A stretch of 50,974 nt of DNA. It comes from Candidatus Woesebacteria bacterium UBA1430 (GTDB taxonomy: Bacteria > Patescibacteriota > Microgenomatia > UBA8517). The stretch is from positions 2,787 to 53,760 of the forward strand of contig DCTW01000001.1 of NCBI GenBank assembly GCA_002329465.1, written 5' to 3'. The notes beneath the pieces were generated by a model. It was not told the origin of the DNA and did not search any database. It was given only the letters and a program-made list of their open reading frames with translations. The position numbers and the translations under genes were made by a program. This document shows, in pieces, positions 1 through 50,974 of the stretch; the stretch's first letter is position 1; the number at the start of each line of letters is the position of its first letter.

Positions 1-511
1 TTTCTGGAACTTTAATTTCAAAAAGTCTAATTGAGGATGTAGGATCCTCAGTAACACCCAAAAAGTAGGCATCAGATATGGCAAAAAGAGTTTGATCATT
101 ATTTACAGGTTTAATATCGACCATCATCGCAGTTGCCAAAACACCGTTTGGCGTTTCCTGAGTTGCGATTATCGTTGAAAGTCTACTAAATTCATTACTT
201 ATCTCATTATTATCGACTGCCTCTTTGACTGCATTCCAAAGAGGTACAAGAAGTTCTACATATTCGGTACCAGGATCTTTATATAATTTGTCAATTGCCT
301 CTTTGTTCGTTGCCACATTTAGGCTTACCATCTTTAAATCCGTTGGTGCTGCTTCATGTTGACTTTCTAATTCTTTGAAGCGACTTACATCAGCAGCTTG
401 CGCATATCTTGACGAAATAAGACCGTCAACACCCCAAGCATCGGAAATTCCAACTATTCCCGCTGCTGCAGCCAATCTTAAAAAATCTCTTCTCGTATAT
501 CTTTCAGCCAT
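1..511 (-). CDS. Exported/membrane-anchored hypothetical protein with twin-arginine-like N-terminus (partial, runs off window start)
   Basis: Manual translation from ATG at 511: MAERYTRRDFLRLAAAAGIVGISDAWG..., open to position 1. Not in the supplied ORF track. Confidence 0.7.
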   Translation of the reverse strand, partial: MAERYTRRDFLRLAAAAGIVGISDAWGVDGLISSRYAQAADVSRFKELESQHEAAPTDLKMVSLNVATNKEAIDKLYKDPGTEYVELLVPLWNAVKEAVDNNEISNEFSRLSTIIATQETPNGVLATAMMVDIKPVNNDQTLFAISDAYFLGVTEDPTSSIRLFEIKVPE

Positions 512-661
512 TTAATTAATCCTATAATATCATAAAATGAACAAGATTTCCAGTATGAAGATTCTTAACTGAAGCTCTACTTGGCCTTAATTCAAAACCC
601 ACTTTAATTATTATACTACAAGGTGGGAACAGCCTGTGGTGAAATAAATTATAAAAAGAAA

Positions 662-2263
662 TCAAGAGGAAACTGGCAGTTCAAACCAAAAATTGCTTCC
701 CTTCCCAGGCTCAGAATCCACACCTATTTCACCCTCAAACTTCTCAATCAAAAGCTTTGAAATATAAAGCCCCAATCCGCTACCTATTGTCTTACCGACT
801 TTTGATTTAACCCTATAAAACTTCCTAAAAAGCTTTTTTTGTTCCTCCTTTGATATACCCATTCCAGTATCAACAACCTCAAGTCTCACGGTTTTCGAGC
901 CTTTATTAAATAGCTTCATAGTAATCCCGCCCGTCTCTGTATATTTTGTGGCATTGCTCAAAAAATTAACAATCACCTCATGAAGCCTATCGCGATCAAC
1001 ATGTACACGGTCCCGCAAATCGCTTTGGACATCTAATCTAAACTCAAGGTTCTTTCTCTCTGCTTCCAGCTTGAACTCGTTGTAAGCCGTATTAACTATT
1101 TCGGCCAAATTAATATCCTCAAGATTATAAACGATCCTCCCTTCCTCAATCCTTCCCACATCTAGCATATTATTAACAAGCCGTATCATCCGCTCCGTAG
1201 AAAGCTGAATGTCCTGCAAAAAATCCTTTGTTTGGTCTGTTATCGTACCCGCATCCCCATCCAATATCATAGACAAATATCCCTTAACCGCAGTCAAAGG
1301 TGCTCGAAGCTCATGCGCTGCAACAGAAATGAATTCATTCTTAATCTGATCCAGCTCTTTAAGTTTCCTATTCAGCTCCTCAAGTTCCTTTTTCTGCTCT
1401 ATTTCTTTGTGAACGTTACTTACTAAAAAATAGCCAAACGGAATAAACAACACTGAAATTATTGCTTTCGAAGCAATCTGCTCAAAAGTCTCGCTAAAAA
1501 GCATCATATCCAAAAACAAAAAAGACCCCAAAAAACTAACCAAAAAAGTAGCCGTTACAATTTCTATACGTGCAAATCTGTTAGTAGATATTGCATACGC
1601 GATAATACTTAAAAATATAATTAACGAATAATCACCAAACTCATACAAATGAAACACACTAAAAAAAACTGGCGCAGCAAGATTAAAAATTGAATTAGCT
1701 ACAAAAAAAATCGTCAATCCTATAAGCAAATATTTAATTCTTATTTTAATTTCAGCACTTGTATCTTTTTTTCTAAGATTAGCAATTAATATGCTGAAGT
1801 TAATTAATGTATAAACAAATACAAAACCAAAAAAAAGCCACACAAAATCTCCGTACAAAATCTCCAATGTCCCATTCACATACTGAATATCCGATATTAC
1901 TAAACCCGTTAATGGAATCATCGCCAAAAATAAAAAACCTAAAACAATTGAGAATATCGAAAAATACTTATAATTATCCGAAATGCGAAGAAAAACAGTA
2001 ATAAAACAAAACACTAAAACAAATAAAAGCGGGGTTACAGACCACGCAAGCTTAATATAAAGCAGTCCCAAATTATTCTCCTCAACAACGCGGGCAAGAA
2101 AAGCCAAATCAACCCAGATAAACATAAAAACAGTCATCAAAATAAATATTAATTTAAGAATTTTACGAAGATTTCCGCTAAAAACTGTTATTATTAAAGC
2201 AATTCCAGTCGCGTTAATAATAAATACTATTAACCTGCTTAAACCAAATGCTTGGGTAATCAT
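662..2263 (-). CDS. Sensor histidine kinase with N-terminal multi-TM (7TM-like) sensor
   Basis: About 280 aa of hydrophobic helices, then H-box (AAHELRAPL), N-box (NFLSNATKYT) and G-boxes (DTGMGI, GSGLGL). Confidence 0.92.
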   Translation of the reverse strand: MITQAFGLSRLIVFIINATGIALIITVFSGNLRKILKLIFILMTVFMFIWVDLAFLARVVEENNLGLLYIKLAWSVTPLLFVLVFCFITVFLRISDNYKYFSIFSIVLGFLFLAMIPLTGLVISDIQYVNGTLEILYGDFVWLFFGFVFVYTLINFSILIANLRKKDTSAEIKIRIKYLLIGLTIFFVANSIFNLAAPVFFSVFHLYEFGDYSLIIFLSIIAYAISTNRFARIEIVTATFLVSFLGSFLFLDMMLFSETFEQIASKAIISVLFIPFGYFLVSNVHKEIEQKKELEELNRKLKELDQIKNEFISVAAHELRAPLTAVKGYLSMILDGDAGTITDQTKDFLQDIQLSTERMIRLVNNMLDVGRIEEGRIVYNLEDINLAEIVNTAYNEFKLEAERKNLEFRLDVQSDLRDRVHVDRDRLHEVIVNFLSNATKYTETGGITMKLFNKGSKTVRLEVVDTGMGISKEEQKKLFRKFYRVKSKVGKTIGSGLGLYISKLLIEKFEGEIGVDSEPGKGSNFWFELPVSS

Positions 2264-3141
2264 CTCTCCGCTTTTTCATTTCTAAGTTGACCTAAGATTG
2301 CTTCTTTCTCCTCTAAAAACATCTCTTTGAACGCCTCCTTTATTCCCCGCGTAGTGACAGCATCATCAAAACTTATCTGATCAAACCTCGACTCAAGATT
2401 TTCAACTAATCTCGCGATATATTTTTTGTAATCGGTTCTGTTTTTATATACAAAAATTAAAGGTCCAATATTTCCGTTTTCCATGTCATGATCAAAGTCC
2501 AAGATATCTTTCTTTAATATATTTACAGCACGAAACCCACGCCCTGCGCGCAAAACATTGGAGGTTACTTCGCCGCTAGCTATCTCAATAAACACATCTA
2601 TATCCATAGCCCTCGTCATCAACAGAGAAGATGAATAAATAACTATCTCTTCAAAATCTCTAGTGCTTTGAATCTTTTTGAACAAATAATTCTCGGCAAC
2701 CGCAAGAGTAATCAGTTTATTAAAATATTCACCCAATTTTTGAGTAATATTCAAATCTCCAACATGCGAATAAAAATTGGATGAACATCGCAAAAACTCA
2801 ACTATATATAAAACTTTATCTTCTTTTGTTAAATTTTCATCCAACAAATCATCAAGCAAATTAATCATCGCATCTATCGAGATCGAAATAGGCATCACTT
2901 CTTTCCTATAATTTTCTCCAAAAGCACGCATCACAAAAACGGTGCGTAAATACTTTGTCTCTTTCTTCCATTTCACAATTAAATTCTGCGAAGAAGATTT
3001 TAAAATTCCCTCATATAAAGTTATGTCTAATCCTTCAATCTTTAATTCCGAAAAAATACTTTTAATATTTTCAAGATTCTGAAGATAGCTTTGTTTATAA
3101 AAATCAATTATCTCCTGCTTAATTTCCTCTTTTTTCTTCAT
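2260..3141 (-). CDS. Hypothetical protein, possible class I isoprenoid/terpene synthase fold
   Basis: DDxxD motif (NLLDDLLDE) and a second Asp-rich motif (NILKKDILDFDHDMENG). The sequence looks all-helical. ATGA overlap with the kinase. Confidence 0.5.
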   Translation of the reverse strand: MKKKEEIKQEIIDFYKQSYLQNLENIKSIFSELKIEGLDITLYEGILKSSSQNLIVKWKKETKYLRTVFVMRAFGENYRKEVMPISISIDAMINLLDDLLDENLTKEDKVLYIVEFLRCSSNFYSHVGDLNITQKLGEYFNKLITLAVAENYLFKKIQSTRDFEEIVIYSSSLLMTRAMDIDVFIEIASGEVTSNVLRAGRGFRAVNILKKDILDFDHDMENGNIGPLIFVYKNRTDYKKYIARLVENLESRFDQISFDDAVTTRGIKEAFKEMFLEEKEAILGQLRNEKAER

Positions 3142-3189
3142 TGCTATAATAATTCTACAACAATTTTGCTCTCCAAAAACAGATCAACA

Positions 3190-3235
3190 AAAAAGAGAAG
3201 TCCTTACTCACATTCGGGCAGGTACTTCTCTTTTT
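3190..3235. terminator. Inverted-repeat hairpin/terminator downstream of major pilin
   Basis: aaaaagagaagt (3190-3201) and acttctcttttt (3224-3235) form a perfect inverted repeat with A/T tracts, starting 3 nt after the pilin stop. Confidence 0.7.
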
Positions 3236-3237
3236 AA

Positions 3238-3780
3238 TTATCGCAGCACAGTTATATTTGTACCGTCTATTTCATTAACTGCGTTAGCGTAAATCCTTCC
3301 GGCATTTGGTTCACCGGTCCCAACAACACAAATATAATAACCAGTATTTGCATCATCACCACCTGAAGGATCGACGGGAATACTTGCAATATAGGTAGGT
3401 ACAATTGTATTGTCCACACCATCTGTTCCACCGGCTATCGTACCGCCATCTTCAAGTCCGGCAGCTGCCAAATTAAACGCCGCAGCATCGGTTCCAATCT
3501 CTGTACCTACATAATCAGGAGCTGTACCTGTACATGTTGGAAATTCTTGAGTCTGAGGATCATCATCAGTACCAGGCAAATTGCCGTTATTTTCAGATGC
3601 AAACTGATAAACCGCATTGGTTATCTGAATCAAATCAGACTGTCTTGTGGTATTTCTAGCCTGGGCAAACTGTCGTCCCGGATTTACAGCCACCAATACA
3701 ATGGCAGCCAAAATGCCTATAATACCGATTACTACCAAAAGCTCGATAAGCGTAAAACCCTTTTTAAGTGTTCTATCCAT
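3238..3780 (-). CDS. pilA: Type IV major pilin
   Basis: Class III signal KKG|FTLIELLVVIGIIGILAAIVL. Strong SD AAGGAGGTGA at 3793-3802. Confidence 0.88.
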   Translation of the reverse strand: MDRTLKKGFTLIELLVVIGIIGILAAIVLVAVNPGRQFAQARNTTRQSDLIQITNAVYQFASENNGNLPGTDDDPQTQEFPTCTGTAPDYVGTEIGTDAAAFNLAAAGLEDGGTIAGGTDGVDNTIVPTYIASIPVDPSGGDDANTGYYICVVGTGEPNAGRIYANAVNEIDGTNITVLR

Positions 3781-3833
3781 AATCTTATAATCTCACCTCC
3801 TTCACTTACCCTATATATTATTTGTACACATAT

Positions 3834-4073
3834 CTATTCAGCCAAGTCAAGACCTATCGGCTGCTTATTAAAATTCTTCTCATAAACTCGATCCAATCCG
3901 GCCATATCAAGTCTGGGCGAAAAATTCTCCAAAAAATCCTGATCTATCTTTGTAGCAGTCTCAACAGCATTAAAAATACTTCTCAGCACAAAAATGGCGA
4001 CAATAGCCAAAGTAGCCATTACAACCAATAAATACATATAAAATCTGGTTAGCCTTAATTTATTCCGAAACAT
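3834..4073 (-). CDS. Small single-TM protein in pil alignment operon (start revised to MFRNK)
   Basis: One TM helix; overlaps the upstream PilO-like gene. Confidence 0.6.
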   Translation of the reverse strand: MFRNKLRLTRFYMYLLVVMATLAIVAIFVLRSIFNAVETATKIDQDFLENFSPRLDMAGLDRVYEKNFNKQPIGLDLAE

Positions 4074-4677
4074 ATAGCATCGCTCCGTACGAAACCTCAA
4101 TCTCGCCGCTTTCGGTGTTTTTAGTCAATTCAAATCTGACCGGCCTGATTAAATAAGGCATTGAATATATCTTATTAATCGCCGAGTTTACCCGCTCTGC
4201 ACCACCTCTAAATCCAATAAAAATCGGCAAAGCCTTAGCCCCCAAATCGGTAACAGGCTTGTCATTTAGCAAACGAAAGTCAGTAACAACACCCTCATTT
4301 TTTAATACATCCATCTCGGCATAAAGATCAAGTATCTTCTGTTCATTTGCAAAAAGCGACTCAATTTTTGAAATTCTTTCTCGATTTCTTTCAATCTCCG
4401 CCTTTGAAAAAGAAATCTCGGAACTCTCCTGCGAAAGAAGCACTTTATGCCGAAGCTCCTTTACCTCCTCCGCTTTAACAGAAAGCCTGCTCAAAAACAC
4501 CGAGATCAAAACTATCAAAATAGCGTTCACAATATTTAAAGCAAAAACTTTAATATAAAGCTTTTTTTCTTTGTGCTTGCTCACCGCCGGGATATCAAGC
4601 CCTTCCGGTTTTTTTATCGGCACGGACTGAGCTTGAGTGCTCACGGACTGGTTTGTTTTCTTATCCATAACAATCAA
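4060..4677 (-). CDS. PilO-like pilus alignment protein
   Basis: TM, then coiled coil, then a ferredoxin-like C-terminus (INKIYSMPYLIRP). Follows the PilM-like gene with a 4-bp overlap. Confidence 0.6.
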   Translation of the reverse strand: MIVMDKKTNQSVSTQAQSVPIKKPEGLDIPAVSKHKEKKLYIKVFALNIVNAILIVLISVFLSRLSVKAEEVKELRHKVLLSQESSEISFSKAEIERNRERISKIESLFANEQKILDLYAEMDVLKNEGVVTDFRLLNDKPVTDLGAKALPIFIGFRGGAERVNSAINKIYSMPYLIRPVRFELTKNTESGEIEVSYGAMLYVSE

Positions 4678-6113
4678 ATATCAAGCTTTATTTTCTGACT
4701 TTCTTTCTCCTTCATAGGCAAATACCCGAAAGAAAGATCAAATTCAATATCGGTTTGGTTTACCAAACTACTAACCGGCAAGTCAATCTCCGAAAAATCG
4801 GCATCCTCCTCCAAAGACTGCTTAAAGGCAAAAAGCGTGCCCCGATCAGACGCTCTACCCCGGACACTCACCACGCTTTTATCAAAATTAATATCATAAT
4901 AATTTATACTTATTCCGCCAACTTTTCTCGATTCAATTTTGTTTATCAATTCCTGAGGCTGCTTTGTCTTATCGCCTATTAAGGATGCTTTTGTAATAAT
5001 ATTGTTTATATCTTTTATGTTAGTAAATACAGCCTCTGCTTCACCCGTCTTAGCCACATTCTGTGATGAGCCTAAGCTTTCCGCTTTCATTGAAAGTGCA
5101 AAATAAACCCCGACAACCGATATAAAATAGCTCCAAATAAAAATAGATATTATCAAAGAAAGCGTCCAATACTGAATGCTCTGAAGCCTGCTTCTGTAAT
5201 GCTTCTCCCACACAGGAGGCAATAAATTAATAGAATATTCATCAGAGGGCTGCTCGGGATTTTTAAGCTGCAAAGAAAGGGCGATTGCATATTCCTGAAG
5301 CTTGCCGGAATCCAAAGAAACACCCTTATACTCCAAAGGAAATACTTTTACTTTAAACGAGTTGGCAACATTATTAAAAAACTCCTGAGAAAGGTTAACG
5401 CCCCCCAAAACAACCCTTGTAATTTTGGTGGCTTTGTAGTGGTTAACCACTCTCAAAGCGCTTTGAATTATCTCATTTTGAGAAGTTGAGCTTGCCACAG
5501 AAGAAGCTACTATCTTTTTGCCCTCTGCCAATACAATTATTGTTTCATCCGGCGAAACATAAATAACAAGCTTTCCCGTATCATCTCCATCCGAGATCCT
5601 AGTTAAAGAAAGCGAAGGAGTTTCAACGACCAAAGGCAAAAGTCCCGCCCTGCTCGCGACTTCAACATATGAGGAAAGAACGCTCTTTTCTATCGCCGCC
5701 ACAAGTATTTGATAATCCAAAGTATCCTTATCCTCATTTATAATCTGCCAATCCATAATCATCTCAGAGCCCCCAACGGGCAAAAAATCCTGGGATTGCC
5801 ACCTTATCGCCTCATCAAGCTCGCTTCTCGAAAGCTTTGGAAGTATCAAAACCTTTGTGTAAGTCGAAAATTCAGGAATAACTATGCCTACGGATTTTTC
5901 CTTAATTTTTTGTTCTTTCCAGGCCTTTTTAAGAATCAAGGTAAGCTCGTTTGGCTTTTGGATTCGATAATTAACAATATATCCTGCAGGTATCTCATAT
6001 TTAGACATTTTTACCGGCTTCTTTTTTCCACTATCAAGCTTAAAAATTTTCAGATATTTAGAGCCGAACTCTATGGATACAAATTCTTTTCGAAACATGG
6101 CAGGTACTTTCAT
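4674..6113 (-). CDS. pilM: PilM-like actin-fold protein fused to TM + PilN-like domain
   Basis: SIEFGSKYLK N-terminus, DEAIRWQ and VVETPSLSL motifs, INLLP motif then a TM and a PilN-like C-terminus (VSVRGRA). Confidence 0.8.
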   Translation of the reverse strand: MKVPAMFRKEFVSIEFGSKYLKIFKLDSGKKKPVKMSKYEIPAGYIVNYRIQKPNELTLILKKAWKEQKIKEKSVGIVIPEFSTYTKVLILPKLSRSELDEAIRWQSQDFLPVGGSEMIMDWQIINEDKDTLDYQILVAAIEKSVLSSYVEVASRAGLLPLVVETPSLSLTRISDGDDTGKLVIYVSPDETIIVLAEGKKIVASSVASSTSQNEIIQSALRVVNHYKATKITRVVLGGVNLSQEFFNNVANSFKVKVFPLEYKGVSLDSGKLQEYAIALSLQLKNPEQPSDEYSINLLPPVWEKHYRSRLQSIQYWTLSLIISIFIWSYFISVVGVYFALSMKAESLGSSQNVAKTGEAEAVFTNIKDINNIITKASLIGDKTKQPQELINKIESRKVGGISINYYDINFDKSVVSVRGRASDRGTLFAFKQSLEEDADFSEIDLPVSSLVNQTDIEFDLSFGYLPMKEKESQKIKLDI

Positions 6114-6134
6114 TATAAATGATATACTAAATTA
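6114..6134. promoter_or_regulatory. Overlapping divergent -10 elements for near-leaderless pilM and minor-pilin transcripts
   Basis: Plus-strand TATACT (6123-6128) lies 6 nt before ATG 6135. Minus-strand TATCAT (6124-6119) lies 5 nt before ATG 6113. Confidence 0.55.
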
Positions 6135-7484
6135 ATGAAGCCCTGCCCTCGAAATTTTCATAAAGGCCAAATACTTATAGGTATAATAATAGCCCTCGGC
6201 ATCTTTAGCATTCTCTCCCAAGCGGTAATAACTCTTGTATTTTCGGCCTACGACACAATCTCCTATACAAGAGCAAGAACCAATGCCCAGCACATCGCCA
6301 ACTACGAAATAGAAACAATTAGAAATATGCCCTTTGACAAAGTAGGCACAATAAGTGGAATCCCGCAAGGCATTCTACCCCAAACAAAAACCATAATAGA
6401 AAACGGCCTTACCTACACAGTTAAAACCTCTGTCGTTTACATTGACGATCAGTTTGACGGCTTGGCGCCGGATGACATTCTCCCAAACGACTATAAAAGA
6501 GCAAGGATCGATGTCTCTTGGGGAGGAATAGCCGCTTCAAAGGGAAACACCGTTACCTTAATCACCGACGTATCGCCCAAAGGCATCGAAACCGAAACCG
6601 GCGGCGGCACGATCTCAATCCTCGTTTTTGATTCAAACTCAAACCCGGTCCCGCAAGCCAATGTACAAATATATGCGCCGTCACTATCCCCTACCGTAGA
6701 TTTAAACTTGATGACAGGCTCTGATGGAAAAGTCATCTTACCCGGCGCACCGACTTGTACGGAGTGCTATCAAATAACAATTACAAAAGATGGATTTAGC
6801 GCCGAAAAAACTTACTCAACAGCCGAAATAGCCAATCCGTCAAAACCGCATCTGACCGTAATAGAAAATGAGCTTACAGAAATATCATTCAGTATTGACC
6901 GCCTAAGTGACCTTACAATTTACACCGTAGATACAAAAAAATTTGAATTTGCACCCTTAACAAACCAGATAATCCACCTCAGGGGAGAAAAAATAATAGG
7001 AACCACAGAAGAAGACGAAGCAATTTACAAATACGACCAAGACGTAGTCTCAGATTCCCAAGGAAAAATCCAAATCGAAGATTTTGAATGGGATAACTAC
7101 CACATCACCCTACCTCAAGACAGTACAAAAGTGTTCGCAGGCAGTAACCCCCATCTTCCTGTCAAACTTGAGCCGAATACACAAAAGGATGTATTTATTT
7201 CGCTTGCAGATCCGTCAACGCCCTTTAGTCTTTTAACAATTTTTGAAGATAGCGCAGCAAATCCCATAGCTTCGGTCTCTGCAATACTTAAATTAAACGA
7301 TCAAATAGAAGCTAGCGGATCGGCAGGAATAAGCGATGATCCCGACTTTGGGCAAATATATTTTCCCGATCTTGAAAACGAAGACTACATTCTCGAAGCA
7401 ACCGCATCCGGATTTACCGATTATTCAAATGCAATATCCATAAATAGCCACAAAACTGAAAAAATAATTTTAATAGAGGAATAG
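6135..7484 (+). CDS. Large minor pilin (PilV-like) with C-terminal beta-sandwich (carboxypeptidase-regulatory-like) repeats
   Basis: KG|QILIG prepilin-like N-terminus, EIETIRNMPFDKVG and YKRARIDVSW motifs, repeated 'TxSDG/ITKDGF' segments. Confidence 0.7.
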   Translation: MKPCPRNFHKGQILIGIIIALGIFSILSQAVITLVFSAYDTISYTRARTNAQHIANYEIETIRNMPFDKVGTISGIPQGILPQTKTIIENGLTYTVKTSVVYIDDQFDGLAPDDILPNDYKRARIDVSWGGIAASKGNTVTLITDVSPKGIETETGGGTISILVFDSNSNPVPQANVQIYAPSLSPTVDLNLMTGSDGKVILPGAPTCTECYQITITKDGFSAEKTYSTAEIANPSKPHLTVIENELTEISFSIDRLSDLTIYTVDTKKFEFAPLTNQIIHLRGEKIIGTTEEDEAIYKYDQDVVSDSQGKIQIEDFEWDNYHITLPQDSTKVFAGSNPHLPVKLEPNTQKDVFISLADPSTPFSLLTIFEDSAANPIASVSAILKLNDQIEASGSAGISDDPDFGQIYFPDLENEDYILEATASGFTDYSNAISINSHKTEKIILIEE

Positions 7485-7485
7485 T

Positions 7486-8100
7486 ATGGACAAATATACG
7501 CAAAAAGGATTCACGCTGGTAGAAGTCTCCATGGTCGGTCTTTTTATCGTCATCTTAGGCTTCGGCATCGTCGGCATACAGTCTATTTTAGGTAAAAGCC
7601 AGCTTACTCTGATAAACAACACCATTTCCGTAGAAGAAACAAGCCGCATAGCAAACGAGTTCGTCAAAGAGCTAAGAACCGCAAGGCAGGGAGACAACGG
7701 GGCGTTCACAATCGAAACGGCCGAAAACAATAAAATAACCTTCTACTCGGATATCGACAAAGACGGCAAAGCTGAAAAAGTAACATACGAGCTTAACGAG
7801 AATACATTCACAAAAACTACAATCAAACCAAGCGGCAATCCTCCGGTTTATAATCCGGATGATGCAAAATCAATAAATTTATCTGATAATGTAAGGAACC
7901 ACGATATGCCCGCCTTTTTCTATTACAACCAGGACTGGCCGGAGGACACAGAGGGAAACCCCATGCCAACGCCGGCAGACTTAGATAAAATTAAGCTTGT
8001 ACAAATCTATATAAGAGTTAACCCAAAAGAAAATTCACCCGATACCGACTATGTAATTAGCTCGCAAGCACAGATAAGAACGCTAACAATAATAAGATGA
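7486..8100 (+). CDS. Minor pilin (PilW-like)
   Basis: QKG|FTLVE class III signal; ELRTA motif. Confidence 0.8.
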   Translation: MDKYTQKGFTLVEVSMVGLFIVILGFGIVGIQSILGKSQLTLINNTISVEETSRIANEFVKELRTARQGDNGAFTIETAENNKITFYSDIDKDGKAEKVTYELNENTFTKTTIKPSGNPPVYNPDDAKSINLSDNVRNHDMPAFFYYNQDWPEDTEGNPMPTPADLDKIKLVQIYIRVNPKENSPDTDYVISSQAQIRTLTIIR

Positions 8101-9494
8101 AAACAAAAAAAGGAACTATAACACCGGCTCTTCTTGTAATAACCGGCTCTTTTCTTGTAATAATATACGGACTTCTTTTACTCTTAACTACTCAGTTTGA
8201 ATATTCAAACAGAAGAGTTGCATCCGAAGAAGCGCTAAATATAGCAGAAGCAGGCATAAACTATTACAAATGGCATCTCGCCCACGCACCGGATGACTTT
8301 ACGGACGGCACGGGACAGGAAGGCCCCTATATCCACGTTTATAAAGATCCCCAAGGTAAAGAAATTGGCGAATTTAGCCTTGAAATAACCCCGCCGCAAG
8401 ACGGCTCATCACTAGTAACGATCAAGTCAACAGGAATTAGCTACAACAAACCCGGAATAAAGCGCACGATCACCGCTCAATACGGAAAGCCTTCCTTTGC
8501 CAAATTTGTTTTCCTCAATAACGCAAGCGCATGGTACGGAGAAGGAATAACGGTAAACGGAGACATCCACTCCAATAACGGCGTAAGAATGGATGGGACA
8601 AATACAGGCCGCGTAACAAGCGCAAAAGACGAATACCGCTGCGGCTCCGAAACAGGCTGCTCCCCGCCCGACTGGAAACCAGGAGTTTGGGGAGATGGAG
8701 GAGATCAGTCTCTTTGGGAATTCCCCGTGCCGATCGTGGACTTTGATTCCGTCGCATTCGATTTTCAAAACATGCGCCAAGCGGCACAAGACGTGGGTCT
8801 TTACCTCGACGATTCGGGAAGAGCCGGATATCACCTGGTATTCACAGAAAGTGGAACTATTGAAATTTATAGGGTAAATAACACCAACTCAATCTATGGC
8901 TACAGCGCACCGGGCGAAGGCCTCGGACAAGACGGGCAAGGAGGTTGTAGAAGAAGATACCAATTAATAAGAAACGAGGATCTAATCGGAACATATCAAA
9001 CCTCGGAAACCCCTATTATTTTTGCAGAAGATCATCTCTGGGTCGAGGGAACAGTTAAAGGAAAAGTTACTGTCGTAGCCGCAGGCTTTCCCCTTACATC
9101 AAGAAACATGAATATCTGGATCAAAAACAATATTGTTTACGATTCCTACGACGGCACAAACACCCTGGGGTTAATTGCACAAAACGATGTCTATTTCGTC
9201 CGCGATCTTCCCGATGATTTTCAAATAGACGCAGCGATCATAGCCCAAAAAGGAAGGGTGATAAGACATGGTTATCTGTGGTGGTGCGGAGACCACCCAA
9301 ACGCAATAAGAAATAGTCTTACCATAAACGGCGCACTTATTTCCTACTCCAAATCATACTGGAACTACAACGATCCTTTAGAATCCGGTTTTAGAACAAG
9401 GACAATAAACTACGATTCAAGATTCCTTTTTGCGCCTCCGCCATACTTCCCAACCACGGGGGAACTAGAATTCATTAGCTGGCAAGAAGATTAA
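8097..9494 (+). CDS. PilX-like minor pilin with large C-terminal domain
   Basis: KKG|TITP N-terminus, ALNIAEAGINYY PilX motif, beta-helix-like C-terminus ending YDSRFLFAPPPYFP. Confidence 0.75.
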   Translation: MKTKKGTITPALLVITGSFLVIIYGLLLLLTTQFEYSNRRVASEEALNIAEAGINYYKWHLAHAPDDFTDGTGQEGPYIHVYKDPQGKEIGEFSLEITPPQDGSSLVTIKSTGISYNKPGIKRTITAQYGKPSFAKFVFLNNASAWYGEGITVNGDIHSNNGVRMDGTNTGRVTSAKDEYRCGSETGCSPPDWKPGVWGDGGDQSLWEFPVPIVDFDSVAFDFQNMRQAAQDVGLYLDDSGRAGYHLVFTESGTIEIYRVNNTNSIYGYSAPGEGLGQDGQGGCRRRYQLIRNEDLIGTYQTSETPIIFAEDHLWVEGTVKGKVTVVAAGFPLTSRNMNIWIKNNIVYDSYDGTNTLGLIAQNDVYFVRDLPDDFQIDAAIIAQKGRVIRHGYLWWCGDHPNAIRNSLTINGALISYSKSYWNYNDPLESGFRTRTINYDSRFLFAPPPYFPTTGELEFISWQED

Positions 9495-9495
9495 A

Positions 9496-10353
9496 TTAAC
9501 AAAGATAAGGAGCAGACCTTCCACAATTAGGGCAACGAATCTGCCCCATACTAATTTTGGCATTAACATGCTTCCCGCAATAAGGGCAGTCGCACTCAAG
9601 CGTCTTTTCCCCAAAAATTCTACTTTGTCGAAAGCTTATTTCCGAAGCGGTCGCCGGACAGCTTATCTCGTTTGTTCCTAAAAACCTATCCCTCTGCATT
9701 TGCTGATAAATAATCATGGGATCAACTCCTATTTCAATCATTTGCTGATATCCTCTGGCTAAAGAAAGAGCCGCATTTTTATTGCCGCGCAAATTATTCC
9801 TGATCTCATCAAAAAGCTTGACGTTTTCCCCAACGGCGGCTTCAACTACATCCACCCAAGCCGAGCCGTCCTCCGGCAAAACTATAATGCTCTCCCTCAA
9901 CTCTTCAACGTCTTCAAGGTAAAGCCCCATTTTCCTTGCTGCCTCCAAACACTCACTATCGCTAAGATTCAATAAAATCGAAGAATTCTCTATAGCCTTT
10001 TGCCCATTTTTCGACAAAATCTCACTCACAATAATTTTTGAAGTGTCATACTTGCCCTCAAATTTCGGGCTAATCCATACCGCCGCCCCTCTCGTGCTTT
10101 TTTCTGCCCAGCTCTCTAATTCCAAAAAAGCCCGGTATTCTCTCTGTCCAAGAAACGAATGCCTATCTATCGATTCGTAAACAAAAGCACCTGTCTCAGG
10201 AGAAACAAAACGCCCGTTCCAAAACAAAAAATAATAATTATCAGGCGCACCCAAACTCTCAACTGAAAGTGAAGAAAGCTCCTCAACAACTTGGGGATAC
10301 GGTTTATTCTGCCAATTTATTAAGCAAGTTCTAATTTCTTGTTCGGTTATCAT
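9496..10353 (-). CDS. Hypothetical protein with C-terminal Zn ribbon (start revised to MITEQ, 285 aa)
   Basis: CPYC...CPNC at the C-terminus. The annotated upstream extension (10354-10443) coincides with a riboswitch-like RNA. AGGAAG precedes ATG 10353. Confidence 0.75.
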   Translation of the reverse strand: MITEQEIRTCLINWQNKPYPQVVEELSSLSVESLGAPDNYYFLFWNGRFVSPETGAFVYESIDRHSFLGQREYRAFLELESWAEKSTRGAAVWISPKFEGKYDTSKIIVSEILSKNGQKAIENSSILLNLSDSECLEAARKMGLYLEDVEELRESIIVLPEDGSAWVDVVEAAVGENVKLFDEIRNNLRGNKNAALSLARGYQQMIEIGVDPMIIYQQMQRDRFLGTNEISCPATASEISFRQSRIFGEKTLECDCPYCGKHVNAKISMGQIRCPNCGRSAPYLC

Positions 10354-10372
10354 CTTCCTGCTCGGGATTAAT

Positions 10373-10447
10373 GAAGCTGCTAGTTTTCCGACTTTCACGG
10401 TTGCGGCACAGCTCCGGACTTTCACCGGATTCCTTAAACACAACTTC
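10373..10447 (-). ncRNA. Compact cobalamin (B12) riboswitch-like element
   Basis: The minus strand reads GAAGTTG..TTAAGGAATCCGGTGAAAGTCCGGAGCTGTGCCGCAACCGTGAAAGTCGGAAAACTAGCAGCTTC. It contains a P4 T-loop hairpin CCGG-TGAAAGT-CCGG, a CCGCAACCGTGA core, a B12-box-like AAGTCGGAAAAC, and a 7-bp P1 (GAAGUUG/CAGCUUC). Confidence 0.8.
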
Positions 10448-10454
10448 TTTTTAC

Positions 10455-10483
10455 AAACTACTCTTTATAAAAACAAAAATCAA
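10455..10483 (-). promoter_or_regulatory. Putative sigma70 promoter for riboswitch transcript
   Basis: TTGATT (10483-10478), 17 nt, TAGTTT (10460-10455). The predicted start falls at the riboswitch P1. Confidence 0.45.
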
Positions 10484-10489
10484 GTAGCG

Positions 10490-11047
10490 TTATGCCCTGG
10501 GGGAATTAAAAATATCAACAACTTCAAAAGACATTTCTCCTTCTTTATCAGCTAAAAATTTATTATTACCAAAAACTCCTGTCCTCTTTTGAAATTCATC
10601 CACGCTTATACCAGGATTTTCCCCAAAAAGCGGTTCAATTATAATCTTCGCTCCGTCATGTATTGGGATTATCCCTATCCTTTCCTTGGACATTCTGGCA
10701 TACAACAAACCGCCACCATCGCTGTCAATATAAACGCAATTATCAATTTTCTTATTAGAAGAGCACCCAATAAAATAGTGCTTTCCGTTCGGCCAAGTAA
10801 GCTGAATCCTAAAATATGCATTTTCATATCCGGCAAATTGATCAACCAAACTTCCAACCGTCAGCATTTTAATGCGTGGCTCAGAATCGGGAATCGAATC
10901 AGGAGCTTCAGGAACTAAAGTCGGATAAGTCCTGTGCTGACAATTAGAATCGGTATGTTGTCCATATAATTCACCAATTTGCAATCCGGCCGCAACAAGG
11001 CCGACAATAACAAGACCTCTAACCCCCAAACTTCTCTCTTTACCCAT
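10490..11047 (-). CDS. Membrane-anchored hypothetical protein
   Basis: N-terminal hydrophobic helix; TGTGTTATTAT 5 nt before the ATG. Confidence 0.65.
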   Translation of the reverse strand: MGKERSLGVRGLVIVGLVAAGLQIGELYGQHTDSNCQHRTYPTLVPEAPDSIPDSEPRIKMLTVGSLVDQFAGYENAYFRIQLTWPNGKHYFIGCSSNKKIDNCVYIDSDGGGLLYARMSKERIGIIPIHDGAKIIIEPLFGENPGISVDEFQKRTGVFGNNKFLADKEGEMSFEVVDIFNSPRA

Positions 11048-11070
11048 AACCTATAATAACACAAAAAGGG

Positions 11071-11793
11071 CTATTGCTCAACATCCTCGTCGGTTATACA
11101 AAGTTCGTTGGAGATAACCGTTCTTCCTGTTTTCCTGTTAATCGGTTCAGTACAAGTTGGCGGCAGATCAACGCTGGGCCCATCGGTTGCCGCAGGAGAT
11201 GGAGTCGGAGTCCTTGGCCGAACGCAGTAACTCAGCCTCCAATAAAGACACTCGCTGTCTCCTCCACCGAAAGGCGGGGGGGTAGTTGAAGTCGGATAGG
11301 AAGAAGATGTGGGCATAGGAAACCACCCGTCTCCATCGCCGATGTCTCCATCTCCTTCATCTGCCGAGCCGTCTCCTCCGCTATCAAAATAATCATCTCC
11401 TCCCCCATCCCCGTCAGGATCGATAATTATATCCGATAGTTCATCATCATCTTTAATGCTTATTTTCCTGCCATCATTAAAAACAATATAATCCCCATTC
11501 TCATCTACCGCGTATCCCTCGCTCCCCAAGTAAAGCTTCTCATAGTATCCAAAAAAAGCTTCCGTTTTCCCCTCGTCCCACACTTCGCTTTCCGAGCCAT
11601 CTAGGTTATTTATCAACACACTCCCATCTCGTGAAACCACCACCTCGCGCCCATCTTTGTTGATTGCTATTTTTTGAATCTCGGATATCTGATCTTGAGA
11701 TGACCTCCTAAAAAGAAGGATCAAAAAAACAGCAGCTAGCAATACAAAAACAAAAATTAACAAAAGCTTTTTCTTATCTTCTAAAATTTTCAT
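11071..11793 (-). CDS. Membrane-anchored protein with acidic G/D-rich linker and Cys-containing C-terminus, in pilB-pilC operon
   Basis: N-terminal TM, DGDGGGDD tract, four Cys in the last 60 aa; ATGA overlap with pilC. Confidence 0.7.
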   Translation of the reverse strand: MKILEDKKKLLLIFVFVLLAAVFLILLFRRSSQDQISEIQKIAINKDGREVVVSRDGSVLINNLDGSESEVWDEGKTEAFFGYYEKLYLGSEGYAVDENGDYIVFNDGRKISIKDDDELSDIIIDPDGDGGGDDYFDSGGDGSADEGDGDIGDGDGWFPMPTSSSYPTSTTPPPFGGGDSECLYWRLSYCVRPRTPTPSPAATDGPSVDLPPTCTEPINRKTGRTVISNELCITDEDVEQ

Positions 11794-13010
11794 GGCTGCT
11801 GTATAGTGGACTGTAATCCTCCTATAATGCTATAAATCGGGGCAATCATCATAATCACCATTACTCCTACAACCGCACCGATCAAAAGCATCAAAACAGG
11901 CTCAAGTAGGGAAGTAAATCTTTTCAAACTATAGTCCACCTCTTTTTCGTAAAAAACGGCTAGCTCCTCAAGTACATCCTCAAGGCTCCCCGACTGCTCT
12001 CCCGCTTTTATTGTCTGGACCATTATTGGCGGAAAAAGATCTTTATTTTTTACAAGCACATCGGACAAAGACTCTCCCTTGGAAACGCTTTCACTGAACT
12101 TTTTAGCCTCTCTTTTAAAAGACCTCTGCCCCAAAGTCCCGACAGAAACATCCAAAGCCTCAAGTATCGGCACACCGCTCCGAAGAAGTGTAGAAAGCGT
12201 TCTGGAAAACCGTGCTACATCAATGTGTCTTGATATATCCCGCACAATAGGAAGTTTTGTTATAAACCTCATAATCACACTCCGCGTAGGTTGTAATATA
12301 AAAAGAAAAACAAATAAGCCCAAAATCGCTCCGAAAACACCAAGAACCAGTAGCACATTATTGCCAAAAAACTCACCTACTATAAGGAGCCATTTTGTGT
12401 AAATCGGTAAAGGGACCTCAAGCTTCAAAAAAGCCTGAGATATCTTCGGCAGTACAAACAGCATCATCAAAAGCCCATTGGCAAACATCGCAAGAATTAT
12501 TACCGCAGGATACATCAATGATCCTGTTACCTTTTGTTTTAATTCATGGCTCGCAGAAAGCTGCTTTGACAAATAATCAAAGGCCTTGTCAAGCGTCCCG
12601 GACTCCTCGCCTACTTTGATCATGGTTAAAAAAATCTGGTCAAAATCGCTCTCATATTGGGATAAAACCATGGACAGGCTCTTACCCTTCTGCGTCTGGA
12701 AAGAAACGTCCGAAAGTATTTTATTAAGCCTTTTGTTTTTTGATCCTTCGCGTATAATATCCACCGCCTCAGGTAAAGACATACCGGACCGAAGCATAGT
12801 AGCCATAAATCTGCAAAAAGAACTCTTTTCAGAAACCGAAATACCACCAAAAACCATGCTTCCGCCAATTTTGTCCGGATTTTTCACGGTAAGAACCTGA
12901 AGCCCTTGAGATCGGATCGCGCTCACCGCTTCCTCTCGACTACCCGCCTGGATAGTATCCTCGATTACATTTCCTTCTGCATTTTTTGCCTTGTATTTAA
13001 AAATTTTCAT
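11790..13010 (-). CDS. pilC: Type IV pilus/T2SS inner-membrane platform protein
   Basis: Motifs: YKAKN start, ATMLRSG, GEESGTL, LMYP, GEQSGSLE, LLEP. Confidence 0.93.
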   Translation of the reverse strand: MKIFKYKAKNAEGNVIEDTIQAGSREEAVSAIRSQGLQVLTVKNPDKIGGSMVFGGISVSEKSSFCRFMATMLRSGMSLPEAVDIIREGSKNKRLNKILSDVSFQTQKGKSLSMVLSQYESDFDQIFLTMIKVGEESGTLDKAFDYLSKQLSASHELKQKVTGSLMYPAVIILAMFANGLLMMLFVLPKISQAFLKLEVPLPIYTKWLLIVGEFFGNNVLLVLGVFGAILGLFVFLFILQPTRSVIMRFITKLPIVRDISRHIDVARFSRTLSTLLRSGVPILEALDVSVGTLGQRSFKREAKKFSESVSKGESLSDVLVKNKDLFPPIMVQTIKAGEQSGSLEDVLEELAVFYEKEVDYSLKRFTSLLEPVLMLLIGAVVGVMVIMMIAPIYSIIGGLQSTIQQP

Positions 13011-14689
13011 TGAGTTTCCATTACCGCACGCAAAACCTCCTGAATAGTAGTCATCCCGCCCGCTACTTTGTTAAGCCCGTCCTGAACCATAGAAACCATC
13101 CCCTCCTTTTTGGCCTGCTCTAAAATCAAATCGCTTGAAACATTCTTAGTAATTAAACTCCTGATATTAGAAGTCACTGGCAAAACCTCATAAATCCCGA
13201 TCCTTCCGGAAAATCCGCTATTCCCGCACACGGCGCACCCCTTTCCTCTATAAAACTTCTGAGATGATAGGTCCACCTTTAAATCCTTGCTTATCTTTTC
13301 GGAAAGCGCTGCATCCGGAGTGCACTGCTCAATACATGAGCTGCAAATTTTCCTTACAAGCCTTTGGGCAATCACCACATTAATAGTAGAAGCGGCCAAA
13401 TATCCCTCAACTCCCATATCCAAAAGCCTGGGTATCGCACCGGCCGCGTCATTCGTATGCAAAGTAGAAAGCACGAGATGCCCGGTCAGTGCAGCATGTA
13501 TCGCTATCTCGGCAGTCTCTTTATCCCTGATCTCACCCACCATCATTATATCCGGATCGTGCCTTAATAAAGATCTTAGACCCGCAGCAAAAGTAAGCCC
13601 TGTTTTAGGGTTAACTTGTATTTGAGTCACCCGCGGAATTCCGTATTCTATAGGATCCTCAATAGTACATATTTTTACATCAATCGTATTCAAAATATTC
13701 AATGCCGAATACAAAGTTGTAGTCTTACCGGACCCCGTCGGACCTGTTACCAATATCATTCCATTTGGCCTTTTCAAATTATTTTTAATAATTTCAAGAC
13801 CCTTTCCGGCAAGCCCAAGCTCCTCAAGGCTCAACGGACGCGCAGATTCGTTTAAAATTCTCATAACAACATTCTCTCCGTAAAAACCGGGGATAATCGA
13901 AATCCTAAGCGAAATAGGCTCGCTTCCGATATTAAACTTATATCTTCCATCCTGCGGCACTCTTCTTTCGTCTAATTTAAGGTTCGATAAAATCTTAATT
14001 CTTGCAACCAAAGCCTCCTCAATCCCCCTTGGAAGCCTCACAATATCAATAAGCCTTCCGTCAATCCTAAACCTTACAAAAACCTCTCTCTCTTGGGTTT
14101 CAATATGGACATCGCTTGCACGCTCGGCAAAAGCATACTCAAAAATAGTATCCAAAATTTTTATAATAGGGAGTTTTTCAGCAGCCTTTATCAGATCCTT
14201 CTCGGCTCCGGCAAGCTCCACGCTTTCGGATATAATCTTATTAAATTCCGCCCGGATATTTCTTTTATATTGCCCGAGAGCTCTTTTTATATCCTCATGG
14301 TTTGAATAATAAGGCGTGATTATTGCTCCCGTATGCCGCTTTGCAAACTCAATAGCCTCCGCGTCTCCCGGATTTTCCATCGCAAGCTTTAAAACATCAC
14401 CCTCCTTGGCAAAAGGAATCATGTTGTAAGTAACAGCCATTTTTTCGGGAATAATGGAAAGAATTGAATCCGGTATTTCAAACCTCTTAAGATTTACATA
14501 AGGAACTTTAAGATATTCGGAAACAAGTTTAGATAAAGCATCTGAAGAAATTAAGCCGTTAAAAATCAGTACATCCTCAATATTTTTGTCAAGATCCTCA
14601 GCGGTTTTGACGGATTCTTCAAATTCGTCGGCATTAATATACCCCGAGTCAACAAGTATCTGTTTATAAACTTCTTTAGTAAATCTCAT
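13007..14689 (-). CDS. pilB: Type IV pilus extension ATPase (GspE/PilB)
   Basis: ASDVHIE, RVPQDGR, Walker A GPTGSGKTT, TIEDPIE, LRHDPDIMMVGEIRD, TGHLVLSTLHTND, tetra-Cys motif. Confidence 0.95.
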   Translation of the reverse strand: MRFTKEVYKQILVDSGYINADEFEESVKTAEDLDKNIEDVLIFNGLISSDALSKLVSEYLKVPYVNLKRFEIPDSILSIIPEKMAVTYNMIPFAKEGDVLKLAMENPGDAEAIEFAKRHTGAIITPYYSNHEDIKRALGQYKRNIRAEFNKIISESVELAGAEKDLIKAAEKLPIIKILDTIFEYAFAERASDVHIETQEREVFVRFRIDGRLIDIVRLPRGIEEALVARIKILSNLKLDERRVPQDGRYKFNIGSEPISLRISIIPGFYGENVVMRILNESARPLSLEELGLAGKGLEIIKNNLKRPNGMILVTGPTGSGKTTTLYSALNILNTIDVKICTIEDPIEYGIPRVTQIQVNPKTGLTFAAGLRSLLRHDPDIMMVGEIRDKETAEIAIHAALTGHLVLSTLHTNDAAGAIPRLLDMGVEGYLAASTINVVIAQRLVRKICSSCIEQCTPDAALSEKISKDLKVDLSSQKFYRGKGCAVCGNSGFSGRIGIYEVLPVTSNIRSLITKNVSSDLILEQAKKEGMVSMVQDGLNKVAGGMTTIQEVLRAVMETQ

Positions 14690-14758
14690 TGGGCAGCTCC
14701 TATTTTTAGTATATCATCAACATACACTTGTAAAAACAAAAATGGTATCATATGAGTT

Positions 14759-15412
14759 GTGAACTTTAATTCAAAAATATTACTTATAGAGCCGGTTACC
14801 CATAACGTAATCCGCTTAATCATCAGTAAGCCGGATAAGTTTAATTTTCTGCCCGGCCAAGCCGCAGAAATAGAGGGACACCCTTTCACAATGGTCTCCC
14901 AGCCCGAAGATCTGGTGCTGGAATTTATTATAAAAACTTACCCCCAAAAGCTCTTTCCAAACCATAGCGGCCTGACAGAAAGCTTTCTTTCAAAAAAGCC
15001 GGGTGATAATCTTAGCGTTTCCTCTCCATTCGGTACAATCAATTACCAGGGAAAGGGCGTTTTTATAGCAGGCGGCGCAGGGATTACACCCTTTCTGTCA
15101 ATATTCAAGATGCTTCATGAAAAAATTGATCTCAAAGGCAATAAGCTTATCTTTTCAAACAAAACCAAAAAAGACATTATCCTGGAAACTGAATTAAGAA
15201 ACTTCTTTGACGAAAGCGATCTATCTCTCACCCTCACAAAAGAAAAAATCAATGGCTACGGTTTTGGTCGCATAAACGAAGGAAAAATAAAAAAATTTTT
15301 CAATCCGGGTATGAATTTCTACGTCTGCGGTCCGAAGCAAATGATTACTGACATTAAAAACATAATTCAAAAACTGGGAGTAAAACCAGAGTCAATTATC
15401 TTCGAAAAATGA
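14759..15412 (+). CDS. Ferredoxin-NADP reductase-like FAD/NAD-binding oxidoreductase
   Basis: FLPGQ, HPFTMVS, FIAGGAGITPF, YVCGP, C-terminal FEK. Confidence 0.88.
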   Translation: MNFNSKILLIEPVTHNVIRLIISKPDKFNFLPGQAAEIEGHPFTMVSQPEDLVLEFIIKTYPQKLFPNHSGLTESFLSKKPGDNLSVSSPFGTINYQGKGVFIAGGAGITPFLSIFKMLHEKIDLKGNKLIFSNKTKKDIILETELRNFFDESDLSLTLTKEKINGYGFGRINEGKIKKFFNPGMNFYVCGPKQMITDIKNIIQKLGVKPESIIFEK

Positions 15413-15423
15413 TATAATAGACA

Positions 15424-15714
15424 ATGCTCACATTGCCTCAAAACGTCAAAAAATTCCTTTGGGACGTAAACGCTGACAATCTTACCAAATTCGATTCCGC
15501 TTTTATAATAGAAAGGATTTTGGAATATGGAGACTGGAGCGAATTAGAGTGGTTAATAAAAAATTTCAAAAAAGAGGAAATAACAAACGTACTCAAAAAC
15601 AGCAAAAGAATATCTTCAAAAACCGGAAATTTTTACGCACTCTATTTTGATGTTCCCAAAAAAGAAATCTTATGTATAAACAAACCCTTTACCCGCAAAC
15701 AAGACAGATTTTAA
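15424..15714 (+). CDS. DUF6922-like putative antitoxin
   Basis: FLWDV...FIIERILEYGD motif; overlaps the AbiEii-type gene. TATAAT lies 5 nt before the ATG. Confidence 0.75.
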   Translation: MLTLPQNVKKFLWDVNADNLTKFDSAFIIERILEYGDWSELEWLIKNFKKEEITNVLKNSKRISSKTGNFYALYFDVPKKEILCINKPFTRKQDRF

Positions 15715-16295
15715 ATAAACTCAAAAAAATTCCGATAGTCAATACTTTCTATCTGGCAGGAGGCACCGCGCTTGCATTGCAAATAGGACATAGGAAATCG
15801 GCAGACCTGGACTTTTTTATTCAAAAATTCCCAGATAGGGATATTCTTATCCAGCGCCTTGACCCGTTTTCTCCAAAAATAACCCAAGAAGCACAAGGCA
15901 CTCTTGATGTAACAATTGACGATGTAAAAACAAGCTTTCTCGAATACAAATACCCGCTCCTTAAAAATTTTGTTCAATACGAAGGTATTAAACTCGCCTC
16001 AATACTGGATATTGCCTGCATGAAGCTTTCGGCAATTTCATCCCGCTCAACCAAAAAAGATTTCGCAGACCTCTACTTTATACTTAAAAACCATCCTCTC
16101 AAAACTCTTCTTAAAAGCTTCGATAAAAAATTTAACCAAGTTTCCTACCAAAAAATCCATATTTTAAAATCCCTTACTTACTTTGAAGATGCGGATCAAG
16201 ACCCCGATCCCGATTACACAACAAACATAAATTGGAGTGAAATCAAAAACGATATTTCCTTAAAAGTCAAAGACTATCTTTCAGAGCTAAACTGA
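15672..16295 (+). CDS. AbiEii/AbiGii-family nucleotidyltransferase toxin
   Basis: FYLAGGTALALQIGHRKSADLDFF, MKLSAI..R..KKDFADLY. Confidence 0.88.
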   Translation: MYKQTLYPQTRQILNKLKKIPIVNTFYLAGGTALALQIGHRKSADLDFFIQKFPDRDILIQRLDPFSPKITQEAQGTLDVTIDDVKTSFLEYKYPLLKNFVQYEGIKLASILDIACMKLSAISSRSTKKDFADLYFILKNHPLKTLLKSFDKKFNQVSYQKIHILKSLTYFEDADQDPDPDYTTNINWSEIKNDISLKVKDYLSELN

Positions 16296-16529
16296 AGCTT
16301 CCAATTTTCCAATTCTTTTCTCATGATCTTCCAATCTGTCACCATGCTCCGATATTCTATGCGACACTATCACTCGCTCATCACGGCTGTCGACGATTTC
16401 CTTCAAAATTGGATCAATTTTATTGTATAAATCGCTTCTAAACTGTGAAAGCTTTTCTTCAAGCTTTTCTTCTAATTTTCTATCAACAATATTCTCAATT
16501 TCTACTAAATCACTTTTTGTCAATGCCAT
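16287..16529 (-). CDS. Small coiled-coil hypothetical protein
   Basis: 80-aa heptad-rich ORF; TATAAT 6 nt before the ATG. Confidence 0.7.
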   Translation of the reverse strand: MALTKSDLVEIENIVDRKLEEKLEEKLSQFRSDLYNKIDPILKEIVDSRDERVIVSHRISEHGDRLEDHEKRIGKLEASV

Positions 16530-16551
16530 AAAAAAATTATATCATACTCTT

Positions 16552-18291
16552 TTACCAGCTCCCCCCACCCCCTCCGCCAAATCCGCCGCCTGCTGAACCG
16601 CCGCCAAATCCAGATCCGCCGGAGCTTTTCGGGCTAGAAGAAATGCTTTTTCCAAATGCGCTGTCCATGCTCCCGATATTCGCAAGAACAATAGCGTTTG
16701 TTCCCCCCACATAAGAAGGCGGAGAAACTCCGAGCTTTTTCATTTCGCTTGCAAGCTTTTTAACGACCCCCAAAGAAATCGCCAGCGGAAGCATCTCTTC
16801 AAAAAACAGCCTCTTTTCATTTATCTCATGCCTCCACTTACCCTTATTGACATAAAAGGCAAGCCCCTTGCCCTGCCTATGCACCGCATACCCCGCGGCA
16901 GTCTTTCTCGGCATCAAAAAGGCAATAGGAAAAGAGATAACGCTAAAAATCCCAAAAACAACAAAAGGCAGATAATTCCCGGTCAAACTATAAAACCAAT
17001 ATATAACAAGCGCCAAAAATACTTCCAATGCGCCCAATTTAAAAATCCACTTAATCCTCACCCTTTCGGGGTTTGTAGGAAAGTACCCGGCTTTGACCAC
17101 TTGTTCGTAAATCCTCTTTTTAAACTCGGGTAAATGTTTATAAAACTTATTCTCAAGCGAGCTTAAAAGCACCTCATCCCCGCCCTCAAAAAGCTTTTCA
17201 TACAAATATTTCTGGTAATCCCGAAGGAGCTTTGTATCCTTTTCTAATTTGATAAATTTATAATCCGTAGTCTTGCCCAAAAATTTTTTCTTGGCAACAA
17301 TTTCCATTTTTAGGAAGCGAAGCCTTGCAAGCTCGGCTATCTCGGCAACCACATCCCTTATATCTACTCGCTCATCAACGACAGTTCCCAGCTCTCCGGG
17401 AGTTACACCATCAAGAGGATAGTAAGAAGTCGGCAAATGTGCCCTCTTAAAAATAGATACCGTTTTAGTAGATTTATCATCCGGCTCGTAATAAACGCTG
17501 TCCGACAAATACCTCTTGTCTCTCCCGTGTTTAAACCAGAAATACAATATATAGAAAAACCCTAAGGGAGCGGCTAAATATCCAAAAAAATTAATAAATC
17601 TCTCTGTTAACCTTTCAATAAACCCCGGAAAAACTAGCTCATTATTCTTATCAAAAGCAACTACAATACTCATATCCCGCCCGTTGCCAAGCGTTTGTCC
17701 TGTCGAAAAGCTAGCCAATTGTGCGTTAACAGTCTGAGAAGTACACTCCTTGCTAGACCCGCTCTCACCGCTATAACATCGGATATCTACGATCCCGGCA
17801 TAATCGGATATAACATTAGCAGTTACATTCTCAACAGGCGCATCCCAGCCGCCGCCAACCACATTCCAGTAAAGTTCATAGTGCTTATCATACGCGATCA
17901 AAATATTTTTAACCCGGTAAGTAATTACATAAAAAACTTCCCCGGAAACCAGCTTCTCAGAATCGCCTATTTTTATAGAAACATAGTCCCCAGATTTACT
18001 AACCTTGTAAGGGATTTCAACCCCCCGCCCATCAGTAACGCTATGAACCGAAAGCTTGCTGTTAATCCTTCTCCCATCGATCTTATAAACACTCGGTATC
18101 TCCCTGTAAATCCCGTGCCTGCTTTCCGAAAAATAAACATCAATCCGTTCAGTAATCAAAAAAGAAGTATCCTTAGAAAGTGTAATATCAGCCTCAAACC
18201 GTCTCACCTCATACCCGCCAAGAGAAGCTTGAACCGGTCTTACAAACCCAAAAAATAAAATAAAAATAAAAAGAGCTAAAATTCTTCGCAT
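16552..18291 (-). CDS. DUF2207-like membrane protein
   Basis: ITERI..HGIYREIP, ELYWNVVG, GELGTVVD, and a Gly-rich C-terminus (GGGFGGGGGGSW). Confidence 0.88.
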   Translation of the reverse strand: MRRILALFIFILFFGFVRPVQASLGGYEVRRFEADITLSKDTSFLITERIDVYFSESRHGIYREIPSVYKIDGRRINSKLSVHSVTDGRGVEIPYKVSKSGDYVSIKIGDSEKLVSGEVFYVITYRVKNILIAYDKHYELYWNVVGGGWDAPVENVTANVISDYAGIVDIRCYSGESGSSKECTSQTVNAQLASFSTGQTLGNGRDMSIVVAFDKNNELVFPGFIERLTERFINFFGYLAAPLGFFYILYFWFKHGRDKRYLSDSVYYEPDDKSTKTVSIFKRAHLPTSYYPLDGVTPGELGTVVDERVDIRDVVAEIAELARLRFLKMEIVAKKKFLGKTTDYKFIKLEKDTKLLRDYQKYLYEKLFEGGDEVLLSSLENKFYKHLPEFKKRIYEQVVKAGYFPTNPERVRIKWIFKLGALEVFLALVIYWFYSLTGNYLPFVVFGIFSVISFPIAFLMPRKTAAGYAVHRQGKGLAFYVNKGKWRHEINEKRLFFEEMLPLAISLGVVKKLASEMKKLGVSPPSYVGGTNAIVLANIGSMDSAFGKSISSSPKSSGGSGFGGGSAGGGFGGGGGGSW

Positions 18292-18312
18292 TAATTACCA
18301 TTCTACTACAAA

Positions 18313-19884
18313 TCATTGGCCATTAATCATCAAGCTTCTAACCACATCTCCGATAAGGCGCACTTTTAAGCTTATATTCCGGATATTTCCGTAAGGCACG
18401 CAAACATCCGAGCAAAGCCCAAGATAAATCCCCTGCACATTTATTTCCTCTCCCAAAATCTCGCCCTTCCCCTCAATTCCCTGCTCTCCTGCATCCGAAT
18501 CGTAAGTAATAATATATTCATATCTTTCAAATTTAGCTACTCCGCCGCCGGTCACTCTAAAGCTTAAATCGGCTCCATCTCTATAAAGATCAAGGTTTGT
18601 TTCAATCGTACTATGCGGATTAGTCCCCGGATTCGGATTATCAAGTATCTCCCAGTCGGTGGCGGAGTTGGTATCAACGCCGGCCGTTTTTCTTGCCATG
18701 GATTTGCCGTCCCCGGTCAAAACCACACCATTACCGCTGCCAAAAGCATAAGAATCATCCCCCCAGCTCACAGCATCGATCTCAAACCCCGACGGATTTT
18801 TAAGTATCAGCCGGTCTCCGCCGTTAGCAAGCCCGTTGCCGATTTTTTGGCCTGTGTAAACACGGATAGCGCTCAAAGGAGGATTAAAGCAGCCCGTATT
18901 CCAAGTATTTGCGGATTTAGAAATCACGGCATATCCGTGTGCAGGAACAGAAACAGAATTGCTATGAATAATTGTCGTATCATTATTATCAGTCAAACTC
19001 CAGTCTTTAAGATCCACATCAAAGCTATTGTTATTGTAAAGCTCCACCCATTCATCAGGGTTTGCTCCCCCGTCATTACCGCAAACGCTACCTACATCAT
19101 AATAAACCTCATTTATCACCACACCTGTTACATCATTCTCCCAGTATCCAGCGGAAAAGCTATTCCCCGAAAGAACTACCTGTGATGCAAAATAAGCCCC
19201 GCTTGTCGCGGCATTAAAGCTTATTACCCCAAAAGTCAAAAAAAATATCTTCAATAAACCAAATTTTTTAAGAAAGCGCTTTATTCCACGCTCAGCCTTT
19301 ATCTCCTCCTCACCGATTGCCTCAACAATCTTCTCCCGTGAAGAAAGCTTACGGCTTCTCCTCTTAACAATAAGCCTTTTTGCCTCGTTTTTAATACTTA
19401 CCATCTCACTGTAAATAATAATAGTTGCAGGAATAATAATTAAAACAATAAGTCCAATCTGTGTCCTTGCAAAATTTACGGCGTACCCAAGTAGCGGCAG
19501 GTGGAAAAAAACTTTTCCGATAATAAGTCCGCGGTCAACACTCTCCGGATCCGCCGTCTCATTCGCATCGCCTTTGGTAACAAATCTCTCCGCGCCCCCC
19601 TCGTCTTTTATCTCCACAATCCTATGTGTTGTAGTGTTTTTAGGCCTTGTTACATCCCTATCCCCCTCCGGCTTAAAAGTAACAATATCCCCCTCGCTGT
19701 AATTAGAAACAGGGCCCACCAAAACAATGCTTCCGGTAGGGATAGCAGGAGACATCGATCCGGACAATACGTTATAAAGCCGGTGCCCTCCGGCAAAATC
19801 AAAAGTAGATAGGCTTGTAAGCCCGGCAATAAGCACGAGAAACAAAAAAACAAGCCAGTAAATTATATTTGTAATTTTTTTCAT
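18313..19884 (-). CDS. Signal peptidase I (SipW-type) fused to internal SipW-type signal peptide and lamin-tail domain
   Basis: VLSGSMSPAIP (catalytic Ser), TTTHRIV, TKGDAN, then TSGAYFASQVVLSGNSFSAGYW, then VVINEVYY..DEWVELYN. Confidence 0.82.
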   Translation of the reverse strand: MKKITNIIYWLVFLFLVLIAGLTSLSTFDFAGGHRLYNVLSGSMSPAIPTGSIVLVGPVSNYSEGDIVTFKPEGDRDVTRPKNTTTHRIVEIKDEGGAERFVTKGDANETADPESVDRGLIIGKVFFHLPLLGYAVNFARTQIGLIVLIIIPATIIIYSEMVSIKNEAKRLIVKRRSRKLSSREKIVEAIGEEEIKAERGIKRFLKKFGLLKIFFLTFGVISFNAATSGAYFASQVVLSGNSFSAGYWENDVTGVVINEVYYDVGSVCGNDGGANPDEWVELYNNNSFDVDLKDWSLTDNNDTTIIHSNSVSVPAHGYAVISKSANTWNTGCFNPPLSAIRVYTGQKIGNGLANGGDRLILKNPSGFEIDAVSWGDDSYAFGSGNGVVLTGDGKSMARKTAGVDTNSATDWEILDNPNPGTNPHSTIETNLDLYRDGADLSFRVTGGGVAKFERYEYIITYDSDAGEQGIEGKGEILGEEINVQGIYLGLCSDVCVPYGNIRNISLKVRLIGDVVRSLMINGQ

Positions 19885-19897
19885 TTAAGCCTTAGTT

Positions 19898-19922
19898 TGT
19901 TGCGCAAATTTCTTGCGCAACA
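19898..19922. promoter_or_regulatory. Hairpin between tasA-like and sipW-fusion genes
   Basis: TGTTGCGCAA-ATTTC-TTGCGCAACA, a perfect 10-bp stem without a U-tract on the coding strand. Confidence 0.6.
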
Positions 19923-19937
19923 TCAAATGCTTAATGC

Positions 19938-20558
19938 TTACTCACTCCATCCAGGATTCTCAGGCTGTGTACCAATACCGATTATATTAAACACAGAACT
20001 CAAACTTTGATAACTATTCCCAGCGGAACTATCAAGCCAAAGCTCAAGCATCCATCTGTGGGATCCTTCCGGATGACTCACTGAACCAAGCAAATTTGGA
20101 TCAGGCACTGCATAATTTGAACCTGCCCCGTTTAGATCCTTCAACCATCCAGATTTTCTAAGCTGCCAATTTCCCCCTGAACATAAAACGGGCGCTGAAA
20201 CCGGATGGGGACATTTATAAAGCCTATATTTAATCTTGTTATAAAGCGATCCGCTTCCACTCGTTAATTGTGCATGCAACCTATATTTAATGGGCGTCGA
20301 AGAATTGGAATGATTATAAACTTCAAAATATGTAGTGTCTTTATTCGATTCTCCGGGCAGCATATTGGTAGCGACTACAGGCACACCATCCGTTGGAAAA
20401 TCTGTTCCATGTCCTTTAATGTCAAACTTAATTGCCCCCGCAGAAGCAAAAGTATTATTTGTCTCGGTATCATTTCCCACATACCAAGCTCTGGTTGACC
20501 CAACTGCCAGGGTGCCGACAAGCGCGATCATCATTAAGCTCATTAATATTCTTTTCAT
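19938..20558 (-). CDS. TasA/CalY-like SipW-cognate secreted protein
   Basis: MKRILMSLMMIALVGTLAVGSTRAWY..DTETNNTFASAG SipW-class signal, NMLPGES motif, SD GGGAGGTGAT. Confidence 0.78.
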   Translation of the reverse strand: MKRILMSLMMIALVGTLAVGSTRAWYVGNDTETNNTFASAGAIKFDIKGHGTDFPTDGVPVVATNMLPGESNKDTTYFEVYNHSNSSTPIKYRLHAQLTSGSGSLYNKIKYRLYKCPHPVSAPVLCSGGNWQLRKSGWLKDLNGAGSNYAVPDPNLLGSVSHPEGSHRWMLELWLDSSAGNSYQSLSSVFNIIGIGTQPENPGWSE

Positions 20559-20588
20559 TTATATCACCTCCCTTCTCCCCCAAGCACC

Positions 20589-20612
20589 AAAAAAGCCGCC
20601 CTTCGGCGGCTT
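20589..20612 (-). terminator. Intrinsic terminator in the 5' leader of the tasA-like gene
   Basis: AAGCCGCC-GAAG-GGCGGCTT followed by TTTT, about 15 nt upstream of the SD. Confidence 0.8.
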
Positions 20613-20674
20613 ACTACTATGTTTCCCAAGTATAAATTCTTAGCATATTACTTAGGGCTAGCTTAAACAACCTC

Positions 20675-20703
20675 AATATACTCTGTTAAAAGCACCCTGT
20701 CAA
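20675..20703 (-). promoter_or_regulatory. sigma70 promoter for tasA-like leader
   Basis: TTGACA (20703-20698), 17 nt, TATATT (20680-20675). Confidence 0.75.
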
Positions 20704-20798
20704 TAGATATCGATAAAAACTATAAGAAACAAATAAACACAAATTCTAAGCCAATCAAACATACTATCTCTCAAATTACACAACCACAACTAACCCCA

Positions 20799-20833
20799 TT
20801 AATCATCAGTCATCAATTATTAGCCATCAACTA
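20799..20833. repeat. Degenerate heptad array (TTAATCA-like)
   Basis: ttaatca tcagtca tcaatta ttagcca tcaacta. Confidence 0.55.
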
Positions 20834-20942
20834 ATTATCTTAATGAAGTACCCCATCACTTTATAAAAGGAGACAGCAAAAATAGCCAAGATAAATAAAA
20901 ACATTACTCTCCCCGGCCAATTTACATTCTCAAAAACCTTTC

Positions 20943-22907
20943 TCACAAAACGCCCTCCTTTGCCCTCATTTTATACCAATTAGATAAGTACGCGCTCGTG
21001 AGCATAAGAAGAAGCACATAGTAAATCATATAATCTTTCTTTACGGTTGAAGCAGCGCCCAGTACCTGCCCCCCGCTTGCATTGGCAACAGGCAAAGCCT
21101 CCTCCCCCTCATCCGGCGTCAAATCGGAAGCAGTAGTGCCCTTTACCTTTATCTTAAAAAAGCTGTCCGAATAAGCGGATATTTCGCCGTCGTGAGGCCC
21201 CACTATCCCGAAAACTTCGGCATGCGCCATATACTCACCCTCCAATGCATTCCGGGAAAGCACAAGCCCGGTTGAAATCTTAAATCCTTTATTCGGCGCG
21301 ATATCCCCAAGCGGTATTATCCCGCCTCCCAAATCTTCCCCATCCTTTATAAGGCTTAGTACCAAGGTAGCTCCATAAACCTTGCCTGTTCCGACATTTT
21401 TTACATCTACAAAAAAGGTTACAGTATCCCCGGGATAAACAAAATCATTTACATTGTTTTTCTGATAAACCTCAAGCTCCCCGCCTTCTTCTTTGGAGCT
21501 GGATGTACTCATTGCCATGCTTTCGCTAGAAATATTTCCACCCTCATCATCAGCGGCATCGGACACGGGATAAAGCATTGACTCGGTCCCAATGTTGCCG
21601 CTAAATGTACCGAAAATATTTACAAATCCCAAAAATCCTAAAGAATTCTTAATCGTAGTATTTATAAAATTAACGATTGAGACAGCGCTTACCGCATTCC
21701 CGGTCTTTATGCTTGATCCCTCCTCACCGGAAGCGCTATTTCCTCCCGTATTGGCAGTAGAAATTACATTATTATAAACATAAGCTTCATTGGCAATATC
21801 ACTTCCTTCCACACAGCCCGTACATCCCCCCACTGCGCTTTCCCCTTCTCCCCAGCCCAAAAGCTCTCCGCTCCACTCACCAAGATTATTAATATAAAAA
21901 AGCCTGAAAAAACTATTCAAAATATTAAGATTTACCACATTGACCAAATTTACGCTGGACACGGCATCTCCCGTATCAATATCCGCATTCTCGCCTTCTG
22001 CTGCATTGCCTCCGCTATCAGCGCTTGAGGTAACAACGTTTTCAACCTCCGCATTGTTTTCAATATCCACTAAAGATCCTCCGCAATCTGTACATGTCTC
22101 TTCATCCAAAATATCGGGCAAGACTATGTCTCCGTCCAGTTCACCGAAAATATTAATAGTAACGACATAAACCTTCGAGTCAACAATTGTAGTATTAACA
22201 CGGTTAAGAAGAGATACTACCGAATAAGCATTCCCGGTCTCAATAGTAGCAGTCTCACCCGTAGCAGAATTTCCGCCCGTATTGGCAACGCTCACTATTT
22301 CATTGCTAAGATATGCATAATTATTATTTTCAAGAAATACTACATTTACGGTTTCTTCATCCCCCCCGCTTGAAACAACCTCCTCTATCAAAGGCCAGGA
22401 GTCGATAGCTAAATTAACACCTTCCGCAAAAAAGATATTAAGAGTCTTAAAAACCACCTCGCTATTTACCTCTGTAGAATTTACTTGGTTCTCGGTCTCA
22501 ACGAAAGATACGCTGTCTCCCGTTTCTACCTGGGAAGAAGAAGTAGGGCTAGGGCTTGGACTGGGGCTGGAGCTGGGGCTGGCCTCAGCAGTTGGTGAAG
22601 GGCTCACCTCGTCCACAACAGGGGACGGACTGGGTGACGGACTGGGTGACGGCGTAGGGCTTTCGCTGACAATTTCATTCTCCCCGCTTTCGGCTTCTGT
22701 TGTAACCTCATCAACAACCTCTGCTTCATTTTCAATCACCGCATCGGTTTCCCCGGCAGTTTCTTCGGCAGATACTTCAATAGCATCAACCGTTTGAGCT
22801 TCAGTATCAAGAGTTTCAGTAGCATATATTGCATAAGGAGTTGTGCGCACAAAAAGAAGGGTAAATATAACTAAAATTGATATTTTTCGTTTCAGCTTTT
22901 CATTCAT
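20943..22907 (-). CDS. Large secreted protein with three N/T/G-rich ~50-aa repeats, Ig-like domain and C-terminal GxVLG + TM anchor
   Basis: Signal peptide, acidic/PS linker, repeats 'NxAxVxNxVxSxAxTGGNxA..xTGxAxSxVxLxNxVN', CxxC motifs before repeats 2 and 3, GQVLGA followed by a TM. Confidence 0.75.
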   Translation of the reverse strand: MNEKLKRKISILVIFTLLFVRTTPYAIYATETLDTEAQTVDAIEVSAEETAGETDAVIENEAEVVDEVTTEAESGENEIVSESPTPSPSPSPSPSPVVDEVSPSPTAEASPSSSPSPSPSPTSSSQVETGDSVSFVETENQVNSTEVNSEVVFKTLNIFFAEGVNLAIDSWPLIEEVVSSGGDEETVNVVFLENNNYAYLSNEIVSVANTGGNSATGETATIETGNAYSVVSLLNRVNTTIVDSKVYVVTINIFGELDGDIVLPDILDEETCTDCGGSLVDIENNAEVENVVTSSADSGGNAAEGENADIDTGDAVSSVNLVNVVNLNILNSFFRLFYINNLGEWSGELLGWGEGESAVGGCTGCVEGSDIANEAYVYNNVISTANTGGNSASGEEGSSIKTGNAVSAVSIVNFINTTIKNSLGFLGFVNIFGTFSGNIGTESMLYPVSDAADDEGGNISSESMAMSTSSSKEEGGELEVYQKNNVNDFVYPGDTVTFFVDVKNVGTGKVYGATLVLSLIKDGEDLGGGIIPLGDIAPNKGFKISTGLVLSRNALEGEYMAHAEVFGIVGPHDGEISAYSDSFFKIKVKGTTASDLTPDEGEEALPVANASGGQVLGAASTVKKDYMIYYVLLLMLTSAYLSNWYKMRAKEGVL

Positions 22908-22942
22908 TCAAATATTTCTATACTTTTAATAAAATTTCAAAC

Positions 22943-22966
22943 GGAAGGGGGTAATAACCCCCTTCC
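22943..22966. terminator. Hairpin after small repeat protein gene
   Basis: GGAAGGGGG-TAATAA-CCCCCTTCC, a 9-bp stem. Confidence 0.7.
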
Positions 22967-22979
22967 AAAAATAAAAGGG

Positions 22980-23438
22980 TTAATTACCAACTACGTTGGT
23001 ATTAACAATATTATCTACAAGAGTTGCAGCATCGGCATTACCGCTAGTAAGGCTTCCGCCTCTCACGTCATCCCACGCCCAAATCTTGTTGTAACCAGTC
23101 TTTGCGATTGTATCAAGATAATTCTTAACCACTCCACTATTGTTAAGAGTTACATCATCATAACAACCACAATCTACAGAATTTGTGTTAACCTTGTTCA
23201 TTACTTGGGTAACTGCACCAGCTGCACCACTCTTAAGTGTGCCTCCCCAAACATCATCCATAGCGGATATTTTATTTCCGCCTGTTTTTGCAACAGTGTC
23301 AACAACATTCTTTACATAAGCACTATTGTTAACTTCGAGGTCATCATTACTCCATCCCCACCAAAACGCACCTGCTGGGGCAGCAGCAACCACCAAAAGG
23401 AGTGTGCTTGCAGCTAAACCTGCTAATATTTTCTTCAT
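22980..23438 (-). CDS. Small secreted two-repeat N/T/G-rich protein (start revised to MKKIL, 152 aa)
   Basis: SD AAAGGAGGTGAT before ATG 23438, Sec signal ending APAGA, two ~60-aa repeats separated by DCGCY. Confidence 0.8.
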   Translation of the reverse strand: MKKILAGLAASTLLLVVAAAPAGAFWWGWSNDDLEVNNSAYVKNVVDTVAKTGGNKISAMDDVWGGTLKSGAAGAVTQVMNKVNTNSVDCGCYDDVTLNNSGVVKNYLDTIAKTGYNKIWAWDDVRGGSLTSGNADAATLVDNIVNTNVVGN

Positions 23439-23509
23439 ATTCTTATCACCTCCTTTCCTTCGATACACTATACACTATTCAATAACAAAAAAACTATCAG
23501 TAATTTAGA

Positions 23510-24067
23510 TTACATACTTTCAGGTACTGCTCTTATGACAAATCTTTTTCTGTCAAAAAGCCCGCTGCAAGTATAAATCGTAAGCACTTCACTCTCTGTA
23601 TTTGAGGCTATTTTTACATCCGAAGGATCTGTTTCAAAAGCGCTCTCAACACGGTATTTATGCACATTTCCGGATCCATCAATAATCTTAATCAAATCAT
23701 CCCTTTTTAAAAATTTTATAGGACCGAAAAGATTATCCCTATTATGCGCGTATAAGAGAATATTTCCCCCTCCTCCCGGATCCGCCGAAATATCAAGGTG
23801 GTTTGCAGCTTTGTCTGACACCTCCCACACGCCGTCAACAATACCCGACTCAACAACCTCAATTTTCAAACCAATTCTCTCAATTTCAATAATATAAGGA
23901 TCATAAGTAATAACTTCTGTCTGCTTCATAGCTTCCCGGTCCGGCGAAACATAAAGCTTTCCAAACTCACGGATACGAAAATAAATTGGAACTGATAGAA
24001 GAATAATTCCGAAAGCTAAAAAGAAAAAATTAGTTCTCTTTGTTTTTGGCAAAAGTTCGTCTGACAC
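23510..24067 (-). CDS. Sortase
   Basis: N-terminal TM and catalytic triad in LYAHN, LTIYTC, RFVIRA. Confidence 0.88.
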   Translation of the reverse strand: MSDELLPKTKRTNFFFLAFGIILLSVPIYFRIREFGKLYVSPDREAMKQTEVITYDPYIIEIERIGLKIEVVESGIVDGVWEVSDKAANHLDISADPGGGGNILLYAHNRDNLFGPIKFLKRDDLIKIIDGSGNVHKYRVESAFETDPSDVKIASNTESEVLTIYTCSGLFDRKRFVIRAVPESM

Positions 24068-24743
24068 CCGCCGAAGTTACCAAAGCACCTATAATAAAAA
24101 GGACATTATAATAATCCTCACCGGCTCCGGTATCGGCAAGCGTGCTAGCTCCAAGCACAGCACCCGCTGTCCCGCCCGTACAAACTTCATTTGAAGGAGC
24201 ACTTACTGCACATCCGTTTACAGCGCGGACAACAAAACAGCCGCTTGTTAATCCATTGACAGTAAACCTATCAGTATCCCCTGTACTCGGCACGCCATAA
24301 ACATGCTCACCGGGATTTGGCCCGTAAAAAATTGCATAATCGTTTGCATTCTCAACCTTCTGCCAAACTATCTCAATGCTTTCAACACCTGTCCTTGTAG
24401 CGCTTATCAAGTATGGCGCATTTGGCGCCGGATCCGTACAAACCGGAGGCCCGGCAGGGCTTGTTCCACCGCGCGCAGGCTCGGAAGAAGCAGGCGTAGG
24501 AGCGGGCGAAGCACTCGGCTCTCCTGTGGGCTCGGAGGTAGGTTCAACAGTTGGTTCTGACGTCGGTTCACTCGTTGGCTCAGCCGTCGGCTCAGAAGTG
24601 GGTGAAGGACTGGTAGAACTGGAAGGTTTTGGACTGCACCAGCAAGCATTTGCGTTTTCAGTGTAAGAATTTGAAGCAACTACAATAAGAAGAATAAATA
24701 ATCCTACAAAAGCTCCTTTTAAAAAATCAGGTAATTTGATCAT
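24030..24743 (-). CDS. Secreted Fn3-like protein with SEPT repeats and LPxTG-like (LADTG) sorting signal
   Basis: Signal peptide, (S/A/V)EPT repeats, Fn3-like domain (IVWQKV..YAIFYG..FTVNGL), VLGASTLADTG, then a TM and a basic tail. Confidence 0.78.
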   Translation of the reverse strand: MIKLPDFLKGAFVGLFILLIVVASNSYTENANACWCSPKPSSSTSPSPTSEPTAEPTSEPTSEPTVEPTSEPTGEPSASPAPTPASSEPARGGTSPAGPPVCTDPAPNAPYLISATRTGVESIEIVWQKVENANDYAIFYGPNPGEHVYGVPSTGDTDRFTVNGLTSGCFVVRAVNGCAVSAPSNEVCTGGTAGAVLGASTLADTGAGEDYYNVLFIIGALVTSAGVRRTFAKNKEN

Positions 24744-24776
24744 TTGCCCGAAGTCTAGATGTAAGTAACACCCTTG

Positions 24777-25085
24777 TCAAGTAGTATATTTAATCTCCAC
24801 ACTCTCCCCCTTTGAAATATCCTTTCCATTAACAGGTATGCTCAACGCCCAGCCGATCGCATTGGCAACGGATACCCCCACGCGAAGCCCGGTAAAAGAT
24901 CCTGGCCCAATTACCACTTTAATCTCGGTAACATCCGAAATCTTCTTTCCTTTTTTCACCAAAATCTCATCAATAAACTCCAAAAGAGCCTGGGATTTTT
25001 CTTTCTTGGAAGAAGACTCAAACATCTCCCCGTCAATCCCGACTACAATTTTTTCAGAATCAGAGGTATCTATAAATAGTCTCAT
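24777..25085 (-). CDS. tsaB: Short TsaB-like protein
   Basis: LFIDTS, VVIGPGSFTGLRVG. Only 102 aa (N-terminal half). Confidence 0.8.
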   Translation of the reverse strand: MRLFIDTSDSEKIVVGIDGEMFESSSKKEKSQALLEFIDEILVKKGKKISDVTEIKVVIGPGSFTGLRVGVSVANAIGWALSIPVNGKDISKGESVEIKYTT

Positions 25086-25088
25086 TTA

Positions 25089-25130
25089 TTAATGACTAAT
25101 GGTTAATGACTAATGGTTAATGACTAATGG
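25089..25130. repeat. Three perfect 14-bp tandem repeats TTAATGACTAATGG
   Basis: Exact copies at 25089, 25103 and 25117, overlapping the end of the four-helix-bundle gene. Confidence 0.95.
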
Positions 25131-25495
25131 TTAACTTTTTTTAGACTTTTAATCCAACCGTTTAGTTGTTTGCCGATCTGGTCTATTTCAACCCTCAATT
25201 CCAAATAAATCTCTTCCGATAAGTATTCCAAATCTTTTGCCAATATTAGATGGCATAAACTTTCTGCGCAAGATCCTCTTGCATTATATAAAAATTGTAT
25301 CAATTCCTTAGTAGTATTTTTACCAAAACCTTCAGCGATATTTGCAGGAATTGAACTTGTTGACCTTCTAAGCTGAGATATAATCCCAAATTTTTCGTCT
25401 TCAGGAAAATTTTTAGTAATATTATAAATTCTTAAAGTCAATTTATGCGATTTTTGCCACACTGGCACTTCTTCAAATGAACTATATTTTCCCAT
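25124..25495 (-). CDS. Four helix bundle protein (23S rRNA IVS protein/Avd-like family)
   Basis: FEEVPVWQKSH..FPEDEKFGIISQLRRSTSSIPANIAEG..ARGSCAE. Confidence 0.92.
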   Translation of the reverse strand: MGKYSSFEEVPVWQKSHKLTLRIYNITKNFPEDEKFGIISQLRRSTSSIPANIAEGFGKNTTKELIQFLYNARGSCAESLCHLILAKDLEYLSEEIYLELRVEIDQIGKQLNGWIKSLKKVNH

Positions 25496-25525
25496 TAATC
25501 ATCAGCTATTAATCATTAATCATCA
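25495..25525. repeat. Heptad array upstream of four-helix-bundle gene, inverted relative to downstream array
   Basis: ttaatca tcagcta ttaatca ttaatca tca. Confidence 0.75.
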
Positions 25526-26509
25526 AGAATAACCCTTTAGATTATTCTTGTGCCATTTCCAAGCACTCTCAATAATCTCAGCCAAGCCATACTTCGGCTC
25601 CCAGCCGAAAAGTTCTTTTATTTTTTTGTTATCCGCATAAAGAGTATCCGCATCTCCCGGGCGCCTCATCCCAAACTTCCACGCAAAACTGCCTGCAACT
25701 TTCTCTATCTCGCGGATAAGTTCAAGATTTGAATACCCCCGCCCCACTCCCGCATTTACAGCCGTACTCTCTCCACCCTTTTCCAAATAAGTAAGGGCTT
25801 TAATATGTGCATCCGCCAAATCCAAAACATGTATATAATCCCTAACGCATGTCCCATCAGGAGTATTGTAATTATCTCCAAAAAGAGTAAATTCCCCACC
25901 CCCCAAAGCCGCCTTCATTATCAAGGGTATTATATGACTCTCATTGGGGTGATCCTCACCAATAGATCCGTCAAGAGACGCACCTGCCGCATTAAAATAT
26001 CTTATCGAAACATGGCTAATTTTATGCGCCCTCTCATACCAAGGAAGCATTTGTTCAATCATCAGCTTCGTCTGTCCGTAAGGATTTTCAGGTATTTTCG
26101 GATCGTCCTCAAATATTGGAAGCTTTTTTGGGCTCCCGTAAACCCCGGCTGACGAGCTAAAAACAAAATTTTTAGTGCCCTGCCTTGCCATTATGCCCAA
26201 AACATTGTTTGCGCTATTAATATTATTCTTAAAATATTTATAAGGATCCCTAAAGCTCTCTCCCATTTGGATAAAGCTCGCCATATGAATTACCCCGTCA
26301 AAACGCTCCTTCTTAAACCACTCTTCCAGCTCTACTAAATCACTCTCATTATTCAAGTTAAGCTTTTTAAAACTAAAGCCGGAAATTGCTTCCTCATGCC
26401 CGCTTGAAAAATCATCAACGACATAAGGCTCATATCCCGCCGTTTTCAAAGCCCTTACTATAAAACTTCCTATATACCCAGCACCCCCCGTAACAAGAAT
26501 TTTATTCAT
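25523..26509 (-). CDS. galE: UDP-glucose 4-epimerase
   Basis: ILVTGGAGYIGS, FSSSAGVYG, YGQTK, RYFNAAGA, DGTCVRDYIHV. Confidence 0.95.
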   Translation of the reverse strand: MNKILVTGGAGYIGSFIVRALKTAGYEPYVVDDFSSGHEEAISGFSFKKLNLNNESDLVELEEWFKKERFDGVIHMASFIQMGESFRDPYKYFKNNINSANNVLGIMARQGTKNFVFSSSAGVYGSPKKLPIFEDDPKIPENPYGQTKLMIEQMLPWYERAHKISHVSIRYFNAAGASLDGSIGEDHPNESHIIPLIMKAALGGGEFTLFGDNYNTPDGTCVRDYIHVLDLADAHIKALTYLEKGGESTAVNAGVGRGYSNLELIREIEKVAGSFAWKFGMRRPGDADTLYADNKKIKELFGWEPKYGLAEIIESAWKWHKNNLKGYS

Positions 26510-26942
26510 AATTTTCTATTCTATTAACTACGATTCTTCTCCTATTATCCCCTAAAACATCAAACTTTATCCATACCGTATTTTCCGGCAAATACTCTCT
26601 CGCCTTTTCCGCCCATTCTATGGCCACAATAGAGTCTTTGTCCTTCATAAAATCAGTTAGCCCCAAGTTATCCATCTCATATCCTAAATCCCCCTCAAGC
26701 CTATATAAATCCACATGATAAAAATTTAATGGCTTTTCACTCTGATATTTTCTAACAAGTATAAAAGTCGGCGATATTATTCGGTCTCTTACTCCAAGCC
26801 CTTCTGCCAAGCCTTGTATAAAAGTTGTCTTGCCACTGCCAAGCTCTCCGCTTAAGGCAAAAGTAGTCCCGCCCTTCAAGCTATTTCCCAGTCTTCTGCC
26901 AAGCGCCTTAGTTTCTTCGGCATTTTTGGTAATATATTCCAT
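26502..26942 (-). CDS. tsaE: t6A biosynthesis ATPase TsaE
   Basis: GELGSGKTT, SPTF, HVDLYRL, IEWAE. Confidence 0.95.
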   Translation of the reverse strand: MEYITKNAEETKALGRRLGNSLKGGTTFALSGELGSGKTTFIQGLAEGLGVRDRIISPTFILVRKYQSEKPLNFYHVDLYRLEGDLGYEMDNLGLTDFMKDKDSIVAIEWAEKAREYLPENTVWIKFDVLGDNRRRIVVNRIENYE

Positions 26943-27280
26943 ATAAAATAAATCGAAAAAACTGATCCTATTGTATCAAAACCCACATCCCGAATCTTGG
27001 GCATCCTCCCCGGAGTAAAAGACTGGTGAAACTCATCGCTTACACCATAAAAAATAGCAAAAAAAATCGAATAAATTGCGGCTCGTTTTTTATCAACACC
27101 GCTACCCTTGGTAAAAGCTCGGTACAAAAGCAGCGTCAAAATCCCGTATTCAACAATATGTGCCGTCTTTTTAATCGCAAAATCGGTCCACACTATTTCC
27201 GTGGCACTGCCGGTAGGAAAAGAAGAAAATAAAAATATTACCAATGCCCAAATAAAAGGAGGGACAAAATATTTAAACAT
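26876..27280 (-). CDS. VanZ-family membrane protein (start revised to MFKYF)
   Basis: KTAHIVEYGIL, YGVSDEFHQSFTPGR..DVGFD; TATAAT 7 nt before ATG 27280. Confidence 0.85.
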   Translation of the reverse strand: MFKYFVPPFIWALVIFLFSSFPTGSATEIVWTDFAIKKTAHIVEYGILTLLLYRAFTKGSGVDKKRAAIYSIFFAIFYGVSDEFHQSFTPGRMPKIRDVGFDTIGSVFSIYFIWNILPKMPKKLRRLAEDWEIA

Positions 27281-28124
27281 GTTTCTCATTATACTTTCTC
27301 AAACGCTTTTTTAAAAACGGATAAGAAGATACTCCCAAAAATCCAGCTCCCATACCCATAAACCCCAGGGGCACTAAAGGAATATTTCTCTCCTCCTCGG
27401 ATAAAGGCTCAAAAGAAGCGCTTGGCGAGGGCGTTTCTCTAATTCCCAAAACAGTTCCCTCGCTAGTCGCGGGCACTGATGTTGGCCTATAGGTGGCCCT
27501 TATGGTTGGTTTAGCCGTAGGAGTAAAAGTTGGCTTTGGAGTAGGAGAAGGGCTCGCGTCTTCAGTCGGCTCAGGAGTAGGAGAAGGTGTAGATGTCGGC
27601 GTAGCCGTCGGCGTTGGGGTCGGCGTCGCGACATTTAAATTAATCAAAAGCTCATTCGAGCTTTGAGCAGAATTTTTGCTATTGCCGGTATATCTATTAA
27701 TCTTAATCTTGTATTCGCCAGGCCCTTTGTAATCAGGATCATCCCAATTAAATTTCATATTTAAAGTTCCACTCCAAGCCCCATCAATTAATTCAAGTTT
27801 ATAAAAATTATTCTTAATAAAATCCGGCCCAGGACTACCAGTATATGCCGTCCAGCCATCGGTATTATTTTGAGTAAAGCCAAAATATCTAGTATAAGCA
27901 GTAGAGCTTATTGCACCAAGCAAATAACAAATGTTTTCTGGACAATTAGTTTTACTAGCCCCACTGATTTCAACATCAACTGCAATCTCGGTATCGTTTA
28001 CAACAGGATTAGAAATTATAAAATCGACTGCTTTAATCTCACTCGCCAAAAAAACCAAAAAAATACAAACGAATACAAATTCTCCGATTATCAGCTTCAA
28101 TTTTTGCCAAAGAATCTGAGGCAT
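27273..28124 (-). CDS. Secreted Ig-like protein with P/T-rich stalk, GTVLG motif and C-terminal TM
   Basis: Signal peptide, TPTPTPT linker, GTVLG, then a TM and a basic tail. Confidence 0.7.
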   Translation of the reverse strand: MPQILWQKLKLIIGEFVFVCIFLVFLASEIKAVDFIISNPVVNDTEIAVDVEISGASKTNCPENICYLLGAISSTAYTRYFGFTQNNTDGWTAYTGSPGPDFIKNNFYKLELIDGAWSGTLNMKFNWDDPDYKGPGEYKIKINRYTGNSKNSAQSSNELLINLNVATPTPTPTATPTSTPSPTPEPTEDASPSPTPKPTFTPTAKPTIRATYRPTSVPATSEGTVLGIRETPSPSASFEPLSEEERNIPLVPLGFMGMGAGFLGVSSYPFLKKRLRKYNEKHV

Positions 28125-28173
28125 TAAATAAAATTTTAATCAAAAAAACATAGGAATATCAACCTCGTCCCAA

Positions 28174-28215
28174 TTAATCATCGATCATTAGTAATTAGTC
28201 ATTAATAATTAATAT
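28174..28215. repeat. Degenerate heptad array
   Basis: ttaatca tcgatca ttagtaa ttagtca ttaataa ttaatat. Confidence 0.6.
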
Positions 28216-29383
28216 GAAGATAATACGTTTCAATATCATTTTCATCATGCTTAACCCTTACATATCTAAGCCTGCATCCGTTTGCCCCGGTATAACTACC
28301 TCTATAAAGCGTCCCCGATCTTACGGCTTTTACCTCGGAATTGCCTTCATTGTTTATGTCAATTCCATTATGAAACTGATAAATCCTCCCCACCCAGGTA
28401 TTCTGCACAGCCCAAGTTGAACCATATCCTTGGGAAAACTTTACAGGCGCATTTATCGGCCAATCCCAGCTTCCGCTTGGATTGAAAGGATCCCCGGGAG
28501 AGCACTCCCCGGGACCGGAGCAATTCTGATGATCAATAGGTTTAAGATAATTAAACGGATTCTCGGTATTCCCTCCTCTAACAACAATAAAATGAAGGTG
28601 CGAACCGCTTGAATTACACGACGGCCCCTGAATAATCGAAGCAATCCTCTCCCCCGCATTCACATGCCCTATCTCGCTCTCGTCACCTTTTCCGGCAATA
28701 ATAGCCTGAATAGCCTCAAACTCCGCCCTTGCCTGGGAAAGAAGCGATTGATACTTCTTCTCATCATTTCTTGTTAGCGAAAGAAGATTGTTTTTCGCAG
28801 TCTTTTGCGAGTCAAGCTCCTCCTTCTGCACTCCAAGCACCTCTTGAAGCTCCTCAAGATCGCCCTTCTGTTCTTTATAAACTTCTTTTGCATTTTTTAA
28901 TTTTTCAAGAAGATTATTATCCGCTTCCTGAATTTTTTGTAAGTAGTAAGTTTTCGCCAAAGTCTTATTTACATCCTCCGTCGAAAAAAGAAGATAAGCA
29001 GCATTATTAATTCTTGATATCTTATAAGATTCAACCGCTCTTGTATTAAAAGCCTCCTCCAAGTCGGATAAAGAAACCTCAATTTGATCAATCCTGCCGC
29101 CAAGAAGCAGTATCTGCTCCTCGGTCTGGCTAATCTTAAGCTCGGTAAGCCTAATTTGTGCGTCAAATTGTGCAATCTGGTTGCTAAGGGTACTTGCCTT
29201 TACTTGAAGTTCCTTAATCTTTTGTGTATATTCCTCAATCTCGCGGGCAAGCCGCTCAAGCTTTGCACTATCCGACTCAGCGCTAACAGGATATCCCAAA
29301 AACAAAAAAGGCAAAAATAGAAGTAAAACTATTAAAAATGACTTTTTAATCCGGGCAAGCATATTTCCCGAATATTTTAACAT
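28202..29383 (-). CDS. Coiled-coil M23-like peptidoglycan hydrolase (EnvC/PcsB-like)
   Basis: Signal peptide, long coiled coil, HLHF, FHNGIDI and YYLH motifs. Directly downstream of ftsX. Confidence 0.8.
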   Translation of the reverse strand: MLKYSGNMLARIKKSFLIVLLLFLPFLFLGYPVSAESDSAKLERLAREIEEYTQKIKELQVKASTLSNQIAQFDAQIRLTELKISQTEEQILLLGGRIDQIEVSLSDLEEAFNTRAVESYKISRINNAAYLLFSTEDVNKTLAKTYYLQKIQEADNNLLEKLKNAKEVYKEQKGDLEELQEVLGVQKEELDSQKTAKNNLLSLTRNDEKKYQSLLSQARAEFEAIQAIIAGKGDESEIGHVNAGERIASIIQGPSCNSSGSHLHFIVVRGGNTENPFNYLKPIDHQNCSGPGECSPGDPFNPSGSWDWPINAPVKFSQGYGSTWAVQNTWVGRIYQFHNGIDINNEGNSEVKAVRSGTLYRGSYTGANGCRLRYVRVKHDENDIETYYLHINY

Positions 29384-29392
29384 ACTATTAAA

Positions 29393-30310
29393 CTATTTAA
29401 CGATACGAAGAGATCTGGATACAGCAATCATACTTCCAAGAAAAGCAATAAAAAGCCCCGCCAAAATCTCTGCCGCAAAAATCACGCCAAGCAAAGCAAA
29501 AAAGTCTGCCGTCTCTCTCGGCAGAACCGGAATATCCTTAAAGTAATAAAGCACAGAAGGGGTAGCATACATTAGAAGAACACTGGCGGCAAGCCACCCG
29601 GCAAAAACACCGATAATAGCATAATTTATGGCCTCAAAAACAATAGGCATTCTTATAAACCAATTTGTAGCGCCAATAAGGCTCAAGCTTTCTATTTCCG
29701 TTTTCTTCATGGATATCCTCATACCGATAACAACCATCAAAACAAGAAGCGAAGTCAAGCTAAGCACCAACACAAAAGACACCCCACCAATCCTCAAATA
29801 ATAAGTAACATTTTTAAGCCTTTGTATTACATCACCAAGCGCAGCCTCGCTCCCCAAATTTGCGGTAAAATCTACAGATTCTACAACACTCTCACCCTTT
29901 ACCTCGTCAATTATCTCCTCTGTAAAATTAAGATCCCTCACAGAAAACTCAATGCTCGCAGGAAAAATACTGGGAGATACAAGCTCGCCAAGAAGCGGGT
30001 TATCAGCAGTCGCCTCTTTATAAATTTCAAGAGCTTGTTCTTTAGAAACATAAGACACACTATTAATCCGTGAATCACCGGCAAGCTTATTTCTCAAAGC
30101 ATCGATCTCACCCTGTGAGGCATCCTCTTTCAAAAAGGCAATAACCTGAGGCCTGGTTTCAAAAAATCTAATTACCTGATGGGACGAATAAAGCAAAACC
30201 ACAAGAAGAGTTGTGACAAAAAAGGTAAGAGCTAAAACGCTTATCGCCGCCAAAGCCTGAAAAGGCGCACGCCTTATGTAATCAAAACTCGTTCTTATAT
30301 GCTGCTTCAT
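29393..30310 (-). CDS. ftsX: Cell-division permease FtsX
   Basis: Four TMs, YVSKEQALE, EIESLSLIGATNWFIRMP. Confidence 0.92.
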   Translation of the reverse strand: MKQHIRTSFDYIRRAPFQALAAISVLALTFFVTTLLVVLLYSSHQVIRFFETRPQVIAFLKEDASQGEIDALRNKLAGDSRINSVSYVSKEQALEIYKEATADNPLLGELVSPSIFPASIEFSVRDLNFTEEIIDEVKGESVVESVDFTANLGSEAALGDVIQRLKNVTYYLRIGGVSFVLVLSLTSLLVLMVVIGMRISMKKTEIESLSLIGATNWFIRMPIVFEAINYAIIGVFAGWLAASVLLMYATPSVLYYFKDIPVLPRETADFFALLGVIFAAEILAGLFIAFLGSMIAVSRSLRIVK

Positions 30311-31047
30311 TTTTGGGACTCCTTTTCTTCTACTTTATCATCTTTATCCTCAGTTTTTTCCTTTTCTTCTTCTTTTTTAACAGGGTCCGAATCCTTCACA
30401 AGTTTCCCGTCTTCAAGCTCAAGCACCCGCTTTTTAAGTTTACCAATCAAATCCTTGCTGTGGGTAGAAACCAAAACGGTCTTTCCTTCCTCATTAATTT
30501 TCAATAATAGCTCTATTATCCCCTCTGCAGTTTTTGGATCAAGGTTCCCGGTCGGCTCGTCCGCAAAAATAAGTTTGGGATTCACAACTAACGCGCGAGC
30601 AAGCGTAGCTCTTTGAAGCTCTCCACCCGAAAGCTGAGAAGGAAAAAGTGTAGCACGCTCAGTAAGACCTACAAGCTTAAGAACTTGCTCCACACGAGCC
30701 TCCCTCTCCTCCTTTGGCACTTTTTTTACCGCCAAAGCCACCTCTACGTTTTCAAAAACAGTCCTACCCGATATAAGCTTATAATCCTGGAAAACAGCCC
30801 CGATACTCTGTCGAAGATGTGGAATTTCCTTCTTCTTTAGATTCGAAAGCTCTTTGCCATCAAACAATATCTCTCCACTGGAAGGGGTAATATCACGGAT
30901 AATAAGCTTTAAAAGGGTAGTCTTACCGGCACCCGAAGGCCCGATAATAAATACAAACTCACCCGAAGGAATATAAAACGAAATATCCGTCAAGGCAGAG
31001 ATATTTCCAAAATTTTTACTTACAGATTTAAATTCAAGCATGGGCAA
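30307..31047 (-). CDS. ftsE: Cell-division ATPase FtsE
   Basis: GPSGAGKTT, VFQDYKL, LSGGELQR, ADEPTGNLD; adjacent to ftsX. Confidence 0.92.
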   Translation of the reverse strand: MPMLEFKSVSKNFGNISALTDISFYIPSGEFVFIIGPSGAGKTTLLKLIIRDITPSSGEILFDGKELSNLKKKEIPHLRQSIGAVFQDYKLISGRTVFENVEVALAVKKVPKEEREARVEQVLKLVGLTERATLFPSQLSGGELQRATLARALVVNPKLIFADEPTGNLDPKTAEGIIELLLKINEEGKTVLVSTHSKDLIGKLKKRVLELEDGKLVKDSDPVKKEEEKEKTEDKDDKVEEKESQK

Positions 31048-31049
31048 GC

Positions 31050-31520
31050 TTAATTAGCCTCTTTTATTTTACCAACATCCATTAACCATCCGGCTTTCTG
31101 TCCCGAAACCGTATTTCCCCAAACTTCTACTTCTTTACCCACAAATCCGTCAAGATCAATCACCGTGGAAAAAAGATAAACGTACTTTTCCTCACCAAGC
31201 CCTCGATCCAAATAATGGGTTCCCTCCCCATCAATACCGCCTTCTTTTAAAACACCGCTTGCGCTGTCTGGAAAAAGATCGCCGTTTACTACTTCTGATT
31301 CTCCCGCAGCCTGTCCGGAGCCGTCAACCACAACGCTTTCAGAAACGGTGTCCCCTCCCATCTTTGAAAGATAATATCCGCTACCCACTCCTCCCAAAAC
31401 AACCAAAACTGCAATTAAAAGAATTATTACACGACCCTTTTTACCATTGCCAGGAGGCGTAAATTTTTTTACAACACCTCCGTTACCGACAGTCTGATTA
31501 ACTTGAACAACTCTCTCCAT
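31050..31520 (-). CDS. Single-TM protein with small OB-like C-terminal domain (start revised to MERVV)
   Basis: TM, then GVLKEGGIDGEGTHYL; TGT-TATATT 7 nt before the ATG. Confidence 0.65.
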   Translation of the reverse strand: MERVVQVNQTVGNGGVVKKFTPPGNGKKGRVIILLIAVLVVLGGVGSGYYLSKMGGDTVSESVVVDGSGQAAGESEVVNGDLFPDSASGVLKEGGIDGEGTHYLDRGLGEEKYVYLFSTVIDLDGFVGKEVEVWGNTVSGQKAGWLMDVGKIKEAN

Positions 31521-31566
31521 GATTAACAATATAACACATTAAAACTTTCTGATGAAGCCACTAAAA

Positions 31567-32640
31567 TCAGATCTTTAGCTCAGCTTCGATAAACTCATCC
31601 AAATCACCATCCAAAACAGCATCGGTATTTCCTGTTTCTACATTAGTTCTTAAATCTTTAACCATCTTATAAGGATGAAGCACATAGCTTCTTATCTGAG
31701 TTCCCCAAGTTGCAGGTGTATAATCACCCTTTATGTTCTTCTCCTCCTTTTTCATTTCGTCCTGAGCAATTGCCCAAAGCTTTGATCTTAACAAATTAAG
31801 AGCTATTTTCCTGTTTTGCTCCTGGAACCTCTCGGTCTGCGCGGAAACGGATATATTTGTAGGTTTGTGAATCAGCCTTACAGCAGTAGATACCTTATTT
31901 ACATTTTGCCCCCCATGTCCACCGGACCTGAAAAACTGCCACTCCAAATCTTCCTCTTTAATTTCTATATCGGGTTCGTCAACATCCTCTATTTCGGGCA
32001 AAACCTCAACCAATGCAAAAGAGGTCTGCCGCAGGCGATCGGCATTAAATGGAGATTGCCTGACCAATCTATGAGTCCCAGATTCACCCTTTAAATACCC
32101 ATAAGCGTAAGACCCGACAACCTTAAAAGTAACGCTTTTAATCCCGGCTTCATCGCCAACGGTCTGATCAAGCACCTCTACAGACCAGTTCTTTCTTTCA
32201 CAATACCGAAGGTACATCCTAAAAAGCATATGGGTCCAATCCATTGCTTCGGTTCCACCCTGGCCGGCATGGATACTGACAATCGCACTCCTCCGGTCAT
32301 ACTTTCCGGATAAATAAGCACGAAGCTCGATTTTTTCAAACTCCCCCAAAAGTCTTTGCACATCTTTCTCAAGCTCCTCCGAGAGCATGTCCTCCTCGGC
32401 CATCTCATAAAAAGTCTTAGCTTCGGAATAAATTCCGTCAAACTCATCTATCTCGCTTTTTAAATCTCCAAGCTCGGTTAAAAGCTTTCTTGCCCTCTCT
32501 TGATCATCCCAAAGATTGCTACTCATAGATTCAAGTTCAAGAGCCTCAACCTTTTTTCTTTTTTCGGGTAAATCAAGGTTCTCGGAAAAAGCCTCAAGCC
32601 TCTCTTTTAAATCAAAAATCTGTTTTTTTAACTCCTGCAT
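31567..32640 (-). CDS. prfB: Peptide chain release factor 2 (no frameshift)
   Basis: SPF and GGQ motifs; continuous ORF. Confidence 0.96.
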   Translation of the reverse strand: MQELKKQIFDLKERLEAFSENLDLPEKRKKVEALELESMSSNLWDDQERARKLLTELGDLKSEIDEFDGIYSEAKTFYEMAEEDMLSEELEKDVQRLLGEFEKIELRAYLSGKYDRRSAIVSIHAGQGGTEAMDWTHMLFRMYLRYCERKNWSVEVLDQTVGDEAGIKSVTFKVVGSYAYGYLKGESGTHRLVRQSPFNADRLRQTSFALVEVLPEIEDVDEPDIEIKEEDLEWQFFRSGGHGGQNVNKVSTAVRLIHKPTNISVSAQTERFQEQNRKIALNLLRSKLWAIAQDEMKKEEKNIKGDYTPATWGTQIRSYVLHPYKMVKDLRTNVETGNTDAVLDGDLDEFIEAELKI

Positions 32641-32660
32641 AGGTTAAAAGTATACCAGAC

Positions 32661-33161
32661 TCACGGGCGACAAATTATACTTTGAAGGCTTTCTTGCTCG
32701 GATTCGGATAAATCCTCATACTCCTTCATAATACCCCCGATTGTCGGGCCTCCTTCCGCGTACGAAGACGGAATCTCCTCGGCTACACCAAGCACCCGAA
32801 CAAGCCTGTCTCTCCCGGCATCCAATACGTTAACAATAGGTTTAGGCGCACTCTCCCATCCGATAAGCTCCGTTACTATCGTCCTTCCGCTGACAATAAA
32901 AATTCCCTCCAAAATAAGCGCAAGCGCAAATCCGATATACACGCCAGGCATTATACCGCCCATTTTCCAATTAACCAGCCTGTGCCGCAATTGTCCAAGA
33001 GTTAAAATCAAAAAAAATATCAATATCACCATTGCTCCCGCTTGAAGATACGAAAGGGAAAAAACCAATCCACCAGGAAGAGGAACTCTGGCTATTATGT
33101 TCGTCAAAAAACTATTGCTGGCCAAATTAATATCAGGTATTTGGGAGGTAACTTCCTCCAT
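32661..33161 (-). CDS. Hypothetical membrane protein
   Basis: Two TM segments. Confidence 0.65.
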   Translation of the reverse strand: MEEVTSQIPDINLASNSFLTNIIARVPLPGGLVFSLSYLQAGAMVILIFFLILTLGQLRHRLVNWKMGGIMPGVYIGFALALILEGIFIVSGRTIVTELIGWESAPKPIVNVLDAGRDRLVRVLGVAEEIPSSYAEGGPTIGGIMKEYEDLSESEQESLQSIICRP

Positions 33162-33170
33162 AAAACCATT

Positions 33171-33458
33171 TTACAACGAAGAAGCTTCCTGCTCCAGCAA
33201 ATCTATATCTTCCTCTATGGAGCCTACATCAGTTGCGTCAATTTCTCTTTTCAAAGTCTCAAGATCGCCGGATTCGGAAACAGGCTCCATTGTGGGTGAT
33301 AAATATTGTTCCTGAGGCTTCCCCACAATCGGATTTCCTAGCCCGGGGATGCTCCTGCCGGTTGTTGAAAGATAATAAAGAAAAAAAGCGACCAAAACAA
33401 CTATACCCAAAGCCAAAGCAATAATAACTTCCGAAAATCCCTTTTTTATGCTTATCAT
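33171..33458 (-). CDS. Small single-TM hypothetical protein
   Basis: KKGFSEVIIAL, a weak prepilin-like start; acidic helical C-terminus. Confidence 0.6.
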   Translation of the reverse strand: MISIKKGFSEVIIALALGIVVLVAFFLYYLSTTGRSIPGLGNPIVGKPQEQYLSPTMEPVSESGDLETLKREIDATDVGSIEEDIDLLEQEASSL

Positions 33459-34138
33459 TCTGTATTTTCTCCCAAAAGCGTTGCTAAAATTTGGAAAAGC
33501 CCCCTTAACGCATCTTTAGCCAAAGAAACACTCTCCCTTATCGGCTCAAAATCAGCTCTAAGCTCGCTTAAAGTGCCGCTTACACTTCTACCCAAACTAT
33601 TCTCATCTGTAACCTCTAAAGTATATACTTTAGAGGCCTGCTCATTGACCATATTGTAGCTTTCAAAAATCTTCGCTCTCACGTTATCCAAAGCATTCTT
33701 AAAATCAGAATTATCAGAAACACCATCTTCTTGAGCTCGCGCTTCTATTTTATCGGCTATTTCAGAAAGCCTGTCTAAAACAGCCTTTAGGCGCTCAACC
33801 CATCGGGCATTTAAATCATTAATGTTTGTATTAAGATTCTCAAAAAGAGCTCTTTTCCTTTCATCTCTAATCTCCAAAAGCCTTTGCCGGAACTCCTCGC
33901 GCTTTTCTTCTCTAAGCATTTGCGCCTCCTCAACCCCACGCCTGTACTCATACATCAAGGCCTCCCTATTTTGAGACTCACTTGTAACTCTTACTCTTAT
34001 CTGCTCGTTTACGGATTCATTCTGAGTATTTGTACGAACACTTACCTGTGCCGAATCATTCTCAACGCTGACAACGTTCTCAACGTTTACATTATTAGTA
34101 ACAAGAAGACTGGAAATAATTAATATTGAAGCAAGCAT
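33455..34138 (-). CDS. Secreted coiled-coil hypothetical protein
   Basis: Signal peptide plus long helices. TTGACA..GATAAT upstream. Confidence 0.65.
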   Translation of the reverse strand: MLASILIISSLLVTNNVNVENVVSVENDSAQVSVRTNTQNESVNEQIRVRVTSESQNREALMYEYRRGVEEAQMLREEKREEFRQRLLEIRDERKRALFENLNTNINDLNARWVERLKAVLDRLSEIADKIEARAQEDGVSDNSDFKNALDNVRAKIFESYNMVNEQASKVYTLEVTDENSLGRSVSGTLSELRADFEPIRESVSLAKDALRGLFQILATLLGENTE

Positions 34139-34182
34139 TGCTTTTTAATTATCAAATAAACAATCAATATCTGTCAAGAGTC

Positions 34183-34842
34183 TTATTCGCTAGGGCTTGG
34201 TGAAGGACTTGGTGAAGGACTCGGTGAAGGGCTCTCCGTCGATGAAGGAGCTTCAGATTCTTTTCTCGGTCCTGTCAATATCTCTATATCAAAATCTCCC
34301 GATACTTCCGATTTTCTAACCCTAACGCTCTCATAAATATCCTCAAGAATCTTAGTAATCTCATCCACTTCATCCTGGCCTACTTTTTCACTAAAAGTTG
34401 CTGTCGTTCTTGTCTCATCCTGACTCTGTGCGTTCGCCGCCTCTACGTTCTCATAACCGGCACCTTCAAGCTCTCCCTTAAGAAAACTCGCCTCTCCGGC
34501 TTTCCCGGTGCCGTTTAGCACGTTAATTCTAATATCGGATTTGGAAATAGACTCGGGCGTCGGGCTTGGAGTCGGCTCAACTTCAGGCTCCAAAGTGGCA
34601 AAAGAGCTAAGCCCCGAAGAAGGAGTAGGAGATGGGCTTGAACCACTGCTGCCCATAGAACTGTTAAAAACATACCAAACACCGGCAATCACTATAAGAA
34701 GAATTCCAACAATAACAAAAACCCATTTAACTATACTTGATTTTGACCCGTTTTCTTTTGCACCTCCGGACGGAAAACCTATATCGGTTCTTGGCTGTGG
34801 GCTTTGAACATACTGGCTTGTTTGCTGATTATCCTCTTGCAT
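34183..34842 (-). CDS. LytR C-terminal domain-containing membrane protein
   Basis: TM, P/S linker, INVLNGTGKAGEA..ANA..DIEILTG. Confidence 0.82.
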   Translation of the reverse strand: MQEDNQQTSQYVQSPQPRTDIGFPSGGAKENGSKSSIVKWVFVIVGILLIVIAGVWYVFNSSMGSSGSSPSPTPSSGLSSFATLEPEVEPTPSPTPESISKSDIRINVLNGTGKAGEASFLKGELEGAGYENVEAANAQSQDETRTTATFSEKVGQDEVDEITKILEDIYESVRVRKSEVSGDFDIEILTGPRKESEAPSSTESPSPSPSPSPSPSPSE

Positions 34843-34869
34843 GTCCTCGTGACGTATGAAAGCACAAAT

Positions 34870-37359
34870 TCAAGCAGTTGTCAACTTCTTATTAACCTTA
34901 GTAAAACCAAATTTCTTTTGAGTCTTATCATAATAAATCTCCAAAAGATCTCCCTCTTGTATTTCATTGTTTAAAATTGCTCTGCTCATAGCGTCTCCTA
35001 TCTCGATATCAAGCACTCTTCTCATTGGCCTTGCACCAAAAGAGGGATCGTATCCTTTTTCTACAAGACCGGAAATAGCGCTATCGGATATCTGTAAAAA
35101 AATATTTTTCTCCTTAATTTGAGTGGCAAAATCATTAAGCATAATACTGGCAATCATCATCAGTTCTTTACGCCCAAGCGGCTCATAAACAACAACGCCG
35201 TCAAACCTGTTTATAAATTCCGGAGAAAAAATTCCCTTTCGCAGCACGTGTTCAAGCACTTTTTTATGCAAAAAACTTGCTTTTTCATTCTTTGAAACAA
35301 GTCTACGGATATACTCGGCTCCCGCATTGCTTGTAGCTACAATAAACAAATTCTGGCAATTTATCTTCTTACCAAAAGCATCAGTAATAATGCCCTCATC
35401 CAAAACGCTCAAAAACAAATTAATTATCTGAGGACTCGCCTTCTCAATCTCATCAAGAAGCAATAAGCTTGCAGGCCTGTTCTTAATAGCCGTAGTTAAA
35501 ACACCTGGCTCACCGCTAGCTTGGGATCCCAACAATCTTTCAATACCCTGTGCCCCGGCATACTCAGCCATATCAAAACGCACAATATGTTTCTCACTGC
35601 CAAAATAGACTTTAGCTAAAACTTTCGCCGTTTCGGTCTTTCCTATACCTGTCGGGCCTAAAAACAAAAACGACCCTATTGGTCTACTGCTTTTTATTAC
35701 CCCCAAGCTCTTGCCACGAAGAATTTTTGCAATCATTTCCACAGCCTCTTTTTGGTTCACAAGCCGTTTATGAATCACACTCTCAAGATTAGACAAAAGC
35801 CTCTTTGTGCCCTCGGTTGCTTCTGCAAATTTTATTCCCGTCTTTTCGGACATTACAGCATCCACATCAATTGGGCTTACTATTTCATTCCTCCTCTGGG
35901 ATTTGTATATAACTACGGAATCCAACAATTCCAAAGCCTTCTCGGGAAAAGGTGTTTCGGTAATATAGCGATCACTACTGTCAAGAATTCTTCTTAAACT
36001 CGCTGTTAATATTACAACCTTTTTAATCTTTTCCCATCGTGAAGCTGCCTCAAAAAGTATTTCCATTGCCTCTTCGTTTGAAGGCTGAACAACCTCAACT
36101 GTTTCAAAAAACTTCCTTATTCTAAGATTTGGGACAATAAATTTCTCATATTCGGTATTTGTTGATATTGAAATAATCTTCAAATCCTTCTTTTCCAAAA
36201 AACTCTCAATAATATCCGTAAAATCATATCCCTCAACGCTCGCATTAACAATTCTATGTAAATCCTTCACCACAAGAATCACATTACCGGCCTGGCTTCC
36301 TTCACTCAAAATTTCCGAAAACCTTACCTTTTTCTGGCTCAAATCTGTTGACTGCGAAAAAATAAAATTAAGATTAAGCTCAAATATTTTCTTATAAGAT
36401 AGCTCACTACCAAGCTCACCTTTTCTTGCTCTATTTGCAAACTCCAAAACAACGGTCTTTTTCCCCACACCCGGCGGTCCGACCAAAACCACACTCATTC
36501 CCGACTTCAAAGCCCTCTCCATCCTGGAAACCACATTCTGCCTGCCGATTAAATGGTGCTCAAAAGGCTGCACAAAATCCATTCGCGTAAAATACTTGTC
36601 CAGTGTAGGAGTATATCCATACACCAAGCTTGCTCCTATTCCCGCACCGCTGTAGCTCAAACTTTCATCTACCCTCGTTTCTTCTTCATTTAACCTCTCC
36701 CACCAGCGAGCAGCCAATGCTAGATCCGTTCTGGAAATTCCCCTTTTACTAAAAAAGGGCTCATCCCACACTCCACGCTCCAAAAAATAGTCTAAAAGCG
36801 TGGTATAACTTGAAGGCTCCACTCCTTTTAAATCAACTTTCTTAGTGTCTGCAAAACTTGTCAAATCGGAAAGAACAAGCCCTGTATGCTTTAAAACAAA
36901 CTCACCGGCCGCATTGCCAAAAAGATAGTTAACCGCCTGCTCCGGATAATCACTGGCCTTTCTTTTAATATTCATAGCCAAATTAGCCGAAGACCTTATT
37001 TTCAAAAAATATATTCTCAAAGACAAAAATGGCAAAATTATCCAAAAAATAAATCCCACACCCCCCAAAAATGCGATCAAAAAAAGGCTTAATATCCCAA
37101 CTACAAAAAGCCCTGCCCTTACAAAAGCACCTATAAATCTGGAAACAAAATTATAAGTAAATTTCTCAAATTCCCGTCGAAAATTAAACCCCGAAGACCG
37201 CGAGGTATCAGCCAATCTTTTCCAGGGCGCAAATAACGTAGCAGGAAGTTTAAAAAGAGAAAAAAAGTGGATTATGTAGCCCAAAGCGTAAATATATCTC
37301 TTAATGTAAAAGCTCACTCCCCAGCTATAATGCCATGATAAAAATTGAGACAAGATCAT
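34870..37359 (-). CDS. ClpA/B-family AAA+ ATPase with N-terminal membrane segment
   Basis: Hydrophobic N-terminus. D1: VLVGPPGVGKKT, FPEKALELLD. D2: FLFLGPTGIGKTE, RFDMAEY, LLLDEIEKA, PEFINRFD, FGARPMRR. Confidence 0.88.
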   Translation of the reverse strand: MILSQFLSWHYSWGVSFYIKRYIYALGYIIHFFSLFKLPATLFAPWKRLADTSRSSGFNFRREFEKFTYNFVSRFIGAFVRAGLFVVGILSLFLIAFLGGVGFIFWIILPFLSLRIYFLKIRSSANLAMNIKRKASDYPEQAVNYLFGNAAGEFVLKHTGLVLSDLTSFADTKKVDLKGVEPSSYTTLLDYFLERGVWDEPFFSKRGISRTDLALAARWWERLNEEETRVDESLSYSGAGIGASLVYGYTPTLDKYFTRMDFVQPFEHHLIGRQNVVSRMERALKSGMSVVLVGPPGVGKKTVVLEFANRARKGELGSELSYKKIFELNLNFIFSQSTDLSQKKVRFSEILSEGSQAGNVILVVKDLHRIVNASVEGYDFTDIIESFLEKKDLKIISISTNTEYEKFIVPNLRIRKFFETVEVVQPSNEEAMEILFEAASRWEKIKKVVILTASLRRILDSSDRYITETPFPEKALELLDSVVIYKSQRRNEIVSPIDVDAVMSEKTGIKFAEATEGTKRLLSNLESVIHKRLVNQKEAVEMIAKILRGKSLGVIKSSRPIGSFLFLGPTGIGKTETAKVLAKVYFGSEKHIVRFDMAEYAGAQGIERLLGSQASGEPGVLTTAIKNRPASLLLLDEIEKASPQIINLFLSVLDEGIITDAFGKKINCQNLFIVATSNAGAEYIRRLVSKNEKASFLHKKVLEHVLRKGIFSPEFINRFDGVVVYEPLGRKELMMIASIMLNDFATQIKEKNIFLQISDSAISGLVEKGYDPSFGARPMRRVLDIEIGDAMSRAILNNEIQEGDLLEIYYDKTQKKFGFTKVNKKLTTA

Positions 37360-37377
37360 TACCTTAAGTTTATACTA

Positions 37378-38028
37378 TTAACAGTAATTTGCCAGCCTCA
37401 CTAGCTTGCTCATGTCAACAACTACAATATTTTTTCTACCGCGACAAGCAATCACACCCTCCTCACAAAACTTTTTCATCTCAAGGCTTGTAGTCTCGCG
37501 CGTTAACCCCGCCAAAGCGGCAATATCCTTATGTGTAAAAGGAACGGCTATTCTTATCTCCCCCCCGCCGTTTTCTTTTCCAAAACGCTTGGCTGCGATA
37601 ACAAGCGCTGATGCCACCCTGTTTCTTGCCGAACCAAAAAACAAAACCTCCATTCTCCTTAGCAAAGACCCAAAGCCGACAGTCAGCCTGCAAGTCAAAT
37701 CAAAAAGGATAGCGGGATTTTTTTTAATAAATCCTATAAACTCTTTTTTGGGAACAAGCCGTATCTCAACTGAAGTAATTGCTTCATAGTTATACTCATT
37801 AGCCAATTCACCCATTGCCCAAAGTATCGGAAAATAGCTCCCGGGCTTAAATATATTTAAACTCAGCTCATCCCCATCCACAGACACGGAATACATTTTC
37901 ACATATCCTTTTTTAAGAAAATACACATACTTAAAATCCTCATCAGATCTTTTAACAATTTCTTTCTGTCTAAATCTTTTTATAGGATATTTCTTAAAAA
38001 ACTTATCCACAGAATTAATATTGCTCAT
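37378..38028 (-). CDS. Crp/Fnr family transcriptional regulator (start revised to MSNIN)
   Basis: cNMP-binding-like domain (YFLKKGYVKMY) and HTH FTHKDIAALAGLTRETTS. Confidence 0.9.
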   Translation of the reverse strand: MSNINSVDKFFKKYPIKRFRQKEIVKRSDEDFKYVYFLKKGYVKMYSVSVDGDELSLNIFKPGSYFPILWAMGELANEYNYEAITSVEIRLVPKKEFIGFIKKNPAILFDLTCRLTVGFGSLLRRMEVLFFGSARNRVASALVIAAKRFGKENGGGEIRIAVPFTHKDIAALAGLTRETTSLEMKKFCEEGVIACRGRKNIVVVDMSKLVRLANYC

Positions 38029-38093
38029 TTTAGTCCAAATTATAACCCAATTAAATATAAAAGGGAAAAAACTATATTCTTTAATTCGCCAAA

Positions 38094-38681
38094 TCAACCG
38101 GAAAGAAAATAAGGAGGTTCATTTCCTGTCTTCCACTTGATGCTGCACCCGGAACTTGGCTTCTGCTCCTTTGGAGGGTTTTTCCCCGCAAGAAGATCGT
38201 CAATCGCACGTTTTAAATCTCCGCCCGTCACGGGCACTTTGTTTCCCGGCCTACTCTCATCAAATTGCCCTCTATAAAAAAGCTTGCCAGAAGTATCATA
38301 AAGAAAAAAGTCCGGCGTACATGCAGCTGTAAAATCCTGTGCCACTTCCTGAGTCTCATCAAAAAGTATAGGAAAAACAAAATCATACTCCTCTGCCATA
38401 TCCGCCATCTCTTCAGGGCTGTCTTCAGGATATTCTTCAATATCATTAGACGATATGGCGATAAAACTAACTCCGCTACCCTCATAATACTTGGCCACTT
38501 CGGATAACTTATCGGCAATATGCTGAACATAAGGACAGTGGTTCGAAATAAATATTAGACATATTCCCTTAGCGTCTTCAAAATCTTCAAAACTCACACT
38601 CTTGCCGCTGACTATATCCTTCAAATGAAACTCCGGCATATCAGAACCAAGAGGACTCATTGTTGACTGCGCTAAACTCAT
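38094..38681 (-). CDS. AhpC/TSA-like thioredoxin family protein (start revised to MSLAQ)
   Basis: FISNHCPYV, AISSND, AACTPDFF, YRGQFD, GCSIKW. Confidence 0.9.
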   Translation of the reverse strand: MSLAQSTMSPLGSDMPEFHLKDIVSGKSVSFEDFEDAKGICLIFISNHCPYVQHIADKLSEVAKYYEGSGVSFIAISSNDIEEYPEDSPEEMADMAEEYDFVFPILFDETQEVAQDFTAACTPDFFLYDTSGKLFYRGQFDESRPGNKVPVTGGDLKRAIDDLLAGKNPPKEQKPSSGCSIKWKTGNEPPYFLSG

Positions 38682-38746
38682 AAAATTAAAGGTAACAAAC
38701 CGACTCTTCCCCGTCAACCCCAAAGATCAATCAAACACCTTCTTAA

Positions 38747-41503
38747 TCACCCCTCCTGAGGATAATGGCAGTGTTTCCACTTCTTCCCGCTACCACACCA
38801 GCAAGGATCGTTCCTCCCTATTTTCTTTTTCGTAATAGTTCCGCTAACTCCTTTTGCCGCATTCATTAGCCTTTTAGTCGAATCATCAGCCAAAAGAGGC
38901 TCTCCATGCATCGCTGTCTCATCAGATGTTCTCTCCTCAAGCCCCATACTGTCCCGCTCATCAATATTTGTCCTTGCCTGATCCAAAGGAATCTCAGAAG
39001 GAGCTCTTGCCACACCAATCCTAAATATCCTTCTTGAAATCTCCTCATTTATGCGGTCTATCAAACTTTCAAAAAGTTCATAAGCCTCATTTTTAAACTC
39101 CACTAAAGGATCCCTTTGCCCATATGCGCGAAGCGTCACGCTTTCGCGCAACGAATCAATATGGTCAATATGGTCAATCCAAAGCCTATCTATAGACCCC
39201 AAATAAGCAAACTTCTCAACAAGCCTCATAGTGTCACTCCCAAGCTCGCGTTCCCGAGCCGCATGAACATCACTTATAATCTTTTTAAGCGCTTGGGCAA
39301 GCTCCTCTTTGTCGTTAATCTTCAAAAGCCTTTTTTTAACCTCATCTCGCGAACGCTCATCAAAAGGCACTATCTCTGTTAGTCCTATTACCACTCTTTC
39401 ATAGTCGGGTTTTGCATTCTCCTCGGGCCAAGATAAAATTAATATCCTATCAATCTGGTGCTCAAGCTTCTCAAGTATCTCATCCTTTACATCATTCGAA
39501 GTCAAAATCCTTCTTCTTAGCTTATAAATTATTTCCCTCTGATTATTGGCAACATCGTCATATTCAACTAACCTTTTCCTCATATCAAAATGGAATCCCT
39601 CCACCTTGCTTTGAGCTTGCTCGATCACCCTGGAAACAAGTTTATTCTCAATAGGCTGATCCTCAGGAAGCTTTAATCTATCCATAATCGACGATATCTG
39701 CTCTCCTCCAAAAATTCTCATCAAATCATCCTCCAAAGATAAATAAAAACGGCTCGATCCGGGATCCCCCTGCCTCCCGGCACGCCCTCGAAGCTGATTA
39801 TCAATCCTTCGGCTTTCATGCCTTTCCGTGCCGATTATGTGAAGACCCCCTGCGGCAATCACCTTCTTGTGTTCCCTCTCCCACTCTTTATACCCCTTAG
39901 TCTCAAGCCATTGATCATTAGTCATCCCCTTAGGCCTTTCGGGTTTTGCGCCACCGAGCACTATATCAACTCCACGGCCAGCCATATTAGTAGCAACTGT
40001 CACAGCACCGCTTTTACCCGCATCCGCAATAATCATAGCCTCACGCTCATGATTTTTTGCGTTAAGCACATTGTGGGAAATCTTTTTCTTCTTTAGATAC
40101 TGGCTTACAATTTCATTTCTTTCAATGGATGTTGTACCAACCAAAACAGGCTGTCCTTTTTTATATTTCTCTTCGATCTCTTTTACAACGGCTCCGTATT
40201 TTGCCCTTACACTTTTATAAACCATGTCTGAAAAATCTTTCCTGACCATTGGTTTATTGGTTGGTACAACCACTACATCAAGGTTATAAATCTTTCTAAA
40301 TTCATCAGCCTCTGTAGCCGCCGTACCGGTCATACCGGCCAAAACATCATACATACGAAAATAATTCTGAAACGAAATAGTAGCCAAAGTCTTGCTTTCC
40401 TGTTGAATAACAACTCCCTCCTTCGCCTCAACAGCCTGATGAAGTCCGTCGCTCCAGCGCCTACCGGGCATAAGCCTGCCAGTAAACTCATCAACAATCA
40501 CCACCTGATTGTCTTTCACCACATACTGCTGATCACGAATGTACAAACTCCTTGCCCTTAAAGCATTTTCGATATGGTGAATCGACTCAAAATCCTTTTC
40601 ATAAAGATTGTCAACGCCAAGTATCTTCTCTACCTTGGCAATACCATGCTCAGTTAAATTTGCACTGCGAGCCTTCTCGTCAATAACGTAATCTGTATCC
40701 TGATTTAGCTTATCTACTATCTCTGCAAATTTGTAATATTTATTTGTAGGCTCGGTATCAGGAGCCGAAATAATAAGAGGCGTCCTCGCCTCATCAATAA
40801 GCACGGAATCAACCTCATCAACTATTACAAAATAATGATCTCTCTGAACGACATCGGAAATATCATTAACCATATTATCCCTAAGATAATCAAATCCAAA
40901 TTCATTATTTGTTCCATATGTAATATCTGCCCCATAAGACTCTTTCCTGTCGCAAGGTTTAAGGTGCTCAAGCCGCACGTCCCCATGGCTTTCATCCTTA
41001 TACTCACTATCATAAATAAAGCTTTTTTGCTCCTGGGCAACGGTGCCCACACTCATTCCTAAAAAATCAAAGATCGGCCCATTCCATCCGGCATCACGCT
41101 TTGCCAAATAATCATTAACCGTAACAAGATGCACTCCCCGCCCCCTAAGAGCATGGAGATAAAGTGGAGGAACAGCAGACAAAGTCTTTCCTTCACCCGT
41201 TTTTTGTTCAACAACTTTTCCCTCAAAAAGAGCAATCGCAGCCATAAGCTGCACATCAAAAGGCCTCATCCCCAAAGTCCTTCGCGAAGCCTCGCGGACA
41301 AGGGCAAACGCCATGGGAAGTATGCTATCAAGGCTTTCACCGTCTTTAATCCTTTTTTTAAACTCTTCGGTCTTTTTAACAAAATCCTCGCCTTTTAACT
41401 TTTTAACCTTAGGCTCAAAATCGTTTATCTCGGCAACCCTCTTCTCAAGCCTGTCAACCTCTCTTTTGTTTATATCAATTACTCTTGAAAAAATATTAAG
41501 CAT
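38747..41503 (-). CDS. secA: Preprotein translocase ATPase SecA
   Basis: TGEGKT, VTVNDYLAKRDA, IVDEVDSVLIDEARTPLIIS, ATNMAGRG, RRIDNQLRGRAGRQG, C-terminal GRNDPCWCGSGKKWKHCH. Confidence 0.98.
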   Translation of the reverse strand: MLNIFSRVIDINKREVDRLEKRVAEINDFEPKVKKLKGEDFVKKTEEFKKRIKDGESLDSILPMAFALVREASRRTLGMRPFDVQLMAAIALFEGKVVEQKTGEGKTLSAVPPLYLHALRGRGVHLVTVNDYLAKRDAGWNGPIFDFLGMSVGTVAQEQKSFIYDSEYKDESHGDVRLEHLKPCDRKESYGADITYGTNNEFGFDYLRDNMVNDISDVVQRDHYFVIVDEVDSVLIDEARTPLIISAPDTEPTNKYYKFAEIVDKLNQDTDYVIDEKARSANLTEHGIAKVEKILGVDNLYEKDFESIHHIENALRARSLYIRDQQYVVKDNQVVIVDEFTGRLMPGRRWSDGLHQAVEAKEGVVIQQESKTLATISFQNYFRMYDVLAGMTGTAATEADEFRKIYNLDVVVVPTNKPMVRKDFSDMVYKSVRAKYGAVVKEIEEKYKKGQPVLVGTTSIERNEIVSQYLKKKKISHNVLNAKNHEREAMIIADAGKSGAVTVATNMAGRGVDIVLGGAKPERPKGMTNDQWLETKGYKEWEREHKKVIAAGGLHIIGTERHESRRIDNQLRGRAGRQGDPGSSRFYLSLEDDLMRIFGGEQISSIMDRLKLPEDQPIENKLVSRVIEQAQSKVEGFHFDMRKRLVEYDDVANNQREIIYKLRRRILTSNDVKDEILEKLEHQIDRILILSWPEENAKPDYERVVIGLTEIVPFDERSRDEVKKRLLKINDKEELAQALKKIISDVHAARERELGSDTMRLVEKFAYLGSIDRLWIDHIDHIDSLRESVTLRAYGQRDPLVEFKNEAYELFESLIDRINEEISRRIFRIGVARAPSEIPLDQARTNIDERDSMGLEERTSDETAMHGEPLLADDSTKRLMNAAKGVSGTITKKKIGRNDPCWCGSGKKWKHCHYPQEG

Positions 41504-41626
41504 ATTTAAATATTCTAAACCATTATTAAAAATTCTTTCTTTTCCTTTTTTTAAAGATACGCTAATTATAGCTTCTAGTCTATTCTATTTTAATAACAAA
41601 AAAATTTGTTATACTAAAAGCTGTAT

Positions 41627-42085
41627 ATGCCAAAAAAGGTAATACAATCTAAGAAACCGAAACTGCTTTATCGCTCCGAAACAAACAGGCTAATAGGAGG
41701 AGTAGCGGCAGGCCTTGCTGAATACTTCGATGTTGACGCAACACTAATAAGGCTCGCCTTCGTCTTAATAACCCTTGCAGGAGGCTCAAGCATTCTAATC
41801 TATATAGTTCTCTGGATAATTATCCCGTCGGAATCAAACATAAGCTTGAGGGGAGACGAAAACATCAAAAAAAATACCGAGGAAATTAAAAAAAAAGCCA
41901 ATGAGCTTGGTGAAAACATAAAAAAAGGCTCAAACCAATCCGGCACCAGAAACATTCTAGCCTTGATCCTTATAGCAATCGGTATATTCTACCTTCTCGA
42001 AAATTTTGGTCTTATCTTTGTAGATATAGATAAATTCTGGCCTGTTGCCCTTATTCTTCTCGGATTTGCTCTCCTTGCAAGATAA
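41627..42085 (+). CDS. PspC domain membrane protein with C-terminal LiaF/DUF5668-like TMs
   Basis: LYRSETNRLIGGVAAGLAEYFDVD..IRLAF; FWPVALI. Confidence 0.88.
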   Translation: MPKKVIQSKKPKLLYRSETNRLIGGVAAGLAEYFDVDATLIRLAFVLITLAGGSSILIYIVLWIIIPSESNISLRGDENIKKNTEEIKKKANELGENIKKGSNQSGTRNILALILIAIGIFYLLENFGLIFVDIDKFWPVALILLGFALLAR

Positions 42086-42090
42086 CTTCA

Positions 42091-42777
42091 TCAACCATCA
42101 ACCTGCCTGCCGGCAGGCAGGTCATTAGTTATCACAAACATCACATTAGCCTCAGGATAAAACCTATCAACATTTCCAAACATACGCTCAAGTTTTTCCC
42201 CAAACTTATAAGCCTCTTTTCGCTTTTCTCCATAATATAGCCTATTAAATACGATAACACCGCTTTTATTAAGAAGGCTATAAACAGCCATCAAAAAATC
42301 ATCCGTTTGAAACTTTTCAGGAAAATTATCTCCAGCATAAATATCCACACAAATAAGATCAAAACTCTTGCCTTCCAACCTCTTGCTTTTAACTTCTTTT
42401 TCAGCATCCCCAATAATAATCTCAGTATCCTCAGGCATTTTTAAGTATTTTTTTCCAAGATCAACCATTACAGAATCTATATCCACTCCGGTAACTTCCG
42501 CCCCCTCCCAATATTTTTTAATCAAATCCGCCACACTCCCCCCTCCAAGCCCCAAAATAAAACTGCTTCTGACATCAGGCATTTGGTTTTTAACTTTTTT
42601 TAATGCAGTTTTCCACACCTTCTTAGCCACTCCACCGGACTGAGTAAGTCCCCCCGCCTTTATATAAGTGCCCCAAGCCAAATCCCGCACAACACTGACT
42701 CTGCCGTTATAAACACTTTCCACGTCCTCAATCTCGGTCACACCATTCAAAAAATCGATCAATCTTGTACCTTTCAT
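42091..42777 (-). CDS. Spermidine-synthase-like SAM-dependent methyltransferase
   Basis: LGLGGGS, VDIDSVMV, GDA, FDLICVDIY. Confidence 0.82.
   Translation of the reverse strand: MKGTRLIDFLNGVTEIEDVESVYNGRVSVVRDLAWGTYIKAGGLTQSGGVAKKVWKTALKKVKNQMPDVRSSFILGLGGGSVADLIKKYWEGAEVTGVDIDSVMVDLGKKYLKMPEDTEIIIGDAEKEVKSKRLEGKSFDLICVDIYAGDNFPEKFQTDDFLMAVYSLLNKSGVIVFNRLYYGEKRKEAYKFGEKLERMFGNVDRFYPEANVMFVITNDLPAGRQVDG
42101..42122. repeat. Perfect 22-bp palindrome ACCTGCCTGCCGGCAGGCAGGT
   Basis: Exact self-complementary sequence; encodes LPAGRQ at the methyltransferase C-terminus. Confidence 0.9.
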
Positions 42778-42786
42778 TTTAAACTT

Positions 42787-44601
42787 TTAATTTTTCGCAT
42801 ATCCTTCTGCCTGTAAACCAAACGCTCTCGCATACACACCACCCAAAGCAACAAGCTCCTCATGGCTTCCCTGCTCCACGATTCTTCCTTTATCAAAAAC
42901 AATGATCCGATCAGCATTTCTTACCGTAGAAAACCTATGACTAATAATGATAACCGTTTTACCCTTAAAAAATCTGTAAATTTTGTCAAAAATTTTCTTT
43001 TCGCTCACAGCGTCTATTGAAGCCGTAGGTTCATCAAATATAATAAGCGGAGCATTCCTATAAAAAAATCTGGCAATCGCGATCTTCTGCCACTGTCCGG
43101 TTGAGGGCCTTGTCCCGCCTTTAAATTTTTCACTCAATATCTGCTCATAACCATCCTTATACTCCTTTATAAACTCATGGGCGCGAGCCATCTTTGATGC
43201 TCTAATTACTCTACCTTTTGCTCCGCCAACTTTTCCGATCATTATATTTTCCCTCGCGCTTAACTGAGGATAAGTATTATAATCCTGAAAAAGAACAGCA
43301 ATATTTCTATACCAGCTTTTCCCCTTAACTTCTGTGATATCAACGCCGTTTATCAATATCTTTCCCTGTGATGCCTTATAAAACCTGCACGCAAGCTTAA
43401 CAAAAGTTGTCTTGCCCGCCCCATTGTGTCCCACTATTGCAACTTTCTCTCCCGGTCTAATTTTTAAATTAAGATTCTTTATTACCTTAGGCTTGCTCCC
43501 GGGATAAGAAAAAGAAACATCTTGAAATTCAATTCCAGGCCCGCCATTAAGCTTTTGGAAACGTTTTTCTCCGTCTTCAAAAGCGCTTTTCATGTCAAAA
43601 ATCCTTTTAAATTCATCTATTCTCTGAGACGATTCATACATATCATTAAAACTAAGGGCAAGCCGAAAAATATTGTCACTCAGGTTTTGCATTGCCTGAA
43701 TATAAAAAGTGACCAAACCTACAGTTATCTCTCCAATCAAAAACTTCCACATCGTCACGCCAAACCCAAAAACCCTAACCAGATTCCTGATCTGGCCCAC
43801 CAAAAACGCTAATACGTACCACTCTTTTCTGGTTTTCCTCTGCCAATTTACCCAGTCATTAATAAAATCCTGAAATTTTTTCTTCAAAAGCCTATATCCT
43901 CCTGTAATGGAAAGTTCATGTAAAGCAACGGAATCGATCAAAGAATCCATGGACATATAAGACGCCCTTCTTCTTTCTGTAACTTTTCTGTCGTAATCCC
44001 AAAGTTTTGCCAAATAATGCTGATCTACAAATATCATTGGAAGCGAAAAAACAATAATTAATGGAATATAAAGAGGGTAAAAGGAACCAATAATGATCAC
44101 CGATCCCAAAAAACCGGCCAAGGCTCCAACAAGTCTCATTAGCGTTTCAAACTGCCGCATCATCTGAAATACATTTCTGTGTGCACGATCAATAAGATTG
44201 TTAAGTTCAGGATTCTCAAGGCTTTGGATCCCGAGTGACCGTAATTTCTCATACAAAAGCAATCGAAGCTTTGGGTCCGATATCTGCTGCAAATCGCGAT
44301 AAAAATAACCATCCAAATTTCGAAGAATACTAAGAAGCACGCTTAGTACAAAAAAAGCTAAGACAAAAGGCACAGTGCTCATATAATCAAAGCTTCCCTC
44401 TTTTGCCAGTTGAACAATCCCGTCAATAACCCATGCCCTAATAAAAGATGAGGCAAACACTTCAGCCTCCATCAATATCGTTGTAAAAAAAATAACTATA
44501 ATGGGGATCCTTGCTATCCTAAAATATGTTTTTAATACCCAAACAGTTATCTCTAAAAACTTTAAAATCGAAAGCCTCTCCTTTTTTTTCATATCATCCA
44601 T
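42787..44601 (-). CDS. ABC exporter, fused TMD + NBD
   Basis: About six TMs, GHNGAGKTT, variant signature PSTGQWQK, FDEPT, ISHR. Confidence 0.92.
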   Translation of the reverse strand: MDDMKKKERLSILKFLEITVWVLKTYFRIARIPIIVIFFTTILMEAEVFASSFIRAWVIDGIVQLAKEGSFDYMSTVPFVLAFFVLSVLLSILRNLDGYFYRDLQQISDPKLRLLLYEKLRSLGIQSLENPELNNLIDRAHRNVFQMMRQFETLMRLVGALAGFLGSVIIIGSFYPLYIPLIIVFSLPMIFVDQHYLAKLWDYDRKVTERRRASYMSMDSLIDSVALHELSITGGYRLLKKKFQDFINDWVNWQRKTRKEWYVLAFLVGQIRNLVRVFGFGVTMWKFLIGEITVGLVTFYIQAMQNLSDNIFRLALSFNDMYESSQRIDEFKRIFDMKSAFEDGEKRFQKLNGGPGIEFQDVSFSYPGSKPKVIKNLNLKIRPGEKVAIVGHNGAGKTTFVKLACRFYKASQGKILINGVDITEVKGKSWYRNIAVLFQDYNTYPQLSARENIMIGKVGGAKGRVIRASKMARAHEFIKEYKDGYEQILSEKFKGGTRPSTGQWQKIAIARFFYRNAPLIIFDEPTASIDAVSEKKIFDKIYRFFKGKTVIIISHRFSTVRNADRIIVFDKGRIVEQGSHEELVALGGVYARAFGLQAEGYAKN

Positions 44602-44627
44602 CAGTCATAGTATATAATTTCTATACG

Positions 44628-45797
44628 ATGAAAAACATTCCCCTTCCAGAAAAAATAAGGCCGAAAACGCTTTCCGAATTCATAGGCCAAAAACACCTTG
44701 TCGGTAAAGACGGGATAATTACCAGATTGCTAACTAGTCAAAAAACTAATAATCAATTTCCTTCTCTAATATTATGGGGTCCTCCTGGATCCGGAAAAAC
44801 AACACTTGCAAGAATTATAGCAAGCCACCTTAAACGCGATTTCTACGAATTCTCGGCAGTAAACGCCAAAACCAAAGACATCGAAAAAATAATTAGTCAT
44901 CAATCTGCCTCGCCGATAGGCGGGCCGTTAATCTTTTTGGACGAAATCCACCGCTTCAACAAAGCTCAACAAGACAAACTCCTTCCTCACGTTGAAAAAG
45001 GGAATATTATTCTTATAGGCGCAACTACAGAAAACCCGTCCTTTGAAGTAATAAATCCCCTTCTTTCCCGAAGCCGAGTTCTTGTCCTTAAAGAGCTCTC
45101 GGAAAAAGACCTTACCAAAATCGCTCAACGCGGACTAAAAAAACTTAATCTCAAAATTAAAATAGATGCATTAAAATTTCTTATCGAGTCAAGCAACGGC
45201 GACGCTCGCATTCTTCTTAATACCCTAGAAATCGCAAAATCCCTTACTACTAGCTACTTACTGCATACTGCCGATATCGAAACTGCTTTGCAGCGCCGCC
45301 ATCTAGCCTTCGACCGCCAAGGCGAGGAGTTCTATAACATTATTAGCTCATATATTAAAAGCATGAGAGCTTCAAATGTTGACGCGGCCCTCTACTATTT
45401 GGCTCGGATGGTAGAGGCCGGACAAGACCCCCTCTATATTGCAAGGCGAATGGTAGTATTTGCAAGTGAAGACGTAGCCTCTCCTACTGCTTTAGTTGTT
45501 GCTAATGCAGTCTTTCAGGCTTGTCAACAAGTTGGTTATCCAGAATGCCAAGAAAATTTGGCAGCAGGCACAGTTTATTTAGCCCAAGCAAAAAAAGACA
45601 GAAGCGCATACGAAGCCTTTATGAGAGCCATGGAGGATGTTAGAAAATACGGCAACCTCCCAACTCCTCTTAAAATCCGCAACGCCCCAACCAAGTTGAT
45701 GAAGGATTTAGGATATGGCAAAAACTATAAACCCTACACAGATAAAGATTTATTGCCAGAAAAACTGAGAGGAAAAAAATACTATCGGAAAAAGTAA
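44628..45797 (+). CDS. rarA: Replication-associated recombination protein RarA/MgsA (start revised to MKNIP)
   Basis: PLPEKIRP, WGPPGSGKTT, LDEIHRFNKAQQD, GATTENPSF, KSMRASN, P+IRNAPTKLMKDLGYG. Confidence 0.93.
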   Translation: MKNIPLPEKIRPKTLSEFIGQKHLVGKDGIITRLLTSQKTNNQFPSLILWGPPGSGKTTLARIIASHLKRDFYEFSAVNAKTKDIEKIISHQSASPIGGPLIFLDEIHRFNKAQQDKLLPHVEKGNIILIGATTENPSFEVINPLLSRSRVLVLKELSEKDLTKIAQRGLKKLNLKIKIDALKFLIESSNGDARILLNTLEIAKSLTTSYLLHTADIETALQRRHLAFDRQGEEFYNIISSYIKSMRASNVDAALYYLARMVEAGQDPLYIARRMVVFASEDVASPTALVVANAVFQACQQVGYPECQENLAAGTVYLAQAKKDRSAYEAFMRAMEDVRKYGNLPTPLKIRNAPTKLMKDLGYGKNYKPYTDKDLLPEKLRGKKYYRKK

Positions 45798-45840
45798 TAT
45801 AATAGTAAATACTTCCCAAATCCAGTAAAATACGTAAAGC

Positions 45841-46683
45841 ATGGTAACACTTAAAATTCTCACGGCAAATATGTGGCTTTTGCCGCCACCCACATCCATA
45901 AACAACCAGGAAAGGCTCGATAATTTCATAAATTTAGTCAAAAAACTCGATCCTGATGCAATCAATCTGCAGGAAGTTTGGCTCAATAAATACATTAACT
46001 ATCTCAAAAAAAAGCTCTTAAGCTACCGCGTAATAAACACAAGCTCGCTTTTTTACAACAAATCCGGCCTTGTTACCCTGATTAAACACAAACCTATAAA
46101 AGTAGAATTTCATAAATTCGATATCAAAAACGATCTGGACCCGGTTGAGCGAATCGCTTCAAAAGGCTTTTTGCGAACCCAATTTTCAAAAGGCGGAAAT
46201 CTTATTAATCTTATAAACACCCACGTTTACCAGTCCTTTGACGAATCAAAATTAAAAATTAAGCTTTCACAGATAGAAGAAGTGATAAAAAAATCCAAAG
46301 CGGCAAACCCCACAATCATTGCAGGAGATCTAAACGTTTTCCCGGAAAAAATAAGTAAGTTAGTTGATCAACTACAAAAAGAGCTGGAAGTGCCTGTAAC
46401 ATATTCTGAAAACAACGCCTACGCTCACAAAGCAGTAAATATAATATTAAATAGAGACGGCGTTTACAACGAAAGGCCAAACAGAATATTAGCAAATATA
46501 AAAAAACCAATTTCTCCGATAAAACTCGAGGTAATTAAAAATCCTCTGGTTTCCGATCATTTTCCGCTGCTTGCAGAAATCACGCTTCCAAGGGGAAAAT
46601 ATATCAAAACAAGCCTCTCAAAAGGCAAAAAAATTCTCATGACTCCCAAAAGCATAGCAAAAAAAATCCTTAAAAAAAGCTAG
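45841..46683 (+). CDS. Endonuclease/exonuclease/phosphatase family protein
   Basis: TAN, LQEVW, NTH, AGDLN, SDHFP. Confidence 0.88.
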   Translation: MVTLKILTANMWLLPPPTSINNQERLDNFINLVKKLDPDAINLQEVWLNKYINYLKKKLLSYRVINTSSLFYNKSGLVTLIKHKPIKVEFHKFDIKNDLDPVERIASKGFLRTQFSKGGNLINLINTHVYQSFDESKLKIKLSQIEEVIKKSKAANPTIIAGDLNVFPEKISKLVDQLQKELEVPVTYSENNAYAHKAVNIILNRDGVYNERPNRILANIKKPISPIKLEVIKNPLVSDHFPLLAEITLPRGKYIKTSLSKGKKILMTPKSIAKKILKKS

Positions 46684-47915
46684 CCGATTTTTTCCTTTTC
46701 AAGCCATTTTCGAAGCACTTTGGGTACAATTATTGACCCATCTTTTTGCTGATAATTTTCCATTATTGCAATCAAAGTCCTAGAAACTGCTATCGCCGTA
46801 CCGTTAAGCATGTGGACATATTCATTGCTGTTCCCCGCGCGATACTTTATGTTCAAATTTCTAGACTGATAATCTGTCGTATTGCTCGTTGAAGTTACTT
46901 CACCGTAGTCTCCCCTCCCGGGCATCCACGCTTCAAGATCATACTTTTTCGCAGCGATTGCTCCAAGGTCTCCTGTACACATCTCAACAACTCTGTAAGG
47001 TATCTCAAGCTCGCGAAGAATCTCCTCCTCAATTCCCAATATCTCCTCATGCATCTCTATTGATTTTTCCGGCAAACAATAAATAAAACACTCAAGCTTT
47101 GTAAACTGATGAACTCGGTAAAGGCCTCTGCTGTACTTTCCGTAAGCACCAGCCTCTTGGCGAAAGCAATGGCTTATTGCGGCATATTTTAGCGGTAAAT
47201 CATCCCTCTTTAATATCTCATCTGCATGATACCCCGCCATCGTTACCTCAGCCGTTGCAATAAGTCCAAGGTCATGGTCTTTAATTTCATAAATCTGCGC
47301 TTCATCCCCCTTCGGTTGATAGCCGGTTCCCAAATAATACCTGCTTTTAGCCAAGTCGGGAGTCATAAAAAACTTATACCCATGCTTCTCCAAAATCTCC
47401 ATCCCAAACTGCATTAATGCATACTCAAGCCTTACGGCATCATTTTTAAGGTAATAAAATTGCGATCCTGCAACCTTCGCCCCCGACTCAAAATCTATCA
47501 AATCAAGCCTATTCATTATATCTAAATGATCAGCCATCCCCTTGCCTGCCGTATTTTTATGGGAAGAAGGCCATCTCCTAATTTCCACATTATCATTCTC
47601 CCCCTCGCCCTCAGGAACATTCTCTAAAGGCAAATTAGGAATTTTCATCAAAACTTCCTCATACTCTAGGCTCACCTCTGCTAAAAGCGGTTCCTTGACC
47701 TTAAGCTCATCTTTTATTCTCTTTCCTTCGATTACATTTTTTTCTTTAGCAAACTTATTCCTTTGCGATCTAAGCTCCTCAATCTCCAAAATAAGCCCTC
47801 TTCTTTTTTCATCAAGCTCAAGCACCTTATCCACCAAAAATACGTCTGCTCCCTTTAAAGCAATTCCCTTTTTTACTTTTTCGGGCTCTTTTCTAATTAA
47901 TTCAATACTAAGCAT
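46680..47915 (-). CDS. serS: Serine--tRNA ligase (start revised to MLSIE)
   Basis: IPNLP, LIATAE, CFRQEAG, GLYRVHQF, KKYDLEAW, HMLNGTAIA..R. Confidence 0.96.
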   Translation of the reverse strand: MLSIELIRKEPEKVKKGIALKGADVFLVDKVLELDEKRRGLILEIEELRSQRNKFAKEKNVIEGKRIKDELKVKEPLLAEVSLEYEEVLMKIPNLPLENVPEGEGENDNVEIRRWPSSHKNTAGKGMADHLDIMNRLDLIDFESGAKVAGSQFYYLKNDAVRLEYALMQFGMEILEKHGYKFFMTPDLAKSRYYLGTGYQPKGDEAQIYEIKDHDLGLIATAEVTMAGYHADEILKRDDLPLKYAAISHCFRQEAGAYGKYSRGLYRVHQFTKLECFIYCLPEKSIEMHEEILGIEEEILRELEIPYRVVEMCTGDLGAIAAKKYDLEAWMPGRGDYGEVTSTSNTTDYQSRNLNIKYRAGNSNEYVHMLNGTAIAVSRTLIAIMENYQQKDGSIIVPKVLRKWLEKEKIG

Positions 47916-47916
47916 T

Positions 47917-48507
47917 TTATAACCCCAAATCTTCTGAAATCTCCTGCATAGCCTTAAGACATATCTCGACAAAGTCTCTCAAGGGAATTTCAAGCCTCTC
48001 CTCACACATTGCAATCTGCTCCCTATTTGCACCCGCAGCAAAGCTACTCTCATTCCATTTTTTCATAATAGAATCAACCGTAACCTCAGAAAGCCTCCCT
48101 CCTTTAACCAAGGCAACTGCCACAATAAGCCCAGTTAGCTCATCGCACGTATAAAGAGCCCACTCCATGGGAGTTTTTGGCTCGGGCATACCATCTACAT
48201 AACCCCAAGCATGAGCTTTAATTGCATCTAGCACCTTCTTTTCCAGACCCTTGCCATCAAGCCACTCCAAAGTTTTTTTTGTGTGCAAAGTCCTAACCTG
48301 CGGCGAATCTTTCAGCTCCTCGTAATCTGCATCATGAAGAAGCCCTGCCATGCCCCACTCATCCTGGCTAGACTGCTCCTTGTCCTCTTTTCCCACAATC
48401 CTGTCGTAAAGCGCTCTCATACACGCCTCCGTAGCAAGCATATGCCTTACCAAATTCTCATTCTTTGTATGCTCTCTAACTAGTTTTAACGCTTCTTCTC
48501 GTTTCAT
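47917..48507 (-). CDS. HD-domain (HDIG-like) phosphohydrolase
   Basis: RHMLATEACM, GLLHDADYE, IKAH, CDELTG. Confidence 0.88.
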   Translation of the reverse strand: MKREEALKLVREHTKNENLVRHMLATEACMRALYDRIVGKEDKEQSSQDEWGMAGLLHDADYEELKDSPQVRTLHTKKTLEWLDGKGLEKKVLDAIKAHAWGYVDGMPEPKTPMEWALYTCDELTGLIVAVALVKGGRLSEVTVDSIMKKWNESSFAAGANREQIAMCEERLEIPLRDFVEICLKAMQEISEDLGL

Positions 48508-49952
48508 TTCTCCTTAGGTCTTAAAAGCGGGAAAAACACTGTCTCCCTTATCGGCTTATCCGCCAAAAAACTAAATAGCCTTTCAGATACACCGAATCCG
48601 GTAACAGGAGGCATGCCAAACTCAAGAGCTTTCACAAAATCCGCATCATTCATCTGGGCCTCCTCATCTCCGGCATCCCGCATCTTCTGCTGAGCCTCAA
48701 ACCTCTCTGCTTGATCAACGGGATCATTAAGCTCACTATAACCATTGCCCATTTCGGTCCCCGCCAAAATAATCTGATATCTTTCGGTAACGCTAGGTTT
48801 GTCAAATTTTCTTTTAGCCAAAGGAGACATTTCAACAGGGTGGCCCGTCAAAAATAAAGGGCCTGTAATTCCTTTTCTCACGCTCTTCCAAAGCAAATCA
48901 ATAAGCCTCGGTTTTTTGTCACCATCGCTATATTTAACCTTAAGTTCATCAAGCTTTTTCTTGATACTGCCCAAGTCCGCTTTTTCAAAATCAATCCCCG
49001 TAGCCTTAAAAAGCGTATCCTTATAATCAACTCTCTCCCATTTTTTACCCAAATCTACATCATAATCACCAATTCTGAATTTTAGCTTCCCAAATGCCGC
49101 CTTTGCTACATGCTTATACATTCGCTCCACAAGCTTCATTGAATCATCATAATTTGCATAAGCCCAATAAAACTCCATCTGCATATAATCCTGAAGGTGC
49201 TCGCGGCTTATCCCCTCATTCCGAAACTGTCTGCCTATCTCAAAAGTCTTCTCAAATCCAGCCACCATAAGCCTTTTCTGCCAAAGCTCGCCCATAGAAA
49301 TTCTAAGATACAAATCAATATCAAGCGCATCATGATGCGTGATAAAAGCCTTTGCGTCTGCCCCACCGGGAGTAGTTTCCAAAACAGGAGTTTCAACCTC
49401 TATAAACCCCTCCTTTACCAAAAATTCACGAATCGAATTCCAAAAAAGGCTCTTTTTTGTCAAAAGATCCCGAAGCTCGCGGTTCAAAAGTAAATCTATA
49501 TACCGCTCTCTATACCTTAATTCTTCATCCTTAATCCCGTGCCATTTCGAAGGCAGCGGCCTTATTGATTTAGATAAAATCTGAAGGTCAGAAACATCAA
49601 TAGTTATTTCTCCCGCTTCGGTTTTAAACACCTCTCCGCTTACCCACAAAATATCTCCAATATCTATAAGCTTTACAATTTCAAAAAGAGCGTCAAGCTT
49701 TTTCTTCTGAAAAAAAATCTGAATAGAGCCGGAAAAATCTTCTAAATCCGAAAAAACAATATTCCCATGCACTCTAAAGCCCATAACCCTTCCGGCGGCC
49801 GACACGCGCTTGCCAATAAGCCCGCGGACTTTCTTAATGGCAGCAGGCTTTGCTTTAGGCTTTGACGGATATGGATTAATACCCATCTCCCGAAGCTTTA
49901 CTACCTTCTCAAGCCTCAATTTTCTAATCTCATTTAACCTTTTTTCTGCCAT
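48504..49952 (-). CDS. lysS: Lysine--tRNA ligase (class II)
   Basis: OB-fold AGRV, YRERYIDL, EVETP, FEIGRQFRNEG, EMGNGYSELNDP, GMPPVTGFG. Confidence 0.96.
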   Translation of the reverse strand: MAEKRLNEIRKLRLEKVVKLREMGINPYPSKPKAKPAAIKKVRGLIGKRVSAAGRVMGFRVHGNIVFSDLEDFSGSIQIFFQKKKLDALFEIVKLIDIGDILWVSGEVFKTEAGEITIDVSDLQILSKSIRPLPSKWHGIKDEELRYRERYIDLLLNRELRDLLTKKSLFWNSIREFLVKEGFIEVETPVLETTPGGADAKAFITHHDALDIDLYLRISMGELWQKRLMVAGFEKTFEIGRQFRNEGISREHLQDYMQMEFYWAYANYDDSMKLVERMYKHVAKAAFGKLKFRIGDYDVDLGKKWERVDYKDTLFKATGIDFEKADLGSIKKKLDELKVKYSDGDKKPRLIDLLWKSVRKGITGPLFLTGHPVEMSPLAKRKFDKPSVTERYQIILAGTEMGNGYSELNDPVDQAERFEAQQKMRDAGDEEAQMNDADFVKALEFGMPPVTGFGVSERLFSFLADKPIRETVFFPLLRPKEK

Positions 49953-50003
49953 ATCTATCTAGATTATAGCCTAACATCCGTAATATCCAAATAACATTTC
50001 GCA

Positions 50004-50237
50004 TCAGCGCATCTCCGATTTAAAACGAACTCCGGTATCTTGATTAGACGCTGTAACAACGCCGATTATTCTCTCTGCTACGCTTAAACTAACACCATGT
50101 CTATCGGAAAACGCTCTTATTTCCGAGGCCAAATCACTCTCGTCAGCTTGCGGCTCAACCTCAATATCAACCTCTACCGGATTCTCATTACGAACAACTC
50201 CTTCTGAAAAACATTTTCTTTCTTCCATTTTAAACAC
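50004..50237 (-). CDS. Small hypothetical protein
   Basis: 77-aa ORF between a terminator and lysS; AAAGGGGG SD-like upstream. Confidence 0.45.
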   Translation of the reverse strand: MFKMEERKCFSEGVVRNENPVEVDIEVEPQADESDLASEIRAFSDRHGVSLSVAERIIGVVTASNQDTGVRFKSEMR

Positions 50238-50253
50238 CCCCTTTCAAAACCTA

Positions 50254-50278
50254 AAAAACCTCCCTAAGGGAGGTTTTT
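50254..50278. terminator. Bidirectional intrinsic terminator after greA
   Basis: AAAAACCTCCC-TAA-GGGAGGTTTTT. Confidence 0.8.
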
Positions 50279-50307
50279 ATATCCAAAGTCCACTTCTTTT
50301 ACCATCT

Positions 50308-50790
50308 TTAATCTATTTTAAGTATCTCGTAAAAAAGTTTTCCGGCAGGAGCTTCTACCTCAACACTCTCTCCCACCTTTTTACCGACAAGAGCGCTTCC
50401 AAGCGGAGATTCGTGAGATATTTTCTTATTCATAGGATCCGCCTCCCACTCACCAACTATATCAAAAATCTGCTCTCCCGAATCCGTTTTTACCGTTACT
50501 TTAGTTCCAACGTCCACTTTATTGCTTCCGTTCGAATTGGTAGAAAGCACAGTGGCATGATCAACCACATGTTTTAGCTCATCAATTCTGCCGTCCAAAA
50601 ACTCAAGTTCCTCTTTAGCCGAAATATAATCGCTGTTCTCAGACAAATCGCCCTCGTTCCTTGCACGCTCAAGCCTCTCGACTAATTTTGGCCTTTTTAC
50701 ATTAACCAATTCATCAAGCTCCGCTTTCAAGGATTCGTATCCGTCTTTTGTCACTTGTATCTGTTTAGTATTATTTTTCATAAAACTCAT
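50308..50790 (-). CDS. greA: Transcription elongation factor GreA
   Basis: ARNEGDLSENSDY, ISHESPLGSAL, VEVEAPAG. Confidence 0.96.
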   Translation of the reverse strand: MSFMKNNTKQIQVTKDGYESLKAELDELVNVKRPKLVERLERARNEGDLSENSDYISAKEELEFLDGRIDELKHVVDHATVLSTNSNGSNKVDVGTKVTVKTDSGEQIFDIVGEWEADPMNKKISHESPLGSALVGKKVGESVEVEAPAGKLFYEILKID

Positions 50791-50797
50791 TAAAAAA

Positions 50798-50929
50798 CTC
50801 CTTACTTTTCCTTAATTTAACTCCGAGAGATTATTTATCTTCCCTCAGAGTTCAAACAACGATCTTCTTGGTGAAAATCCCGAAGGAAATTAGTAAGGAG
50901 GCACTTTTGTTTATATTCTGAGGTTTCAT
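50798..50929 (-). promoter_or_regulatory. Structured greA 5' leader with SD-sequestering stem and 25-codon uORF
   Basis: CTCCTTACT(AA)TTTCCTT (50900-50883) is complementary to AAGGAAAAGTAAGGAG (50813-50798). The uORF runs 50929-50852. Confidence 0.6.
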
Positions 50930-50940
50930 AAACAAGTGAT

Positions 50941-50969
50941 ATTTTAAATTCTTATCAGCCAATTGTCAA
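50941..50969 (-). promoter_or_regulatory. sigma70 promoter for greA
   Basis: TTGACA (50969-50964), 17 nt, TAAAAT (50946-50941). Confidence 0.8.
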
Positions 50970-50974
50970 GCCAC

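Follow-up and report, generated by a model that had tools for sequence, protein, structure and literature searches.

Organization of the locus

The window analyzed here is a 50,974-nucleotide stretch of the genome of Candidatus Woesebacteria bacterium UBA1430. It contains a pair of adjacent genes on the minus strand. The first (19938..20558) encodes a 206-residue TasA/camelysin-like protein, the putative major subunit, assigned through its phmmer relatives, family profile and fold. The second, an open reading frame at 18313-19884, encodes a 523-residue protein in which a signal peptidase is joined to a lamin tail domain (LTD). Gene, 10-bp hairpin and gene follow one another on the minus strand, as described in the original prediction. 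Upstream of the TasA-like gene, a consensus scan picked out TTGACA-17-TATATT (20675..20703, minus strand; 11/12 matches, a consensus match only), which is likely the promoter of the operon. The leader contains a terminator-like hairpin (20593-20612).

The intergenic hairpin (19898..19922, minus strand) lacks a U tract and has a minimum free energy of -20.7 kcal/mol (z -3.65). It is kept in a genome of the same genus, where an 11-bp hairpin with one compensatory change, from C-G to U-A, stands at the equivalent place. We infer that it is probably a partial terminator or an mRNA-stability element, which would give a high ratio of subunit to peptidase.

A divergent TasA-like protein, the putative subunit

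The 206-residue protein starts with a SipW-type signal (residues 1-24), and cleavage is predicted at T-R-A24|W25-Y. The resulting mature N-terminus, WYVGNDTETNNTFASAG, is presumed to be the donor strand. Family assignment of this protein needs a profile, since searches of Pfam and NCBIfam gave no direct match, with none to PF12389 (Peptidase_M73) even at E-values up to 10. A word-based homolog search returned only three proteins, and an exhaustive phmmer search was required to collect its 101 relatives. PF12389 is matched by 38 of the 55 aligned relatives (best E 3.7e-13), and the family profile matches the TasA structures 5of1 (E 2.2e-8) and 8aur (E 3e-8). For the AlphaFold2 (AF2) model of the protein (pLDDT 76), a Foldseek search of the PDB gave a single match below 1e-3, the TasA fiber 8aur_A (E 5.4e-4, probability 1.0, TM about 0.5). 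The model thus suggests, with moderate confidence, a jelly-roll fold like that of TasA.

The most conserved positions of the family are the interface residues of TasA. F26 and Q198 are near-invariant, and their counterparts by position or alignment are F29 and Q232 of TasA, which have been described as conserved protomer-interface residues (PMC10151520). The 'AtQ' of the 206-residue protein aligns to the 'ATQ' of TasA that contains Q232, as counted from the chain numbering. From the family profile, the fold and these conserved residues, we conclude that the protein is a divergent member of the TasA/camelysin family, as had been proposed from its sequence.

The name of the Pfam family, 'camelysin metallo-endopeptidase', could point to another role, namely that of a protein that is secreted in soluble form and builds no fibers, whether camelysin-like, a protease or an adhesin, with the LTD protein being unrelated and sharing only its export route. 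We consider this very unlikely: the TasA fiber subunit is the best match by structure as well as by profile, the interface positions are those under the strongest conservation, and the mature N-terminus of the LTD protein copies the N-terminal strand of the subunit.

A SipW-like signal peptidase

Residues 1-165 of the fusion protein (19390..19884, minus strand) form a signal peptidase I domain of the archaeal/ER type (S26B). The domain matches TIGR02228 (sigpep_I_arch) over residues 2-161 with an E-value of 8e-32 and 110.3 bits, where the cut-off is 51.85. It also scores 105.3 bits with the Bacillus SipW equivalog model NF046067, which is below the cut-off of 190, and we therefore call the enzyme SipW-like rather than an equivalog. 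The expected motifs are present, with the serine in SGSMxP, the histidine in THR and the aspartate in GDxN, and there is no catalytic lysine. H87 and D106 do not vary across 52 fused homologs, and S43 hardly does. The best Foldseek matches of the domain are SEC11C and SEC11A (human SEC11C, 7p2q_A, E 6e-6). The Ser/His-type SipW-like peptidase proposed originally is therefore borne out by profile, catalytic residues and fold alike, and the enzyme would cleave signal peptides after small residues at -3 and -1. Hydropathy and the AF2 model place TM1 at residues 7-27, TM2 at approximately 143-165 and a third helix running up to A230.

A LepB-type signal peptidase (above 150 bits) was found in all 30 relatives examined, including the fusion-bearing genome of the same genus, which makes the SipW-like enzyme a second, dedicated peptidase. 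No LepB-type enzyme was found in the UBA1430 assembly, in which TIGR02227 and PF10502 match only the 523-residue open reading frame, and weakly. This assembly is 85% complete and measures 594 kb, while the genome from the same genus reaches about 900 kb. The absence of a LepB-type enzyme would suit a reading in which the 523-residue enzyme serves the cell as its general signal peptidase and carries an extracellular accessory domain, the motif after TM3 being a relic of the fusion. Given the incompleteness of the assembly and the LepB-type enzymes in every relative, the enzyme is unlikely to be the sole signal peptidase. The fusion gene also always lies directly after TasA-like genes, and the motif is conserved rather than decaying, so that we give the general-peptidase reading a very small chance.

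A predicted signal peptide within the fusion

TM2 is followed by a basic linker (residues 166-210; 19255..19389, minus strand) that contains 16 Lys/Arg residues, is predicted to be cytoplasmic and corresponds to the n-region of an internal signal peptide. The net charge is +5 over the 15 residues ahead of the h-region. In the AF2 model, a helix at residues 142-180 gives way to a low-confidence stretch. The h- and c-regions of the internal signal comprise residues 211-230, FGLLKIFFLTFGVISFNAATSGA (19195..19254, minus strand), as supported by a signal HMM and by the -3/-1 residues. Cleavage is predicted at A230|Y231, with serine at -3 and alanine at -1, which is the same site that had been proposed earlier as 'ATSGA|YF'.

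The signal HMM was built from 54 TasA-like proteins, each represented by its first ~50 residues, the window's own protein being excluded. It matches residues 218-247 of the 523-residue protein, so that an independent model of N-terminal signals recovers the second SipW-class signal foreseen inside the peptidase protein. When all 3988 six-frame open reading frames of the assembly were searched, the internal site was found with an E-value of 2.6e-5, and the only other match was the N-terminus of the 206-residue protein (3e-13), which the original prediction had also described as a SipW-class signal; the next frame had an E-value of 0.14. A scan of the N-terminal and internal segments with NCBIfam gave no match to the SipW-cognate signal model (TIGR04088), a short model of a kind that is easily filtered out, and Pfam likewise had no direct match for either signal.

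Small residues occupy the cleavage positions at all 53 internal sites of homologs (T/S/A at -3, A/S at -1), and the same rule holds in all 23 N-terminal signals with residues aligned there; this tally is partly circular, because the HMM that picked the sites includes those positions. The uncharged h- and c-regions of the window's internal signal together span 18 residues, a length typical of a signal peptide and equal to the median of the N-terminal signals. At the internal sites of homologs, the median is 20 compared with 18, and some fusions reach 32 uncharged residues, which means that some of them may be stable anchors. The junctions of some relatives' fusions also have a weak match, or none, to the signal HMM.

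These longer regions and weaker junction motifs bear on the possibility that the fusion stays uncleaved. The third helix would then be a permanent anchor, the tethered strand would hold the base of the fiber, or the LTD would merely be displayed on the surface, and the peptidase would double as fiber anchor or assembly platform. Against this, the small residues at -3 and -1 lie upstream of the strand and are needed for cleavage only, yet they are found at every internal site, and the signal in the window is of normal length. Further evidence on this point comes from the homologs described below.

Donor-strand-like segment, lamin tail domain and C-terminal domain

Immediately after the predicted cleavage site, residues 231-247, YFASQVVLSGNSFSAGY (19144..19194, minus strand), match a donor-strand motif and would form the N-terminus of a released LTD protein. 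The motif, [YF]-F-x-D...N-x-F-x-A-G, resembles the mature N-termini of TasA-like proteins. In the window it is degenerate, with A-S-Q instead of the usual S/T-D-x, so that the conserved aspartate at +4 is missing. The AF2 monomer leaves residues 227-250 disordered (pLDDT below 50), and the N-terminus of TapA has likewise been reported to be disordered (PMC10151520).

The lamin tail domain that had been proposed to follow the internal signal is an Ig-like beta sandwich at residues 253-375 (18760..19128, minus strand), identified by PF00932 with an E-value of 4.6e-18 and 66 bits against a gathering cut-off of 34.3. It falls within a high-confidence AF2 block at about 251-420, has pLDDT values above 85 and matches lamin Ig folds in Foldseek (E 3e-5). 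A complete Ig-like fold therefore stands downstream of the donor-strand segment, and being complete it would be unable to accept a strand.

The last ~100 residues (421-523; 18313..18624 including the stop codon, minus strand) form a conserved C-terminal beta domain with an invariant cysteine pair (LG.CS...C). Another 18 proteins, some of them fused and others not, share the domain. It has low AF2 confidence and gave no match in Pfam, in PDB sequences or with the TasA-like family profile, and nothing useful in NCBIfam. A role as a TasA-like domain that accepts a strand was considered and dropped for want of a PDB sequence match or a relation to the TasA-family profile, and we regard it as a candidate adhesive or tip module.

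Fused and split homologs

The fusion is conserved and is neither a missing stop codon nor an artifact. Of the 120 best homologs, 62 carry it and 37 are LTD proteins without the peptidase domain. In the 24 peptidase-less LTD proteins that the signal HMM matches, the motif lies at or near the N-terminus. The same-genus orthologue, encoded in a closed genome, is 522 residues long and 90% identical, with an unchanged gene order. The in-frame fusion noted originally is thus a real feature of the gene.

In other lineages, the same parts are found as separate genes. These split operons consist of a TasA-like gene, a SipW gene (197 or 221 residues) and an LTD gene with an N-terminal signal, and the overlap between the last two genes ranges from a few nucleotides to about 40. 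Across a phylum-wide sample, a signal-bearing gene comes next after five of six short SipW genes, in three cases with an LTD, and an LTD is present on 9 of 14 long SipW forms. The occurrence of two-gene versions could suggest that the fusion arose through an assembly or sequencing error, for example the loss of a stop codon or a frameshift that merged two genes. This is negligibly likely, given that the 62 fused homologs come from independent sources, that one orthologue comes from a closed genome of the same genus and that the 45-residue basic linker is absent from the split forms. Nor is the junction DNA related by a simple indel: we considered whether the fused P0003 and the split L013 differ by a simple frameshift and rejected this, as their junction DNA is too diverged.

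The original prediction had held that homologs encoded as two separate genes would count against it. Such homologs do exist, yet they have the same parts in the same order, and we count them as support. The fused P0003 and the split P0009 are 85% identical overall, their mature parts being far more alike than their signal regions, and the LTD of P0009 is 57% identical to that of the window. Fused and split forms are interleaved in a tree of the LTD, in which well-supported branches force at least three changes between the two. Interchange of this kind between close relatives implies that both forms give the same mature product, which argues against the uncleaved reading. That reading does gain from a 278-residue relative with only about 30 residues downstream of the motif, in which the strand may function on its own, and from reports that TapA and BsaA oligomers are membrane-associated (PMC10151520, PMC11580942). 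Overall, we judge it unlikely, at roughly one chance in five, that the fusion remains uncleaved.

Comparison with known systems

The arrangement is most easily understood by comparison with tapA-sipW-tasA of Bacillus subtilis, where a dedicated signal peptidase of the ER/archaeal type likewise adjoins a gene for a TasA-family subunit. TasA filaments start from TapA, which has an N-terminal donor strand and a complete Ig fold, and 14 of its mature residues suffice in vivo (PMC10151520). The LTD protein shares this layout, having a mature N-terminus that would mimic the donor strand followed by a complete Ig-like fold. Its Ig-like module, however, is an LTD with a Cys-pair domain, and a search of the LTD part against PDB sequences, TapA entries included, gave no match at E-values up to 0.01. 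Having no detectable sequence homology to TapA, the LTD part is an analogue and not a member of the TapA family. The genes for the peptidase and the minor protein are coupled in both systems, by overlapping tapA stop and sipW start codons in Bacillus (PMC10151520) and by fusion here. The cleavage context [TS]-x-[AS]|aromatic-F, the phenylalanine at +2 and the equivalent of Q232 are also common to both. The order of the genes differs, with the tasA-like gene preceding the sipW-starter gene here, and peptidase and starter form one polypeptide, the two being linked by a loop in the cytoplasm and by an internal signal peptide. The window's peptidase also differs from Bacillus SipW in scoring below the equivalog cut-off, and it comes from a CPR bacterium whose genome is smaller than 1 Mb.

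The bsa operon of Clostridium perfringens (sipW-bsaA-bsaB-bsaC) also combines a SipW gene with remote TasA homologs that assemble by donor-strand exchange, the BsaA fibers being locked by isopeptide bonds (PMC11580942). A conserved asparagine in the donor strand is shared with the system described here. In C. perfringens, SipW is unfused, and the von Willebrand A-domain partner found there is absent here. The split operons of other Patescibacteria (L013, L015, L033 and L035) are also close, all three modules being present in an identical order; they differ in having separate overlapping genes and a signal at the true N-terminus.

CPR bacteria, Microgenomatia included, have another surface filament built by donor-strand exchange, the Pam pilus (PamA/PamB). 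Pam pilins have two domains and a mass of 39-55 kDa, and they are accompanied by membrane-anchored chaperones that resemble FimC/PapD; the description of this pilus makes no mention of a signal peptidase, TasA or LTD (PMC13278184). The architecture described for Pam sets it apart as a different system, and we do not regard that paper as a prior description of the present one.

Like SipA of Streptococcus pyogenes, the window's enzyme is an S26-fold protein dedicated to a surface-fiber pathway. SipA is not known to have the catalytic residues and acts together with pili assembled by sortase, in contrast to the window's enzyme, which retains S43, H87 and D106. The SipA structure 4n31 is among the Foldseek fold matches of the peptidase domain, and the depositors' title describes SipA as a signal peptidase homologue essential for pilus polymerization.

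A probable two-gene fiber module

Every prediction of the earlier interpretation that could be tested computationally came out as expected. Taken together, our results make it reasonably probable that the locus is a two-gene module for a TasA-type fiber, with SipW and a functional TapA analogue fused into one protein, from which the peptidase would release the starter. By analogy with TapA, the LTD part would be a donor-strand starter located at the distal tip of the fiber, and not a membrane anchor.

The major subunit would be exported by Sec and cut after A24 by the SipW-like peptidase, and its new N-terminal strand would insert into the next subunit, as inferred from TasA. The second gene would supply both a dedicated peptidase and a TapA-like starter as a single polypeptide. 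Its peptidase domain would lie outside the cell, followed by TM2 and the basic cytoplasmic loop, and the internal signal would place the LTD and the C-terminal domain outside as well. Acting in cis or from a neighboring molecule, the peptidase domain would then cut after S-G-A230 and free a protein of 293 residues with the N-terminus YFASQ...NSFSAG, a mimic of the donor strand of the subunit. This starter strand would fill the groove of the first subunit, so that the LTD protein would prime the fiber and be carried at the distal tip; from there, its LTD and Cys-pair domain could engage a target. The intergenic hairpin may hold the levels of peptidase and starter low relative to the subunit.

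A more tentative extension, which we find possible but rather less likely than not to hold, is that the fusion acts as a one-shot primer and the peptidase as an assembly platform, with a self-cut in cis delivering one starter per SipW at the place where subunits are processed. Synthesis of the peptidase would then set both the number and the position of the fibers, and in such minimal cells TasA-type fibers would need just two genes and no chaperone, usher or sortase.

How TasA fibers are initiated, and why tapA and sipW are coupled in Bacillus, remain matters of debate. Natural fusions of SipW to a TapA-like starter, which have arisen repeatedly, would provide independent evolutionary evidence that the two act jointly at the membrane. 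To our knowledge, a covalent link between a type I signal peptidase and its own substrate, made through an internal signal peptide, has not been described, and a literature search for such a fusion found none. If cleavage is confirmed, the protein would offer a compact system in which to study cis versus trans cleavage of signal peptides. The locus also points to a second type of donor-strand fiber on the CPR surface, besides Pam pili. CPR bacteria live attached to hosts, and an LTD module at the fiber tip would be a candidate attachment factor.

A TasA-like subunit

The 206-aa protein, encoded on the minus strand at 19938-20558, has no direct match in Pfam or NCBIfam. An exhaustive phmmer search returned 101 relatives, and 38 of 55 aligned relatives match PF12389, homologues of which had already been noted in Patescibacteria by Wang et al. 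(PMC9245690). The family profile matches the TasA structures 5of1 and 8aur (E 2-3e-8), and the only significant PDB fold match of the AF2 model (pLDDT 76) is the TasA fibre 8aur_A (E 5.4e-4). Among the family's most conserved positions are F26, two residues past the predicted cut, and T197-Q198; the profile's 'AtQ' aligns with the 'ATQ' of TasA, which is Q232 counted from the chain numbering. Roske et al. (PMC10151520) count F29 and Q232 with the most strongly conserved residues of the interface between TasA protomers. Family profile, fold match and interface residues thus bear out the original prediction that this protein is TasA-like.

A SipW-like peptidase fused to a lamin tail domain

The 523-aa protein (18313-19884, minus strand) had been described as a Ser/His-type SipW-like peptidase followed by a lamin tail domain (LTD), and profile searches agree. 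Residues 2-161 match TIGR02228, the archaeal-type signal peptidase I (E 8e-32; 110 bits, cut-off 51.85), and residues 253-375 match PF00932 (E 4.6e-18). The Bacillus SipW equivalog model gives 105 bits, under its cut-off of 190. Across 52 aligned fused homologues, H87 and D106 never vary and S43 hardly varies; the three residues make up the Ser/His/Asp set found in ER-type enzymes.

In the AF2 model (pLDDT 78.8), the peptidase domain and an Ig-like domain at ~251-420 are predicted with confidence. Helices span 142-180 and 192-227, residues 227-250 are disordered, and the C-terminal beta region is poorly predicted. Foldseek matches the model to human SEC11C/A (E 6e-6) and to lamin Ig folds (E 3e-5). 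The loop 166-210 contains 16 Lys/Arg, and so the positive-inside rule fits a predicted topology with the catalytic domain outside, this loop inside and everything beyond the third helix outside. Pfam and PDB searches with the C-terminal beta domain of ~100 residues (18316-18624, minus strand) gave no match; an alignment (A4) shows invariant Y, Y and G and two Cys (LG.CS..G.C). In many LTD proteins, and in two peptidase fusions without an LTD, this domain comes after 'NPNPGTNPH' linkers.

The internal signal

A second SipW-class signal had been proposed inside the peptidase protein. An HMM trained on the N-terminal ~50 residues of the other 54 members of the 206-aa family located it at residues 218-247, which, to judge from the sequence, are a cognate signal. 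When the 3988 six-frame ORFs of the complete assembly sequence (594 kb) were searched, this HMM matched only two frames, those of the 206-aa protein (3e-13) and the 523-aa protein (2.6e-5), with the third-ranked frame at E 0.14. Mature TasA begins at residue 28 (PMC10151520); by analogy, the subunit would be cut after T-R-A24 and the fusion after S-G-A230.

The 53 internal sites examined follow the same -3/-1 rule as the N-terminal signals, with T/S/A at -3 in 53/53 and A/S at -1 in 53/53, a tally that is partly circular because those positions were included in the HMM that picked the sites. Further along, Y/F is found at +1 in 49, F at +2 in 47 and Asp at +4 in 48; the window's own motif lacks this usual Asp. 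The main rival explanation is that the fusion is never cut and tethers the fibre. We regard this as improbable; the -3 and -1 residues precede the mature strand and are relevant for cleavage only.

Fused and split versions

The 120 best homologues of the 523-aa protein fall into three groups: 62 combine peptidase and LTD, 21 join the peptidase to other C-terminal domains (e.g. Ig-like or Kre9/KNH-like), and 37 have an LTD but no peptidase domain. The signal HMM matched 24 of these 37, with the motif at or near the N-terminus in all 24, as in P0009 (...GSTNS|YFSDTEIVSGNTFRAG). In one fused homologue, P0016, a camelysin domain also starts directly past the internal signal. A closed genome of the same genus encodes a 522-aa orthologue (90% identity) in identical gene order; the fusion is conserved.

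The original prediction named separate genes in homologues as evidence against a fused protein. Split operons do exist: the contigs of P0009 and P0038 carry TasA-like gene(s), a separate SipW-like gene (197 or 221 aa, E about 1e-60 to the peptidase HMM) and an overlapping LTD-protein gene, in that order. These split equivalents speak for the proposed reading, not against it, and the fusion itself stands in the 62 homologues counted above. Fused P0003 (L016) and split P0009 (L013) share 85% identity overall; their mature LTD proteins are far more alike than the strongly diverged signal/junction region and upstream peptidase DNA, which suggests that recombination or an exchange of modules took place at the boundary between peptidase and substrate. 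No simple indel relates the junction DNA of the two. In the LTD tree, fused and split forms are interleaved, with 20 changes, at least 3 of them forced by well-supported branches.

In a phylum-wide sample of 301 Patescibacteria genomes, a SipW-type peptidase scores above the cut-off in 54; ORFs of more than 350 aa account for about a quarter of these matches. We examined 20 of these loci, and TasA-like genes lie just upstream of the SipW-type gene in 18. An LTD is present in 9 of the 14 long forms. In five of the six short-form loci, the next gene bears the SipW-type signal at its N-terminus; three of these next genes overlap by 4 nt and three encode an LTD.

A dedicated peptidase

No LepB-type signal peptidase I was found in the window's assembly (594 kb, 85% complete). 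Such an enzyme scores >150 bits in 30/30 relatives, fusion carriers included, and the missing part of the assembly most likely holds the gene. Given LepB in all 30 relatives and the incompleteness of this assembly, the SipW-like enzyme appears to be dedicated rather than housekeeping.

Relation to known fibre systems

TapA of Bacillus, in which a complete Ig fold comes after an N-terminal donor strand, starts TasA filaments, and 14 mature residues are enough in vivo; tapA overlaps sipW, and TapA, like SipW, is membrane-associated and of low abundance (PMC10151520). The LTD part is similarly laid out, with a strand mimicking the subunit N-terminus and then a complete Ig-like fold. We therefore interpret it as functionally analogous to TapA; it would be synthesised joined to its own peptidase and freed by the predicted cut at A230|Y231. 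The model of BsaA assembly in Clostridium perfringens has subunits added at the membrane (PMC11580942), so this starter would finish at the distal fibre tip. The Pam pilus of CPR, described in a preprint, is a distinct donor-strand system. The literature searched yielded no account of SipW joined to an LTD, nor of any signal peptidase fused with its own substrate.

In BsaA, the donor-strand Asn N35 and K74 form an intermolecular isopeptide bond catalysed by E56 (PMC11580942). A conserved Asn of an N-x-F motif lies in the presumed donor strand of the 206-aa protein (N35; 20454-20456, minus strand) and of the LTD part (N241 of the 523-aa protein). One relative (L012:6709-7545) encodes a 278-aa SipW-like protein with the third helix and, at residue 231, the motif ATYSVLSDREVNVGNTFSVN, beyond which there are only ~30 residues. 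Such a protein would represent the 'peptidase plus donor strand' layout in minimal form, reminiscent of Bacillus, where residues 44-57 of TapA are enough by themselves.

Genomic context

A gap of 53 nt separates the two ORFs. The predicted 10-bp hairpin is present there (-20.7 kcal/mol, z -3.65), has no U tract and recurs in the same-genus genome with a compensatory change. A DUF2207 membrane-protein gene (16552-18291, minus strand) begins 21 nt downstream of the fusion gene, with no terminator-like site in the gap. It keeps this place in the same-genus genome, though not in relatives further away, and may be co-transcribed with the fusion gene without being part of the module.

A sortase gene (23510-24067, minus strand) lies a few kb from the TasA-like/SipW cluster, as it does in 6 of the 11 relatives' loci scanned (L003, L005, L006, L007, L010 and L015), which suggests a recurrent island of genes processing surface proteins.

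Where the window has the DUF2207 gene, three relatives have a gene for a 316-407-aa protein directly after the LTD-encoding gene (L013:3296-4378 and L015:5294-6244, both split; L016:1550-2773, fused). In L013 and L015, the two loci whose sequences were read, the protein is secreted by way of an ordinary signal peptide and has a Cys pair at the N-terminal end; its 'PGDS..KTL.IKN' stretch recalls the 'PG....V.N' motif of TasA-like proteins.

Follow-up and report, generated by a model that had tools for sequence, protein, structure and literature searches.

A widespread pair of small and large secreted beta-repeat proteins in Microgenomates, a candidate cell-surface fibre or coat

Introduction

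Curli are made from two paralogous secreted proteins encoded by adjacent genes and having one Asn/Gly/Ala-rich strand-turn-strand repeat in common, of which one is abundant and free (CsgA) and the other cell-associated (CsgB). The locus described here lies in a window of 50,974 nucleotides, the whole stretch of DNA analysed, from Candidatus Woesebacteria bacterium UBA1430, and it is like curli in each of these respects, the abundance of one protein and the attachment of the other being read from sequence signals; its rungs are also predicted to stack into a two-sheet beta-solenoid. It is unlike curli in that the rung is about 60 residues long (87-90 in the large protein) against about 22 in CsgA, that the small protein has only two rungs, and that the anchored partner is a 654-residue type I membrane protein with an Ig-like domain and not a small CsgB. 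Cys pairs are found at the rung junctions, and amyloid is here a candidate property only. The initial annotation drew a parallel with curli and Fap, which does not extend to homology: neither repeat protein matched a Pfam family at E<=0.1, and no match to Curlin_rpt (PF07012) was found at E<=1 among 105 members of the small family. There are no genes of the CsgG/CsgE/CsgF type among the locus neighbours, as such secretion machinery has no place in a monoderm host.

The chaplins of Streptomyces also belong to a monoderm, and combine short free subunits (ChpD-H) with long, multi-domain, anchored paralogues (ChpA-C). As with the chaplins, which go together with class E sortases, a LAxTG sortase is encoded nearby, and the short subunit has a Cys pair. 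The long protein of our locus, however, sits on a membrane helix and lacks LAxTG, the LAxTG substrate being an unrelated Fn3-like protein; the repeat is longer than in chaplins, and Pfam gave no match to the chaplin domain (PF03777) in the small or large proteins. In the Fap system, FapC too has few, imperfect and long repeats that each form one layer, and two FapC structures (PDB 9u4u and 9nqd) were the best matches of the small model, at the non-significant E-values of 0.03 and 0.065, but the TM-score is only about 0.2, there is no sequence similarity, and a FapF-type outer-membrane exporter is missing, as is the rest of the fap operon. Neither repeat protein is related to TasA of the TasA/SipW fibres of Bacillus (Peptidase_M73 / camelysin), and the small protein differs from the subunits of sortase-assembled Gram-positive pili in having no C-terminal LPXTG-type signal.

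The CPR bacteria (Patescibacteria) account for much of bacterial diversity and for the most part live attached to other cells, yet we know of no proteins that build their surfaces, type IV pili apart.

Organisation of the locus

The genes follow each other on the minus strand in the order Fn3-like LADTG protein, sortase, 152-aa secreted protein, hairpin and 654-aa protein, and every element that the initial annotation had placed there was recovered. A promoter-like site, TTGACA-17-TAGACT (24752..24780, minus strand; 10/12 matches in a consensus scan), is situated 5' of the Fn3-like gene and is, as a pattern match, the probable start of a four-gene transcription unit. The neighbourhood, as classified with Pfam and NCBIfam, includes sortase, Fn3-like, TasA-like, SipW-LTD, DUF2207, tsaB/tsaE and galE-like genes. 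The genome has a single copy each of the small and the large gene, and it lacks an accessory protein of about 115 aa that is encoded 5' of the pair in 13 of 33 loci.

The first open reading frame (24030..24743, minus strand) encodes the sortase substrate, a 237-aa protein with an N-terminal signal or anchor, a Pro/Thr/Ser linker, an Fn3-like domain (a weak call, PF00041 at E=0.007 over profile positions 2-80 of 84) and a sorting signal. The protein ends in GAVLGASTLADTG, followed by a hydrophobic segment and a basic tail; the sorting region reads VLGASTLADTG, membrane segment, RRTFAKNKEN. The 185-aa sortase (23510..24067, minus strand; PF04203, 3.5e-19), whose gene overlaps the end of the substrate gene, falls below the cut-offs of all NCBIfam sortase classes and is one of two sortases in the genome. 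Homologues of the substrate that are encoded beside sortases end in VLGA(S/T)T-[LM]A[DGA]TG, the pairs using LADTG, MADTG, LAGTG or LAATG, so that a sortase stands together with a protein carrying motif, hydrophobic segment and basic tail, as expected of a sortase and its substrate. Such a pair occurs within 8 kb of the small and large genes in only 15/33 loci, on either side and on either strand, and the single sortase cluster that had been proposed thus falls apart: sortase and Fn3-like LADTG substrate make up a wall-anchoring module of their own, which is frequently but not invariably found near the repeat proteins. No sortase signal was found in the small or the large protein.

Immediately downstream of the large gene, and also in a few other genomes, there is a TasA-like gene (19938-20558) with a SipW-type signal peptidase (18313-19884). 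These form a separate transcription unit with its own promoter and are co-located in only 3-4 of 33 loci. PF12389 is carried only by the orthologue of a separate downstream gene of 206 aa, and Pfam did not find it in the small or large protein.

The two repeat proteins

The small protein (152 aa; 22980..23438, minus strand; open reading frame and repeat HMM) consists of a signal peptide (residues 1-24) and two 62-residue repeats joined by CGC, which leaves a mature form of 128 aa (25-152). Repeat 1 spans aa 32-90 (nt 23345-23169), the CGC junction aa 90-92 and repeat 2 aa 94-152 (nt 23159-22983). The two repeats of about 60 aa split by CGC, which were first noticed in the translation, are recognised by a single-repeat HMM at 32-90 (1.3e-22) and 94-151 (2.6e-21), and are identical at 36/58 aligned positions. 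The C-terminus (...VNTNVVGN) has neither sorting signal nor hydrophobic tail. Caps are absent from the mature small family, in which repeat 1 is preceded by a median of about 10 variable residues and repeat 2 is followed by 0-5; the capped domain that had been held against a polymer is thus not what is predicted here, the mature protein being two uncapped rungs. The number of repeats in small-type proteins varies, the repeat HMM finding 2, 3 or 4.

The large protein (654 aa; 20943..22907, minus strand; open reading frame and repeat HMM) is a type I membrane protein with signal peptide, acidic segment, repeats, Ig-like domain and membrane helix. The repeat HMM matches it at 193-243, 280-330 and 370-419, each at 1e-12 to 1e-13, within the full repeats R1 (193-263), R2 (280-350) and R3 (370-441), of which R2 is preceded by CTDC (272-275) and R3 by CTGC (362-365). 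To the three repeats, two of them after CxxC, and the membrane anchor already recognised we can add a fourth, N-terminal repeat, R0, which is split into arm 1 (aa 55-81, a half-repeat at 7.5e-5 with the HMM), a Pro/Ser linker (82-123) and arm 2 (124-160). The repeat period of 87-90 aa is due to an extra element of about 25 aa (..INIFG..G.I) in each. A CARDB-like Ig domain (475-590) separates the repeats from the membrane helix, which lies at about 627-645. Both proteins have ordinary Sec-type signal peptides (AxA).

The large protein contains QVLG at 614-617 and ends in QVLGAASTVKKD followed by the membrane helix. We considered it as a sortase substrate, but this was ruled out: across 116 family tails there is no LPXTG-type sorting signal, and the LPXTG/LAxTG-like string found in 2 of them is in both cases a chance LAYTA inside the cytoplasmic tail.

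A family without a name

The small and large proteins have one repeat family in common, as the HMM of the small family finds the large proteins at 9e-36 and that of the large family finds the small ones at 3e-15, and the matches of the single-repeat HMM mean that the repeats are not due to chance. Neither repeat protein was assigned to a family when all seven genes were run against Pfam (E<=0.1) and NCBIfam, a Pfam scan of 105 small homologues gave scattered noise only, a sequence profile search of the PDB only signal-peptide noise, and our literature searches found no description of the family. It is nevertheless a large one. A profile search with the small protein returned more than 1,300 clusters at 50% identity, mostly from Microgenomates, and a full HMM search more than 100 clusters of two-repeat small homologues of 140-175 aa, while by word-based homology the small protein had only 5 relatives, which understates the family. 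There are at least 398 homologues of the large protein, and the repeat is present in roughly half of the sampled genomes of the same class that were listed. This is thus a widespread repeat family without a name in the databases searched (Pfam, NCBIfam and PDB).

Orthologous small proteins are only 36% identical between genomes, and it is their outward-facing residues that diverge fast, as would be seen in an interaction surface. The small repeats are moreover not sequence-matched to the large repeats of the same genome: the identity is 34.6% to the cognate large repeats and 33.0% to those of other genomes, a negligible effect. Both observations suit an explanation in which both are binding proteins of beta-solenoid fold, on the surface or secreted and of an adhesin, lectin or mineral-binding kind, the small one soluble, with independent functions and co-transcribed only as paralogues, and so does a weak fold likeness to ice-binding proteins, Ag43 and SRRP. 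We think that this is distinctly unlikely, since a two-rung solenoid with a minimal core and no caps would hardly be stable as a soluble monomer, and since paralogy does not require the strict adjacency of the genes that is seen over a deep phylogenetic range.

That adjacency is the most regular feature of the family. Among loci collected with the large-protein alignment as query, a two-repeat small gene (by HMM) immediately preceded the large gene on its strand in 46/49, covering many lineages of Microgenomates and a few Parcubacteria; two of the three unpaired loci carry divergent two-repeat small genes and the third a truncated large gene. The co-occurrence across genomes that had been set as a check is therefore there, and the small and large genes are an almost obligate pair in Microgenomates and some other CPR lineages.

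Expression signals

An extended Shine-Dalgarno sequence, AAGGAGGTGAT (23445..23455, minus strand), is located 6 nt 5' of the ATG of the small gene, and a match of at least 8 nt was found for 33/46 small genes (72%), 0/46 large genes and 3.8% of background ORFs. Directly 3' of the small gene there is an intercistronic GC-rich hairpin (22943..22966, minus strand) with a 9-bp stem and a 6-nt loop, GGAAGGGGG-TTATTA-CCCCCTTCC (22966-22943; MFE z=-4.35). A canonical U-tract is missing, the hairpin was not called as a terminator in the scan for these, and Rfam gave no match to the region, but a hairpin is found at the same place after the small gene in 40/40 loci, with a mean z of -5.9 versus shuffles. 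The near-perfect Shine-Dalgarno sequence and the 3' hairpin ascribed to the small gene can thus both be located. As the former occurs in 72% of small and no large genes, and the latter in every locus, these signals point to a small protein that is very highly expressed and made in large excess over the large one. Such a strong ribosome binding site followed by a hairpin also brings to mind a bacteriocin precursor with its immunity protein; this was ruled out, since the downstream protein has the same repeat.

The excess bears on what kind of complex the two proteins could form. One alternative to a fibre is a finite hetero-complex of fixed stoichiometry, a receptor, adhesin or spacer, in which the small protein caps the large stack or extends it by a few rungs. 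The near-universal pairing of the genes and the common repeat agree with it, as do the single small gene per genome and the large ectodomain, which is predicted to be complete and folded on an Ig-like stalk, as in adhesins and receptors. A fixed stoichiometry is however difficult to reconcile with an extended Shine-Dalgarno sequence on the small gene only and a conserved hairpin, both of which point to a large excess of small protein, and with a small protein so devoid of caps that both ends would stay open. We therefore regard a finite complex as somewhat unlikely.

Predicted fold and stacking

AlphaFold models were built on alignments of 105-116 sequences. In the small protein the mean pLDDT was 80.8, rising to about 90 within the repeats; in the large one it exceeded 90 for repeats and Ig domain alike. 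The models and covariation agree that each repeat is one long strand-turn-strand rung. In 767 single repeats (Neff 639) all top covarying pairs are on the antidiagonal i+j=61-63, linking the conserved faces of the two arms, and the same pattern is seen inside R1, R2 and R3 of the large protein. Pairing of the short tip strands assigned by DSSP (62-64 and 124-126) is possible only from one repeat to the other, and this implies that the arches stack. The repeats all have Asn at corresponding positions, without exception, much as in an Asn ladder. The models thus predict that the rungs stack, in the manner of a beta-solenoid or cross-beta arcade. A point against this is that identical charged residues, K43/K105, D47/D109 and K51/K113, would fall in register on stacking.

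Comparison of the small model with the PDB and with viral models gave no significant fold match; the PDB matches listed by Foldseek were all beta-solenoids, with the FapC amyloid first (E=0.03, TM about 0.2). The fold search with the large model matched only the Ig-like domain (CARDB 3idu and TRAP subunits). Of the stackable beta-solenoid expected of the monomer, the strand-turn-strand rungs are supported, at a pLDDT of about 90; the fold matches are not significant.

Stacking could in principle be read from covariation between repeats. The two repeats within one protein are, however, 58% identical, compared with 38% for orthologous repeats, and in some lineages there is clear gene conversion between them, so that the in-register signal (i, i+62) is confounded by concerted evolution; pairs between R1 and R3 of the large protein also covary, though these are not adjacent layers. 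We have for this reason dropped covariation as decisive proof of stacking. AlphaFold tends to build solenoids from repeats, and the stacked-rung model may be an artefact, the repeat being instead a long hydrogen-bonded beta-hairpin, a sandwich or a single-layer sheet, and the architecture and function unlike those of any cross-beta system. The antidiagonal suits a hairpin as well as an arch, and the confounded in-register signal and the lack of a significant structural neighbour are what such an artefact would give. We find it very improbable all the same, considering the confidence of the models at this depth of alignment, the tip strands predicted in both repeats, the invariant Asn at equivalent positions, and that every weak fold match is to a parallel beta-solenoid. 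The extra element in the large rungs has no counterpart in the small ones, and the two stacks may therefore not be isomorphous.

Conclusions

The pair makes a good candidate, though not a proven one, for a fibre or coat on the cell surface. We favour, with a probability of roughly 0.45, that the small protein is a fibre subunit and the large one its membrane-anchored base in a cross-beta filament or coat. The common repeat, the gene pairing, the expression signals, the topology of the rung and the lack of caps are what the data above show; that rungs stack in register, that the two proteins assemble together and polymerise, and that the large one acts as a template is what we infer from them. 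The conserved two-gene module of Microgenomates would then encode extracellular all-beta repeat proteins, in which each repeat of about 60 residues is one rung, its arms meeting through a conserved Asn/Ala/Val/Thr/Ser face, and the rungs stack in register. The small protein, two uncapped rungs, would be made in large excess by means of its 10-11-nt Shine-Dalgarno sequence, and the stable hairpin after its stop codon could limit or outlast the expression of the downstream gene. The large protein would raise its four wider rungs above the membrane on an Ig-like stalk, and the small subunits would most likely add head to tail onto this stack and onto one another, the outcome being a membrane-tethered cross-beta (beta-solenoid) filament or coat.

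Cryo-TEM of CPR cells from groundwater has revealed pili-like appendages and a periodic surface layer (PMC7906910). It is tempting, even if unlikely, to think that the pair builds the one or the other, as an independent monoderm invention of a genetically encoded cross-beta polymer with unusually wide rungs of about 60-90 residues, in which an excess two-rung subunit is templated on a membrane-anchored four-rung platform. Were this true, a further functional-amyloid-like system would stand beside curli, Fap and chaplins, and it would be a main structural component of the Microgenomates surface.

The genomic signature fits a plentiful structural subunit whose anchored partner is the rarer of the two, and the predicted architecture resembles functional amyloids while being homologous to none. 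The mature small protein is short (128 aa) and should be easy to work with in vitro. Even if it does not polymerise, the pair deserves a name as a conserved surface complex of CPR bacteria; if it does, it would give a molecular handle on the surface structures of CPR bacteria and their attachment to hosts, and a new cross-beta scaffold with very wide rungs.

The repeat family and its pairing

The small secreted protein (152 aa) and the large protein (654 aa, with a C-terminal membrane helix) share a repeat, as the initial annotation had proposed. A single-repeat HMM finds two copies in the small protein (1.3e-22 and 2.6e-21) and three full copies, R1 to R3, in the large protein (1e-12 to 1e-13). 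Three was the number first described, but there is also a fourth repeat, split and N-terminal, with one half at residues 55-81 (7.5e-5) and the other beyond a Pro/Ser linker at residues 124-160; both halves are strands in the AlphaFold model (pLDDT 84-91), and the split repeat is present in the family consensus. The repeats of the large protein have a period of 87-90 aa because of an added element of about 25 residues (..INIFG..G.I). Pairs of cysteines are located at the inter-repeat junctions, as C-x-C (62%) or C-x-x-C (18%) in the small proteins, and as CxxC ahead of R2 and of R3 in the large protein of the window. The mature small protein (residues 25-152) has no caps: repeat 1 is preceded by a median of about 10 variable residues, and repeat 2 is followed by 0-5.

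Neither protein matches any family in Pfam, NCBIfam or the PDB sequences, and our literature searches found no paper describing the repeat family. A word-based search with the small protein gave only 5 homologues, while a profile run against 1.84 billion representatives gave 1,341 proteins at E<=1e-3, among them more than 100 clusters of two-repeat proteins of 140-175 aa as well as many proteins of 600-1,300 aa with multiple repeats. At least 398 homologues of the large protein exist, and those labelled by their source come mainly from Daviesbacteria, Beckwithbacteria, Woesebacteria, Levybacteria and the "Patescibacteria group". The closest relative is the complete genome of Candidatus Woesebacteria bacterium Ch104b (CP055307), with a large protein 81-84% identical and an unchanged gene order. 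The repeat occurs in 46 genomes of an even sample of 401 Patescibacteria, and the same-class genomes listed within that sample divide into 12 with and 8 without it. In the genome of the window (594 kb, 85% complete), the small and the large gene are each present in a single copy.

The expectation that small and large homologues co-occur across genomes was borne out. We collected 63 loci with a large-family gene from species-representative genomes, with duplicate copies of the same genomes removed, and of the 49 that have sufficient upstream DNA, 46 carry a two-repeat small gene directly upstream in the same orientation. Two of the three loci unpaired by HMM hold divergent two-repeat genes that escaped detection, and in the third the large gene is truncated; the pairing is thus essentially obligate. 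That third locus (L056, from Gottesmanbacteria, 7212-8897) has a large gene cut down to the C-terminal 320 aa, with no small gene upstream and directly adjoining an oppositely oriented SipW-like gene; the locus has probably decayed. Beside so constant a pairing, it seems improbable that the two are independent binding proteins, although the small repeats are not sequence-matched to those of the cognate large protein (34.6% against 33.0%), which also speaks against a common fibre.

Just upstream of the small gene, 13 of 33 loci, many of them from Microgenomates, encode a conserved secreted protein of about 115-145 aa (for example L004 5900-6244 and L005 5526-5891, both from other genomes), with the pattern …TGDSYSK..V…VYTRIE.E.NGEK.VLE… and a C-terminal amphipathic helix. 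It may be a third component of the system, and is absent from the genome of the window.

Locus organisation and the sortase

On the minus strand of the window, the open reading frames of an Fn3-like sortase substrate (237 aa, 24743-24030), the small protein (23438-22980) and the large protein (22907-20943) are found together with a sortase gene (24067-23510; PF04203, 3.5e-19), which lies between the first two. A promoter scan places a promoter-like site (TTGACA-17-TAGACT, 24780-24752) ahead of this set of four, and a second, near-consensus one (20703-20675, minus strand) at the opening of a TasA-like operon downstream, so that the four genes are probably transcribed as one unit, separately from the TasA/SipW genes. 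The TasA-like operon (18313-20703, minus strand) has a terminator-like hairpin in its leader (20612-20593) and encodes a 206-aa TasA-like protein, whose orthologue matches Peptidase_M73, and a SipW-type signal peptidase of 523 aa that carries a fused lamin-tail domain (TIGR02228, 8e-32; LTD, 4.6e-18). TasA-like and SipW genes are near the repeat pair in just 3-4 of 33 loci. The gene after SipW (16552-18291) encodes a DUF2207 membrane protein whose C-terminal tail is Gly-rich, an order conserved in Ch104b. The GC skew is strongly negative throughout the window (1-50974; -0.11 to -0.38 in 2-kb windows) and the minus strand carries nearly all genes, similar to the disparity in strand composition that has been reported in a Microgenomates lineage (PMC7143001).

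The locus was initially described as a sortase cluster, and this holds in part. Of the 33 loci with full flanks, 15 have a sortase gene and, overlapping it from upstream, its substrate gene within 8 kb of the pair, against a few per cent expected by chance (our own rough estimate, from about 2 sortases per genome of about 1 Mb), but the module may lie upstream or downstream of the pair, or on the opposite strand; the association is thus genuine yet facultative. The sortase of the window falls under the cut-off of every NCBIfam sortase class. Its substrate combines a hydrophobic segment at the N-terminus with a Pro/Thr/Ser linker and an Fn3-like domain (PF00041; a weak match, E=0.007, but covering profile positions 2-80 of 84); its tail reads GAVLGASTLADTG and continues into a hydrophobic stretch and a basic terminus.

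Substrates in the fetched loci end in (Q/E)VLGA(S/T)T-[LM]A[DGA]TG. The large proteins have no such LAxTG-type sorting signal and keep only the VLG motif, present in 81 of 116 and located about 15-25 residues ahead of the membrane helix. The (Q/E)VLGA(S/T) motif, found at 21057-21065 and 24100-24140 in the window and in loci L007-L071, precedes LAxTG in the substrates and resembles an extended signal for sorting or processing in CPR, or a relic of such a signal. A sortase-assembled pilus is ruled out, since no sorting signal is present in the small protein.

Expression signals

The Shine-Dalgarno sequence of the small gene (AAGGAGGTGAT, 23455-23445, minus strand) and the hairpin after it (GGAAGGGGG-TTATTA-CCCCCTTCC, 22966-22943, minus strand) are present as first described. 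Of 46 loci, 33 have a match of at least 8 nt, mostly 10 nt, to AAGGAGGTGAT ahead of the small gene and none has one ahead of the large gene; among the background ORFs of the same loci the frequency is 3.8%. A very stable GC-rich hairpin follows the small gene in all 40 loci that were folded (mean z against shuffles -5.9, each locus below -2), commonly as UUUUGUCC…GGGGAGGG–loop–CCCUCCCC…GGGACAAAA, with an SD-like 5' arm and an anti-SD-like 3' arm. The hairpin of the window has no canonical U-tract and was not flagged by a terminator scan, and many of the 40 have a U-run 5' and an A-run 3' instead of a 3' U-tract, which makes them more like an attenuator or a 3'-end stabiliser than a classical terminator. 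Rfam holds no match, and the hairpin may be a lineage-specific element of either kind. A strong SD on the small gene together with a conserved hairpin is the mark of a plentiful subunit encoded ahead of a less abundant partner, and from these sequence signals the small protein is predicted to be made in excess over the large.

Fold and assembly

AlphaFold2 with the family alignments gives confident all-beta models of the small protein (mean pLDDT 80.8, repeats about 90) and of the large protein (repeats and Ig-like domain above 90). In 767 single repeats (Neff 639), all top covarying pairs lie on the antidiagonal i+j=61-63 and join the conserved faces of the two arms (for example 9-52, 13-50, 15-48, 17-44/46, 22-40, 24-37 and 26-35), a pattern also seen within R1, R2 and R3, so that each repeat is one long strand-turn-strand unit, or rung. 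The arch tips of the small model (residues 62-64 and 124-126) are beta-strands that can pair only between repeats, which makes the model a stack of arches. Foldseek gave 18 weak matches to the PDB for the small model, all parallel beta-solenoids and headed by two FapC amyloid structures (E=0.03 and 0.065, TM about 0.2 or less, non-significant), and no significant match in the PDB or among viral models; in the large model, the Ig-like domain alone gave matches (CARDB 3idu, TRAP subunits, Spo0M). The lack of significant fold matches counts against a fibre and could mean that the fold is mis-modelled, which we hold to be very unlikely.

The repeats of the small protein also covary strongly at (i, i+62), but this is confounded by their similarity to each other (58% identical within a protein, 38% between orthologous repeats) and by some gene conversion, and we rejected it as proof of stacking. 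When the small genes of five fetched loci (L011, L005, L047, L046 and L008) were compared with that of the window, identical codons pointed to gene conversion in some lineages (34 of 40 sites in L011) and to none in the window (12 of 36, 14 expected); in lineages without it the repeats are still about 60% identical at the protein level.

Curli (CsgA/CsgB) and the short and long chaplins would be the closest systems in way of working, but the pair belongs to neither group: both proteins lack a detectable Curlin_rpt or chaplin domain, the locus has no Csg-type export genes, and its long protein lacks the LAxTG of chaplins. The abundant two-rung small protein would add, in register, onto the four-rung stack of the large protein, which would act as template, and would also polymerise on itself, giving a membrane-tethered cross-beta filament or coat. 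We give this reading a probability of roughly 45%. The added element in the rungs of the large protein counts against it, and small and large could instead form a finite hetero-complex, which would equally pair the genes but which we consider rather unlikely for a protein without caps.

We know of no assigned composition for the appendages and surface layer of groundwater CPR cells. Cryo-TEM of such cells has revealed a surface layer that is periodic and appendages that are pili-like (PMC7906910). The fibre or functional amyloid of the initial annotation stays the leading hypothesis, with indirect support from expression signals and rung topology, and the small and large proteins are a real, conserved and unnamed pair of CPR surface proteins.
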